Assembly (NCBI RefSeq): GCF_030684315.1
Contig: NC_081373.1
Span: 40,711,989 to 40,775,988, forward strand
DNA: 64,000 nucleotides
Source: Stegostoma tigrinum
Lineage: Eukaryota
Direction: 5' to 3'
Shown: one piece after another, positions 1-64,000 of the stretch
Layout of the letters: each line of letters starts with the position of its first letter
How positions within the stretch are numbered: position 1 is the stretch's first letter
Notes under the pieces: generated by a model
What the model saw: the letters and a program-made list of their open reading frames with translations, nothing else
Told to the model about the DNA's origin: nothing
The model's database searches: none
Made by a program: the position numbers and the translations under genes

Positions 1-1345
1 ATTGGGCAGTTTGGATTTGTCCTTCTTTTTATGTATAGGACATACTTGGGCAATTTTCCACATTGTTGGGTAGTTGCCAGTGTTATAACTGTCCTGGCAC
101 AGTTTGGCTGGGGGGGCAGCATGTTCTGAAGCACAAGTCTTCAATTTCATTGCTAGAATGTTGTCAGGACCCATAGCCTTTGCTGTATCCAGTGTCTCCA
201 ACCATTTCTTGATATCACATGGAATGAATTGTATTGGCTGAACACTGGTATTTGTAATGCTGGGGATAAAGTTTTATCTTTTGCATTGATGTGCTGGACT
301 CCTCCATCATTGAAGATGTGGATATTTGTGGAGCTTCCTCCTCCTGTGAGCTGTTTAATTGTCCATCACCATTCATGACTGGATGTGGCAGGATTGTAGA
401 GTTTAGATCTGATCCATTGGTTGTGGGATCATTTAACTTTGTCTACCTCCTGCTATGTTTACCTCATCTTCAGGCATGCCTGGTGCTGGTCCTGGTATGC
501 CCTCCTGCACCCTCTATTGAACGAGGGTTGATCCTCTGGCTTGATGGTAATGGTTGAGTGGGGGATATGTCGGGCCAAGAGGTTACAGATGGAGTACAAT
601 TCTGCTGCTGTGGATGGCCCACAGCGCCTCATGGATGCCCAGTCTTGAGTCGCTAGATCTGTGTGAAGTCTGTTCCATTTAGCACGGTGATAGTGCCAGA
701 CAACACGTTGGAGGTCTTTCTCAATGCAAAGGTGGAACATTGTCTCCACAAGGACTATGCAATAGTCAATCTTACTGATACTGTCATGGACAGATGCATC
801 TGCAGCTTCAGACTGGTCAGGATGAGGTCAAGTAGGCTTTCCCCCTTGTAAGTTCCTGCACCACCTGGCGCAGACCCAGTCCACCAACCACATCCTTTGG
901 GGTCCGACCAGCTTAATCTGTACTACTGCTGCCGGGTCACTCTTCATGGTGGACTTTGAAAGCCCCCCTCCCAGAGTACATTTCGTGCCTTTTCCATCCT
1001 CAGTGCTTCCTCCAAGGGTTGTTCAACCTGGAGGAGCACTGCTTCATCAGCTGAGTGAAGATGGTATATGGTAATCAGAAGGAGGTTTCCTTGCCCATGT
1101 TTAACCAGAAGCCATGAGACTTTGTGGGGTCTGGAGTCAATGTTGAGGACTTCCAGGCCAACTCCCACCCGACTGTATACCACTGTGCCATAACCTCGGA
1201 TGGGTCTGTCCTGCCAGTGGGACAGGACATATTCAGGGATGGTGTAGGTGGTGTCTGGGACATTGTCTGTTAGGTATGATTCTGTGAGTATGACTATGTC
1301 AGGCTGTTGCTTGACTAGACTGTGAGACAGCTCTCCCAATTTTGG
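1..1345 (-). mobile_element. Degenerate CR1/L2-group LINE fragment (APE endonuclease region), copy A
   Basis: ORF 944-1363 (LGELSHSLVKQQPDIVILTESYLTDNVPD...HWQDRPIRGYGTVVY) is an APE N-terminus. The sequence is paralleled at 1755-2319 and 5954-6810. Confidence 0.85.
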
Positions 1346-2418
1346 CAGATGCAGCCTACTCACACAGGCCTAGGCCACTACCCTGAGGAACTCCTGCAGG
1401 AGGCCTGGAGCTGAAATGACTGACTTCCATCAACCACGACCGTCTTCCTTCGTGTCAGGTATGACTCCACCACCAGAGAGTTTTTCCCCGATACCCATTG
1501 ATTCCAGTTTTGCTCGGGCTCCTTGATGCCACATTCGGTTAAATGCAGCCTTGATGTCAAGGGCTGTCGCTCTCACCTCTCCTCTGGAATTCAGCTCTTT
1601 TGTCCATGTTTGAACCGAGGCTGTAATGAGGTCAGAAGCTGAGTGGCCCTGGTAGAACCCAAACTGGGCATCACTGAGCAGGTTATTGCTGAGCAGGTGC
1701 TGCTTGATAGCGCTGTTACTGACACCTTCCATCACTTTACCAATGATCAAGGCTGAACTGATGGGGCAGTAATTGGCCAGGTTGGATTTGTCCTATTTTT
1801 TATGTATAGGATATACTTGGGCTATTTTCCACATTGTTGGGTAGACGCCAGTGTTGTAACTGTACTGGCACAGTTTGGATAAGGGAGCGGCAAGTTCTGG
1901 AGAACAAGGCTTCAGTACTATTGCCGGAATATTGGCTGGGGCCATAGCTTTGCAATATCCACTGTCTCTAATCATTTCTTGCTATAACGTGGAGTGAATG
2001 GAATTGGCTGAAGACTGGTATCTGTGATGCTGGGGACCGCTGGAGGAGGCCGAGATGGGTCATCCATTCAGCACTTCTGGCTGAAGATCGCTGCAAAAGC
2101 TTCATCCTTATCTTTTGCACTGATGTGCTGGGCTCTTCCATCATTGAGCATGGGGATATTTGTGGAGCCTCCTCACGACTGGATGTGGCAGGACTGCAGA
2201 GCTTAACCTGATCTGTTGTTTGTGGGATCGCATAGCTCTGTCTGTCATTTGCTGCTTACTCTGTTTCGTGTGCAAGTAGTCCTGTTTGGTGGCTGCACCA
2301 GGTTGACACCTCATCTTCAGAGATAATGGGAACTGCAGATGCTGGAGATTCCAAGATAATAAAATGTGAGGCTGGATGAACACAGCAGGCCAAGCAGCAT
2401 CTCAGGAGCACAAAAGCT

Positions 2419-2446
2419 GACGTTTCGGGCCTAGACCCTTCATCAG
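2419..2446 (-). ncRNA. Minimal hammerhead ribozyme motif (left PLE arm; sense to DNTT pre-mRNA)
   Basis: Exact reverse complement of 5845-5872. Confidence 0.8.
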
Positions 2447-2670
2447 AGAGGGGGATGGGGGGAGGGAACTGGAATAAATAGGGAGAGAGGGGGAGGCGGA
2501 CCGAAGATGGAGAGTAAAGAAGATGGGTGGAGAGAGTGTAGGTGGGGAGGTAGGGAGGGGATAGGTCAGTCCAGGGAAGACGGACAGGTCAAGGAGGTGG
2601 GATGAGGTTAGTAGGTAGCTGGGGGTGCGGCTTGGGGTGGGAGGAAGGGATGGGTGAGAGGAAGAACCGG

Positions 2671-4312
2671 TTAGGGAGGCAGAGACAGGTTGGACTGGTT
2701 TTGGGATGCAGTGGGTGGGGGGGAAGAGCTGGGCTGGTTGTGTGGTGCAGTGGGGGGAGGGGACGAACTGGGCTGGTTTAGGGATGCAGTAGGGGAAGGG
2801 GAGATTTTGAAACTGGTGAAGTCCACGTTGATACCATATGGCTGCAGGGTTCCCAGGCGGAATATTAGTTGCTGTTCCTGCAACCTTCGGGTGGCATCAT
2901 TGTGGCAGTGCAGGAGGCCCATGATGGACATGTCATCAAGAGAATGGGAGGGGGAGTGGAAATGGTTTGCGACTGGGAGGTGCAGTTGTTTGTTGCGAAC
3001 TGAGCGGAGGTGTTCTGCAAAGCGGTCCCCAAGCCTCCGCTTGGTTTCCCCAATGTAGAGGAAGCCGCACCGGGTACAGTGGATGCAGTATACCACATTG
3101 GCAGATGTGCAGGTGAACCTCTGCTTAATCTGGAATGTCATCTTGGGGCCTGGGATGGGGGTGAGGGAGGAGGTGTGGGGACAAGTGTAGCATTTCCTGC
3201 GGTTGCAGGGGAAGGTGCCGGGTGTGGTGGGGTTGGAGGGCAGTGTGGAGCGAACAAGGGAGTCACGGAGAGAGTGGTCTCTCCGGAAAGCAGACAGGGG
3301 AGGGGATGGAAAAATGTCTTGGGTGGTGGGGTCGGATTGTAAATAGCGGAAGTGTCGGAGGATAATGCGTTGTATCCGGAGGTTGGTAGGGTGGTGTGTG
3401 AGAACGAGGGGGATCCTCTTGGGGCGGTTGTGGCGGGGGCGGGGTGTGAGGGATGTGTCGCGGGAAATGCGGGAGACGCGGTCAAGGGCGTTCTCGATCA
3501 CCGTGGGGGGAAAGTTGCGGTCCTTAAAGAACTTGGACATCTGTGATGTGCGGGAGTGGAATGTCTTATCGTGGGAGCAGATGCGGCGGAGGCGGAGGAA
3601 TTGGGAATAGGGGATGGAATTTTTGCAGGAGGGTGGGTGGGAGGAGGTGTATTCTAGGTAGCTGTGGGAGTCGGTGGGCTTGAAATGGACATCAGTTACA
3701 AGCTGGTTGCCTGAGATGGAGACTGAGAGGTCCAGGAAGGGGAGGGATGTGCTGGAGATGGCCCAGGTGAACTGAAGGTTGGGGTGGAAGGTGTTGGTGA
3801 AGTGGATGAACTGTTCGAGCTCCTCTGGGGAGCAAGAGGCGGCGCCGATACAGTCATCAATGTACCGGAGGAAGAGGTGGGGTTTGGGGCCTGTGTAGGT
3901 GCGGAAGAGGGACTGTTTCACGTAACCTACAAAAAGGCAGGCATAGCTGGGGCCCATGCGGGTGCCCATGGCCACCCCCTTAGTCTGTAGGAAGTGGGAG
4001 GAGTCAAAAGAGAAGTTGTTGAGTGTGAGGACGAGTTCAGCTAGGCGGATGAGAGTGTCGGTGGAGGGGGCCTGGTCGGGCCTGCGGGACAGGAAGAAGC
4101 GGAGGGCCTTGAGGCCATCTCCATGCGGAATGCAGGTGTACAGGGACTGGACGTCCATGGTGAATATGAGGTGTTGGGGGCCAGGGAATTGGAAGTCCTG
4201 GAGGAGGTGAAGGGCGTGGGTGGTGTCACGGACGTAGGTGGGGAGTTCCTGGACCAAAGGGGAGAAAATGGAGTCCAGATAGGTGGAGATGAGTTCGGTG
4301 GGGCAGGAGCAG
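2671..4312 (-). CDS. PLE reverse transcriptase + GIY-YIG endonuclease, 5'-truncated open frame (left copy)
   Basis: Motifs FTMDVQSLYT, QTKGVAMGTRMGPSYACLF and RYIDD; Cys-rich linker PCNRRKCYTC; VVYCIHCTRCGFLYIGETKRRLGDRFAEH (GIY-YIG). The ORF start at 4335 is only read-through from the opposite arm. Confidence 0.9.
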
Positions 4313-4318
4313 GGGCAG

Positions 4319-5620
4319 GCCATGGGCACCCACATGGGCCCCAGCTATGCCTGCCTTTTTGTAGGTTACGTGGAACAGTCCCTCTTCCGCACCTACACAG
4401 GCCCCAAACCCCACCTCTTCCTCCGGTACATTGATGACTGTATCGGCGCCGCCTCTTGCTCCCCAGAGGAGCTCGAACAGTTCATCCACTTCACCAACAC
4501 CTTCCACCCCAACCTTCAGTTCACCTGGGCCATCTCCAGCACATCCTTCACCTTCCTGGACCTCTCAGTCTCCATCTCAGGCAACCAGCTTGTAACTGAT
4601 GTCCATTTCAAGCCCACCGACTCCCACAGCTACCTAGAATACACCTCCTCCCACCCACCATCCTGCAAAAATTCCATCCCCTATTCCCAATTCCTCCGCC
4701 TCCGCCGCATCTGCTCCCACGATAAGACATTCCACTCCCGCACATCACAGATGTCCAAGTTCTTTAAGGACCGCAACTTTCCCCCCACGGTGATCGAGAA
4801 CGCCCTTGACCGCGTCTCCCGCATTTCCCGCGACACATCCCTCACACCCCGCCCCCGCCACAACCGCCCCAAGAGGATCCCCCTCGTTCTCACACACCAC
4901 CCTACCAACCTCCGGATACAACGCATTATCCTCCGACACTTCCGCTATTTACAATCCGACCCCACCACCCAAGACATTTTTCCATCCCCTCCCCTGTCTG
5001 CTTTCCGGAGACATCACTCTCTCCGTGACTCCCTTGTTCGCTCCACACTGCCCTCCAACCCCACCACACCCGGCACCTTCCCCTGCAACCGCAGGAAATG
5101 CTACACTTGTCCCCACACCTCCTCCCTCACCCCCATCCCAGGCCCCAAGATGACATTCCAGATTAAGCAGAGGTTCACCTGCACATCTGCCAATGTGGTA
5201 TACTGCATCCACTGTACCCGGTGCGGCTTCCTCTACATTGGGGAAACCAAACGGAGGCTTGGGGACCGCTTTGCAGAACACCTCCGCTCAGTTCGCAACA
5301 AACAACTGCACCTCCCAGTCGCAAACCATTTCCACTCCCCCTCCCATTCTCTTGATGACATGTCCATCATGGGCCTCCTGCACTGCCACAATGATGCCAC
5401 CCGAAGGTTGCAGGAACAGCAACTCATATTCCGCCTGGGAACCCTGCAGCCATATGGTATCAATGTGGACTTCACCAGTTTCAAAATCTCCCCTTCCCCT
5501 ACTGCATCCCTAAACCAGCCCAGTTCATCCCCTCCCCCCACTGCACCACACAACCAGCCCAGCTCTTCCCCCCCACCCACTGCATCCCAAAACCAGTCCA
5601 ACCTGTCTCTGCCTCCCTAA
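4319..5620 (+). CDS. PLE RT C-terminal half + GIY-YIG endonuclease, 5'-truncated open frame (right copy)
   Basis: Same protein from AMGTHMGPSY onward with only a few substitutions. The C-terminus has three 13-aa repeats (SPPPTAxxNQPSS). Confidence 0.9.
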   Translation, partial: AMGTHMGPSYACLFVGYVEQSLFRTYTGPKPHLFLRYIDDCIGAASCSPEELEQFIHFTNTFHPNLQFTWAISSTSFTFLDLSVSISGNQLVTDVHFKPTDSHSYLEYTSSHPPSCKNSIPYSQFLRLRRICSHDKTFHSRTSQMSKFFKDRNFPPTVIENALDRVSRISRDTSLTPRPRHNRPKRIPLVLTHHPTNLRIQRIILRHFRYLQSDPTTQDIFPSPPLSAFRRHHSLRDSLVRSTLPSNPTTPGTFPCNRRKCYTCPHTSSLTPIPGPKMTFQIKQRFTCTSANVVYCIHCTRCGFLYIGETKRRLGDRFAEHLRSVRNKQLHLPVANHFHSPSHSLDDMSIMGLLHCHNDATRRLQEQQLIFRLGTLQPYGINVDFTSFKISPSPTASLNQPSSSPPPTAPHNQPSSSPPPTASQNQSNLSLPP

Positions 5621-5844
5621 CCGGTTCTTCCTCTCACCCATCCCTTCCTCCCACCCCAAGCCGCACCCCCAGCTACCTACTAACCTCATCCCACCTCCTT
5701 GACCTGTCCGTCTTCCCTGGACTGACCTATCCCCTCCCTACCTCCCCACCTACACTCTCTCCACCTATCTTCTTTACTCTCCATCTTCGGTCCGCCTCCC
5801 CCTCTCTCCCTATTTATTCCAGTTCCCTCCCCCCATCCCCCTCT

Positions 5845-5872
5845 CTGATGAAGGGTCTAGGCCCGAAACGTC
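5845..5872 (+). ncRNA. Minimal type I hammerhead ribozyme motif in PLE 3' region
   Basis: CTGATGA-A-GGGT(CTAG)GCCC-GAAA-CGTC^AG: both conserved core boxes, stem II, and the short palindromic stem III typical of PLE minimal hammerheads. Confidence 0.8.
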
Positions 5873-8190
5873 AGCTTTTGTGCTCCTGAGATGCTGCTTG
5901 GCCTGCTGTGTTCATCCAGCCTCACATTTTATTATCTTGACACCTCATCTTCAACTGTGTTTAGTGCTGCTCCTGACATGCCCTCCTGCACCCATCCCCT
6001 GGGTTGATGGTAATGGTTGAGTGGGGGATATGCCAGACCATGAGGTTACAGATTGTGCTGAAATTCAATTTCACTACTGTTGATCGCCCACAGCACCTCA
6101 TGGATGGCCAGTCTCAAGTTGCTCTTTGAAGTCTGTCCCATTTAGCATGGTAATAGTGCCACACAACACGATGGAGGGTGTTCTCAATGTGAAGGTGGGA
6201 CTTCGTCTCCACAAGGACTGTGCAATGGTCACTCTTACTGATACTGTCATGGACAGATACATCTACAGCTGACAGATTAGTAAGAATGAGGTCAAGTATG
6301 TTTTTCTCTCTTGTTGGCCCCTTCACCGCCTGCCATAGACCCACCCGAACAGTTATGTCCTTTAGGACGCCCTTAGCTCGATCAGTAGTACAACAGCCGG
6401 GCCACTTTTGCTGGTGGATATTGAAATCCGTCACCCACAATGCATTTTGTGCCCTTGACAATCCTCAGTGCTTTTTCCAAGGATTCTTCAGCCTGGGGGA
6501 ATACTGATTTATCAGCTGAGGCAGGACAGAATGTGGTGATCACATGGAGGTTTCCTTGCCCATGTTTAACCTGAAGCCATGAGTCTCCATGGGGTCCAAA
6601 GTCAGTGTTGCGGACTCCCAGAGCAACTCCCTCCTAACTGTATACCATTGTGCGGCCACCTCTGCTGGGTCTGTCCTGCTGGCGGGACAGAATTTCTCCA
6701 GGAATGGTGATGATGGTGTCTGAGACATTTTCCGTAAGTTATGATTCCATGAGTATGACTATGTCAGGCTGTTGCTTGACTAGTCTGTGGGATAGCTCTC
6801 CCAATTTTGGCACTAACCCCCAGATGTTTGTGAGGAGGACTTTGCAAAGTCTTCATGGCTGTTTCTGCTGTTGTCTTTTGGTGCCTGGGTCGATGCCAGG
6901 TGATCCGTCCAGTTTCATTTCTTTGAGACTTTGTAGTGATTGGTATGACTGATTGGCTTGTTAGGCCATTTCAGAGTGTGGTTTAGAGTCAATCACCTTG
7001 CTGTGCATCTGGTGTCACAAATAGGTCAGACCAGATGAGGATGGCAGATTTCCTTCCCTGAAGGACAATAGCGAACCAGATCAAAAATCTTGTCATTGTC
7101 GGAGGTAAGGAAATTTAGTCAATGAGAATCGAGAAGGTAGATGATCAGGGCTTGCTGTGAGCTAAAACGTGAAGCAACATTTTGAATGAGATCAAGTTTA
7201 AGGTGGGGAGGGTACAGAAATAGTGAAAGCTAGATGCAGCAAATAAACTGACACAGGGCAGAGAGGGTAATGCAGTGGAGGTGGGACCAGGTGATCGTGA
7301 TAATTAAAAGGCAATGGTGTTGAACTTTCACCTCAGTGTCAAATTTCAAACATTCTGGTAGAGCCTGAGACAGTACCAAGCAAAGGGATGAGATGAATGC
7401 CTAGTGAATGGAGTTTGTGGCAAGGAGCAAAGACAGTAGTTTCAGTCTTTCTAATATTTAATTAGGAGAAATTTCTTTGCATCCAAATTAGGAAATCTGA
7501 CAAGCAGCATAACAAATTAAAGGCAGTGGCGAGCTCAGGACAGTTGGTAGTGAATTAGAGTTAGAACATCAACAGCACACTTGTACAAACTGGCACAGCG
7601 CTTTCAGATGGTGTCACTAAGCAACAGCTAATGGATGAGAAACAGGACAGAGCCATGGACACATCCTCAGGAACTCGAGAGGTAACTTCGTAGGAGACAA
7701 CGAGAAGCCATTACAAGAAATACAATGATTATGATTGAGTAGGAATGGAAGAAGGAATGGCAGACCCATAAAACTCGATAATCGAAGACAAGTGTTGGAG
7801 GATGATGGTATGATCTATTATTTTAATAGTTTCATTTACTATTTAAGTGCATCAGTTGCCTGACACAGCGTAATATTTAATAACTTCAAGCCTGTCACAT
7901 AAATATTGTTTGACATGTATTCTCAGTTGTTCTTTCTTACCAATATCCTTGAATCTCCTTGCTATCTGGATGAGAAGCCATTAATAACAGATTTGCCAAA
8001 ATAAGATGTCACTTTTATTCAGTTTAAGCAATTGTACAGCACGTGTTCGAATGATGCAGAATGATCAGCTATCTTTCATCTCACTGGAGTTAAAACAAAA
8101 TAACTTTGTGCACTCAAGAATGCTGGCAAGCCTTACAGTAAACATGCATAATACTGGAGCTCATGGTTAATTCTGTAAGGTAAAATTTAC

Positions 8191-8365
8191 CTGAAGCTTA
8201 TGCCGTTCCTCTATTTCCACAGGCTTTCCAGCAGCCATGCTGTCTGTGAACCAGGAGATATTGAGCATCTTAAGCTTGTCTGCATTTAACAGCTTCAGGT
8301 TTTGAATCCAGTCCCAAATTTCATTCCAAGAATTATTCTCTGTCACAATATGTGTGACTGAATCA
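8191..8365 (-). CDS. DNTT: DNTT coding exon 2 (rest of BRCT domain); not in the ORF track
   Basis: Acceptor TTTTTGTTTCAATAG| and donor CAG|GTAAAT bound 175 nt. The phase fits exon 1 (AG+T = Ser). It reads (S)DSVTHIVTENNSWNEIWDWIQNLKLLNADKLKMLNISWFTDSMAAGKPVEIEERHKLQ, like human SDSVTHIVAENNSGSDVLEWLQ...LLDVSWLIECIRAGKPVE. Exon 3 was not found, so it probably lies left of the window. Confidence 0.96.
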
Positions 8366-10480
8366 CTATTGAAACAAAAAGATAATAATTAGAATATTAT
8401 CTTGCATTTTATAACATTTAGTGAATGGTAGTACAACATCAGTGCAAGTTACTATGGTAATCCTTCAGAGGAAAAAGTGCACTTTATTACTGGGGTTAAA
8501 GTAGCTGAAGTATCATAGCCACTGAGGTGCCCTGAGGTCTGCACTCCCCACTCAGGTCACGTCCCAATTAAAGTGCAACTGTGTTATGCTGGGGCTGCAA
8601 AAAACAATGGGGCTAATGTTGCAATTTAATTCTCAGCAATGATTCTAAGAACCTGAAATTGACTTTTTAAAAACAAGTATTCAAATTAGGGACATTTACT
8701 GAGAGATAAATCAACTTGTCAGAGAGCAATTTTTTAGTGATAGGCAATAAAATGCAAAGCCGATATTAAGGATAGCAAAATTTAATACATTTCGTTCCTT
8801 ACGATGCAAGCTAAGTTTTGTAGCATCACAATTTAATTTTAGCCATTCCGACTCTATCAGACAGGAAACAGAATAGAGTATTTATTTTCAGCAGCCTACA
8901 TTGGTATGCATGGAACTAAATTAGCATTACTGGTGCAGACTGCACTTAACTTCTCATTTACACAATAAACAAACTCAACTCTCTTCACATTTCTCACACG
9001 AAGAATTAAAAATCTATATTGTATCCTTCCTTCCTAATGTAATTTCTCAGGCCACTTTGTCTTAATGGCATCTCTGATCTTCTCAACTCTTCTCAAAACT
9101 TTGGTATTCTTTACTGTCTCCCAAGCATGCATTGTACATTTCGTTTCACTATTTTCCCTATATGTCAGTGACCTTCAAATCTTCATTGGTATGCATAACC
9201 ATTTCCTCAGTCAACATCTTATTAAAAAATTTTAAATGCTGGGCCTTTGGCCATAAATAGCAGTACAAAAAGTGAGTTATGTAGACAAGAAAATTCTGCT
9301 TAGAAGATCCCTAAAGATAAACAACATAAGAATGCCAATGATCCAAGAAACAGACACAGAATAACACTACTAAAAATAGTTTTAACAATGGTCATTAGAA
9401 CGCCACGTGGAATTTCTTCTTCAGTGCCCAGAAGTATGAAGAAGAAACAATATGTATGAATGCTGTCCGTTTAACTTATAAATATTAGCGTCGCTCACAT
9501 ATTATCATTGTGAAAATAAACACATCAGATTTACCGAAATAAATATGTGCGTATAGCATCTTTTAATTATATAGTGGTAATTTTTTTTTCTCTTCATAAA
9601 CGACAGTTCCATTAATATATCCCTCATCTGCTTCTTGATCTCATTATCTCATCCCATAATAATTAAAATAAAGCATACGCACATGAGAAATCCATTCAAT
9701 ACTGTGATAATTTTCCTGATCCACACTGGCAGGGGGGAGTTTACCAGCTACAGGACCGGGGAAGTTTAGAGGTTTACAGCACAGAAGGAGGCCATTTGGC
9801 ACATTGTGTCTGTGCCACTTCTCAGTTTTTGCACAGAGGAAAAAGAAATGTTGCATGCTTCTCATTTCATTACTTGCACAGCTGGCAAGTGAGGCTCCCT
9901 GTTGACAGCGCAATTTTGCAAAATCAGTTCTTCGAACGCGTGTAAAAATAGAATATACCTATTTCTATAATTAAACTCATTAAGTGCAGTGTACATTCAT
10001 AGCTTCACAGTACTTAAAGCCATCGGGCCCTGCAAAATGTCACCATGTCATTTGTTTATCATGACACAAATTCAGAGAGGGAAACAAAAATGATTCCACT
10101 TTTCAATAAATAATCCAATATCTAATAATTCACACTAAATGTGAATGAATCACAAATAGCAAAATATCTATGAAGAACAAGTAATCATGGAAATTCCTGA
10201 ACTTTTTAAAAAAGCTCTTATTTACAAAACAACAAAATCTGCTAATCAATTTGTTCAAAACCCTTGAGTGGACAATCATTTTGAGAAAACTGACTTTATA
10301 AATTTAACAACTACCATTTATAACATAATAATTAGAAAATGAATATCCAAATTAATTGAATTTACCCATACATTGGCTCTGAAATGTTTCCCAGCTCTCC
10401 CAGTTTCACTCTGTAACTCAAAACACCCCCAAAAATAGCAAAAACTAGATACAAGTCAGGAAAGTTCTGCAGAATGTTTC

Positions 10481-10613
10481 AGAGATAGTAGGAACTGCAG
10501 ATGCTGGAGAATCTGAAATAACAAGGTGTAGAGCTGGATGAACACAGCAAGGCAAAGCAGCATCAGAGGAGCAAGAAGGCCGACACTTTGGGTCTAGACC
10601 CTTCCCCAGAAAA
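10481..10613 (-). mobile_element. Short PLE 3'-end fragment (related subfamily)
   Basis: GAGATAGTAGGAACTGCAGATGCTGGAG...GGATGAACACAGC... is similar to 2320-2450. Similar pieces at 13256-13383, 45427-45520 and 55695-55775. Confidence 0.75.
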
Positions 10614-11611
10614 TGGGGAATAATTTTGGTGCCTATATGTAATGCCCATATTATCATCATCAAAAGTGAAGCAATCAACATGGTCTGTGCTAAAAGTGGT
10701 TGTAGTGCTGACATTTGTTGCCTCTGTATTTTAAATGGGTTCACAATTTATAAAAACTGATGAACAATTTTTGTCCTCTGATTGAATTCTACGTATTGCA
10801 TGAGCTTGATGGGTATGAGATTGCTAGCTTTGTGATTTAGATTTACTGTAGTGGCCAAGAGATTGGAAAAGAGGAATGTAGGGTTTACACCAAATGCGCA
10901 TCTTTGCAGTGATCCAAACACCATGTTGAAACTGCAAATCATTATAATGATCCAAGCATGCAGCCATTCATGTCAACATTGTACCACTTCAGGGCTGTCA
11001 GCCTCTCTTAAAGGGGATGTAGAGTGATTGCAGAGAAACTTCTAACAGTGACAAAATGGCTGAAAGCTTCATGTTCTCTGATGTTACATTGGAGGTCCTG
11101 GTGTAGATGGTGGGAGAGAATCAGGGAATCTTGTTACACCCAGCAAGACTTTCAGGTCATACCTTCACTGACAGTAGGAAGAGTTTGCAAAAGTGAATGA
11201 TCAGAATTTCATGTTCAGGACATTTACACCACTGAAAGAGACCATTTGTCCCGTTCAGTTCATGTCACTTCTCTGTGGAGCAATACAGTTGGGTCTCACT
11301 CAATCCCCATAACTCTGCAACTTTATTTCCTTCAAGATCTTAATCAACTTCTTTTTGAAATCATTGTTTCCACTTCCACTATCCTGCTGGCAGCTATCTC
11401 TAAGTCATTATCACTTGCTGATTAAAAAGTGCTGTATCCCACACATATCCCCTGCATCTCTTACCCAATAGTTGGAATCCTGTAACACCATGCCCTTGTT
11501 CAAATAGCTAATGCAAACAGTTTTTCCATTTCTTCTTTATCCAAATCTACCATATTCTTGTGCACCTCAACCAAATCTCCCCTCACTTGTTCTAAGCAGG
11601 ACCACACCATC

Positions 11612-12478
11612 CTGCCCCCACACATCCTCCCTCACCCCTATCCCAGGCCTCAAGATGACATTCCACATTAAGCAGAGGTTCACCTGCACATCTGCCAATG
11701 TGGTATACTGCATCCACTGTACCCGGTGTGGCTTCCTCTACATTGGGAAAACCAAGCGGAGGCTTGGAGACCGCTTTGCAGAACACCTCCGCTCAGTTCG
11801 CAACAAACAACTGCACCTCCCAGTCGCAAACCATTTCCACTCCCCCTCCCATTCTTTAGATGACATGTCCATCATGGGCCTCCTGCAGTGCCACAATGAT
11901 GCCACCCGAAGGTTGCAGGAACAGCAACTCATATTCCGCCTGGGAACCATGCAGCCTAATGGTATCAATGTGGACTTCACCAGTTTCAAAATCTCCCCTT
12001 CCCCAACTGCATCCCTAAACCAGCCCAGATCGTCCCCTCCCCCCACTGCATCACACAACCAGCCCAGCTCTTCCCCCCCACCCACTGCATCCCAAAACCA
12101 GTCCAACCTGTCTCTGCCTCCCTAACTGGTTCTTCCTCTCACCCATCCCTTCCTCCCACCCCAAGCCACACCCCCATCTACCTACTAACCTCATCCCACC
12201 TCCTTGACCTGTCCGTCTTCCCTGGACTGACCTATCCCCTCCCTACCTCCCCACCTATACTCTCTCCACCTATCTTCTTTACTCTCCATCTTCGGTCCGC
12301 CTCCCCCTCTCTCCCTGTTTATTCCAGAACCCTCACCCCATTCCCCTCTCTGATGAAGGGTCTAGGCCCGAAACGTCAGCTTTTGTGCTCCTGAGATGCT
12401 GCTTGGCCTGCTGTGTTCATCCAGCCTCACATTTTATTATCTTGGAATTCTCCAGCATCTGCCGTTCCCATTATCTCT
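11612..12478 (+). mobile_element. 5'-truncated PLE (same family): GIY-YIG region, 3' UTR, hammerhead at 12350-12377 and complete 3' tail
   Basis: Near-identical to 5108-5939 plus the tail. TSD CCACACCATC at 11602-11611 and 12479-12488. Confidence 0.93.
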
Positions 12479-13389
12479 CCACACCATCTATTCCAATTTA
12501 ACGCTTTAACTAAAGTTCCCCACTAAATCTCCCTGAACCCTCTTAAGGATCCTCACATTCAGGTATATTGACTAGTACTGGACACAGAACTCCATTTGGG
12601 ATCTAACAGTGCTTCTTAAAGGGTCAACATAATTTCTATGCTTTTGTACACAATGCCTCTATTTATGAAGGCCAAGATCCAGATGCATTGCTAATCATTC
12701 ACCTATTATGAGCTGCCACCTTCAAAGATCAATGTACAATGACCCTCAGACCTTTTGCTCCTGCAAAATCTTTAGAATTGTGCCACTGATCCTATATTGT
12801 TTCTTCCTACTCTTAACGCCAAATAGCATCACATTGCACTTCTCCATCTTAAATTCCATCTGCTATTTGTCTGCCTATTCTTCGTCCTGTTCCACGAAGC
12901 TTGATAGGTTCCTCTTTACCTTTTTCTCATGTTGCATGAGGTAACCTGAACATTGATCAATCACTTGGACATTAACAATCGTTTTTGGTTTTGATGAATA
13001 CTTTTATGCTTTTCAGAATGAATACGTATTCTGTTACCAATGCTCTCCATTTTCTGGGCTCTGTACTTGCGCCAATACACCCAGGCTCCCTGTTCCAGTG
13101 GCTGGCTTCTTTCATTACTCTGCTGAGTTTGGTATAATTGGTCAAATTTTGAAATTCTACTGTGCCTTTGGAAAAACAGTGGTCCAACTGTCAACTCTGA
13201 GGAAACTCTACTGTCAACCACCATCCAGTTTGAAAAGAACCATTTACATAACTTGGAGATAGCAAGAACTGCATGTGCTGGAGTCAGAGCAAACACAGTG
13301 TGAAACTGGAGGAACACAGCAGGTCAGGCAGCATCAGAGGAGCAGGAAAGTCAATGTTTCAGGTCGGGACCCTTCTTCAGAACAGTTCC

Positions 13390-14330
13390 GTCATTTATAT
13401 AAATGTTTTGGGTGTGAGCATGGGAGGTATGGTTAGTGAGTTTGCAGATGACACCAAAATTGGAGATGTAGTAGACAGCGAAGAAGGTTATCTCAGAGTA
13501 CATCGAGATATTGATCAGATGAGCCAATATGTCAAGGAGTGGCAGATGGAGTTTAACTTAGATGAATGTGAGGTACTGCATTTTGGAAAGGCAAATCAGG
13601 GCAGGTCTTATGCATTTAATGGGAAGGTGTTGCTGAACAGAGAGACTTGGAGTCCAGGTTCATAATTCCCTGAAAGTGGAGTCGCGGGTAGTCAGGGTAG
13701 GTAAAGAAGGTGTTTGTTATGCTTGCCTTTATTAGTCAGTGTTTTGAGTTGTAGGAGTTAGAAGATCATGTTGCAGCTGTACAGGACATTGGCTCGGCCA
13801 CTGTTAGAATTCTGTTTTAGGAAGGATGCTGTGAAACTAGAAATGGTGTGGAAAAAAATTACAAGGATGTTGCCAGGGCTGAAGGGTTTGAGCTATAGGG
13901 AGAGGCTGAATAGACTGGGGCTATATTTCCTGGACCATCAGAGGGGTTACCTAATAGAGGTTTAAAAAATCATGAGAGGCATGGTTAGGGTAAATAGACA
14001 AAGTCTTTTCCCAGGGGTAGGTAAGTCCAAAACTAGAGGGCATAGCTTTACGGCGAGCGGGCAAAGTTGTAACAGTGGTCTAAGAGGCAACTTTTTCACG
14101 CAGAGGGGGATGCATGTACAGAATGAAGTGCCTGGGGAAGTGGTGGAGGCTGGTATAATTGCAACATTTAAAAGGCATTTGGATTGGTATACGAGTAGAA
14201 AGGATTTAGCCCGATATGAGCCAAATGCTGGCAAATGGGGCTAGATTTATCTAGAATATCTTGTCAGCATGGACACGTTAAACAAAAGGCCTGTTCCCGT
14301 GACTATAATCTCTATGACTCCATGACTCAA
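13390..14330 (+). mobile_element. CR1 LINE 3' fragment
   Basis: FADDTKIGDVVDSEEGYLR...WQMEFNLDECEVLHFG, TRGHSF...NFFTQR, and a (CTATGACT)-like tail. Confidence 0.9.
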
Positions 14331-16063
14331 TGACAAAGTACTCATTAAGTATTCGATCCTTTTCCAGCACTTCCAGCAATGTATCACCTTGTTTGTTTTT
14401 AGTAGGACACTTCACTCTCCCCATTTACTATTTACATGCTGGTAGAAGATTATTGGGCTCTCTTTTATGTTAGCTGCCATTCTTTTCTCATAATCTCTCT
14501 TTGCCACTATTATATTCTTCTTCAAATCCCCTCTAAAATGATTGAATGTGACCTAAAATTCAGCTCACATGCATTGCAGACCTTTCCTTTTATTTCTACC
14601 TCTGTTGTCATTCAGGGAGTGCTGTTTTTGGTTCTCCAATCTTTCTCTCTTGTTGCAATCTACTCAGCTTGCAACTGTACCTCTTCCTTAAAGAAAAATT
14701 GTCCCATTACAGTTATCACCATCAACCTTTGATTCCATTTTACCTCAGCTAGGTCCATTCTCATTTCATTAAAAGGAGTCCACTTACATTTCCAAAATCC
14801 TTTTCCACTTTGACCTTCCAGTTTATATTATCACTTACTATTTTTCTATTACTAATCTAAATCTTATGATATGATGATCCCTCTTATACAATACAGTTCC
14901 CTGCTTAAAACTAAATCAAGAAATACCTCCTTTATCCTGACGACGTACTGAATTCTTGAACACATTCGGAAAAATTCCCCCACTCTTTGCTCTTTATTCT
15001 AACATCATTCCAATTGATACTTGGGTAATTGAAGTATTGCAATATAGTTTTTGTACAGCCCTGTGATTTATTTATTTTCTTTACACAGTGTCGTGTGCAA
15101 CGCATATGTCATAAGTTACATGCATGGAATTTCTGTAGTTTCTTCCAAAAGTCATTGTTACATGTTATGTATCTCACAGATGTACAATAAGTTGGGAACA
15201 TTTTGCATTAAAGATATTCAACTTGGACTTCAAGATGATGCCATGTATAATTCCATGTAAAAACCTATACACTGGACTCACCTCTTTAATACATGCTTGT
15301 ATTTACCAATCAAGTCATAGATGGCTGAGAAAACGTGATTGACCCCACGTACTGAGAACAAGGATGAAGCATGAGGCATTCCCAGTGCCTTACCACATGA
15401 TCTCTAAGCTCTTGAGCAATGTTAAGCTCTTGCTCATTGCACTGCTAAGGTTTTGTGGGTCATCAGCTGGAAGGTTTCCTTGGTGTATGCCTTTTATTCA
15501 CTTTACTGCAGTAGTATAGGAACACCATCAGAAGTGTCGCTTCTTTGCTTTTCTCATTCTATTTCATCTTATTTTTTCTATTTTTTATGATATATGGATG
15601 TCATTTTTCTTTCTATTTCTCTCTCAAGGCAAAGCTAGAAAACATTTCAGAAGAAGGACTATCCCTTCATGCAAAACACAAAGCAATAATCTCTATTAAG
15701 GTTGTAATTACTATTTTTCAAATACATGGCTCTCAGTTACATAGTAGCATCGAGGAGAATTGTACCAATTTAGTATTATCTTGTCTTTGCCCAACTGAGG
15801 ATTTTCATAAATATTACACGTGAGTTACAAAATAAACTTTGGAAACATAAGAAGTACGAACAGAGTAGGTCATAAGACTCTTCAAACTTCCTGTACATTT
15901 AATAAGATTATGGATAAACTTCTAAATCAATTCTATTTTTCTTGTTACTTGTTCCTTTCTGTTCCCTGATTCCTCTACTACTCAAAATTGTATTGATCTC
16001 AGTCTTGAAAAATGCATCAACTAAATGTCCAAATACCCCTAGGAAAGAGAATTCCAAAGATTG

Positions 16064-16600
16064 TCCAAGACAATAAAATGTGAGGCTGGATGAACACAGC
16101 AGGCCCAGCAGCATCTCAGGAGCACAAAAGCTGATGTTTCGGGCCTGGACCCTTCATCAGAGAGGGGGATGGGGTAAGGGTTCTGGAATAAATAGGGAGA
16201 GAGGGGGAGGCGGACCGAAGATGGAGAGAAAAGAAGATGGGTGGAGAGGAGAGTATAGGCGGGGAGGTAGGGAGGGGATAGGTCAGTCCAGGGAAGACGG
16301 ACAGGTCAAGGAGGTGGGATGAGGTTAGTAGGTAAGAGATGGAGGTGCGGGTTGGGGTGGGAGGAAGGGATGGGTGAGAGGAAGAACAGGTTAGGGAGGC
16401 AGAGACAGGTTGGACTGGTTTTGGGATGCAGTGGGTGGAGGGGAAGAGCTGGGCTGCTTGTGTGGTGCAGTGGGGGGAGAGGACGAACTGGGCTGGTTTT
16501 GGGATGCGGTGGGGGAAGGGGAGATTTTGAAGCTGGTGAAGTCCACATTGATACCATTGGGCTGCAGGGTTTCCAAGCGGAATATGAGTTGCTGTTCCTG
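16064..16600 (-). mobile_element. PLE 3' fragment (same family), tail-less, inserted in an old CR1 3' end
   Basis: Matches 2350-2880. Hammerhead variant at 16133-16160 (GAAACATC). No TSD seen. Confidence 0.9.
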
Positions 16601-17319
16601 CTTTGTGAAGAAATTTCTCCTCACATCTGTGTTAAATAAAATCATAAAATGTAGAAGCACCAGTAGGCCATTCAGCCCATCGGACCTACTCCACTATTCA
16701 ATGAGAACGTGGTTGATCTTGGGGTAGGCAATCTAGGACCAAGAGGAGGAGAATATTCTTTATTAACCAGAAAGTGATGAGCTTGTGGAATTCTCTGCCC
16801 GTTAAAACAGCTGAGAAAATACTGAGTGTTTTCAGGGAGGAATTAGATATTGCTGTTAGGCTGAGAGATTAAAGTGTGTGGAAAGAAAGTGGGAACAGGG
16901 TACTAAGTTGGATGATCAGCTATCATGATAGTGAATCGCAGAAAAAGTTTCAAGGGGCTGAATGGCCTACTCCTACACTATTTTATATACTTCTATGTTT
17001 CTATCACCTGCAAATCCTCAACTTGACTTTCCTGCCATTTCCTCTTGATCCTCTGTATCCTTGATTCCCTCATTGATTATAAATCTGTGTATTTCAGCCT
17101 TGAATATATTGAACAACTCAACCTCCACAGCCTTCTGTGGCAAGGAATTTCACAGATTCAGCACCCTCTTGGAGAAGAAATTCCTTCTCATCTCTGGCTA
17201 ATGGGTGAGCCCTAATTCTGAGATTATGCCCTCGAGTCCAAAACTCTTCCATAGGCGGAAGCAACTTTTCTGTAACTTTCCTGTCAAGTGTCCTTTTAAA
17301 ATTCTTTGAGGATGTAATC

Positions 17320-18540
17320 AACAAGGTAGAGATGGTAGGGATCTGGTGGGTGTGGTATATCTAGATATCTAGAAGACATTTGAAAATTTGCCACATAAAA
17401 GACTGATCCAGAAGGTTAGACCCAGAGGTTAAGGGTTGACAATTGGTTTGGATAGACAATTGGCTGACTGACAGAAAGCAGAGTGTTGGGATAAATGGAT
17501 CCTTCTCTGGATGAGGAATTGTAACTAGTGGGGTGCTACAGGGTTCATTTCTCAGACTTCAACTACTTATAATCTATATAAATGATTCTACTCACAGGAA
17601 CAGTTGTGTAATGTGGCAAAGTTCACAGATAAACCTAAAATAGGTGGGAAGACAGGCAGTGATGAGGTGATAAAGAGCTTACAGGTGTATATTGAAAGGC
17701 TAGAAGAATGGGCCAGAATAAAGATGGAGTTTATGGTGGAAAGGTGCAAGGTTGCCCATTTTGGCCAGAAAAACAAAAGGGCAAGACTATTATGTAAATG
17801 GGAAGCATATTCAAAATACATCAGTACAGAGGGATCTGGGCATTTTTGTGCATGAAAGTGGCCATGCAGGGTGCAGCATATAATAATTAAGGCAAATGGA
17901 ATCCTGATATTTGTTGCAAAAGGACTGGTTAAAAAAGTAAAGAAGTGTTGTTACAATTATATAAGATGTTGCTGAGACCACATCTGGAATATTATATCCA
18001 GTTTTGGTTTCCTTATTTGAGGAAGGATGTGGTGGCACTGGAGGCAGTTCAGAGGAGATTCACCAGATCGATTCCGGGGTGAAAGGGCTGTGTTACAAGG
18101 AGCAGTTGAATAGCTCAGGCTTGTACTCGCTGGAGTTCAGAATAATAAGGCAGGGAGGGGGGTATCTGATGGAGGTATGTAAAATGCTAAAAGGAGATTG
18201 ATAACATGAACATAGAACAGATATTTCCCCTTGTTGGACAGTCTTGAACGACACATCATTAATATGGAGTGAGGAGGAGGCAGGTTCAAACTGAGGAGAA
18301 ACTACTTCTTTTCAGAGTCTTGTGAATCTGTGGACCTTACTGCTCCAGAGTGCAGTGCAGACAGAAACAATCAACAATTCAAGAAAGAAATAGATATGTT
18401 TCTGATGAAAAGCTGAATAAAGCAGCATGGGGAGCAGGCAGGAAAGTGGACCTTAGATGAAATCAGCTATGTTGATGTTAAATGGTGGAGTGGTCTCAAA
18501 GAGCTGAATTTCTTGCTCCCGGTCATACTTCCTGGTGTCC
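17320..18540 (+). mobile_element. Degenerate CR1 LINE 3' fragment
   Basis: VAKFTDKPKIGG...MEFMVERCKVAHFG; many frameshifts. Confidence 0.8.
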
Positions 18541-19987
18541 AGGAGAGTATACACCCTGGAAGGTCCACCAATAGCTACCCTCCAAAAACTTTATACTAAA
18601 TAATGAGTCTTTTTTAACAAAATCACCTGTTCTAAATGCTATAAATAAATGTCTAGGTTTTATAATGCCTTCTCAAAAGACATTCCACGTGCCAGGAAAC
18701 AGCTATTGTTGTATTCCTTGAATGACATATATGTCACATTTCTCTGCCACTAATATTTCCTGGCTTTGTGCAAACTGCAAACAAATAAACTAAATTTGAA
18801 GAAAATGTGAAATGGAAAGTCATAATGTCATGATATTTAGTCTCCCTGTCCCCGCACGTTTTAAACTCTAAAATTGTACAAGTAAATTCTTGTTGTATTT
18901 TTTAATTCTAAAAAATCATATTTGTTTGAATACCTTGGTGCCAGATGGTAAATTTCATAGTGTGATAAATAATTCTTTCAGTTTGAAGTAATACTTCATG
19001 TGTAAAATTACAGTTTGAAATTTCATAGTGCATCTTCCTGTGGTTTTATTTGGAGAAAAATAATTTACAATTATTAAGCCCCTATCTTCCTGTCACATAC
19101 ACCCTAGCTATACCACTGGGGATTTTGACATCTGGCTTGATCCATCATTTCTATAGTGCACTCATGTCTGTGGTTGTACTTGGCACAAAATATAGCATTG
19201 TGGCAACATTGTAAACTGCAGAAAAAAACACAAAAAAGGTACAAAATAACTGCAAGTGTTTCTCTCATGCATGGAAAACAAAATCATGCCAGCACAGTTT
19301 TCATCATGCTAACTGATCTACTGGGCTTACCAATGATGTTTGATATAATTAAATATTTTATTATTTTCGGCAAAATTAATTCAAATCAAACTGGCATTCT
19401 GTCATTCATCTTTTCATTCGTGCGTTGAGTAAATCTTTACAAAGTTATTTTTTCTTGTAAATTATGACTCCTATGAAGCAATTGGAAGCAATTGACTCCA
19501 TTGATGAACCAAAAGGTTCACAAGCTATGAGTAAGTGATTAGAATGTTACTCGTTGTAGATTGAGTTTATCTCCACATAACAAAAAATTTTCAAACTACT
19601 CACTCTTTGGAGACAAGAAGTCTTTTTGATGATAGAAGAATCCTCATGTAACCTTCCATTTACTGAATGCATATCAATGTTTCTTTTCATTAAAAAAGTA
19701 AGACAAAGCATTGTTACCATTATTACATTCAATAAGTTCTTTACTGTTTAGAGAATGGGCCATAGATCATACACAATAATGTTATGTAACAAAATGTTCA
19801 ACTGCAGTCATGTTTAACATGCTACAAATCATTTTCTGCTGTGCATTTTCATAGATTTTCTGAATAACATCTTGAAAATTCCAACTGGTCAATATCGTCA
19901 CGCTGTCTGCTTGCCCCCATCACATATTTTCAGGAAGGCATGTTAAGAAGATAATAGATAAGTTAGTACATCAACCAGAGTGTGTAC

Positions 19988-20199
19988 CTCATGACATCTT
20001 CGACTCTGAATCCTTTCTTGCGTGCTAAGTCCATCAGAAACGATCTTCTACTCGATCCCATTTTTCTTTCTACAATAAATATGATCAGATCTTGAAATCT
20101 GACTTCATGTTTACTTTGTGAACTGCAGACTTCTGTCACTTTCTGCCTTTTCCTCTTTGGTATGATTCCCATTCCTCCCAGGCTTCCTGCTAAGCTCAT
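19988..20199 (-). CDS. DNTT: DNTT (terminal deoxynucleotidyl transferase) coding exon 1: NLS and start of BRCT domain
   Basis: Translation MSLAGSLGGMGIIPKRKRQKVTEVCSSQSKHEVRFQDLIIFIVERKMGSSRRSFLMDLARKKGFRVEDVM matches the vertebrate TdT N-terminus (human ...PRKKRPR...IKFQDLVVFILEKKMGTTRRAFLMELARRKGFRVENEL). It ends in a phase-2 donor AG|GTACAC at 19988/19987. Confidence 0.96.
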
Positions 20200-20242
20200 T
20201 TTTTTGGGATTGTCTTTACTGTTAAGTTACACTATCTGCTGT

Positions 20243-20351
20243 CAACTGCCTCTGTCACCTGCACCTTCTCTGCACTTAGTTAAACGTCTTTCAGTGATGT
20301 CACCTCCCTCGATTCTCTAAACAAACTCTGCAAACCAATTAAAGAATGGGG
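20243..20351 (-). promoter_or_regulatory. Candidate DNTT core promoter/5' UTR: initiator-like CCATTCT plus E-box and Myb-like sites
   Basis: The - strand reads GACCCCATTCTTT (CCATTCT at 20349-20343, fits YYANWYY and resembles the mouse TdT Inr CTCATTCT), about 150 nt upstream of the ATG. CAGGTG is at 20261-20256 and CAGTTG at 20248-20243. Motif evidence only. Confidence 0.35.
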
Positions 20352-20818
20352 TCACTGAGTTTCTGCACAAGCATCAGAGTTTATTGATTTTAACCCTTTG
20401 AGAATTCTTGCAGCAGTACCTCATAAAAATTTGTTGTTCAAATAACTTTTGAAAAATAATAGATATAATTCCGTTTCATAACATTGCGGAGCTAGGTATG
20501 TCAACAAAAATAGCACTGTTTTTCATCTGTTTTTCCTTTCTGTCTTGGAAAGGTGATTCATAGGATATGTTTTGATTATCTATGTGTAATCTCCCACAAT
20601 TTAGAGACATTAGATCAAGCATTAAGTTTGTTTCAATCTGAAAAAGAACACACTTGAATTGAGAATATAAAACAGAAATATTTTCTGTACCAGTGTTCCT
20701 TTCCTATTATCTCAACGATGTTGAATTCTCATGAAGGTTCACAATCCATTGCAGTCATGTAGCCAAGCTCAATGGTAACACAACTCAATCATTATACACA
20801 GGTGACCTAACATGCATG

Positions 20819-20823
<5 letters not shown>

Positions 20824-20887
<64 letters not shown>
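20824..20887. repeat. (CA)n microsatellite ~0.6 kb upstream of the DNTT ATG
   Basis: Pure CA run. Confidence 0.98.
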
Positions 20888-20888
<1 letters not shown>

Positions 20889-22039
20889 AAAACCCTTTTA
20901 AGCTCCGGATTCTGAGAGCAATTTCAGCTGTAAGTTGTAGAATTTCTTACTAAATTTCTTGGGCTCCCTACGGCTCCTCTGAGATGCTCCTTAAAACGCA
21001 TCTCTTTGATCAAGTTTTTTTGTGATGATCCTTGAGGTCTTTATGTCAATACAGGTTATAGTTCTTATTGTTTAATATTGCTACAATGACTTAGAATTAG
21101 TGAACTCAGCATTAATGATCAAAGCGATCGCTCTAGAAATCATTTCTCTAATACTTCATCAATTATAATCATTAATCTCTAACAATTCATTCTTGGTACT
21201 AAAACATTACAAGGATAATTTTGAGAGAATTGTTTTATATACATCTTCACACAGAATAGTAAAGCTTGAAATTTCCTTGTGTAGAGCCACTTGTAACAAT
21301 ATTTTGGAGGAAATCCTGCTGCGCAGAGTATACACTTGTTTTTTGTGCTGTGCGCATTATTATCTGCTCTCAGCATGGCCTGAACAGCTTTTCTGGAGGA
21401 CAAGGGACACATGTATGGATACCTCTAGGAGGGAGCTTGGGGAATACAGTAATGCAGACACCACTACCATCAACGACTTCACCCTGCCAAACTGCCACCT
21501 TCAGCTTTCCAGGTTTGCCTGACGTGAGGCATGACCTCTGTTGCAACAGAGAGAGCAAGCTGTCACTGAATGTGTGGTTGTGATGGCTAAAATGATGGTG
21601 ACGTGCACCAAAACACGGCTGTGACCAACACTCCCTGTAGATTGTGTGCCTTCACAGCTGTGCACCAGGAAAACGAAACCATGCACACTCCATGATTGTC
21701 CACACACCAGATGGTCGCGTCCAAATGGCAAATGAAGGAATCCTCCCCAGAATATCAGAAAGCACCTTCCAGACTGCTGATGGCCCATGAATCCCAGAAT
21801 CCACCAGATACCAGAACAAATCACAGGATTTTGGAATTCAGTCCTCAGCCACACAACTGCTTCCAGCTCCAGAAAGATTTCATAAACATCATTGAAGCAG
21901 CTCCAGAAAGGAAAAAGATCATAGGAGGATCCTAGGGAGTTTACAGTTGCATCAGCAGTGACTTGGAGGATCAGACATGAGATCCAGGAAGCAGGCAGCC
22001 ACTCCAGAAGGGAGTAACATTTGACTCAAATGGCAGCTT

Positions 22040-24492
22040 ACATTTCTCTTCCAAAATTTAAAGTTTGTTTTCTTGATAAGTTTAAAATATGTCCAAAAAA
22101 AAGCAAATGAATCTTCAAAAAAGAAATCCTATGCATATTTTGAAAGGGAATGGCTTTCAGAAGTCTTTTCGAAACAGAAATGCCACCTTCAACATAAACA
22201 GAATGAATGAACTGATGAGATGTTCATTTATCTTGAAGGGGATGATCGTGATGTGGTGAAACTCCTCACTGATAATGTCATACTTGTCGGAAAGACGAAT
22301 GGGTCCATGCTTTCCATGCAAGACAGTGATGAACATGTGGTAAAGTGGACGGCAATTACTGAGAGATGGCACAGCAAGAATTATGCCTTAGAATTTTCAG
22401 AGTGTATCGTCTTCATCATACAGAGACAGTTCTTGGATGAATTATGTAAATCACCATTTCATGACTTGATAGTGGATGAAAGTATGGAGATTTCAGTAAA
22501 ACAAGGGTTGATTTTGAACAACAAATTTTGTCCAGAATCTAAACTTGCTTAAGAGACTACCTTTGCAGGAATTTTGGAACTGACTGCTTGCAATATTGGA
22601 GATAATGGGAACTGCAGATGCTGGAGAATTCCAAGATAATAAAATGTGATGCTGGATGAACACAGCAGGCCAAGCAGCATCTCAGGAGCACTTTTGTGCT
22701 CCTGAGATGCTGCTTGGCCTGCTGTGTTCATCCAGCCTCACATTTTATTGCTTGCAATATTGCCTCCTTTGTGAAAGCAGTCAAGTAACTTTATGTTTGC
22801 AATGAAGTTGATTTACAGAAGATGGTAATATTTACCTCAAAGTCTCTTTTATGCTGGGAAAGAAACATGGAGTAGCTGCATTCTTGCAGCAAGAAATCAA
22901 ACATTAGTTGGAACAGCATTGCGTTGTTCATAGAGAAAATCTGGGAATGGATGATGCTTGTACACAGGTGTCAGTTATGTAAGATATTGAAATGTGACTA
23001 AGGACAATGTATGTTCAGCAGGGCAGCAGTGAAGAGAGGGTAATTGGAAGATTTTCCCAAAGTCACAGCATGAGATGCAGTGGCAGTTCAACATCTGAAT
23101 GAAGTGAGAGGGCTGTCAAGTCAGTTTGAAGTGTGTACACTAATGTGAAGCTGCAATGCCTTGATCAAGTACTGCAGAGAACAAGTGGATAAGTGCAATG
23201 ATCCAATAAATAAATATTGTCTGAAAATGCTCACAAAGTCACAATATCACGTTGCATTGACAGCTCTGCATTATGTTCTTAGTTAACTGGCATGTGTTGC
23301 GCAAATTCTTGCAGAGAAGCTGTTTCGCAATTACTGGAGTTATGCAATTTGCACAGGCCAAAATGAATGAATTGAAGATTCAATATCTAGGCGAATGAGT
23401 TTATTGGAGAGATGAAGTTAAGAGGACCATGAGGCTGCTCATGACAGTGATGTGGACACTGAAGCAATCCTTCAGTTTTTTCATTAGCGATGTGACCATG
23501 TGGAAAACAGACTTCTAGAAGAGGAATTACAAGAGTGGCAAGCATTTCCTTAAGGCTACAATGCCAGGACAGCTGATTATGAATTCGGAAAAGACAGTGC
23601 TGTGTGATTGATATTGAAATATTCTACTTTTGTGCTGATCTACCGTGAAAATATAGCCACAAAGATATGTGAGGAATATTCCGATTTTAAATTTATGGTT
23701 GTCGATAAAGTCTCAAATTGGTTCCGTTCAGACATTCAGTGATTTGATGATTATGCTCTAAAAAAATGACCAGTCTCAAGAAGTGTCCATTCATCCAGAC
23801 ATTTGTGTAACATTTCAAGCATCAAGTGGGTATGGATTTAGCCTCATGACCTTGATTAAATGTAAATTCAAAAAGAGATTAGAAATAGATCACATGCACA
23901 GTTTGACATGTCTATTACGTTGTATATTTCATCTAGACAAAATATCAAAATTGCAGTCAACATAGGACAAATAACTGTGGATACCGGATATCTGAAACAA
24001 ACAAAAGTATAGTTTACTGGAGAAACTCAGCGGGTCTGGCAGCAGCAGTGGAGAGAAAACAGGTAATATTTCAAGTCCAGTGACTCCCTTTGTAATCATT
24101 GGGCAGCAAATAAGGACAGGTGTGAAAATCTGCCAACAAATAATTCATTAATGTCCTCTTTTGGTCACGGAGTTTATGTGGTACACATACACCACCACCG
24201 TACAGGACCCCAGACCTCTGAGGAGAGCAAATAATTTTGTTTTATTTTATCAGGTAGAATACTAGTAGATGTAAAATATCTTAAATTCTAACTTATAATA
24301 ACTAACTCTATGAAAAATTGCAGTATACGGGTAGAATGGCTGAAACTTTAAATTAACATAAATGCTTGCTTTTAATTGTTAATAAATAAACTGTGAGAAA
24401 ATAGCAACATGATTTCAGTTCAATGTATGCAACGTGCCACTCAGATTAATTCAGGTTCTGCACATTCCCCAGAAAAGTTAGAGGGATCACTG
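22040..24492 (+). mobile_element. Fossil hAT-superfamily DNA transposon (ZNF862/Tip100-like transposase, pseudogenised)
   Basis: Broken frame reads ...LDELCKSPFHDLIVDESMEISVKQGLIL..., FAGILELTACN, MLGKKHGVAAFLQQ and EQHCVVHRENL (hAT DES and CxxH motifs). TIR-like TTAGAGGGATCACTG at 24478-24492. The left boundary is uncertain. Confidence 0.75.
22599..22748. mobile_element. 150-bp PLE-derived fold-back (hairpin) insertion
   Basis: The PLE 3' terminus on - is joined to its own reverse complement. TSD TGCTTGCAATATTG at 22585-22598 and 22749-22762. Confidence 0.9.
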
Positions 24493-27014
24493 GATGTGAT
24501 TCTGGCAGCATTGATAAATGTTTGTAAGTTAGTAATGTGTAAATGTTAAACGTGAGTGCTGAGCACCAGGGTGTACTGCTTGTTGTTAAACGATAGCCCT
24601 CTTATGTTAAATAAAATGAGAGACTGCTGATGTAGTGAGCATATTCATTAAAATTTATACCTTGACCACATGTAGGATTAAGGTAGTTTTTTTTGGAATT
24701 GCTGCTTCATTCTTGGTGCCAAGATCCATTTTGATTCTCATGGAATTCCTTGTTAGCATTACGAAACGTCACTTATGTGTTGCAACCCTGTATTTCTGGC
24801 AGTCTGCATAGTCCACTGTCCAGTTTCCTTCACTTTGGCAGTGTGCCTTCTATTTAACAGAGTGTCTGCCTTTTTCATTAGGGAAGACCAGCTGGATCAC
24901 ATCATTTTCAAATGATGCTACCCTCCGCTATGCAGAACAGAAACACTACAGCAGTGTTTGGGAAATCTCAAGCCCCACTCGGACCAATGTTACAGTCATT
25001 CCAATGAGATGGGTGCAGTAAATTCTCGTGCTACCTATGCTATCCGAATAGGTACATTGGATCTCAAACTGTAAACTCAGCACCTAAAAAAACAGGCTAG
25101 TCAACTTTTAGCCCCATGTAGATTTTAAAAAGTCTCTCATCACCACAAAATAAAGTTACTAACTTTACACAAAGTCTAGTTTCTCATGGTTGCAGCATTC
25201 TATTTCCAGAACAAGTGACACATTGTCACCTTAAATTATGGATATAATATTTTACGTTATTCCTCTTTGTGATCTCTGCACCATTCATAGCCCTCTGCGT
25301 AGTTTCATAAACCTGATCTTCCTTCCTTATATGAAAGTATGCTTGATGCATGCCTCTGACTCAGGTCACTTAATTACAATTCCTCACTTATGGCTTTCCT
25401 AGGCTTCAAATCGTAATTATCTTCCTCATACCAATACCTAATTCAGTTTCTAATAATGAGTAAGAACTGAATATCTTATCAACTATCTTCTGTACAGAAC
25501 AATTATAAAAGTCACTGCATTCAGAGATAACTGAGTCTATAGTTCAGAGCCCAACCTTCCTTGAACAAGTCATAATACCAGGACGTCTGTGACTTTGTAA
25601 CCATGCTACTATTTGAATACGGTATCACTTAATTTGATTGGGCACAACTATGCAATTTTCTGTGCTGCTTAAGTTTTTTTTATATACAGTTATCCACTGC
25701 AAGTTCGTAGTCAAAAACCAGATTCAATTATTTCCTGTTCCTTCAGTCACTCATTGTAATATATCACTTTTTATGAGCTAACCTGGAAATTAATTGCTTC
25801 GGCGTTCAGTCTGTTGAGTTCACTGTTAATTCCCCATATTACTTGGAAAATTCTTTGTTTCAAAATATCACATGCTTCTGATAAGATCTACTCTTCTATT
25901 GTTTCAGTGCTACCCATAAGAGTGGCTAAACTGAAAAATCTATCGACCCAAGATCAGGACAGGAAGTAAGACAAGATACATATGCTAAGTGCAAAAACAG
26001 ACTTTTGTTCTGGGCGACACAGTGCTAGAATCTTTTTAGTGCAATGAAAATTCAACTGAACATTTATCTCTCTATCTTGTATTTCTGCACACTATATTTT
26101 TCAAGGCATATAATTGTACAGAAAATAAAACAGTTAATGAATTTGTTTGCTGGAAATATAATGAATGTTCGGTAATCCATGTCATGTGTGCCAGTTCCCT
26201 CTTCTCCTCAATTCTATTATGTCATCTTTTCTGTTCCTCACTGTCCTCCAACACTAAAGACAAACCATCCATAACTGCAATAAAACCACTTGGAATACAA
26301 CCAAAAACAATTCAATGCCAGCTAAAATTTGATACTGCTCTTGGGTGCGGTAAATATTGCCCAGGAGTTAACCGGCAGCTTAAAAGCCAGGCTGGTAATT
26401 AACCTGCGAGAAGGGAAAGAACATTGTCCTGTTGAAGGTCCAGCTTTTCTCTCTCAGGTCCAACATCAACGTTTCTCTTATCCTTTCGCATTTTTTTCTC
26501 TTTAGATCCATAGATTTGTCTTGGATTCTTTTATTCCTCCTTAAAGCCTAAGAAAGATTTCAATTTTATTATGGTCAATATTCTCAAAATAATTTATCTC
26601 AGATTATGAATAAATAATATTCCATTTGTTCATTTGAATTAGAAGCTTGCTACTTAGAATGTGGGTCTTACATTTACTCCTTTGGCAATTTAAGTGAGTC
26701 AGTATTTTGAATATGAATATATGTATTCTCCTTTGATTGAATTCAGGTTTTTTTTATAGTCTTAAAATTCATGTTCAATTATGGCTAATTTCAAGCATAC
26801 CCTTGTGTAAAGATGACTGACAGATGTTTGCTTATTAGTTTAAATTCTAAATCTCACTAACGTAAATCAGATTTGACATAATCTTCCTGAGTTCCATGGG
26901 CATTACCCTGTGGGTGGCATCAAAGCATTTTATGAAGATTATCTATCAGCTTTCGGCAAACTGTAGCTTGGCTAACTTTGGGTTATCTGACGGAAAGCAA
27001 GAACACAAGAACAG

Positions 27015-28230
27015 AAAATGTATGGGTTGACACAGGTCATTTGGTCCCTCAAATCTGTTTTGCCATTCAATAAAATCGTGACTGATCTGATTGGCCTTAA
27101 CTCAACTTTACTACCTGGTCATCCATTAATCTTGACTCCGTCTTTAACATATTCACCAATCCCACCTCTGTGGCGTTTTGGGGAAGACAAATTCACAGAC
27201 AAAAACTCAAAAGAGAAAATATTTCTGTTTTACCAAGTAAGTGCTTGTACCAAGTAAACTGGCAGATGTAGCAGACAATGGAAAAGGGAAATAGCATTTT
27301 GACCTCCTCTCAGTGTCCACCCTGTCAATTCCCCTAAGAAGTTAAAATGTTTCAGGAAGATTATCTGTCATTCTTCTAAATTCCATTGGGTATAGGCCCA
27401 ACCATTCCTCATAATTCCTTCATCCAAAGGATCAGAAAAATGAATGTTACCTTAACTGCTTTGAATGCAATTATGTCCATACATAAGATAACAATACTGT
27501 GCACAGTATGCCAGATGCCATCTTTCCAAGGCCTTAGAGAGCTGGAGCAAAATGGCCTTAGATCTACATTCCATTCCCTTTGCAAATAATGTCAGCATTC
27601 AATTTGCCTTCCTAATCAATTTCTGTCTCTATGTACCAACTTTTTGTGATTCATGTATCAGGATACCCAGATCCACCTGTACTGCTGATTCCTGAAATCT
27701 CTTCCAATTTAAATAATAAACTGTTTTCTATTCTTTCTGCCAAAGTGGATAAGATGATCTTTTCCCACATTAAACTTCATAGACCCATGTTTGTGATCTC
27801 ACATAAACGACTCATTCTTTTCACAGCATACTTTCCTTCTTATCTTTGTATCATCAGTAAATTTAGTCACATTCGGCGTTTTCATTGAAGCCATTTATAT
27901 GGATTGCAAGAGCTGAGGTTCCAGCACTGATCTGTGTCGCACTTGTCACATAGTGACAACCTGAAAATGACCCATTTATCCCTCTTATCTGTACCCTGTT
28001 AGCTAATCAATTCCTCTATCCAACCAATATGTTAAGCCCTATTGCATGAACTCTTATATTGTTTAGTACCTTTTGATGAGCCCATTATCAAATGCATTCT
28101 AGAAATTTAAGTTCACCACATCCACATGTTCCTCTTTATTTACCTCATTTATTATATCCATAATAATGCCAACAAATTAGATCAGCACAATTTTGTCCAC
28201 ACAAAACCATACTGACACCACCTGATTGTT
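27015..28230 (-). mobile_element. Old CR1 LINE remnant
   Basis: CR1-type 3' end followed by decayed RT-region sequence. Confidence 0.6.
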
Positions 28231-28244
28231 CTAAGAGGTAACAT

Positions 28245-29400
28245 GGTGCTGAATCTTATGTTTTTCGGCTAAGTCTCAGTTTGTGTAAAGCTTTTTGAGG
28301 TTTTTTTTGCAGCAAGTCCTGACCAGTTCTCTTGAAACATCTTACCAAAGGCTTAGCGCTGCAGGAAGAAGGTCAATCTCCTTCTCCTCTTCACCAGTGT
28401 ACATGCCACCGTTTTCTCTCTAATACCTCATACTCACTCTGTTTCTGTTACTGTATGCACATTCCTTCAAGAAACACATGTCACCACTCTTACAATTGCC
28501 TGCAACTCACTGTCACCCAATCAGTTGCAAAAGCACTAACTCTGCATGCCCTCTGTATACTGTCTACTCACTTTTCAGGATATCTTCCCACCTGCACCAA
28601 AAGTAACCACTGTGCACCCATTTTCATCATCCTTTATATCTGCTTCTCTCTCATTCCAGGAGAAAAGCAGAGCCCAGTACAGAAACAGAGTCAAGATTGG
28701 TAGTGGGCTGCCTGACATTTGGTTCTTCACCCCTTATGTAGACAGGATCCTGACGCTGACCGCACTGAGCGGCTAATTGACCATGTCCAAGCCCCTGGAC
28801 TAAGACTTTCTTTTACTTATTGCGGCAGGACCTGCTAAGTGAAAGCTATCCCTTTGACTTGACAGAGAACTGCTGATAACCACATTAAGCTTCTTTCTTC
28901 TGTATTTGTGTAAACAACAAAACAAGACAACATGTGTCTTGGTGGAATGTGGATACTATGATAGAGATAGAATGAGCGTGACGGCAGTAGCCTGGTGTTT
29001 TTGGCTGAGGGAGCAAAGTGCAGAGAGACAAGACAGGGCAAGGCAGTACAAGGCAGGGAGACTGTGATCATCCAGGTAGATTCAGAGTGAGTGAGCGCTA
29101 TGACAGCAAACAAAGATCCCAGAGATGCAGCCTGGTTCAGCCTATGAGCTGGGTGCATGTCCAAGTGCAAACTCTTCTTGCTGCAAACCAGAGGTGTAGC
29201 ATTGAAGTGCAGAAGTGACGTGTAAATAGATCTGAGATGTGCCTTGAGGGTACTTGGAAGCTGGTAACGTCTTTGGATGTGGGATATATCTGCAAGCCGT
29301 AGGATATCGCTGCTCAGTATCCAATATCATTCAGAGCAATCGATGAGCTAAAAGGGCCAGATTCCTGTTTTGGTCTCCATCTCGGTTACTCTACATTTAG
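28245..29400 (+). mobile_element. PIF/Harbinger-type Myb/SANT-like accessory gene remnant
   Basis: Segment CAG|EKSRAQYRNRVKIGSGLPDIWFFTPYVDRILTL; homologous, in opposite orientation, to 61790-63330. Confidence 0.55.
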
Positions 29401-30699
29401 CTTGTTTGGTGTATTTGCTAAGACAGAAAGCTGAATGTTAATGAGGTGAGTTGAGCTGTAAATGAGGTATTTAACAAGCAACAATCCTCTTAATTGCAAG
29501 TCACCACTACGCAAAGAAAAACTCAGCCATTTGTGGAAAGCATAAAAGACGCAGCAAACATGCTCACAACATTGAAATGGGCCTTAATGGACTGCTCGTC
29601 AAATTCTATCACAGATCTCACAATTGCTCAGACCGCTGTAAGATTCCACCCATGTGATATGAACATATGGGCGGCCTAAAGATCACTAAGCAAAGGTTCT
29701 TTATTCCAATGGTATCGGATCATTACAGACATGAAGGGAGATTTAAGTTAAAAAAGAAGGCACAGTATTTACCCAGGAAACCCATGGTTTACATCCAGTT
29801 GAGGCAATCCTTTATCTGTCTGATAGTTCTCTCATCGGGCTTCCTTTATCCGAACGCAGCCTTTCCTCTAGGGAGAGTCTATTCAACTGCTCCAGCTGCC
29901 CTGCTCAGTGCCCTCTCTCACCATCACATCCAGCAAGGGAAGATTCTGTTGCAAAGATTGTCAAAGTGCCCTCCTGTAACCTCTTTTATAAATGAATGTA
30001 GTTTTTTCGCCATGACAGACAGGAGCACTATCAAACAAAATATGAACCAAGCTACAAAAAAAGGATAGATGGCCAAAAACTAAACCAAAAAGACAGAATT
30101 TAAGAAGTGCCTGAAAGGATGAGAAGTCAGAGAAATTCAAGGAAGAAATTCCAGAGCTTAAGACCCAAGCAGCTGACATCACAGATTGCAGCAGCAGAAC
30201 AATTCAATTTGGGAGCATTCAAGAGGAGGATAACAAATGTTGAAAGATGTTTACATTGAATAATGTTCATTTACCTTTTCAGTGTTAAGAGAAGTATTTT
30301 CCAATTTCTCATGTGGATCAGATTTACTAAATTGTATATATAATAGGTATAAATACCTATTTCGATAAACTAGAACATAGTGGCAAGGATGCCCTGTTTT
30401 ATCTCCAAATCTGGAAATATTTGTCCAGACAACACGAGAGAAAGACATATTGGTTCATTGTAGAACAGATCACTGGAGTGGTCATTGAGCTGAATCCTAA
30501 AATATACAATGGTTAATCCTTTTTTTCCTGATTGATAGTGGTGTTCGGCTTTCATCATCATTTATTTTTGCTAAAACATGTCAATGACCAATGAAGTTAG
30601 TGACCTGGAGCTGCTAGTGTGGTCGTAACCTGAAAATTAGACCTGAAATACCATGCAGTGTTGCACACATTTTGCTGATGCCAAGATTCCTCAGTCTGA

Positions 30700-31590
30700 T
30701 CTCAATGTTTAAAAATACACATAATCTACATTAGGAACAGAATAACATTGAAACAGATCTAACCCTTTAAATCTGATCATGATTGATCTGCAACCTAATT
30801 TCATGAAGTCACCTATCCCCCTGAGCTTTCTGTTTACTCCATCTCTTATATTCAAGTATAAATTCAAATATACTTGAGATAAAAAGATTAGCCATCCACT
30901 AGCCTTTTTATTACTTTCTACCTCATTTAATGCCATTTTGCTCATTTCTATACCCGGGCTCTCAAATCTCAGTGGTCTTCCATTGTCCCTACTTTTCGAC
31001 CACTTAGGAAATACCTTGTTCTTTTCCTTTACAGCCCCATAGTGGACTACCTCATATTTTCCTACACCAAAATGCATTTGCCAGTTTTTATTTTATTAAC
31101 TTAATCTATTAATATATCTTTATGGTTTTACGCTTTCAACAATACTGCTTAAAATGCTGCTAATCTTTAGTTATTGATAAGTCTGGTTATGAGGCTTTCT
31201 ATCCCACTATCTAAATCACTATAAGTATGGTAAATAGTTGCAGCACATTGCGACACATCATGAGCCACTTCCTGAGTGCCTGCTCATTATTGCTAATTGT
31301 TATCTCCCACACGCAATTAATTTCTTAATTAGACCAATAACTTGCCTTCAATCCATGAATTCCAATATTAGCTATCAGTCTTTTAAGAGGGACTTTATCA
31401 AATGCTTCCAGGTAGAACATAATGTCTTTACCCATTCCCTTGTCCGGTACTTGAGGCAAATTTTAAAGAACTCAAACTCATCCATCAGGCCAGCCTGTGA
31501 TTTACAAACCCATGTGGTGCACTCTGAATGGATGAAAGCTTTTGAGATGTTCCATCACTCTAGCCCTAATTGCAGATTCAAGTAATGACC
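30700..31590 (-). mobile_element. Old CR1 LINE remnant
   Basis: WQMHFGVGKYEVVHYG motif (ORF 30709-31077). Confidence 0.6.
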
Positions 31591-33602
31591 CAACAATAGT
31601 TTCGTGTGGTTAAAATGTGGGATAGATCCCATGTGGAGCCTCAAAGAGCTCAGGCAGAGGTTTATGCATGTTAGAATAAAGGGTTTCCTTCAGAATGGGG
31701 CTCGGTGCATGGTAGATAGGTCACAAAACTCTATCATATATATCTTTAGCTAATTTAAAGGAATTGCTCTGGAGTATCTAATTGGAATCCAATCTTTCGA
31801 TTCTTTTATAAAGCGGAGGTCAACCACCCCTTGAAAAAAAAACTGAAATACCCAAAGAGGAGTGTTTCACCCTATATAATCTGTAGGAGTGTGAGAAGTG
31901 GTATAACCTGCCTTTCAGCAACTTCTAGGGGTCAAATAAAATAATTCCCTGATACTCACTTTAAAATCAACAAGAAACAATTTATTTATCTTAACTCTAA
32001 CAGTGAACAAATTAACTGAGGTATTAACAAACTAAATAAACCCCTTCTGAATACTGAGTATTCACAAATAAAGCTAGATTCTAGTGGTATGCTGCTCTAA
32101 TAAATATAAATCCCACTTATATAAAATAGAATTTAAAAAAAACAATTTAGTCTGTCAAAATTACACATAGGTGATGTCTTCCAGAATGTTCTGTGCCTTT
32201 TCCATTGATTATTCTGTCAGGAAAATTAACTAGTTATGCTGTTGGTACCTTTGTGATTTAGATGGTACTTTCTCTATCTTCTACACTTGACTTCATTCTA
32301 AGAGCAACCAAGATGCTTGACTCTGATGTTACAACCTGGTAAAGAGGGATGAATTGACTCCACTCTTTTTAACCTCCTCGTTTGGGAGCAACAAAGATGT
32401 TATGTCATTTTCAGCACACAGCCATGCCTTACTCTAATTGCAGTTGATTAGTTCAGCAGAAACAATAAGTAACCAATTACAAGGTTTTCTTGAGTAAAAG
32501 GAAGAGTGTTTTATTAGTGCCGGATTCCAAGAAAAATTATGTAGACACAATATTAAATACACACACAAGTGCAGTTACAAAGATAAATGACTGATAGCAT
32601 AATGTACAAAAGGAAGATTAGAAAACAGGCAGTTTCATTTCTTAGAGTGGTCTCAAGGCGTTAGATTTTAACCTGAGACCTCGGTCAGTTATGTATGTCC
32701 TGGCTCAGTGAAGGATATGAATATTTGAAATATCTTGGAGTCATCAATGCTAAGATCTTTCTTTATTCACTTCATCACTAGAATTTGTCCTTCCTTAAAA
32801 AAACAGTGAGAACGAGAGAGAAACTTTTCCTGAAAGAGAGCTCATTCATGTATTTGTTAAGGTTCATTGTCTCCAAGCGGGATAATTGTAGGTGACATTT
32901 TTTTCATGAAAAGTTTACATTTTGGAAATAAAAGTGTAAATGCATCAGGGGTTTATAGGCTTCTTCAAGCCTGACTGGTTTCAGCAAACTGGAATTTGGC
33001 TAACTTTTGGTAATCTGAGAGAATGCAAAAACAAAAAATTGGAAGATTTATGGGCTGGTGCAGGCCATTCGCTCCCTCAAATCTGCTCTGCCAGTCAATA
33101 AAATCACGACTGATCTGATTGGCCTTAACTCAAATTTCCTACCTGCTCATCCAGCAACTCAGTCTTTAATATATTCACCAATCCCACCTCTGTGGTTTTT
33201 TGGGGAAGATAAATCCACAGATGAATAACTCAAAGTGAAAATATTTCTGTTTTACCAAGTGAGTGCTTGTACCAAGTAAGCTGGCAGATCTAGCAGACAA
33301 TGGAAAAGGGAAATAGCAAGTTGACCTCACCGCAAGGAGATGTGAGTAGCGGAACAGGGATGTCCTGTGCAATTGTACAGGACCTTGGTAAGATCACACT
33401 TTGGAGTACTCTGTGCAATTTTGGTCTCCTTGACTTTTTTTCATGAAAAGTTTATATTTTGGAAATAAAGGTGGAAATACATCAGGGGTTTAGAGGCTTC
33501 TTCCAGCCTGACTGGTTTCAATCCTTTTTGATATAAATGTTTCTTTTTCAAGTCAGACTGGTTTTATTTAATTATGATTTAATGAACTCAGCTTAACTTG
33601 TG

Positions 33603-34184
33603 TCTCAGGAGCACAAAAGCTGACGTTTCGGGCCTAGACCCTTCATCAGAGAGGGGGATGGGGTGAGGGTTCTGGAATAAATAGGGAGAGAAGGGGAGGC
33701 GGACCGAAGATGGAGAGAAAAGATGGAGAGAAAAGAAGATAGGTGGAGAGGAGAGTATAGGTGGGGAGGTAGGGAGGGGATAGGTCAGTCCAGGGAAGAC
33801 GGACAGGTCAAGGAGGTGGGATGAGGTTAGTAGGTAGGAAATGGAGGTGCGGCTTGGGGTGGGAAGGAAGGGATGGGTGAGAGGAAGAACAGGTAAGGGA
33901 GGCAGAGACAGGCTGGGCTGGTTTTTGGGATGCAGTGGGGGGAGGGGAAGAGCTGGGCTGGTTGTGTGATGCAGTGGGGGGAGGGGACGAACTGGGCTGG
34001 TTTTGGGATGCAGTGGCGGGAGGGGAGATTTTGAAGCTGGTGATGTCCACATTGATACCATTGGGCTGCAGGGTTCCCAAGTGGAATATGAGTTGCTGTT
34101 CCTGCAACCTTTAGATGGCATCATTGTGGCACTGCAGGAGGACATGTCATCTAAAGAATGGGAGGGGGAGTTGAAATGGTTCAC
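33603..34184 (-). mobile_element. PLE 3' fragment (same family) with hammerhead at 33622-33649
   Basis: Matches 2400-2968 with small indels and lacks the last ~80 nt of the element. Confidence 0.9.
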
Positions 34185-35789
34185 TCCTTAGTGACAAAAG
34201 CTCATTAAAACTGTCTTCTTCACAATGAAGTTCAGTTCTTCACTTTTGAAGATCAAACCTCCATATTTCCTCAAAGGTTTCCCCAGCTCAGACCAACTCA
34301 ATGGCTGCTCACCTCCCAGTATTTCAATCTCTTCTTCTGAGACTGTGTTCTACTGAACTTGCAAACTGAACTCAAGCTTTTAATTACTCGCATGACTTTG
34401 TCTCATTTGCACACAGCCAGCACCACTTAGCTGACACAGCTCCTGAAATTTTCCAAACTCCACTTTCATGGGCTACACCAAGCAAATATTACATTCAGGC
34501 TTCCTTGGGCCCCAAATTTCAGCTGCAGCAAACTGCTCCCGTTATTTCAAAGAGCTCCCAGCTTCTCATAGCTGACAGCACCTGTGAGTAACAAGTGTGT
34601 GGGAAACTTCAGTCATTGGAACCAATAATCAGAGGAAAGTTGAGCCCATAAATAGAATGCACAGAAGTGGTGAAAAGTTGTTCCTTCAAACACAGGCTGT
34701 TCTCTTTTTATATACTTGCTGCCGGTAGATTCACAGTAGCAAATAAAGGAGAGAAGCAGCTGTGGTTGGAGCAGTAGACAGAAGGTAGTAGTAATGGAGA
34801 GCAAAGCTACTCCCCTGGATTAGTGATTGGAACCATGTTGAATTCATTGGCTGTGGGATCCTTGATTGGGATTGTTAACCTGAGCTAATCACGGAACCCT
34901 GGTTGACAGATATAAACAGGGGATGATCCTTATTCTCTCCCTTCACTTTTTCTTCATGTAAGCATTGTCCTTTTTGGGTTTTGCTTCATAATGGTTCAGT
35001 GGCCACCTGAGTGTTTTATTCTGGTGGTGGAAATACTGAATGAAGTTCTTGTCCAATGACGTCTTTTTTACTGAGTCACTGCACACACATGCAAATCACT
35101 GGTAATGTGGGGAAAATGTAAGCACTACTTCTATACAATGGCAGTGTGGTGGATGAGAAAAAGGAGGAGAAAAAAAGAAAAGAAAATTAGAACGGGGATT
35201 CAGAGAGTCGTGACTTCAGAGACTGAGTCAGATGTGGCTGGTCACAGCCAGTGTACTTGCACATGTAAATAAAACCCAGTCTCCGTGCAGTAAAAGGGAA
35301 GGACAGGCCATGGTGCTAGGCTGCTTTAGGAGGGGAAGAATGCCAGGTGATTTCAGGGCCTGGGAAAAGATGCTTCCAAAATGACAGGGGAGGCAGGCCG
35401 GGGGCAGGGGGTGGGGGGAAAATCAGTGTCTGTGTGGAATTGAGGCTGGCCACCTGGAACAAAAGTGGAGTGTAGTTAGAGACTGACTGTGATGAGGATG
35501 AGGGAGGGGAGAAAAGATTGAACAAGAAAGTCTGCAAAGTGAGGTAGAGTGCTGCAAAGTGGAAAGAGATGCTGCAGGGGGGAGAGAGGAGTTGCAAAAA
35601 GGAGATCATTTCTGCAAAGGGGAAAGAAGGTCACAAAATGGAGAGAGGACCTGCAAAGGGTGAAGAGGGACTGTATTTGGGGGAAGAGAACCACAAAAGA
35701 CAACAAGGGGCTGCAAGCAGGGGTAGGAGATGAAAAAGGAGAGTGATGAGCTGCAAAGATGAAGATTTGCATTTATGTTTTATTATAGA

Positions 35790-36123
35790 ATTCACTGAAT
35801 CCCTCCAGTGCGGAAGCAAGCCATTCAACACAACAACCCCACACACATCCTCCAAAGACCATCCCAACCAGACTCATCCCTATCCTTATAAGTCTGCATT
35901 TCCCATGGCTAATCTATCTGGACCACACGTCCCTGGACACAATGGGTAATTTAGCACAGACAGTTCGCCTAACGTGCACGTCTTCGGACTGTGGGACAAA
36001 ACCCACGCAGACACAGGGAGAATGTGCAATCTCCACACAGACAGTTGCCTGAGGCTGGAAGTGAATCTGGGTCCCTGACGCTGTGACGCAGCAGTACTAA
36101 CCATTGAGCCACCATGCTGACCC
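35790..36123 (-). mobile_element. HE1-type tRNA-derived SINE
   Basis: Reverse complement of GGGTCAGCATGGTGGCTCAATGGTTAGTACTGCTGCGTCACAGC... with A/B boxes and a CR1-derived tail. Confidence 0.88.
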
Positions 36124-36214
36124 ACAGTGGTATTTAATTATACCATATATATCATATATTATAATATTAGTTATTATATATTTATTATACATTATAATAT
36201 CTAATTCATATAAC

Positions 36215-37275
36215 AATCTCTGCCTCAACAAAGGAACTGGTCATTGACTTCAGGTTGACATGCCCCTGCCCATTTCAATGGTGTTGAGATGGAGGTCGAG
36301 AGATTCAAGTTCCTCGGAGTAAATATCACCAAAGGGCTATCCTGGTCCACACACGTCAACACCACTGTCAAGATAGCACACCCACAGATCTATTTCCTCA
36401 GAAAGCGAAAGAAATGCAGCACATCTACAATGGCTCTTATCAATTTTTACAGATGCACCACAGAAGGTATCCTATCTGCATGCATCACAGCATGGTATGG
36501 CAACTGCTCTTTCCAAAACCACAAGAAATTACACCGAGTAAATTACACTGGGGCAGCACGGTGTCTCAGTGGTTAGCACTGCAGCCTCACAGCACCAGGG
36601 ACCCGGGTTCGATTCCAGCCTTGGGTAACTGTCTGTTCGGACTTTGCACGTTCTCCCTGTGTTTGCATGGGTTTTCTCCAGGTGCTCCAGTTTCTTCCCA
36701 CAGTCCAAAGGTGTGCAGGCCAGGTGGATCGGCCATGCTAAATTGCCCGCAGTGTTCAGGGGTGTGTGGGTTATAGGGGGATGGGTCTGGGTGGGATGCT
36801 CCAACAGGCAGTGTGGACTTGGTGGGCCGAAGGGCCTGTTTCCACACTGTAGGGAATCTAATCTAAAAGAGTTGTGAGTACAGCCCAGTCCATCACAATA
36901 AAAAGCCTTCCTTCTACTGACACCATCTACACTCCTTGCTGCCGTGGGAAAGCAGCAAACATAAGCAAAGACCCCTCCCACCCTAGTTATACACTCTTCC
37001 AACCTCTTCCATTGGGAAGAAGATGGAAAAGTTTGAAAACACATACTAAAAGACTTAAAAATTGCTTCTTCAGTGATGTTATCAAACTTATGACTAGACT
37101 TCTCATGTATTAAAGTTGATCTTTCTCTGAACCTTCTTTGTAGCTGTAATATGATATTCTGTTTTCTGTTCTCTTACCCTGGTGTACTTGTGTAAGGTAT
37201 AATTTGTCTGGTTAGTACACAAAACAATACTTTCCACTGTACATCACTGCTTGTGACAATAATAAATCGAATCAC
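36215..37275 (+). mobile_element. Rex1/Babar-type LINE 3' fragment interrupted by a SINE
   Basis: VERFKFLGVNITKGLSWSTHV...FYRCTTEGILSACITAWYGNCS, resuming after the SINE as AQSIT...KAANISKDPSHPSYTLFQPLPLGRRWKS. Confidence 0.85.
36550..36866 (+). mobile_element. HE1-type tRNA-derived SINE
   Basis: GGGGCAGCACGGTGTCTCAGTGGTTAGCACTGCAGCCTCACAGCACCAGGGACCCGGGTTCGATTCC... ending TTTCCACACTGTAGGGAATCTAATCTA. Confidence 0.92.
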
Positions 37276-37677
37276 CGTGCTGCTACATTTCAAAACATCT
37301 CAATATGCTACAAATTGTGAAAAATGCATTGACTGTGTTGGAGCCATACATATAACCACATAGCAGTGGCCTCACATGTCCTTGGGAAGTATCTTTAGGT
37401 TGTTCGCTATTTCTATATAAAAATATATTTCAGGGTGTTCACTTCAGAAGGCAATGTTTCTGACTTAGTCCCGGTATCATTAATTACTTTAATGTCATGA
37501 GTGTTAATGATTTCCTCATGAGTTGTAACATTATGTTTAACAGAGCAGGCAGGATTATTGTGGATATTGACAAATTCTTTTCATTTTGCTTCTGTATGAG
37601 CCCCAAATACCCCATATGTTAACACAAATTCAGAAGTAACATTACTACAATAGTACAGCAGCAGATAAAAATAAAAT

Positions 37678-38370
37678 GCAGTGGAGGTGCCGGTGTTGGA
37701 CTGGGGTGGACAAGATCAGAAGTCAGATGACACCAGGTTATAGTCCAACAGGTTTATTTGAGTCACAAGTTTTCAAAGCATTGCCCCTTCACCAGGTGTA
37801 AGTGAGAACAAAAAGGAGCTACTGAAAACCAAAAAAAGGTCAAATATCAACAGTATCATGCAAAATAAAACTGTCAAGAAGACCCCTTAAAAACATTTGA
37901 TTTGAAGTGGAACGACCTCTCTCAATGACTGTTCCTCTCCCCATGACTAAAACTGATCCTTTAACTCCAGTCTAATAGATTGCAAACAGTTTGGAGTAAC
38001 CTATTAAGGCATTCTCACTTAATGATGTAATTATCTCATTGCCTCAATCAATTGGTTCATAGGTCAATCCTTCACTTGTTATTCAGCTGTTGACACTTTA
38101 GATCACCTGCAAAGACTTGTTATTCAGCCTGTCAACACCCCCCAAACACTACCTGTACTAATCTGTTAAAAAATCTTAATTACCTGGAATTGTTTTGCCA
38201 TTATATTTCCACCCATGTATTCTGTGGCTGTGCGCTTCCCTCTGCTTCACCTGATGAAGAAGCAGTGCTCTGAAAACTTGAGATTTCAAATAAACCTGTT
38301 GGACTATAACCTGATAGCATGTGACTCCTGACTTTGTCCATTCCATTCCAACACTGGCACTGCCATGTCA
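37678..38370. mobile_element. Older, different PLE-like family remnant with inverted ~120-bp termini and degenerate hammerhead (38251-38280)
   Basis: 37678-37800 is the approximate reverse complement of 38245-38366. Contains CTGATGAAGAAGCAGTGCTCTGAAAACTTG. Confidence 0.65.
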
Positions 38371-39559
38371 CAATATTTGAGATTTTAGCAGTGAATAACA
38401 AAGATACTGCCAGATGCCCAGTTTCACTACATTAGATTACATTAACTCATGTACATCAGTGAGCTCGTGATAGCGTCCATTCATGATCTTCAGATGTAGA
38501 GAACGCACCTGCATGTGACACTGAGGTCACTATGCAGTGCTGTATTAGCTGCTCAGGAATTGGCAAACGGAATTGTTTGTACAAAGATAAATGTTTCTTT
38601 TTGTTCATTAATGGGAAGTTGGTATTACAGGGTAAGCCAACATTAAGGCCCACCATTATTGCCCTGGAGAAGGTGGTAGTGATCTGCCTTCTTGGACTGC
38701 TGCGATCTATGGGTGTAGGTACACTCAGAATATTTTTAGGAAGGGAGTTCAGGGAAGTCAGGAATGATGTGTGGATTCAAGAGGAATTTGCCATGTGGTG
38801 GTGTTCCCAAGCATCTGCTACCCCATGTCCTTTTTGATGGCAGAGTTTGTAGGTTTGGAAAGCGCTGTTGAAGGACCCTTGGTGAGTTGATTCAGTGTAT
38901 CTTGTAGATGGTACATACAGCTGCCGCTGTGCCCGTGGTGGAGGGAATAAATATGAAAGGCAGAGGATGGGGTGCCAACCAAGAAAACTTCTTGGTCTTG
39001 AATGGTGTTGAGTTTGTTGAGTTTTGCTGTTCCAGGCAAAAATATTCCACCTCACACCTGACCTGACCCTGTAAATACTGGACAGGTTTGGAAAATTTAC
39101 TTTCTACTTTGCAGTAAACCTGAGCGGTGTGACATTACTCATTGAATGCGCGTTCACCGTACTAAATCTCTAGCAGGATTGAGGGAGACTCTACACCACA
39201 GCGACTACAACAGCTTCAGGCTGAGGCTCACCAATACCTTCTTTAAGGATGATTCGGGATGGCGTATAAATGTCATCTCAGATGTACCCCTCAAAAAATA
39301 CAAATAATTGCATTATTTATATAATTCCAAAATATTTATGCATTTCGTTTGCACCATAAACTGAAATCAACGTAAAAGCGTGATAAAAATAGCACCAAAA
39401 AGCTTCATGTCAGAAAATATATCCATATTCCTATATGTAATAATATAACAAGCGGAATGGTGAACAGCCCTCTACAGCTGCTTGTTACACTTTAGCAGCT
39501 GACGACTTTTCTCAGCAATTCAGGTGTCCATCAGGTATAATCTCCAAATTTCTTTTGTA

Positions 39560-39760
39560 ACTGTCCGTCATTTTGGTCAGACTAACATGCGATTGCGTGA
39601 AATAGACGTGGGGGGAGTCCCATTGCATACTGTGAACTCCAGGTCTTGAAAGCTTCCGCCTTGTACCGGGAGAGAGCGGAGCAGGAATTAGTTATCAGAA
39701 GTAAAAACACAACGATCAGATCAAAGGCCGAGGTAGCGAGCTCTGCAGCGTACAATGGCC
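39560..39760 (+). promoter_or_regulatory. CpG-enriched putative promoter/5' UTR of the SAM-adaptor (BLNK) gene
   Basis: Non-repetitive stretch with visibly more CpG than the flanks and ETS-like cores (CTTCCG, CAGGAA), directly upstream of the ATG. Confidence 0.45.
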
Positions 39761-39829
39761 ACAAAGTTACCAACTCGGGAAGAGTTTGAAAGTTGGAGAC
39801 CTAGGGAGCTAGCAGAATTCCTGAGACTG
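39755..39829 (+). CDS. BLNK: SLP-76-family adaptor, first coding exon (SAM domain start); probably BLNK
   Basis: ACAATGG Kozak context in a locally CpG-rich region; 75 nt encoding MATKLPTREEFESWRPRELAEFLRL, then donor CTG|GTAAGA. It resembles LCP2 MALRNVPFRSEVLGWDPDSLADYFKK. The BLNK name rests on the known head-to-head DNTT-BLNK synteny. Confidence 0.75.
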
Positions 39830-40240
39830 GTAAGACGGAACTTTCCTCTCGTTTAAATACAAATTTCATACAGGCTTAAGTAGCTGTTAAACCGTCGCCT
39901 TCGTTTCACTTTAAGAATTGTTTATACACAGCGATAGCTCACAAAAACGTGACAAGATAAATGCGAATATACGGGGGGGGGAAACTGCAATAGATATTTA
40001 AGGCAATCCAGGAAGGTTACTTTTTTGTTAGGTAAAAAACATTATTGTGGACAAGGAGTGCCATTGGAGGATGAGATGTGATCTCTTGTTGACGCACTTA
40101 TTCCAATTATAAACCTAAAGCCCATTGTTAATTATGCAAGGTTTTGCCTCAAATATATCACTTGGACTTAGATCAATTGTGACTTTTGGACAAGCTAATA
40201 TTTGAAGCTAAATATTTCCTTGTTTCTCACTTATACACAG

Positions 40241-40303
40241 AATAATTTAAGTGAACCTGCCAGTGTGGTGGAAAGGCACAAAATTTCTGGGACAATGCTT
40301 TTG
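40241..40303 (+). CDS. BLNK: SLP-76-family adaptor, second coding exon (SAM domain); probably BLNK
   Basis: Acceptor TTTCCTTGTTTCTCACTTATACACAG| and donor TTG|GTAAGT; 63 nt, phase 0/0. NNLSEPASVVERHKISGTMLL aligns without gaps to LCP2 LNYKDCEKAVKKYHIDGARFL (SAM 'I-D/S-G-x-x-L-L' motif). Confidence 0.75.
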
Positions 40304-41938
40304 GTAAGTTTAATGATAAAAATATGCTTTCCTTCATAAAGTTGAAATGTCATCTTTATTTGTCCTTGGAGTTTTCAACTTACATGCCTCTTCAAAGAGG
40401 CATACAACGTGGAAATGGACCATTTTCTCCAACCAGCCCACACTGACCATTATCCCAAACTAAACTAGTTCCACCTGCCTGCGCTTTGCCCCTATCCCTC
40501 CAAACATTTTTTAATCATGTTCTTACCCAAATGTCTTTTAAATGTTGTAACTATACCCACATCCACGATTTCCTCTGGAAGTTCATTCCATACATGAACC
40601 ACTTTTTTTTAGAAAAAGATGCCCTTAATGTTTTTTTTTAAATCTTACTCATTTCATCTTAGAAAATATAGCCCCTTGTCTTTAAAATCCCCCACTCCAG
40701 GGAAAAGATACCTTCCATTTACCTAACCTATACCCCTCATGATTTTATAAACCTCTGTAAGGTCACTCCTCAACATGCTGCACTCCAGTGAAAAATATCC
40801 AGCCTTTTCTTATAATTCAAACCTCTATTCCTGAGAACATCTTGGTAAATCTCTTCTGAACCCCCTCCAGTTTAATGACCTCCTTCGTATAACTGGGTGA
40901 CCAGAACGGGACACAGTACTCCAGAAGACACGACAGCCCAACTCGTATACTCGGAGGTCTGAGCAATGAAGGCAAACATGCCAAACACCTCCTTAAACAC
41001 CCTGTCTATATGTGATGCCAATTTTCAAAAAATTATGTACCTGAGGTCTAGATCTTTCTCCTCTACAACACTACCTAAGGCCCTACTTTTAATTTTATAA
41101 GTCCTGCCCTTGTTTGTTTTACCAAAATGCAAATCGTCCCACTTATCCAAATTTAAACTCCATCTGCCACTCCTCAGCTCACTGACCCAATTGATCAATA
41201 TCTCTTTGTAATCTCAGGTACCTTCTTTGTCAGACATTTTCATTGTCCACTGTAGTACCAAATTTAGCGTCATCCGTAAACTGACTAAACATGCCCTCTA
41301 TATATTCTCATTCAAGTCATTTAAAGAAATACCACACAGAACTTTGTCAAAAGCTCTACTAAACAAGTAAACAATGCCTCCTGATCTGCCGTCATCAGTC
41401 TTCTTAGTTACTTCCTCAAAAGAGTCAATCAAGTTTGTGAAAGTGTGATTTCCCTCGCACAAAACCATACTGACTATCCTTAATCATTCCTTGCCTTTCC
41501 AAATGCATTTAAATCCTTTAGAATCACCTCAAACAACCTACGCACTAACAAAGTCAGACTTACTGGTCTATAGTTCCCAGACTTCTCCTTGCATCCTTTC
41601 TTAAACTAAGGCACAACATTAGACACTTGTCAGTCTTCTGGTACCTTACTCAAATTTATAGACAAAGCAAATATTTCCGCAAAGGGCCTCATGGTTTCAT
41701 CCCTGACTTCCACAGTGTCTTGGGTCCCCTAGTTCAAGTCTCGGAGATTTATCCACTTTATATTTGCTAAGACCTCTAGCGCTTCCTCTTCTGTAATGTG
41801 AACTGTTTTCAAAACATCAATATTTATTTCCCTGTGTTCTCTAGCCTCCATTTCTCTCTCAACAGTAAAACCTGATGCAAAATATTCCTATAATATCGTT
41901 TTCAACTCCAAAGATGATCTGTTTGATCTTTAAGGGGC

Positions 41939-41942
<4 letters not shown>

Positions 41943-41971
<29 letters not shown>
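41943..41971. repeat. (CT)n microsatellite
   Basis: Pure CT run. Confidence 0.95.
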
Positions 41972-41974
<3 letters not shown>

Positions 41975-42149
41975 GTTCTCTCACTTGTAATGTATTATGT
42001 AGAATATTTGGATTAACCTTAATCTTTTATTTGTCAAGGCTATCTTGTATCCTCTCTTTGCCTTCCTGATCTCTGTGTTAAAAATGTTCCTAGGCTGTTT
42101 TTATACTGTTCAATAGATTAATTCGAAGCCAGCTGTCTATATGTAATAT

Positions 42150-44290
42150 AGAACATAGAACATTACAGCACAGTACAGGCCCTTCGGCCCTCGATGTTGT
42201 GCCGACCTGTCATACCGATCTCAAGCCCAGCTAACCTACACTATTCCATGTACGTCCATATGCTTGCCCAGTGACGACTTAAATGTACCTAAAGTTGGCG
42301 AATCTACTACCGTTGCAGGCAAAGCTTTCCATTCCCTTACTACTCTCCGAGTAAAGAAACTACCTCTGACATCTGTCCTATATCTTTCACCCCTCAATTT
42401 AAAGCTATGCCCCCCCCTCCCCGTGCTTGCCGTCACCATCCTAGGAAAAAGGCTCTCCCTATCCACCCTATCTAACCCTCTGATTATTTTATATGTTTCA
42501 ATTAAGTCACCTCTCAACCTTCTTCTGTCTAATGAAAACAGCCTCAAGTCCCTCAGCCTTTCCTCGTAAGACCTTCCCTCCATACCAGGCAACATCCTAG
42601 TAAATCTCCTCTGCACCCTTTCCAAAGCTTCCACATCCTTCTTATAGTGCGGTGACCAGAACTGTACACAATACTCCAAGTGCGGCCGCACTAGGGTTTT
42701 GTACAGCTTCACCATAACCTCTTGGTTCCGGAACTCGATCCCTCTATTAATAAAAGCTAAAACTCTGTATGTCTTCTTCACAGCCCTGTCAACCTGGGTG
42801 GCAACTTTCAAGGATCTGTGTACATGGACACCGAGATCTCTCTGTTCATCTACACTGCTAAGAATCTTACCATTAGCCCTGTACTTTTCCTTCTGGTTAC
42901 TCCTACCAAAGTGCATCACCTCACACTTGTCTGCATTAAACTCCATTTGCCACCTCTCAGCCCAGCTCTGCAGCTTATCTATGTCTCTCTGCAACCTACA
43001 GCATCCTTCGTCACTATCCACAACTCCACTGACCTTAGTGTCGTCTGCAAATTTACTGACCCATCCTTCTACGCCCTCATCCAGGTCATTTATAAAAATG
43101 ACAAACAGCAGTGGACCCAACACCGACCCTTGCGGTACACCACTAGTAACTGGTCTCCAGGATGAACATTTCCCATCAACTACCACTTCTTTCAGCAAGC
43201 CAATTTCCGATCCAAACTGTTATATCTCCCACAATTCCATTCCTCCGCATTTTGTACAATAGCCTACTGTGGAGAACCTTATCGAACGCCTTGCTGAAAT
43301 CCATATACACCACATCAAACTGGTTTACTCTCATCTACCAGTTTGGTCACCTTCTCAAAGAACTCAATAAGGTCTGTGAGGCACGGCCTTCCCTTCACAA
43401 AACCGAGCTGACTCTCCCGAATCAATTTATTCTTTTCTAGATGATTATAAATCCTATCCCTTATAACCTTTTCCAAAACTTTACCAACAACTGAGGTAAG
43501 GCTCACTGGTCTATAATTACCAGGGTTGTCTCTACTCCCCTTCTTGAACAGGGGAACCACATTTGCTATCCTCCAGTCATCTGGCACTATTCCTGTAGAC
43601 AATGACGAGTTAAAGATCAATGCCAAAGGCTCGGCAATCTCCTCCCTGGCTTCCCAGAGGATCCGAGGATAAATCTCATCCGGTCCAGGAGACTTATCTA
43701 TCTTCACCTTCTGAAGGATTTCTAATACCTCTTCCTTGTGAACCTCAATCCCACCTTGTCTAGTAGCCTGTATCTCAGTATTCTCCTCGACAACATTGTC
43801 ATTTTCTAGAGCGAATACTGTTGAAAAATATTCATTTAGCGCTTCCCCTATCTCATCTGACTCCACACACAACTTACCACTACTATCCTCGATTGGGCCT
43901 AATCTTACTTTCGTCGCTCTTTTATTCCTTAAATACCTATGGAAAGCCTTAGAGTTTACCCTGATCCTATCCGCCAACAACTTCTCATGTCTCCTCCTGG
44001 CTCTTCTGAGCTCTCTCTTTAGGTCTTTCCTGGCTACCTCGTAGCCCTCAAGTGCCCTAACTGAGCCTTCACATCTCATCCTAACATAAGCCGCCTTCTT
44101 CCTCTTGACCAGAGATTCCACCTCCTTCGTAAACCACGGCTCCCGCACTCTACAGCTTCCTCCCTGCCTGACAGGTACATATTTATCTAGGACACACAGG
44201 AGCTTTTCCTTGAATAAGCTCCACATTTCTAATGCGCCCATCCCCTGCAGTTTCCTTCCCCATCCTATGCTCCCTAAATCTTGCCTAATA
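42150..44290 (-). mobile_element. Young 5'-truncated CR1 LINE (ORF2 RT)
   Basis: ORFs 43315-44241 and 42236-43198 with NYRPVSLTS, GVPQGSVLGP and FADD motifs; (TTCTATG) tail; possible short TSD TAATAT. Confidence 0.95.
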
Positions 44291-47200
44291 TGATTCTTCT
44301 TTACTCTTTACTCTTGACTCAAACCACAATATCCTTATTCATCCATTTGTTCTCTAATCCTACCAGCTGTACCTTTTTGCTCTCACAGGAACATAATGAT
44401 TATGAAGTCTTGCTATCACACTTCTGAAAGCTTCCCACTCATCAGACATCCCTTTTCCTGTGAACAATTTACTCCAATGAATTTTGAAAGTTCTTGTCTC
44501 CTATAATTAACATTTGCCTTACTCCAACTAAGAACATTTTAACTTTTTTATGGAAGGCTTATCCTTTTCCTTAACTATTTTAAAACAAATAGAATTATGA
44601 TCGCTAGACAAAAAGTGTTCCTGTGCTATCACTTCAGTCACTTGGCCTGCCTTATTTCCCAAGAGAAGATCAAGTTTTGCTCCTTTTCTATTAGGAACAT
44701 TTACATATTGATAAAGAAAATTTTCTGGAACATATTTAACAAGTTCTTCACCATCCGAACCATTGACACAATGGTGGTCCCAGGCAATGTTTGGGAAATT
44801 TAAACTATTACAACCTTATTATTCTTGCATATATCTGAGGTCTCTCTACGTAGTTGTTCTTCAATTTCCCTCTGACTGTCAGGGATCTATAGTACAATTC
44901 AACAAGGTGATCATTCCTTTTTTATTTCCAACTTCAACCTGTACATTTTCACTAGATGATTTTTCAGAAATATCTTCTAGTTACAGCAGTAGTGTTTTCC
45001 TCAATCAAAAATGCCACATCCCCTCCTGTTTTATCTTTTTTTATCCTTTCCATGGCATCTGAAATCTGGAACATTGAGGTACCACTCATGTCCATCCCTC
45101 AGCAAGGTTTCTATAATAACTATGATGTCCCAATCCCAAAAATGCCATGAGTTCATCAGCCTTACCCATTGCGTTGAAATAAATGCAGTTTAATTATTCA
45201 AAATTATTTCATTCTCTGACTTGCTATTGTCTGTCTTTTCTAAGTTAACTTGTTCTTTTCAGATTCAAAACCATCCTCATCTATCTTTCTATTTACTCTG
45301 CCATTACTTAGGGTCCCCCAAATCCCTTTTAATAGTTTACGGTTTCCCTTAATAGAATTAGCAGGAAGATTTGCTCAGATATTGGTCTCTTTCCAGTTCT
45401 GGTGAAACCCATCCTTTGTGAACAGGGATAACAAGGTGTAGAGCTGGATGAACACAGCAGGCCAAGCAGCATCAGAGGAGCAGGAAAGCTGATGTTTTGG
45501 GCCTAGACCCTTCTTTAGAATCTTTACTGCCCCAGAAGAGTTTCCAATGATCCAAGAACCTCAATCCCGTCTTCAACCATTGATTTATTTCGTTTATTCT
45601 TTCCCTCGTTTGAGCTTGGCACTGGGACTAAACCAGAGGTCACTGTGTCATACGTTGTTCAAAGAAACGCATGTCACAGTACTGTGTTTGATAGAATACA
45701 ATATAGCATTGGCTAAGACACTTTTTAAAAAAAATTACAGTGCTACAACTTAAAATACACCATTCAACAACAGCTTGTACTTATATTGAATCCCTAATGT
45801 AATTGAAGATCCAAAGATAATTCACAGGAGAGTAATACAATAAAATTTAACACTGCACATTTAAAGAGATAATGGGGCTGATAAACAAAATCTTGATCAA
45901 ATAGCTGGGTCTTATGTAGAATCTTAAAGGAGGAAAGAGAAGGGGAGATATTTAGGGAAGGAATTTTCTAAATGTTAGGACCCCAGTTGCTGATGACTAA
46001 CAGTGTGATTACAATCAGGACTGCTCAAGACACCAGAAATGCAGGTGCACAGTTATCTCAGAGGGTTGTGGAGTGAGACAACAATACAGAGATCAGGAGT
46101 GAAGAGGCCATGATGCAATTTAAAACCCAAGGACAAGAATTTTTTAATTGTGCATTGCTTCTCCAGGAGTCAATGCTGATCAGTGAGGACAGTGGATATG
46201 AGGAAATGGATCTAGTATGACTTAGGACAAGGGAAACAGTTTTGAGTGACCTCAAATTTGTGGGGCACATGAATGCAGACCGGCAATCAAGAATTGTCAC
46301 TCAGTTAACAGTTCGCAAGAAAAAGGGAGATCAATTAAATGAATTTTTTTTAGGAAACTGCATTGCCTATTTGCTGAATTATTTTCACGTAAGTTAAGGA
46401 CTTAGGAACAGATTTTGAAAATCAATGAAACAGAAAATGCTGGAACATTCAACCTGCTTGAACAGGATCAATAGTCAGAGAAAGATTAGGGTCAGGCGAA
46501 AAGAGCAGTTTTCTCCACTAGCCTCTAAGAAAATTACCCACAAAGATCTATTTCTCTCTCTACGGTGTGGAATCCCACTTTGCGACTACCGTTTGAATCT
46601 ACTGTCAAGTCATTTGAGTCTCTAGGCATGCAACAACGATGACTTTATCAAGAAGGATCAACAGACAAGGTCGTTGTACATGCACAGATAGAAAACCAAG
46701 AATGTATTTTGATTCTAGTTAATAGTTAACAGGGTAAAATAAATAATTGAGACATACATAATGGATTGAGGTTGAAGCTGAACTAGCAGAACCAAAATTT
46801 TGAAAAAATATGCTAAATTGAAATTCATTGTTTTTGTCATAATAGGGAAATATGACTTTCTACAAATGTGAGGTTAATTTTTCAGAGACAGTGAAGCCTA
46901 TTCAGCAATGATCAGATTAGTTCACCATTAATACAGTTATATCTCATTCGACAGGTTACAGTTTTGTCAAGATTCTTTTACTTAGAGACTCAAATTATGC
47001 ATATGCAATCTCCTAGAGTTGCAGGCCAGTTCAGGAGGGTGAACTGGCAGCGTATGTTGACAAGTTCATAGAGATTGCTGCAGTCACTGTTATTTGCATA
47101 TTTGCAGCCCCTGTAGAATTTTGATGTTAGATTTTTAACTTTCTGACCGGACATTGTACATCATGGGAGTAAAATTCCAACAATTTCCATAATAGGGCAA

Positions 47201-49339
47201 CCAATCAACAACACCAGTGTTGCCAGTTTTATGCCTGGGAAACCAATTCAAGACCTGACCCAGTGTTTTCCCCAATAATGTAGACTTAGAAATTTGAACA
47301 TTTGTGAAGAAATGCTTACTTTCACCCTTGTGGTTCAACTAAGAATCAAAGTAAAATCCCAAGAACACACCAGTGTCACTTGTGGATAAGTTCCATTGCA
47401 AGGAAATCCTACAAGTATTTTTTCAGCAGAACTCCTGGATTAAAAAATGCAAAACAAACTGATCATCCATTTCACTCTGGATTCCACTGATATTATGCCA
47501 GTGGTATGGTCAGAGAGCACATGGAATTCCACAGAATTTTCAACATAGAAATAGGCCATTGATCCAATCATTTGAATTTAGTAGAATGACTGGTGGCCTC
47601 ATTGAAATAAACAAGATTCGTAGGGGGTTCAACAGAGTCGATGCAGTGAGGTTGTTTACCCTTGTCGGAATCTAAGACCAAAGGACATATCCTCAGTAAG
47701 AGGTCACCCATTAAAGACAGAGATGAGGAGGAATTTCTTCTCACTGAGTAAATTTACAGAATTCCTTACTGTTGCATGCTGTAGAGGTTGGGTTGTTAGG
47801 TATATTCAGGGCTAAGACAAACTTGTAGTTGGTAAAAGAATCAAGGTTATGGTGAAAAGACAGAAAAATGAAGTTGATGATTATCAGATCAGCCATGAAC
47901 TCATTTAATGGTGGAACAGAGTTGATGGTCTGAAAGGTCTACTTCTGCCTCTCTCTTATTAACTAACTAGAGGATATGTTTTGCTCCATGACAACCTTCC
48001 TCTTACCCGACTTCATCTAACCTTCGAATACCTTGTTACTCCTTTCTCCGCATTATTACCTTGCTTCCTATTAAATATATCAATTCTATTCATCTTAACT
48101 ATTCCATGCGATAGCTAGTTCCTCATTTTAAACCACTGTCTGGGTAAAGAGAATTTTCCTGAGTGTTTCATTAGCTGTACTAATGACTATTATATTTATC
48201 ACCTAGTTTTGGACTTCCTGACACATGCAAATATTTGCTACTGTTCAACTTTCAAAAACCTTCATAAAACACCAAGGGCCATGCTACTTGCTTGCTTTTA
48301 CTGGAGAAAGGATTGCCAACTGACTTAGTTTTTCCTGATATGTATAACCTCTCAATTTTGGAACAGTCATTTTTGCAGCTTCTGGAGCACGTGAACATTT
48401 TTTCTTTTGTAAGATAAGAGACAAAAATGGCGCACAGTACTCTAACTTTGCTCTAACCGAAGTTCTATATAAGTTTAACATAATGGGCAGAATTTAATAT
48501 AAAGACAGTGGCTCCCAAAGATGGGATGGCAATTGGGTGCACTGTCCACTTCCACATTCGGAGCACAATGCACGCAATCCCAGTGCGAATTTTAAGTGTG
48601 CATGGTGGGTACATGTCCCGTATGTTGGGGGATCACTGTCGGCAGCCTGTCTCCTTACGTGCTTCTGATTTTTGGGATTGCAACAAGGCACAGTAAGAAA
48701 CATTTAGTGTTGAGGGGCAGAATAGTGCCATGGATAGTGAGATGCTGTTATAGACCACACACGTACATAATGTTTCAAATATGTTTTGTAGAGTTGACTC
48801 AGGCACATGGTGTTCATTTGTTAGGATGACTTCATTTGGAAGGTACGTTTCACTGTTATGTTTCCTATTTGGCAGTCTTTGCTGAATGAAAGAGACTGAA
48901 GAACATCTCAGCTGTGTAAGCAATGATGTGCAGTGTGTTAGAGGTCAGCATTTATTAGATGGTAAAATGCGTGGTGTGATTTATAATCCCAATGTTACAT
49001 AATATGCATGCAGTGTATGTGATGACAAATGACTCGACAACCAGAATGTCACACTTATTGATGACCAGTCATAGACTGAGAAGGGCAAGGAACCAAGAGA
49101 TAGCTCATGGTAGTGTCAGTGAAAAGCTGGTAGCCCAAGAGGCATCATCTCTTTTTATCCCATGTTGAAGCAGTTCCATCCTTTGTTCCATTGTGGGCCA
49201 AAGGGTCTGTGCTGTGCTGCACTATTGTATGCTCTTTGGCAACCTAGTGGGTAGAGAACACGTGTAGTGAGATAGCTCTGGTCAGAAGATGATGACAAAA
49301 GCTTCTAAAAAGGTTAACTGCTCCTCCATGACCTTGATT

Positions 49340-49935
49340 GGTAATTCTTCCCTTTGCTCTGCCATATTACGCAAGACACAACAAACATGACCGTTCTGGA
49401 CCCCATCTGTGGTGCATGTTGTACAGCTCCGCTGGACCCGGCAGCCATGTTTTATACAATCTCTATGATTGACCTTGATTTAAGCAGTGTACTGTGTGGT
49501 AACACTCCCCTCCTGATTATGCACTCTTATCATTATCCACAACCTGAAGAGAGCCCTTATCAACCAGGAGTCAATCCTGCATTTGGTAAGGGACCTCCAG
49601 TATCTGTGGTACTTTGAGTATCTCTAAGATGTATGAGTCACGAGACCTCCCCTGAGAAATGAGCACATTGTTTGCCTGGAGTCATAGACAACTTGAAATT
49701 AAAGTGAGGGGGAAACCCTTTCCAAGCTACAAATGCAGCTGGCTGTTCCCAGGGAACTCAAATGGCTGTGTGGGTGCAGTTAAATACATCCTGTATGTCT
49801 GAGAATTGCTCTGCCCCAGTGGCCTGGATATCAGCATCTATTGTGAATCTGATGAATTTACTGGCCCTTCTGAACAGGGTTTTGGTTATCTCCCAAACAC
49901 ATCCATGTGTTGTAACCTGGGTAATGCCACATGTG
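49340..49935 (-). mobile_element. Fossil PIF/Harbinger (HARBI1-like) transposase
   Basis: GTCGITQVTTHGCVWEITKTLFRRASKFIRF...DIQDVFNCTHTAI (cf. GISQS...G-IDCTH-I), then a KGF motif and VCCVLRNMA (cf. CC-LHN). Confidence 0.75.
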
Positions 49936-49955
49936 CCTCTCTGGGGCACTGGAAT

Positions 49956-49959
<4 letters not shown>

Positions 49960-50008
<49 letters not shown>
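49960..50008. repeat. (TG)n microsatellite
   Basis: Pure TG run. Confidence 0.98.
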
Positions 50009-50012
<4 letters not shown>

Positions 50013-52003
50013 GTTTAGGATCATGGTTCCCTGGATGGTGATTGACATGGGCTATCCTCTAATGTCATGGGGCTGCATGACTTCTTGTAGGAGTGCACTC
50101 GAGTCAGTGACTGTGTCTCCCAGGAAAGCCTTTGTCATCTGCAACTAGTGTATGTTCTGAAAATGTGCTGAGGGGCTGACTGCCCAATGTACTTTGCCAC
50201 TGAATACAGCCATGGGTGTTTCCTTCCAAACTGCCAGCCATTGATCAAAGACATTGTGGCTTATGTTATCGTGAAACCTTTCCTACGTCACCCGAGGTTG
50301 CAGAAAGATTGAGTGCCTGAGACTATTGCAAATGCACAATGTGAACTGGGAGGGATGCCAGGTGACGATATGAGCACCTCTATTGATATTGATTCACGCC
50401 ATGAGTAGATGCAGTGGACCAATGAGAATGCAAGACCTTCCCATGGACCATAGCCAGAACTCCACCCATTCCACAATGGTATCCTTGAGACTTCTGATCA
50501 TCTTGAAACTACATGTCTCTGAGCAGCACCTGAACTCCATCAAAGTAGTACTTTCTTAGCAGCCAAGGCCAAGAAGTAGTGGCAATGTCCTGATCTCAAA
50601 GCCAGTAGACCTGGGTTCAAGTCCCCCTGTTCCAGAGGTATGCAATTACATGTCTGAATAGATTGATTACAAAATACCTTAGCAGCCACATTGACAGCTG
50701 AAAATACTGTGATCCTAATGTTGTTTGTGCCTTGCTTCAAATTCTCTGTTCCTTCCTTGCCAGTTGACCTGCCATGTTTAGTTCACTGCCTCCCTTAGAC
50801 ACACAGGATGAATCCACTGCAGGGATAGGCCTCAACCTGTAAACCAGAGCCTGGCTTCTTTCAGATACCTGCCCCAAACCTACCAGTGCCTTGCAGAGCT
50901 GCTGCCTCAGGACCTGAGCACAAACCCCTCCCTTTTGACTACCCGACCATTGAACCATTTTGAAGACATGGACACCATCATTTCCAACTCCCTTTGCCTT
51001 TGCCTGTGCTGCTGAGACATAACCTCACCCGAGGTCAAACAACTGAACAACCTTGCCTGATTCACACCATCCTTAAGCTGCCAGGAAACAGGGAGCGTAA
51101 GTTTCCTGCCCATCACCAACTTAATCTTGAAGATTGGACTGAATTTGATGTGCTTCCCAATGAAGGAGTGTTTGTTACATGCAAATGTGTGACTAGCACA
51201 TCATGAGGCCTGTCACAAACACACTGCTGACTTAATCTCTGCATTCCAAACTGTTAACAGGGAAAGCAAATCTTCAACTCCCCGTCCCCCCAATTCAATC
51301 AACACACACGCACACTCTGCTCTTGCAAACAAAGCTCTGCCCTGCCTCCCCCAAAATTTCTGCTCTTCATACATATGCTCGTCAAAAGCTCTGAACCTCA
51401 GTGCATTGTTACCACTTTCTGGCCATTTCTCTATCAATATCAGCTTTATAATGTGAAATAATTCTGACAGAAGTCTCATTGTGTGGTGCTGCACCAAGAG
51501 GGTAATATTGGGTCTTTGTGCCTGTGCCAGCTCTCTGGCAGAACTATCCAATTAGCTCCACTCATCTGCTCGTTCCCCATTGCCCAGTAACTACTTTCCG
51601 TTAACATCATCCTAAAATTAGGAGAACTTGAAGTTGCTCCGTTGTGTAAAGTTTAACATCCAGCTGAACGATGTCTAATTACAGTGTGACGGAAGCATAC
51701 AAACAAGAGCAAATGATAAAATGCCACAAGTTGAACATTCATCAAGTGTGTGAAATGGCTTCGAGAATAATTATGCTGGACTGGAAGGATTTGCCAAGTG
51801 TGCTACTACCTCAGTAAGGAAGTATTGGAATGAAAAAGTGTAGATTGGAGACATGAAGTGGCTTCATTTCCTGTCTTTGTTCATTTTAATGAAAAATGTC
51901 GGACATTAGGCTTTAATTCACTTGTCTTAACTTTCTGCTAAACTATTCCACAGCCCTCAAACTATGTCAAAACTGGGCTTTTGGAAATTGCTTCAATAAA
52001 TTT

Positions 52004-52323
52004 GGGGCAGCGCGGTGGCTCAGTGGTTAGCACCAGTACCTCACAGCGTCAGGGACCCGGGTTGAATTCCACCCTCCGGTGACTGTGCGGAGTTTGCATG
52101 TTCTCCCCGTGTCTGTGTGGGTTTCCTCCGGGTGCTCTGGTTTCCTCCCACTGTCCAAAGATGTGCAGGCTAGATGGATTGGCCATGCTCAATTGCCTGT
52201 AGTGTTCAGGGATGTGTAGCTTAGGTGGGTTATGGAGGATGGATCTGGGTGGGATTCTCCAAAGGTAGGCGTGGACTTGTTGGGTCAAAGGGCCCGTTTC
52301 CAAACTGTAGGGATTCTATGATC
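52004..52323 (+). mobile_element. HE1-type tRNA-derived SINE
   Basis: Same head, body and tail as 36550-36866. Confidence 0.92.
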
Positions 52324-52834
52324 TCTTCTCAGAAAATGGTATTTACTAGTAGTTTTAAACTTTCCTGGTTCATGAGATTTGATTGATCATATTTTGCTAA
52401 CATTTCTGCTCATAGTATGCAATTACAAATTGTAGATCTGCCGCACAGATATCTCTCTGGTTCAATAATTCTTGAAAGTGACTCAAACTGCCTTATATTG
52501 AATAGCACAGGAGAAGATATCAAGAATATAGCAATGTTACTCCCTTATGTTCAAGACTGGATCATTCCTATAAATTGCTTCTGTTGCTCCTTCAGTCTTT
52601 CTGAAGGCAGCCCTATCTGATAGCACTTTAATAGTAGGCACAGGGACACTTGGTTTGATTGATCTGCTTTCTTCATTCATTGTAAAATGTGGCTACAATT
52701 AGTATAGTTTCAGTCCACAGATATTACAGTAATACACGTGAGCACTAACTTACTCCTGTGGGTCTTTCAGCTAATATAAAAGCATGGACTCATCCCTGCC
52801 TGTAGCCTCTTGTTACCCAAAATTCATAGCTTTC

Positions 52835-53171
52835 CCAGAGTGCAGAATCAGGCCATTCAGCCCACATTGACCCTCCAAATAGTGTCCCATCCTGACCTAC
52901 TGTCAGATCCTACCCTGTAATACCACATTTCCCATGGCTAATCCACCTAGCCTGCACATCTGTGGACACAATGGGCAATATAGCAAGGTCACTCCACCTA
53001 ACTTGCTCATCTTTGGGACTGTGGGAGGAAAATAGAACACCTGGAGGAAACCCCCCACAGATGCTGGGAGAAAGTGCAAACTCCACACACAGTCACCCGA
53101 GGATGGAATCGAACCCAGGTCCCTGGCGCTGTGAGGCTGCAGTGCTAACCACTGAGCCACCATGCTGCCCC
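52835..53171 (-). mobile_element. HE1-type tRNA-derived SINE
   Basis: Reverse-complement copy, ~510 bp from the + copy at 52004-52323. Confidence 0.9.
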
Positions 53172-55929
53172 TGCTGTGTCTTTGACTTGTTATTTAAAAC
53201 CTTGTCTTCAACTGCTAGCAGAGTTCAAAGGTCAACAACAAAATGCTGGATTACTTCTTGAGTGGCCAGACATTTGTCGATGAATTGTTCACTGAATGGA
53301 ATCCTCAACTGAGCAACTGTCAACACCGCATTTTGAATGTCTCCCATCATCCCGCGTATCCATCACTCAGCTTGCTGCTGTGCTTTAGAGCTAACAATGT
53401 TTTACTCAGGATCCACTGTTTAAAAAATGCCAAGATATTTCTATTGGAGAAGTGACCTAAGTATTCCAAACTTCTATTTTTAGCTAACAAACAGCAAAGT
53501 CAACCATACCATTTTAAAAACAAAAACACCTAACAATTATCAGCTGTTACACAGGAGATGCTTGATAGCCACATGGGTTCAGTGAAAACGTTGTGGTTTT
53601 TGTGCTTTAGTCTGTGCTTGAGCTTTTCTAGTGTCTCCTTGAGTAGAGCTGAAGATGCCTTTGTTAAAGCCGAGGTTGATGTCAGATCAAAATGCTCATT
53701 TATTCTGAAGCAGAATGAACAAAAATAAATGCGGCTGATGATTGTAAATGTCTTCCACGTCATTTCTTGTAATGACAAACCATGTTATGCTTTCCTACAT
53801 GAGGGACACTCTTTTCATTTCACTTTCCTTGCAGGTCAGTTTCAAGTTGTAAAAAATAAAACAACCTCCTTTCATTCTATTGTGTATCTGCAGCCCTGAT
53901 AGGTTGAACATTTAACCCTTTGAGAATTAAGTTTAACTCGGAGTAGCATGATCAACACGTTTGCACTCGGTCCTTCCCAGGGTGATGTGTGGAACCATTG
54001 TAAAGGTTGGCCAGATAGTAGTAATTGCCTGGAGGACTGACCTGCTAATATCCCCCATGTTTCACTTTTAACCTGTGTTTCAGGGAGTTTGAGAAGGCTG
54101 TCTAATGGGAACTGGAGCTATACCTCTTTAATGTCGATAAGGCATCGCTGGGGACGCACTTCTATTATAACCTGAGCAGAGCGTGTAGCTTTTCAGTCCA
54201 ACAGGAAGATGAGACTGGGTGACAAATGTATGAACAGTGAATTCTTTCAACATTTGTTTCTTATCTTCCTTGTGGGGACAGAAGGAGCAGGTTATTCTGG
54301 ACTGCAGAAGAACTGTTCAGGCCTCCCCTGCCTCAGTCTCGACCTTTTTAGAAATACCCTGTCTGTGACTTTGCGGATGCTAGGTATTATTCCACTTTTC
54401 CTCTGCCTAATGTTACACTTTCACTCTCTGACTCACTGTTACTTTGTCATGATTTCAAACTTCATATTGAGTTGCCTCAGTCAGCCAGGTTTCCTGCCCA
54501 ACACGAGCATTAAATTTGTTTTAATTTTATTTTCAGTGCAGCTGTACTTGGTTCCCCAAATTCACTGTGTACATTTTTGCTTTCAAATATTTGGAAGTTT
54601 TCCATTCTCTATCAGACCTCCATACAACACCTCTCTAATTGTATTTCTAGTGTGAATTCTAGGTTGTAGCATTTTTTTAAATTTCTTATCAAATTGTCCT
54701 CTAACACAACCTCGTACCTTACCATGACTGGCTCAATTCACTTGCATTTCACTTCCCAGTTGCAATATGAGGTGACCGATGAGTCACAGTAGTGATGCAC
54801 TGGTAGCCTGTATCCCAATAACTTCACTTTGCTACGATTGGCTACCAATCCAATCTTAATTTCTTTTCAAATCTTTTTGAAGATGTGATTCTGACACATT
54901 CACGCTTATTGCTTATCTCTAGTTATTCTGAGAAGCTTTAGATGGAGGAACAAAGGCTGCTGTACTCTGGTGTTGAGCTTCTTCAGTGATGTTGTGACAG
55001 CACTTGTCCAGATAAATCATGAATAATCCATTGCACTTGTGATTTTTATCTTGTAAATTGTAAAGCGGTTTTGGGAAAGGGATAGGGGTGTCAGCAGCTC
55101 ATGGTGGAGTACTCAGCTGTTGCATCCCTGTATCTGTTCATTTGGCCAAGGTTTGTTTTTGAGATTCTAGCCAATAATGAGTCACGATGATAGGGGAAAT
55201 GTGATTGCTGTTGAAGATCAGTTAGTTGGTTGAGGCTTCTTGTATCAGAAATGGGTTTTTTCCTAACTCTCTTATGTCACACCAATGCTGCTTACCACTT
55301 CCCAACCCAAACTGATGTTGTCAAATTTTGATTTTGCTTTGATTAAACTGTTCCGTCATGACATGATACTCCAGAGCAGATGGAACTTGAAACCAGGTCT
55401 GCTACTCACTAGACCCCTAAGGTCCTGCTTTAAACTAACTATTTCGTTATTCGAAGAGTTTTGAGCCTCACAATGCTGTGTTATATTAAGTTCTCAACAG
55501 TAGTTCATTGAACCTCTTTCCATGCAGTGGGTTTTTCTTAAGTGATGGTTGCTGATTGCATAACTGTTTTAGCTGAAAACAGTATCAGTTGATTTAATTC
55601 TTAAAATAGAAAATATTTTGGCAATTTGACTGATAGCGCTATCTTGAAACATTCACTTACTTTTGTTAGCAATCAGGCCCCAATTCTAACCAAATGGAAA
55701 CAGAAATTGCTGGTGAAACTGAACAGGCCTGGCAGCATCTGTGAGGAAGAAAGCAGAGCTAACGTTTCATCAGAATCTGCAATTTTGTTTTATTCTAATT
55801 CTAACCAAATACATTTGGTTGATTCGGGTAAAACTTCAGTAAATATCATTTGAGTTACTACCCACTGAGATTGGACCTAAAGTTATGCTTTCTCAGCCAG
55901 GCTAAAATCAAAACTTTCGTGTATAATAG

Positions 55930-56238
55930 CATAGAATCCCTACACTGCAGACAGAAGCCATTCAGCCCTTCAGGTCTGCACCAACCCTCCAAAGTGCATC
56001 CCACCCAGACACATTTACCATGACTAACCCACATAGCCTGCACATTACTGAATACCCAGACAATTTATTGCAGCCAGCCACCTAACCTGCTCATCTTTGT
56101 ACTCGTGGGAGGAAACTAGAGCACCCAGTGGAAACCCATGCAGACATGAGAAGGTGCAAATTCTACGCAGTCACCCAAAGTTGGAATCGAATCTGTGTCC
56201 CTGTGAGGCAGCAGAGCTAACCCCCGAGCCACCGTGCC
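55930..56238 (-). mobile_element. HE1-type tRNA-derived SINE (more diverged)
   Basis: Reverse-complement similarity to the other copies. Confidence 0.85.
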
Positions 56239-56559
56239 TCCTGTATGTTGAATCATACCAAATAAAATCTGCAGCTCCAAATGTGAGCCTTTCTGAATCG
56301 AGATTAACTTTGTGCTATTTCCCCATTTTCAATTAAGTGCTGTTTCTGATAAATTATGGTTGAAAACAGTTTTTCAAATCACCCGTAGCTAAAAATGAAA
56401 CTGCAGGGTTTCCCCACAGCAAAATATTGCCTCAACTTAATACAAGTTCTTGTCTTACACTATGAATACTGCCATAGTAGCTAGTTTGTGCATTGTAATT
56501 GGGATCAAGGAAAACAAAAGAGAAGTCCTAGAATGTAAATCTTATCCACGGGGACTTCG

Positions 56560-56995
56560 ACATGCATTTCAAATCCCTTAAGTCTTTCATCCAGCTGACT
56601 ACTGCTTTCTCTCTCAGAATGGTAGGGCAATGAGAATAATCAGGAGATCCAAGAACTATTAAGCTGGAAGCACGTGACATTTGAGTGTTCAGCAACAACC
56701 ACACTCCGGAAAGAAAAAGCAGGCCTGCGGGCGACTGAAGGCCAAGGTTCAACAACAAACCTGTGACAAAAAGAAAAGATGGTGGGTGGAGGAACCACTG
56801 GAGGCCCAACGAATAGCAGGCAACGAGGCTATGCAGGGTTTCTTCTACGCTGTTAAGACCACTCATGGATTAAACGCCCAAGGCCCCACTCCACTGCTGG
56901 CTGAGGACAGAGTGATTCTTATTAAAGAAGCCATCAAACAATACTGGGCAGAGCGCTTCAGCAGCCTTCTCGCCCAGGGCTCTGTCTGCATAAAT
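56560..56995 (+). mobile_element. RTE-clade LINE internal fragment
   Basis: LKAKVQQQTCDKKKRWWVEE...MQGFFYAVKTTHG...PLLAEDRVILIKE...WAERFSSLL, typical of the RTE ORF between APE and RT. Confidence 0.7.
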
Positions 56996-58054
56996 AGATA
57001 AGGAACGTGTAGTTTTAAAAAGAAGCATAAAAGTACCGATAAAAGGAGCAACTGTGAAACACTAATTAAACCCTTGTTGTATATGTTACCGTACATGATT
57101 CCAGATCCACAGCAATAGGGCTGACTCTTAACTACCCTATGGCCTAGTAGACCATTCAGTTCAGTGGCAGTTACAGATGGGCAACAAGCGCTGGCTTTGA
57201 CAATGACAAAAGGATATGAGATACTATTTTATTACGTTGTATGTGAAACCAAATTGAGCAGTCTCATAATTGGTAATAAACTAGATCAGTGTATGGGGGA
57301 TATCTAGGCAATAGAACCATAACCTTAAAAATAAAAATTGAAATATATGTAAGATAGACAAAGTACGAAAGCGGGACAGAGCTGGTTTAAAGGAATAAGA
57401 ATGGAATAAATTAAAGTAAGTTGGAAAATGTTATTGACATCAAAATAAAAAAGCAGTGAGAAACATTTTACAAAAGTAACATTTCTCATGGGAATATTTT
57501 CCATGAGAATATTTTACAAAATAAACATTTTACATCAGTGGAAACAAAGAGAATGTTATTCCACCAAAACGTAGCGACAAAGCAGCCATTTGTAACACAT
57601 CGTTGATGCTTAAAGATGTAAGGCAAAAGTTTGAACCATAGAAAATAGTACAAATTAAGTGAATAGCCAACAAAGGAAAAGAAGACAAAAGGTTTAGAAA
57701 GAAGTCAAAAAATAATTAGGGCAAAGATAGACTGTGAAATAAAGTTGTGAGAAAACGGAAAAAAAAAGCATTCTCTTACACATATGTAACTGAAAACATC
57801 AAAATTGGGACAGAGCCGCTAAGGTAGAAACACTAGCAATTCACAACAGGGAGTCTCACTACCTCCTGTTAACATTCAATAGCATTATTACTGTTGGATA
57901 TCACACCAGGAACATTCTGAGGTCACCATTGTCCAAATACTGTAGCTACAAGAATAGATGAGAGGTTAGAACACTGAATCGTTTCCTGATTGACTTGCGC
58001 CTTTCTATCTTCAGTAAGGTACAAAATCAGAAGTGTGATGGAATACACAGCAGA

Positions 58055-58186
58055 TTTCTGAAGAAGGGTCCCGACTCAAAACATCAAACTTTCCTGCTCT
58101 GCTGATGCTGCTTGGCCTGCTGTGTTCATCCAGCTTCACACCGTGTTATCTAAGATTCTCCAGCATCGGCGGTTCCTACTATCTCT
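58055..58186 (+). mobile_element. Short PLE 3'-end fragment with degenerate hammerhead, inserted in a LINE remnant
   Basis: CTGAAGAAGGGTCCCGACTCAAAACATC...TTCCTACTATCTC, flanked by TGATGGAATACA / TGATGGAGTACA. Confidence 0.75.
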
Positions 58187-61100
58187 ATGATGGAGTACAT
58201 TCTGCTTGCCTAGATAGTTGTAGCTTCAACAACACTCGAGTAGCTCAACACAATCTAAGACAAAATGGTCTGGTTGATAGGGAGCCCGTTGCCTACTTTA
58301 CCCATTTACTCCATCTGCCACTGGTACACAGTGGCTGCAAGGTGTGCCACATTCGAGACGCATTGCGATAACTCGCCAGTGCCTCTATTAAAGCACCTTC
58401 CAAACTAGAAGCACAGGAGAACACCACAAAAACCGAATTCTTCACCAAATCACACGTCATTCTGACTAAGAAATAAATCACTGTTTCTTTATCATCATTG
58501 GTTCAAAATCTTTGGAAGTTCCTTCCCAACAGCACTAGTTTGCATCCACACCAGATGAACTGTAGCCATTTTGGGAAGGCAGCTCATCATCACCTGCTCA
58601 AGGTCAACTGGGTTGGGAAGTAAATCAGCAACAACCACCTTCTATGAATGTGGTTTTAAAAAGTGCTTAAATGTATTCTGCCACCTCTGAAGAGCGTTAT
58701 GGTATTCTGACATTAGGACAGAAGCTATATAAAGTCAAGTTCTTTCTTCCTCTAAAATGAAAGAATTCCAACTTGAATTACATGAGCACTTGAGATAAAT
58801 CAGGCCTTTATGCAGCCATGTAAAATATTCCATAGCAGTTCCGCAACCTGTTTTATACTGGCCTCATTTTTATTTTCATTGACTAGGAGTGATAGGATCC
58901 CGATCAGTACGTAACACTGAAGTCTCCACCTGACTTTAACATTAAGAGGTGATATTAAAGCTGAAACCATTCAATTCTCATTTTCATTCTGCCTGTTTTC
59001 CACCATGAAGCAAGATTTTCAAGTCTTATACTCATGACTGTTTTAAACTGGAACCTTTTATGAGACTTTTGGTCAACTTTTGCATGTTTACTGCGTTGGC
59101 AAATATGCACACTTGACAAATTTTCGAGTGAACATTATTTAGCATTCCTTTAAATCATTGTGACCTTTTGCATAGCTGTCCATTATTGATGCAACTTATG
59201 AAAATGTTGGGCTTAGCAGAACATCTGGTAATATGTTGCAAAATGATGACTTAATCATAGAACATTTCCGCGATTGGGCTAAAATCCTCTTCCCCTTTAA
59301 CGGCCTGCCTGAATAACAGTTCGTTTATTTGATATACGCTTTAGGAAATTATTGATCTCAGCATAATTTAACCACAAAAACGATTTCAGTTCAGTGAGAT
59401 CCATGTGCATTTTAGCATGCATTTTAGACTGAGACCCAGGACAGTCAGGTTTAGAAAGTGAAGTACGACCGCAGTTGATTATTTGACTGATACAAATTAC
59501 TAAGTCACTAAGATAATTGGGTAAAGGGATACAATTCAGCTCTGGCATGAGTATAAGTTAGGTTTGGTGAAAATCTGTCATTCATTAACCACTATATTAT
59601 TATTGTTTCTGTTCTATTCAATTGTTTGGGTTATAGTGGACAGTAGAGCATGTGTAATGGGCAGACAATATAAAAGATGGATTAAAATAGATGAGGTGTG
59701 TAACCCATGCATGATTAATGGACATTGCGCATAATGCGAAGGATATATAACAGGTGAGGTGTATAATGAGCTGGATGAATAATGGTTGGATTGTACATTG
59801 GTAGATTTTTAAAATGATGGTCCGTGTAAAGGTAGTATATCTAATGGGCAAGTTGTTTTTCTCGGCAGAGTTTATAATGGGTAGGTTGTATAATGGGCTG
59901 TGCATGTACTGCATAACTGAGCAAGGTGACTATTAGGCAGGCTTTAGAATGATCTGTAATGAATTAATGACAAACAGATGGGCTGCGTAAAGAGCAGGGT
60001 GAATAGCAGCTGTATGATAAACATGGTGTAGAATGGCTGAGGTGTATGTTGTGTGGTATTCACTGATGAGATGAGTAATTGTCAGAGACCCTGTTGAGAT
60101 AAGTCCCTAGTTTTGAAATAACTAACATAGACTAATTCTGCAGGCACACAAGTTTACAGGCTTGATGTTCCAACTTGCTGAGGAACATGTTAGTTCATTG
60201 TCCACCAAACCTGCTGCTGTAATAAATATTAAATTCTTGTCTGATTAGGGAGGGTGAAAGCTAGTGAGTGCCAACTCAAAAAAAAAAAATGTTTAACTGT
60301 GGGTCTCGTTTTAATGCTCATCTGAATGGGAAGAGAAGCATAGAATGAGGTGGTGTTGAGGATGCAAGTGCGTGCAGTGTGAAGTTAGGATGGAATTTGA
60401 GAAGCTCGGGATTGTACAAAGGTTACTGAGTGGAAGGGAAATGTTACCACTGGCTGATGTGAAGGGAACAAGGAAGAGGTAAGTTTGTTCAGAATGGTAC
60501 TGAGTGGTATTCTAATATGCGATGCCAAGAATCCTAACTGACCATGTGAGATGCCATCACTATGTCAGCTCCTCTCCCAAATGCATGAGCTAGACTTGAA
60601 AAATGATACAACTCCCACCAACCTTTATTTCAACTGTGCTACGATACAGGTGCTCACACTTCAGCCACAATTCTTCCACAGACACTTCCGAGGAGGTTTC
60701 TGGGAATTTTGCGGTTTGCATATTACTTACTTCCACTATTGTGGAAACAAAAGAGGCCGTAAGAGAGTGAAACCTCACTCTATGAGCTGTAGTACACCAT
60801 CTGTTTGAGAAGGCCCCTGGCCAACTCACTGAGATTGTTTCTTCGAGGATACAGTAAATGTGCCCAATACTGACCAAGAATTACAATTGAAGTCATTTAA
60901 TTCAAATGTTGCCGTATATCAACGATATAATGATATAAATATCCAGAAGCAGCTTGTTAACCCAATTCTGGGATACTCATGTTCTTAATTCCAACATGCG
61001 TTTATATTATTGAAATTAGCTGGAGCAACTGCAATGCTTCGTCTTTTTTGTGAATGAATTGGTTTCATCTTTACGTTTTAAGTTTTTCAGTTGTAAAGAT

Positions 61101-61789
61101 ATGCTTCTAGCAATAATAAGCAGAATTTATTGCTTTGCATTTTTTTATTTTAAAAAAAAATTGGATTGCTGTTACTTTTGGAGAAGACTTCCTGTTCTGT
61201 GAAACATGTTCTTTTTGAACACCACTTCCTCATTGAGAAAAGCAGTATCACTACCTATCGCAAGTTCTTGATTAGCTTTGCAAATTGTTTTCTAGCCTGT
61301 TAAAGCTGCTGCAATTCGTATAATTGTGATAACTTTCCTTCTCAAGTTGTCCTGTGCATTGTTGGTGACTGAATTACCAAGCACCTCTGTCACTTTAACA
61401 AGTTAGAATTACCTATCCAACCAAAGACAGACTGTTTTCATAACTTTTTTTTAAAAACAATCACCCTTGTAACAGTCTTGAATTTCATGCAGGAAAATAG
61501 CGGTAATATTAAATTTAAATGCATTATGCCCAGATTTTCTTTTAAATATGAGAATTACATGATACCATTTATCCCGTTATATGCTTTGCATGTTTATGTG
61601 CTATGGATTCTAATCATCTATTAATCTTTTGTCAGAATTCCAAAATTGAAAGAGTGATCCATATTTGCTACCTGTCTAATAATTAATATCACAAATTACA
61701 TTCCTGCTTCTAACTAGAGTGTTTGATTCCTGAAGATAATCACCTTCTTCAAATTTACACATTCTCATTTTGTCTGTTTGCAGTGTGCC

Positions 61790-63330
61790 ACTGCACTTCA
61801 AGCTACACCAGCAGTTCTTGTTGTAATGCTGCAACATGGATACTGTGTACTTAGGGACATACAGCCTGGTTCAGTTTGTACACTGGGTGTATCTCCAGCC
61901 TCGTTGCTCACTGTCATAGCCCTCACTCACTCTGAGCCTACCTGGATGCCTTGCATTGTCGACTTTTTGGCATTTTGTTTTGCACCGTGCCTCTCAGCCT
62001 AGCCAGGCTCTCAGTGCCGGTGTATTGTTGTGCCATTTAGCACAGACACGCAGCTAGGAGGCTCATTAGTGGTTGTCAACAGTCCTCAGTCAAATCAAGG
62101 GAGATAGCCTTCTCTCAGTGGACCCTGACACAGTAAGTAAAGGGAAGCCTCTGATACGAGTCCAGACTTGGACACATTGAGTTAGCTACCTGGTACAGTC
62201 AGAGTCAGGATCATCCCCTCGAGGAGAATGAGGTACCAAATACCAGTAACCCTCCACCTGTCTTGAGTGGTTCTGCCCTGTTATGGGCAGTTTTCCTGAT
62301 GAAATGAGGGAGAGGTTGCTATGTACAGACATAAAAGCGGATGGCATAACTGTTACAAAGATAGAAATTGTGGAAAAGTTCAGGTCTGGCAGCATGTGTG
62401 GAGACAAGTCAAAGTTAACATTTTTGGGTCGAGTAACCTGTCCTCAGAACTGATGGGAAGTTCTGAGGAAGGGTCACTCAACCCAAAAACGTTAACCTCG
62501 ACTGGCCTCCATAGATGCTGCCAGACCTGTTGAGCCGTTCCAGCAATTTCTATTTTTGTCTCTGATTTATAGAATCCGCAGTCCTATCGGCACAGCTGTT
62601 GCTGTTGCTAGCGGGGAGGTGACCCGAGGGAGTGATAAGGCAGCACAAACGGCATGCAGGGTTAATGGTGTGACGGGTTAGGAAGGGTGACAGTGTGAGA
62701 GGGGAAATGGCGCTGGAAGTTGTGTGATTGGTAGAGCCTGAGTCTCGGTGGGATACGGATGCAGTAGCAGAGAAAGAATCTGTGTGAGGAATCGGAGATA
62801 AGATGGTGGCACTTACACTGGACAATGCACATGGTTTTCGAACTTCTTCCTACGTTGCTTTGCATTCCTGGAGGTGGCTGAGACTGCAGAGACCTGGATG
62901 GCAAACTCAAGCCATGGTGGCATGGTATGGTACCGTGATTTCCTCTGCTGGCCCCGCCCTTGTACCACTCCTCTAGCAGGGACCTTGCCTGCAAAGTGGC
63001 GGGGTACCAATTTTCCTTTTCCTGCCATATCTGGGACAAATGATAGTGTTTTTCTTAGTGTACAACAGCCTTTTAAAGAGGGCACTGACACCAGGTATGT
63101 GAGTCAATTTTGCGATATCCTGTCAGTGGAAAGTTATTCCAAGTACAGCTTGTGGTAGAATGGGGCTGAAGTCAGGTGAGAACGGCAACATAGGAGGGGT
63201 GTAGTGAGTTAATGAGGTAAGTTTGGTAAGATGCTGTGAGAAAATTCACCAACTCTTGCAGAGAGAAGCCCTCCATGGAACACAGAAACTGGTATTTAAC
63301 CGAAAATTAAGATGCAGCCCAGTGAAACTT
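61790..63330 (-). mobile_element. PIF/Harbinger-type Myb/SANT-like accessory gene remnant
   Basis: MAGKGKLVPRHF...PPWLEFAIQVSAVSATSRNAKQRRKKFEN (trihelix W...R...Q.RKK pattern); homologous to 28245-29400. Confidence 0.6.
62355..62588. mobile_element. Older PLE-derived fold-back insertion with two opposed degenerate hammerheads
   Basis: 62355-62451 is inverted relative to 62459-62560. CTGAGGAAGGGTCACTCAACCCAAAAACGTTAA on + and its counterpart on -. Degenerate TSD GGCATAACTGTT (62343-62354) / GGCACAGCTGTT (62589-62600). Confidence 0.7.
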
Positions 63331-63512
63331 TGGGAGTGAAATATTTTGTGTAAGTCCCTACCCACAGATCCTTTGGGAAATACTTCAGTTATCTTGGAAA
63401 ATGAATATCTTCCATGAAAACGCCATATTTCTAAAGAAAAGCTGACTTCACATTTAATATAGCTAAAACTTCAACAGCATTCAGTTTTATTACTACAACA
63501 TCCAATTTCATA

Positions 63513-63985
63513 ACAATAGACAATAGGTGCTGGAGTAGGCCATTCGGCCCTTCGAGCCAGCACCTCCATTCATTATGATCGTGGCTGATCATCCACAATC
63601 AGTATCCTGTTCCTGCCTTATCCCCAAAACCCTTGATTCCACTATCTCTAAGAGCTCTATTCATCTCTTTCTTGAAATCATCCAGAGAGTTGGCCTCCAC
63701 TGCCTTCTGAGGCAGAGCATTCCATATATCCACCACTCTCTGGGTGAAGACGTTTTTCCTCAACTGTGTTCTAAATGGCCTACCCCTTATTTTTAAACTG
63801 TGTCCTCTGGTCCTGGACTCACCCATCAGCGGAAACATGCTTCCCGCCTCCACAGTGTTTAATCCCTTAATAATCTTATACATCTCAATCAGATCCCCTC
63901 TCATCCTTCTAAACTCAAGAGTATACAAGCCCAGTCGCTCCAATCTTTCAATATATGATAGTCCCGCCATTCTGGGAATTGACCA
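63513..63985 (-). mobile_element. Young CR1 LINE 3' fragment
   Basis: ORF 63599-63970: GLSYIERLERLGLYTLEFRRMRGDLIE...TRGHSLK...FTQRVVDIWNALP. Confidence 0.93.
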
Positions 63986-64000
63986 AGATTCAATAAAAGC

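Follow-up and report, generated by a model that had tools for sequence, protein, structure and literature searches.

A predicted SAM domain in a long BLNK isoform of the zebra shark, and the BLNK 'leucine zipper' as its probable last helix

Two short coding exons of the zebra shark genome were confirmed as the real start of a long isoform of BLNK (SLP-65). They lie in a window of 64,000 nucleotides (G000:C24:40711989-40775988, + strand), which denotes the whole stretch of DNA that was analysed; a further 200 kb downstream were examined, and positions there continue the window numbering. Our preferred reading, to which we assign a probability of about 0.7, is that long BLNK carries a predicted SAM domain and that alternative promoters choose whether the last helix of this domain (helix 5) is packed or bare. 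The gene and its models are already public; the new part, apparently unremarked so far, is the reading of the so-called leucine zipper of BLNK as helix 5.

The first exons of long BLNK and the surrounding locus

Exon 1 (39755..39829, + strand, 75 nt, phase 0) starts with the ATG at 39755, ends at a GTAAGA donor and encodes an N-terminal helix and the first SAM helix; exon 2 (40241..40303, + strand, 63 nt, phase 0-0) is preceded by a pyrimidine tract with CAG, followed by a GTAAGT donor and encodes the two middle SAM helices. Splice sites, phases and translation were as expected from the original prediction, which had described two clean phase-0 exons of this length. Their product equals residues 1-46 of the RefSeq 'B-cell linker protein' isoforms X1/X2 of the zebra shark (XP_048407075/6). 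Exon 1 alone gave no matches against the PDB at E<=10. From 40304 to 64000 the window holds the beginning of the 42-kb intron 2 (+ strand), with the remainder of the gene beyond it. Exon 3 had been reported missing from this part, correctly, its site (82739-82785, + strand, 47 nt) being 18.7 kb past the window end; it is also among the 19 candidates of a splice-site scan run without a gene model.

Isoform X1 aligned to the + strand in 26 colinear blocks with splice sites, from 39755 to 243506. An 88-kb intron separates exon 3 from exon 4, the 66-nt exon shared by the long and short forms (171315-171380), and the 41-nt first exon of the short form (MEKLSK, 144571-144611) lies within it. The 57-nt cassette exon (174601-174657) follows directly after the shared exon, an exon with the YENP/YEDP/YEPP tyrosine motifs was located by motif scan (198274-198441) and the SH2 exons were located by motif and protein search (239816-243506). 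A Pfam SH2 search of the genome gave no match on this contig (C24) among the 106 listed, the split SH2 being recovered by the motif and protein searches. With the SH2 exon as query, 350 proteins were found, of which most of the 120 listed were named B-cell linker protein and the best was that of the zebra shark. The splicing of the SAM exons to the downstream BLNK exons is based on RefSeq models and homologues. A search of RNA data with 39640-40310 returned no RNA data set among its matches, and the four sequencing runs spanning the exon 1-2 intron in one contig have no exon-exon joint and behave as DNA.

Exon 2 is skipped in frame in the models of bamboo shark isoform X4 (P0005) and crocodile isoform X3 (P0019), which would break the SAM fold and keep helix 5. 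The 57-nt cassette exon is an alternative one in sharks, frogs, reptiles, birds and monotremes; it was absent from the therian N-termini examined, possibly a second therian loss.

The eight isoforms of the zebra shark cluster begin in four ways, two each with the SAM exons, MEKLSK, MKGVR and MLISLHK. The candidate MKGVR first exon (94666-94679, + strand), taken from a zebra shark isoform model, resembles starts modelled in chimaera (MKSVR) and monotremes (MNTLR). Judged from these starts, BLNK may have three old promoters. A putative distal promoter with the 5' UTR of long BLNK occupies 39550..39754 (+ strand) in a stretch that retains CpG: the observed/expected ratio is 0.94 in 39550-39949 vs 0.29 across the 264-kb region, a value reached by 0.3% of 5272 windows. 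The short start is CpG-poor (o/e 0.23), and this contrast hints at different regulation of the two starts. GATA motifs near the BLNK starts were about as frequent as expected by chance (0.79 per 300 nt), and GATA, ETS and E-box motifs were left out of the argument.

The contrast in CpG content also fits different cell ranges of the two starts. The long form might be a minor or non-B-cell transcript, in which case it would have no part in B-cell receptor signalling and all jawed-vertebrate B cells would use the short form. Consistent with this, blnk marks both B cells and a T-cell subset in the bamboo shark according to parts of a report in which isoforms were not resolved (PMC11372145). The SAM exons, however, are open and conserved from chimaera to birds (14 of 84 columns of the long N-termini invariant) and in monotremes, which argues for a selected protein. 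We consider such a minor or non-B-cell transcript possible but rather doubtful; it denies the place of the long form and not its function, and is compatible with the promoter choice that we favor.

The head-to-head arrangement with DNTT given in the original prediction was also found. DNTT coding exon 1 (19990..20199, - strand) has its minus-strand ATG at 20199, 19.6 kb from the BLNK ATG, and best matches the BRCT domain of TdT (2COE, E 4e-13), with a weaker match to Pol mu (1.4e-8); a search with DNA_pol_B_palm did not find DNTT. In mammals too, DNTT is the divergent neighbor of BLNK. On the DNTT side of the window, past a DNTT exon near 8355, 2345-3980 and 4311-5946 form a GC- and CpG-rich inverted repeat of 1636 nt, 99% complementary with a 330-nt spacer. 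Each arm contains a 39-nt tandem unit that recurs at 11994, 16411 and 33912. The arms are either two recent, oppositely oriented copies of a dispersed repeat or an error of the assembly.

Gene identity and the predicted SAM domain

Several sequence comparisons support the identity of the gene as BLNK, not LCP2. The whole protein matched the BLNK SH2 domain (2EO6) with an E value of 3.9e-53, and YxxP tyrosine motifs (YENP, YEDP, YEPP) are present in an acidic region. Four related SH2 exons were found in the genome, on C24, C52, C1 and C15. Catshark LCP2 maps to C15, where four separate SAM exons are located. Coding exons 1-4 measure 75/63/47/66 nt in BLNK vs 78/63/47/66 nt in zebra shark LCP2, with identical phases; the lengths of 78 and 63 nt given in the original prediction for LCP2 exons 1 and 2 hold for the shark's own gene. 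In a SAM tree of 30 rows, whose labels 'LCP2like' and 'invert' were assigned by us and only some of whose names came from tools, the zebra shark protein grouped with chimaera and ray BLNK (100/98) apart from an LCP2-like clade (95/95). An SH2-based tree had been suggested as a check. Built from 36 rows and, like the SAM tree, leaving reference CLNK and SH2D6 proteins outside, it placed LCP2 together with the C1 exon in a separate clade (97/94), and the BLNK group (89/76) has long-branch lamprey rows inside. The SH2 exons on C52 (C52:11073467-11073619) and C1 (C1:78965967-78966113) are of the SLP-76 family, with 67% and 51% identity to that of BLNK; our guess is that they belong to SH2D6 and CLNK.

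The SAM exons could in principle stem from LCP2, CLNK or a small separate gene and have been fused to BLNK by the gene predictor, as the 42-kb and 88-kb introns around exon 3 and a 79-residue bamboo shark model (P0236) that departs from the BLNK sequence after exon 3 might suggest. Against this, LCP2 is already equipped with four SAM exons on C15, and identical junctions are seen in BLNK models of numerous species as well as in Logan contigs of the tuna cluster. Exon 3 also ends in the phase required by the shared exon. A fusion is very improbable and already largely refuted.

Residues 1-75 of the long form are predicted to fold as a SAM domain of the SLP-76 type, in agreement with the similarity to the N-terminal SAM of SLP-76/LCP2 noted in the original prediction. 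A profile built from 19 long BLNK N-termini matched the human LCP2 SAM domain (PDB 2EAP) with an E value of 2.1e-14 and one gap; the next match had an E value of 0.0099, and the weaker matches were mostly other SAM domains. The AlphaFold2 model of the shark N-terminus (pLDDT 81.6) contains helices at residues 8-12, 16-25, 29-37, 42-47 and 61-73, and its top match in Foldseek was again 2EAP (TM 0.84, rmsd 2.1). A two-copy complex prediction with residues 1-78 scored 0.11 (mark 0.32). Recognition by general SAM profiles was only partial: Pfam SAM_2 gave an E value of 0.0014 on the shark protein, at 19.2 bits below the cut-off of 20.5, and among 13 long forms a SAM family was matched in nine and the cut-off passed by two, with no match in the long forms of chimaera, sawshark, devil ray and one turtle. 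Owing to these weak Pfam scores the BLNK SAM is easily missed by annotation pipelines. Exon 3 of cartilaginous fish departs, in the region of helices 3 and 4, from a pattern common to bony vertebrates and LCP2. Because of this divergence and because helix 4 comprises just three residues in the AlphaFold2 model, the shark SAM may be a more derived, atypical one.

Helix 5 and the distribution of long and short forms

In RefSeq models both starts splice to one shared exon, which encodes residues 63-84 of the shark long form, i.e. helix 5 and a tail. Residues 17-38 of human BLNK align to this segment without gaps, which places helix 5 at human residues 17-29, in the 'zipper' region. Human L18, M21, V22 and I25 align with I64, I67, V68 and I71 of the shark and with L65, L68, S69 and I72 of cat LCP2, and their spacing corresponds to one helix face. 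In SAM domains this face packs on the core. I25 of human BLNK is critical for membrane association. In all four short forms analyzed, the hydrophobic moment peaks over helix 5 (0.8-0.9) and the net charge of the N-terminus is +5 to +8. The human 'leucine zipper' is thus likely, on the basis of the alignment, the last SAM helix in a bare form.

The original prediction had considered the mammalian zipper a possible leftover of the last SAM helix. This holds for helix 5 itself but not for the MDKLNK-type start, which is no product of truncation: a separate old first exon (at 144571) exists beside the SAM exons in the same shark gene. Orthology between this short first exon and SAM exon 3 was rejected, as both are found in one gene and the in-register score is -22.6. 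With a shift of six residues the two exons scored 6.7; since 5 of 200 shuffles, made on subsets, scored as high, this is a weak hint at most of an exon duplication.

Long models were found not only in sharks, but also in chimaera, bony fishes, frogs, reptiles, birds, platypus and echidna. Among the 120 listed of the 350 proteins matching the SH2 exon, 51 exceeded 15 bits against a model restricted to exons 1-3, itself built from proteins of the same set and their clusters, and 38 did so across almost the whole model. A query with shark residues 1-75 found just nine proteins, all from cartilaginous fish, and is too narrow to define the distribution. A wider search, covering 1.84 billion representatives, extended the set to bichir, mormyrid, wrasse, dragonet, tuna and further frogs, followed by LCP2-like proteins and by SAM-SH2 proteins of lamprey and invertebrates. 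Since lamprey and invertebrates possess such proteins, carrying a SAM is probably ancestral for the adaptor family. The earlier proposal of an ancestral SAM kept in shark BLNK was right about the BLNK with a SAM domain but is not specific to sharks, and such a BLNK was not unannotated, given the existing RefSeq models and the precomputed Pfam entries that mark SAM in one frog and one platypus protein.

Long and short models occur together in zebra shark, whale shark, bamboo sharks, chimaera, bichir, mormyrid, tuna, toad, platypus and echidna, and both forms would date to the last common ancestor of jawed vertebrates. Logan contigs of the tuna cluster (1.8-2.2 kb) contain complete reading frames of the long (P0399, P0400) and the short form (P0401); a multi-exon frame in a contig of about 2 kb points to spliced RNA. 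Among ten monotreme isoforms, four have the SAM, three a METFNK and three an MNTLR start. An opossum query yielded 401 proteins, and the 120 listed comprised three with SAM (platypus and two turtles), 104 with a short start and 13 with other starts. SAM exons 1-3 were detected in none of 187 therian (marsupial or placental) sequences above 5 bits; these are annotated proteins and not genome DNA, redundant, in part fragments and in part unnamed and assigned by similarity. A single loss of these exons, in the common ancestor of marsupial and placental mammals, is likely.

Proposed roles of packed and bare helix 5 and related systems

We propose that the choice of promoter sets the state of helix 5, which is either packed into the SAM fold or left exposed as an amphipathic helix able to bind vesicles. 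Residues 1-45 of human SLP-65 bind small vesicles, and both granules and calcium flux depend on them (PMC7016142). By extension, bare helix 5 of the short form would be the basic amphipathic element responsible for binding to small vesicles and for priming CIN85 condensates. In the long form, the other helices would hide the hydrophobic face (human L18, M21, V22 and I25), and so vesicle binding would be poor. Once the receptor is triggered, the long form would instead probably assemble via contacts between SAM domains, by analogy with SLP-76, whose SAM domain forms dimers and tetramers as described in excerpts of PMC3795252. The same excerpts state that SLP-76 with helix 5 alone still self-associates, with smaller and more numerous clusters and stronger activation.

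More tentatively, at somewhat under even odds, we suggest a promoter switch between two clustering modes throughout jawed-vertebrate history, of which therians kept the short form only; the zipper would then be a SAM helix freed of its cover, and a SAM isoform may have gone unnoticed in bird B-cell models.

The SAM might alternatively fold but serve as an autoinhibitory cap or bind other proteins, e.g. another SAM protein, in place of self-clustering, and the long isoform would then damp or redirect signaling. To our knowledge, self-association has not been reported for most SAM domains. The full SAM limits the output of SLP-76 relative to helix 5 alone (excerpts of PMC3795252), and the kinase ACK1 is a further binding partner of the SLP-76 SAM (excerpts of PMC5391757). 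The self-association of the SLP-76 SAM, the closest relative, speaks against a mere cap or binder, which we hold to be unlikely; it would share the gene structure and the masking of helix 5 with our preferred reading and differ in the last step only.

A full-text literature search retrieved, judged by title and the beginning of the abstract and with most subscription journals and supplements outside its scope, neither a SAM-bearing vertebrate BLNK isoform nor an equation of the zipper with helix 5. The N-terminal region of SLP-65 is termed a leucine zipper in passages of PMC4850452, PMC3283690 and PMC8965026. The terms BLNK, SLP-65, SLP65 and 'leucine zipper' do not occur in PMC3795252, nor does 'SAM domain' in PMC7016142. 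With the present reading, the BLNK N-terminus, called a zipper and then a curvature-sensing lipid-binding region, gains an origin and a structural reference and is tied to the helix-5 experiments on SLP-76. The masked and bare isoforms form a natural pair suited to exchange experiments in SLP65-deficient DT40 cells, the loss of a domain is dated to the therian stem, and studies of non-mammalian BLNK should name the start used.

The closest known system is SLP-76/LCP2 (2EAP), which shares with long BLNK the SAM fold, four exons of near-equal length with their phases, the acidic tyrosine motifs and the C-terminal SH2 domain, but is encoded by a separate gene on C15 with an exon 1 of 78 nt instead of 75. 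Mammalian BLNK/SLP-65 resembles the shark gene in its SH2 domain, its tyrosine motifs, the gap-free shared exon and the neighboring DNTT; the shark gene has both starts, whereas the SAM exons are absent from the therian set with its 0 of 187 positives. The engineered SLP-76 variant dN57, in which helices 1-4 are deleted (excerpts of PMC3795252), is comparable to short BLNK in presenting helix 5 without the remainder of the SAM on an SLP adaptor. Short BLNK, in contrast, is natural and arises via an alternative first exon, and its published role is lipid binding and not self-association. Finally, the 'BLNK-like' SAM-SH2 adaptors of lamprey and invertebrates, including a sea-star protein with SAM (excerpts of PMC11593052), share an N-terminal SAM-like region with long BLNK, match the profile (lamprey E 1.4e-12, crayfish 4.7e-6, soft coral 3.1e-4) and may be orthologous to either BLNK or LCP2.
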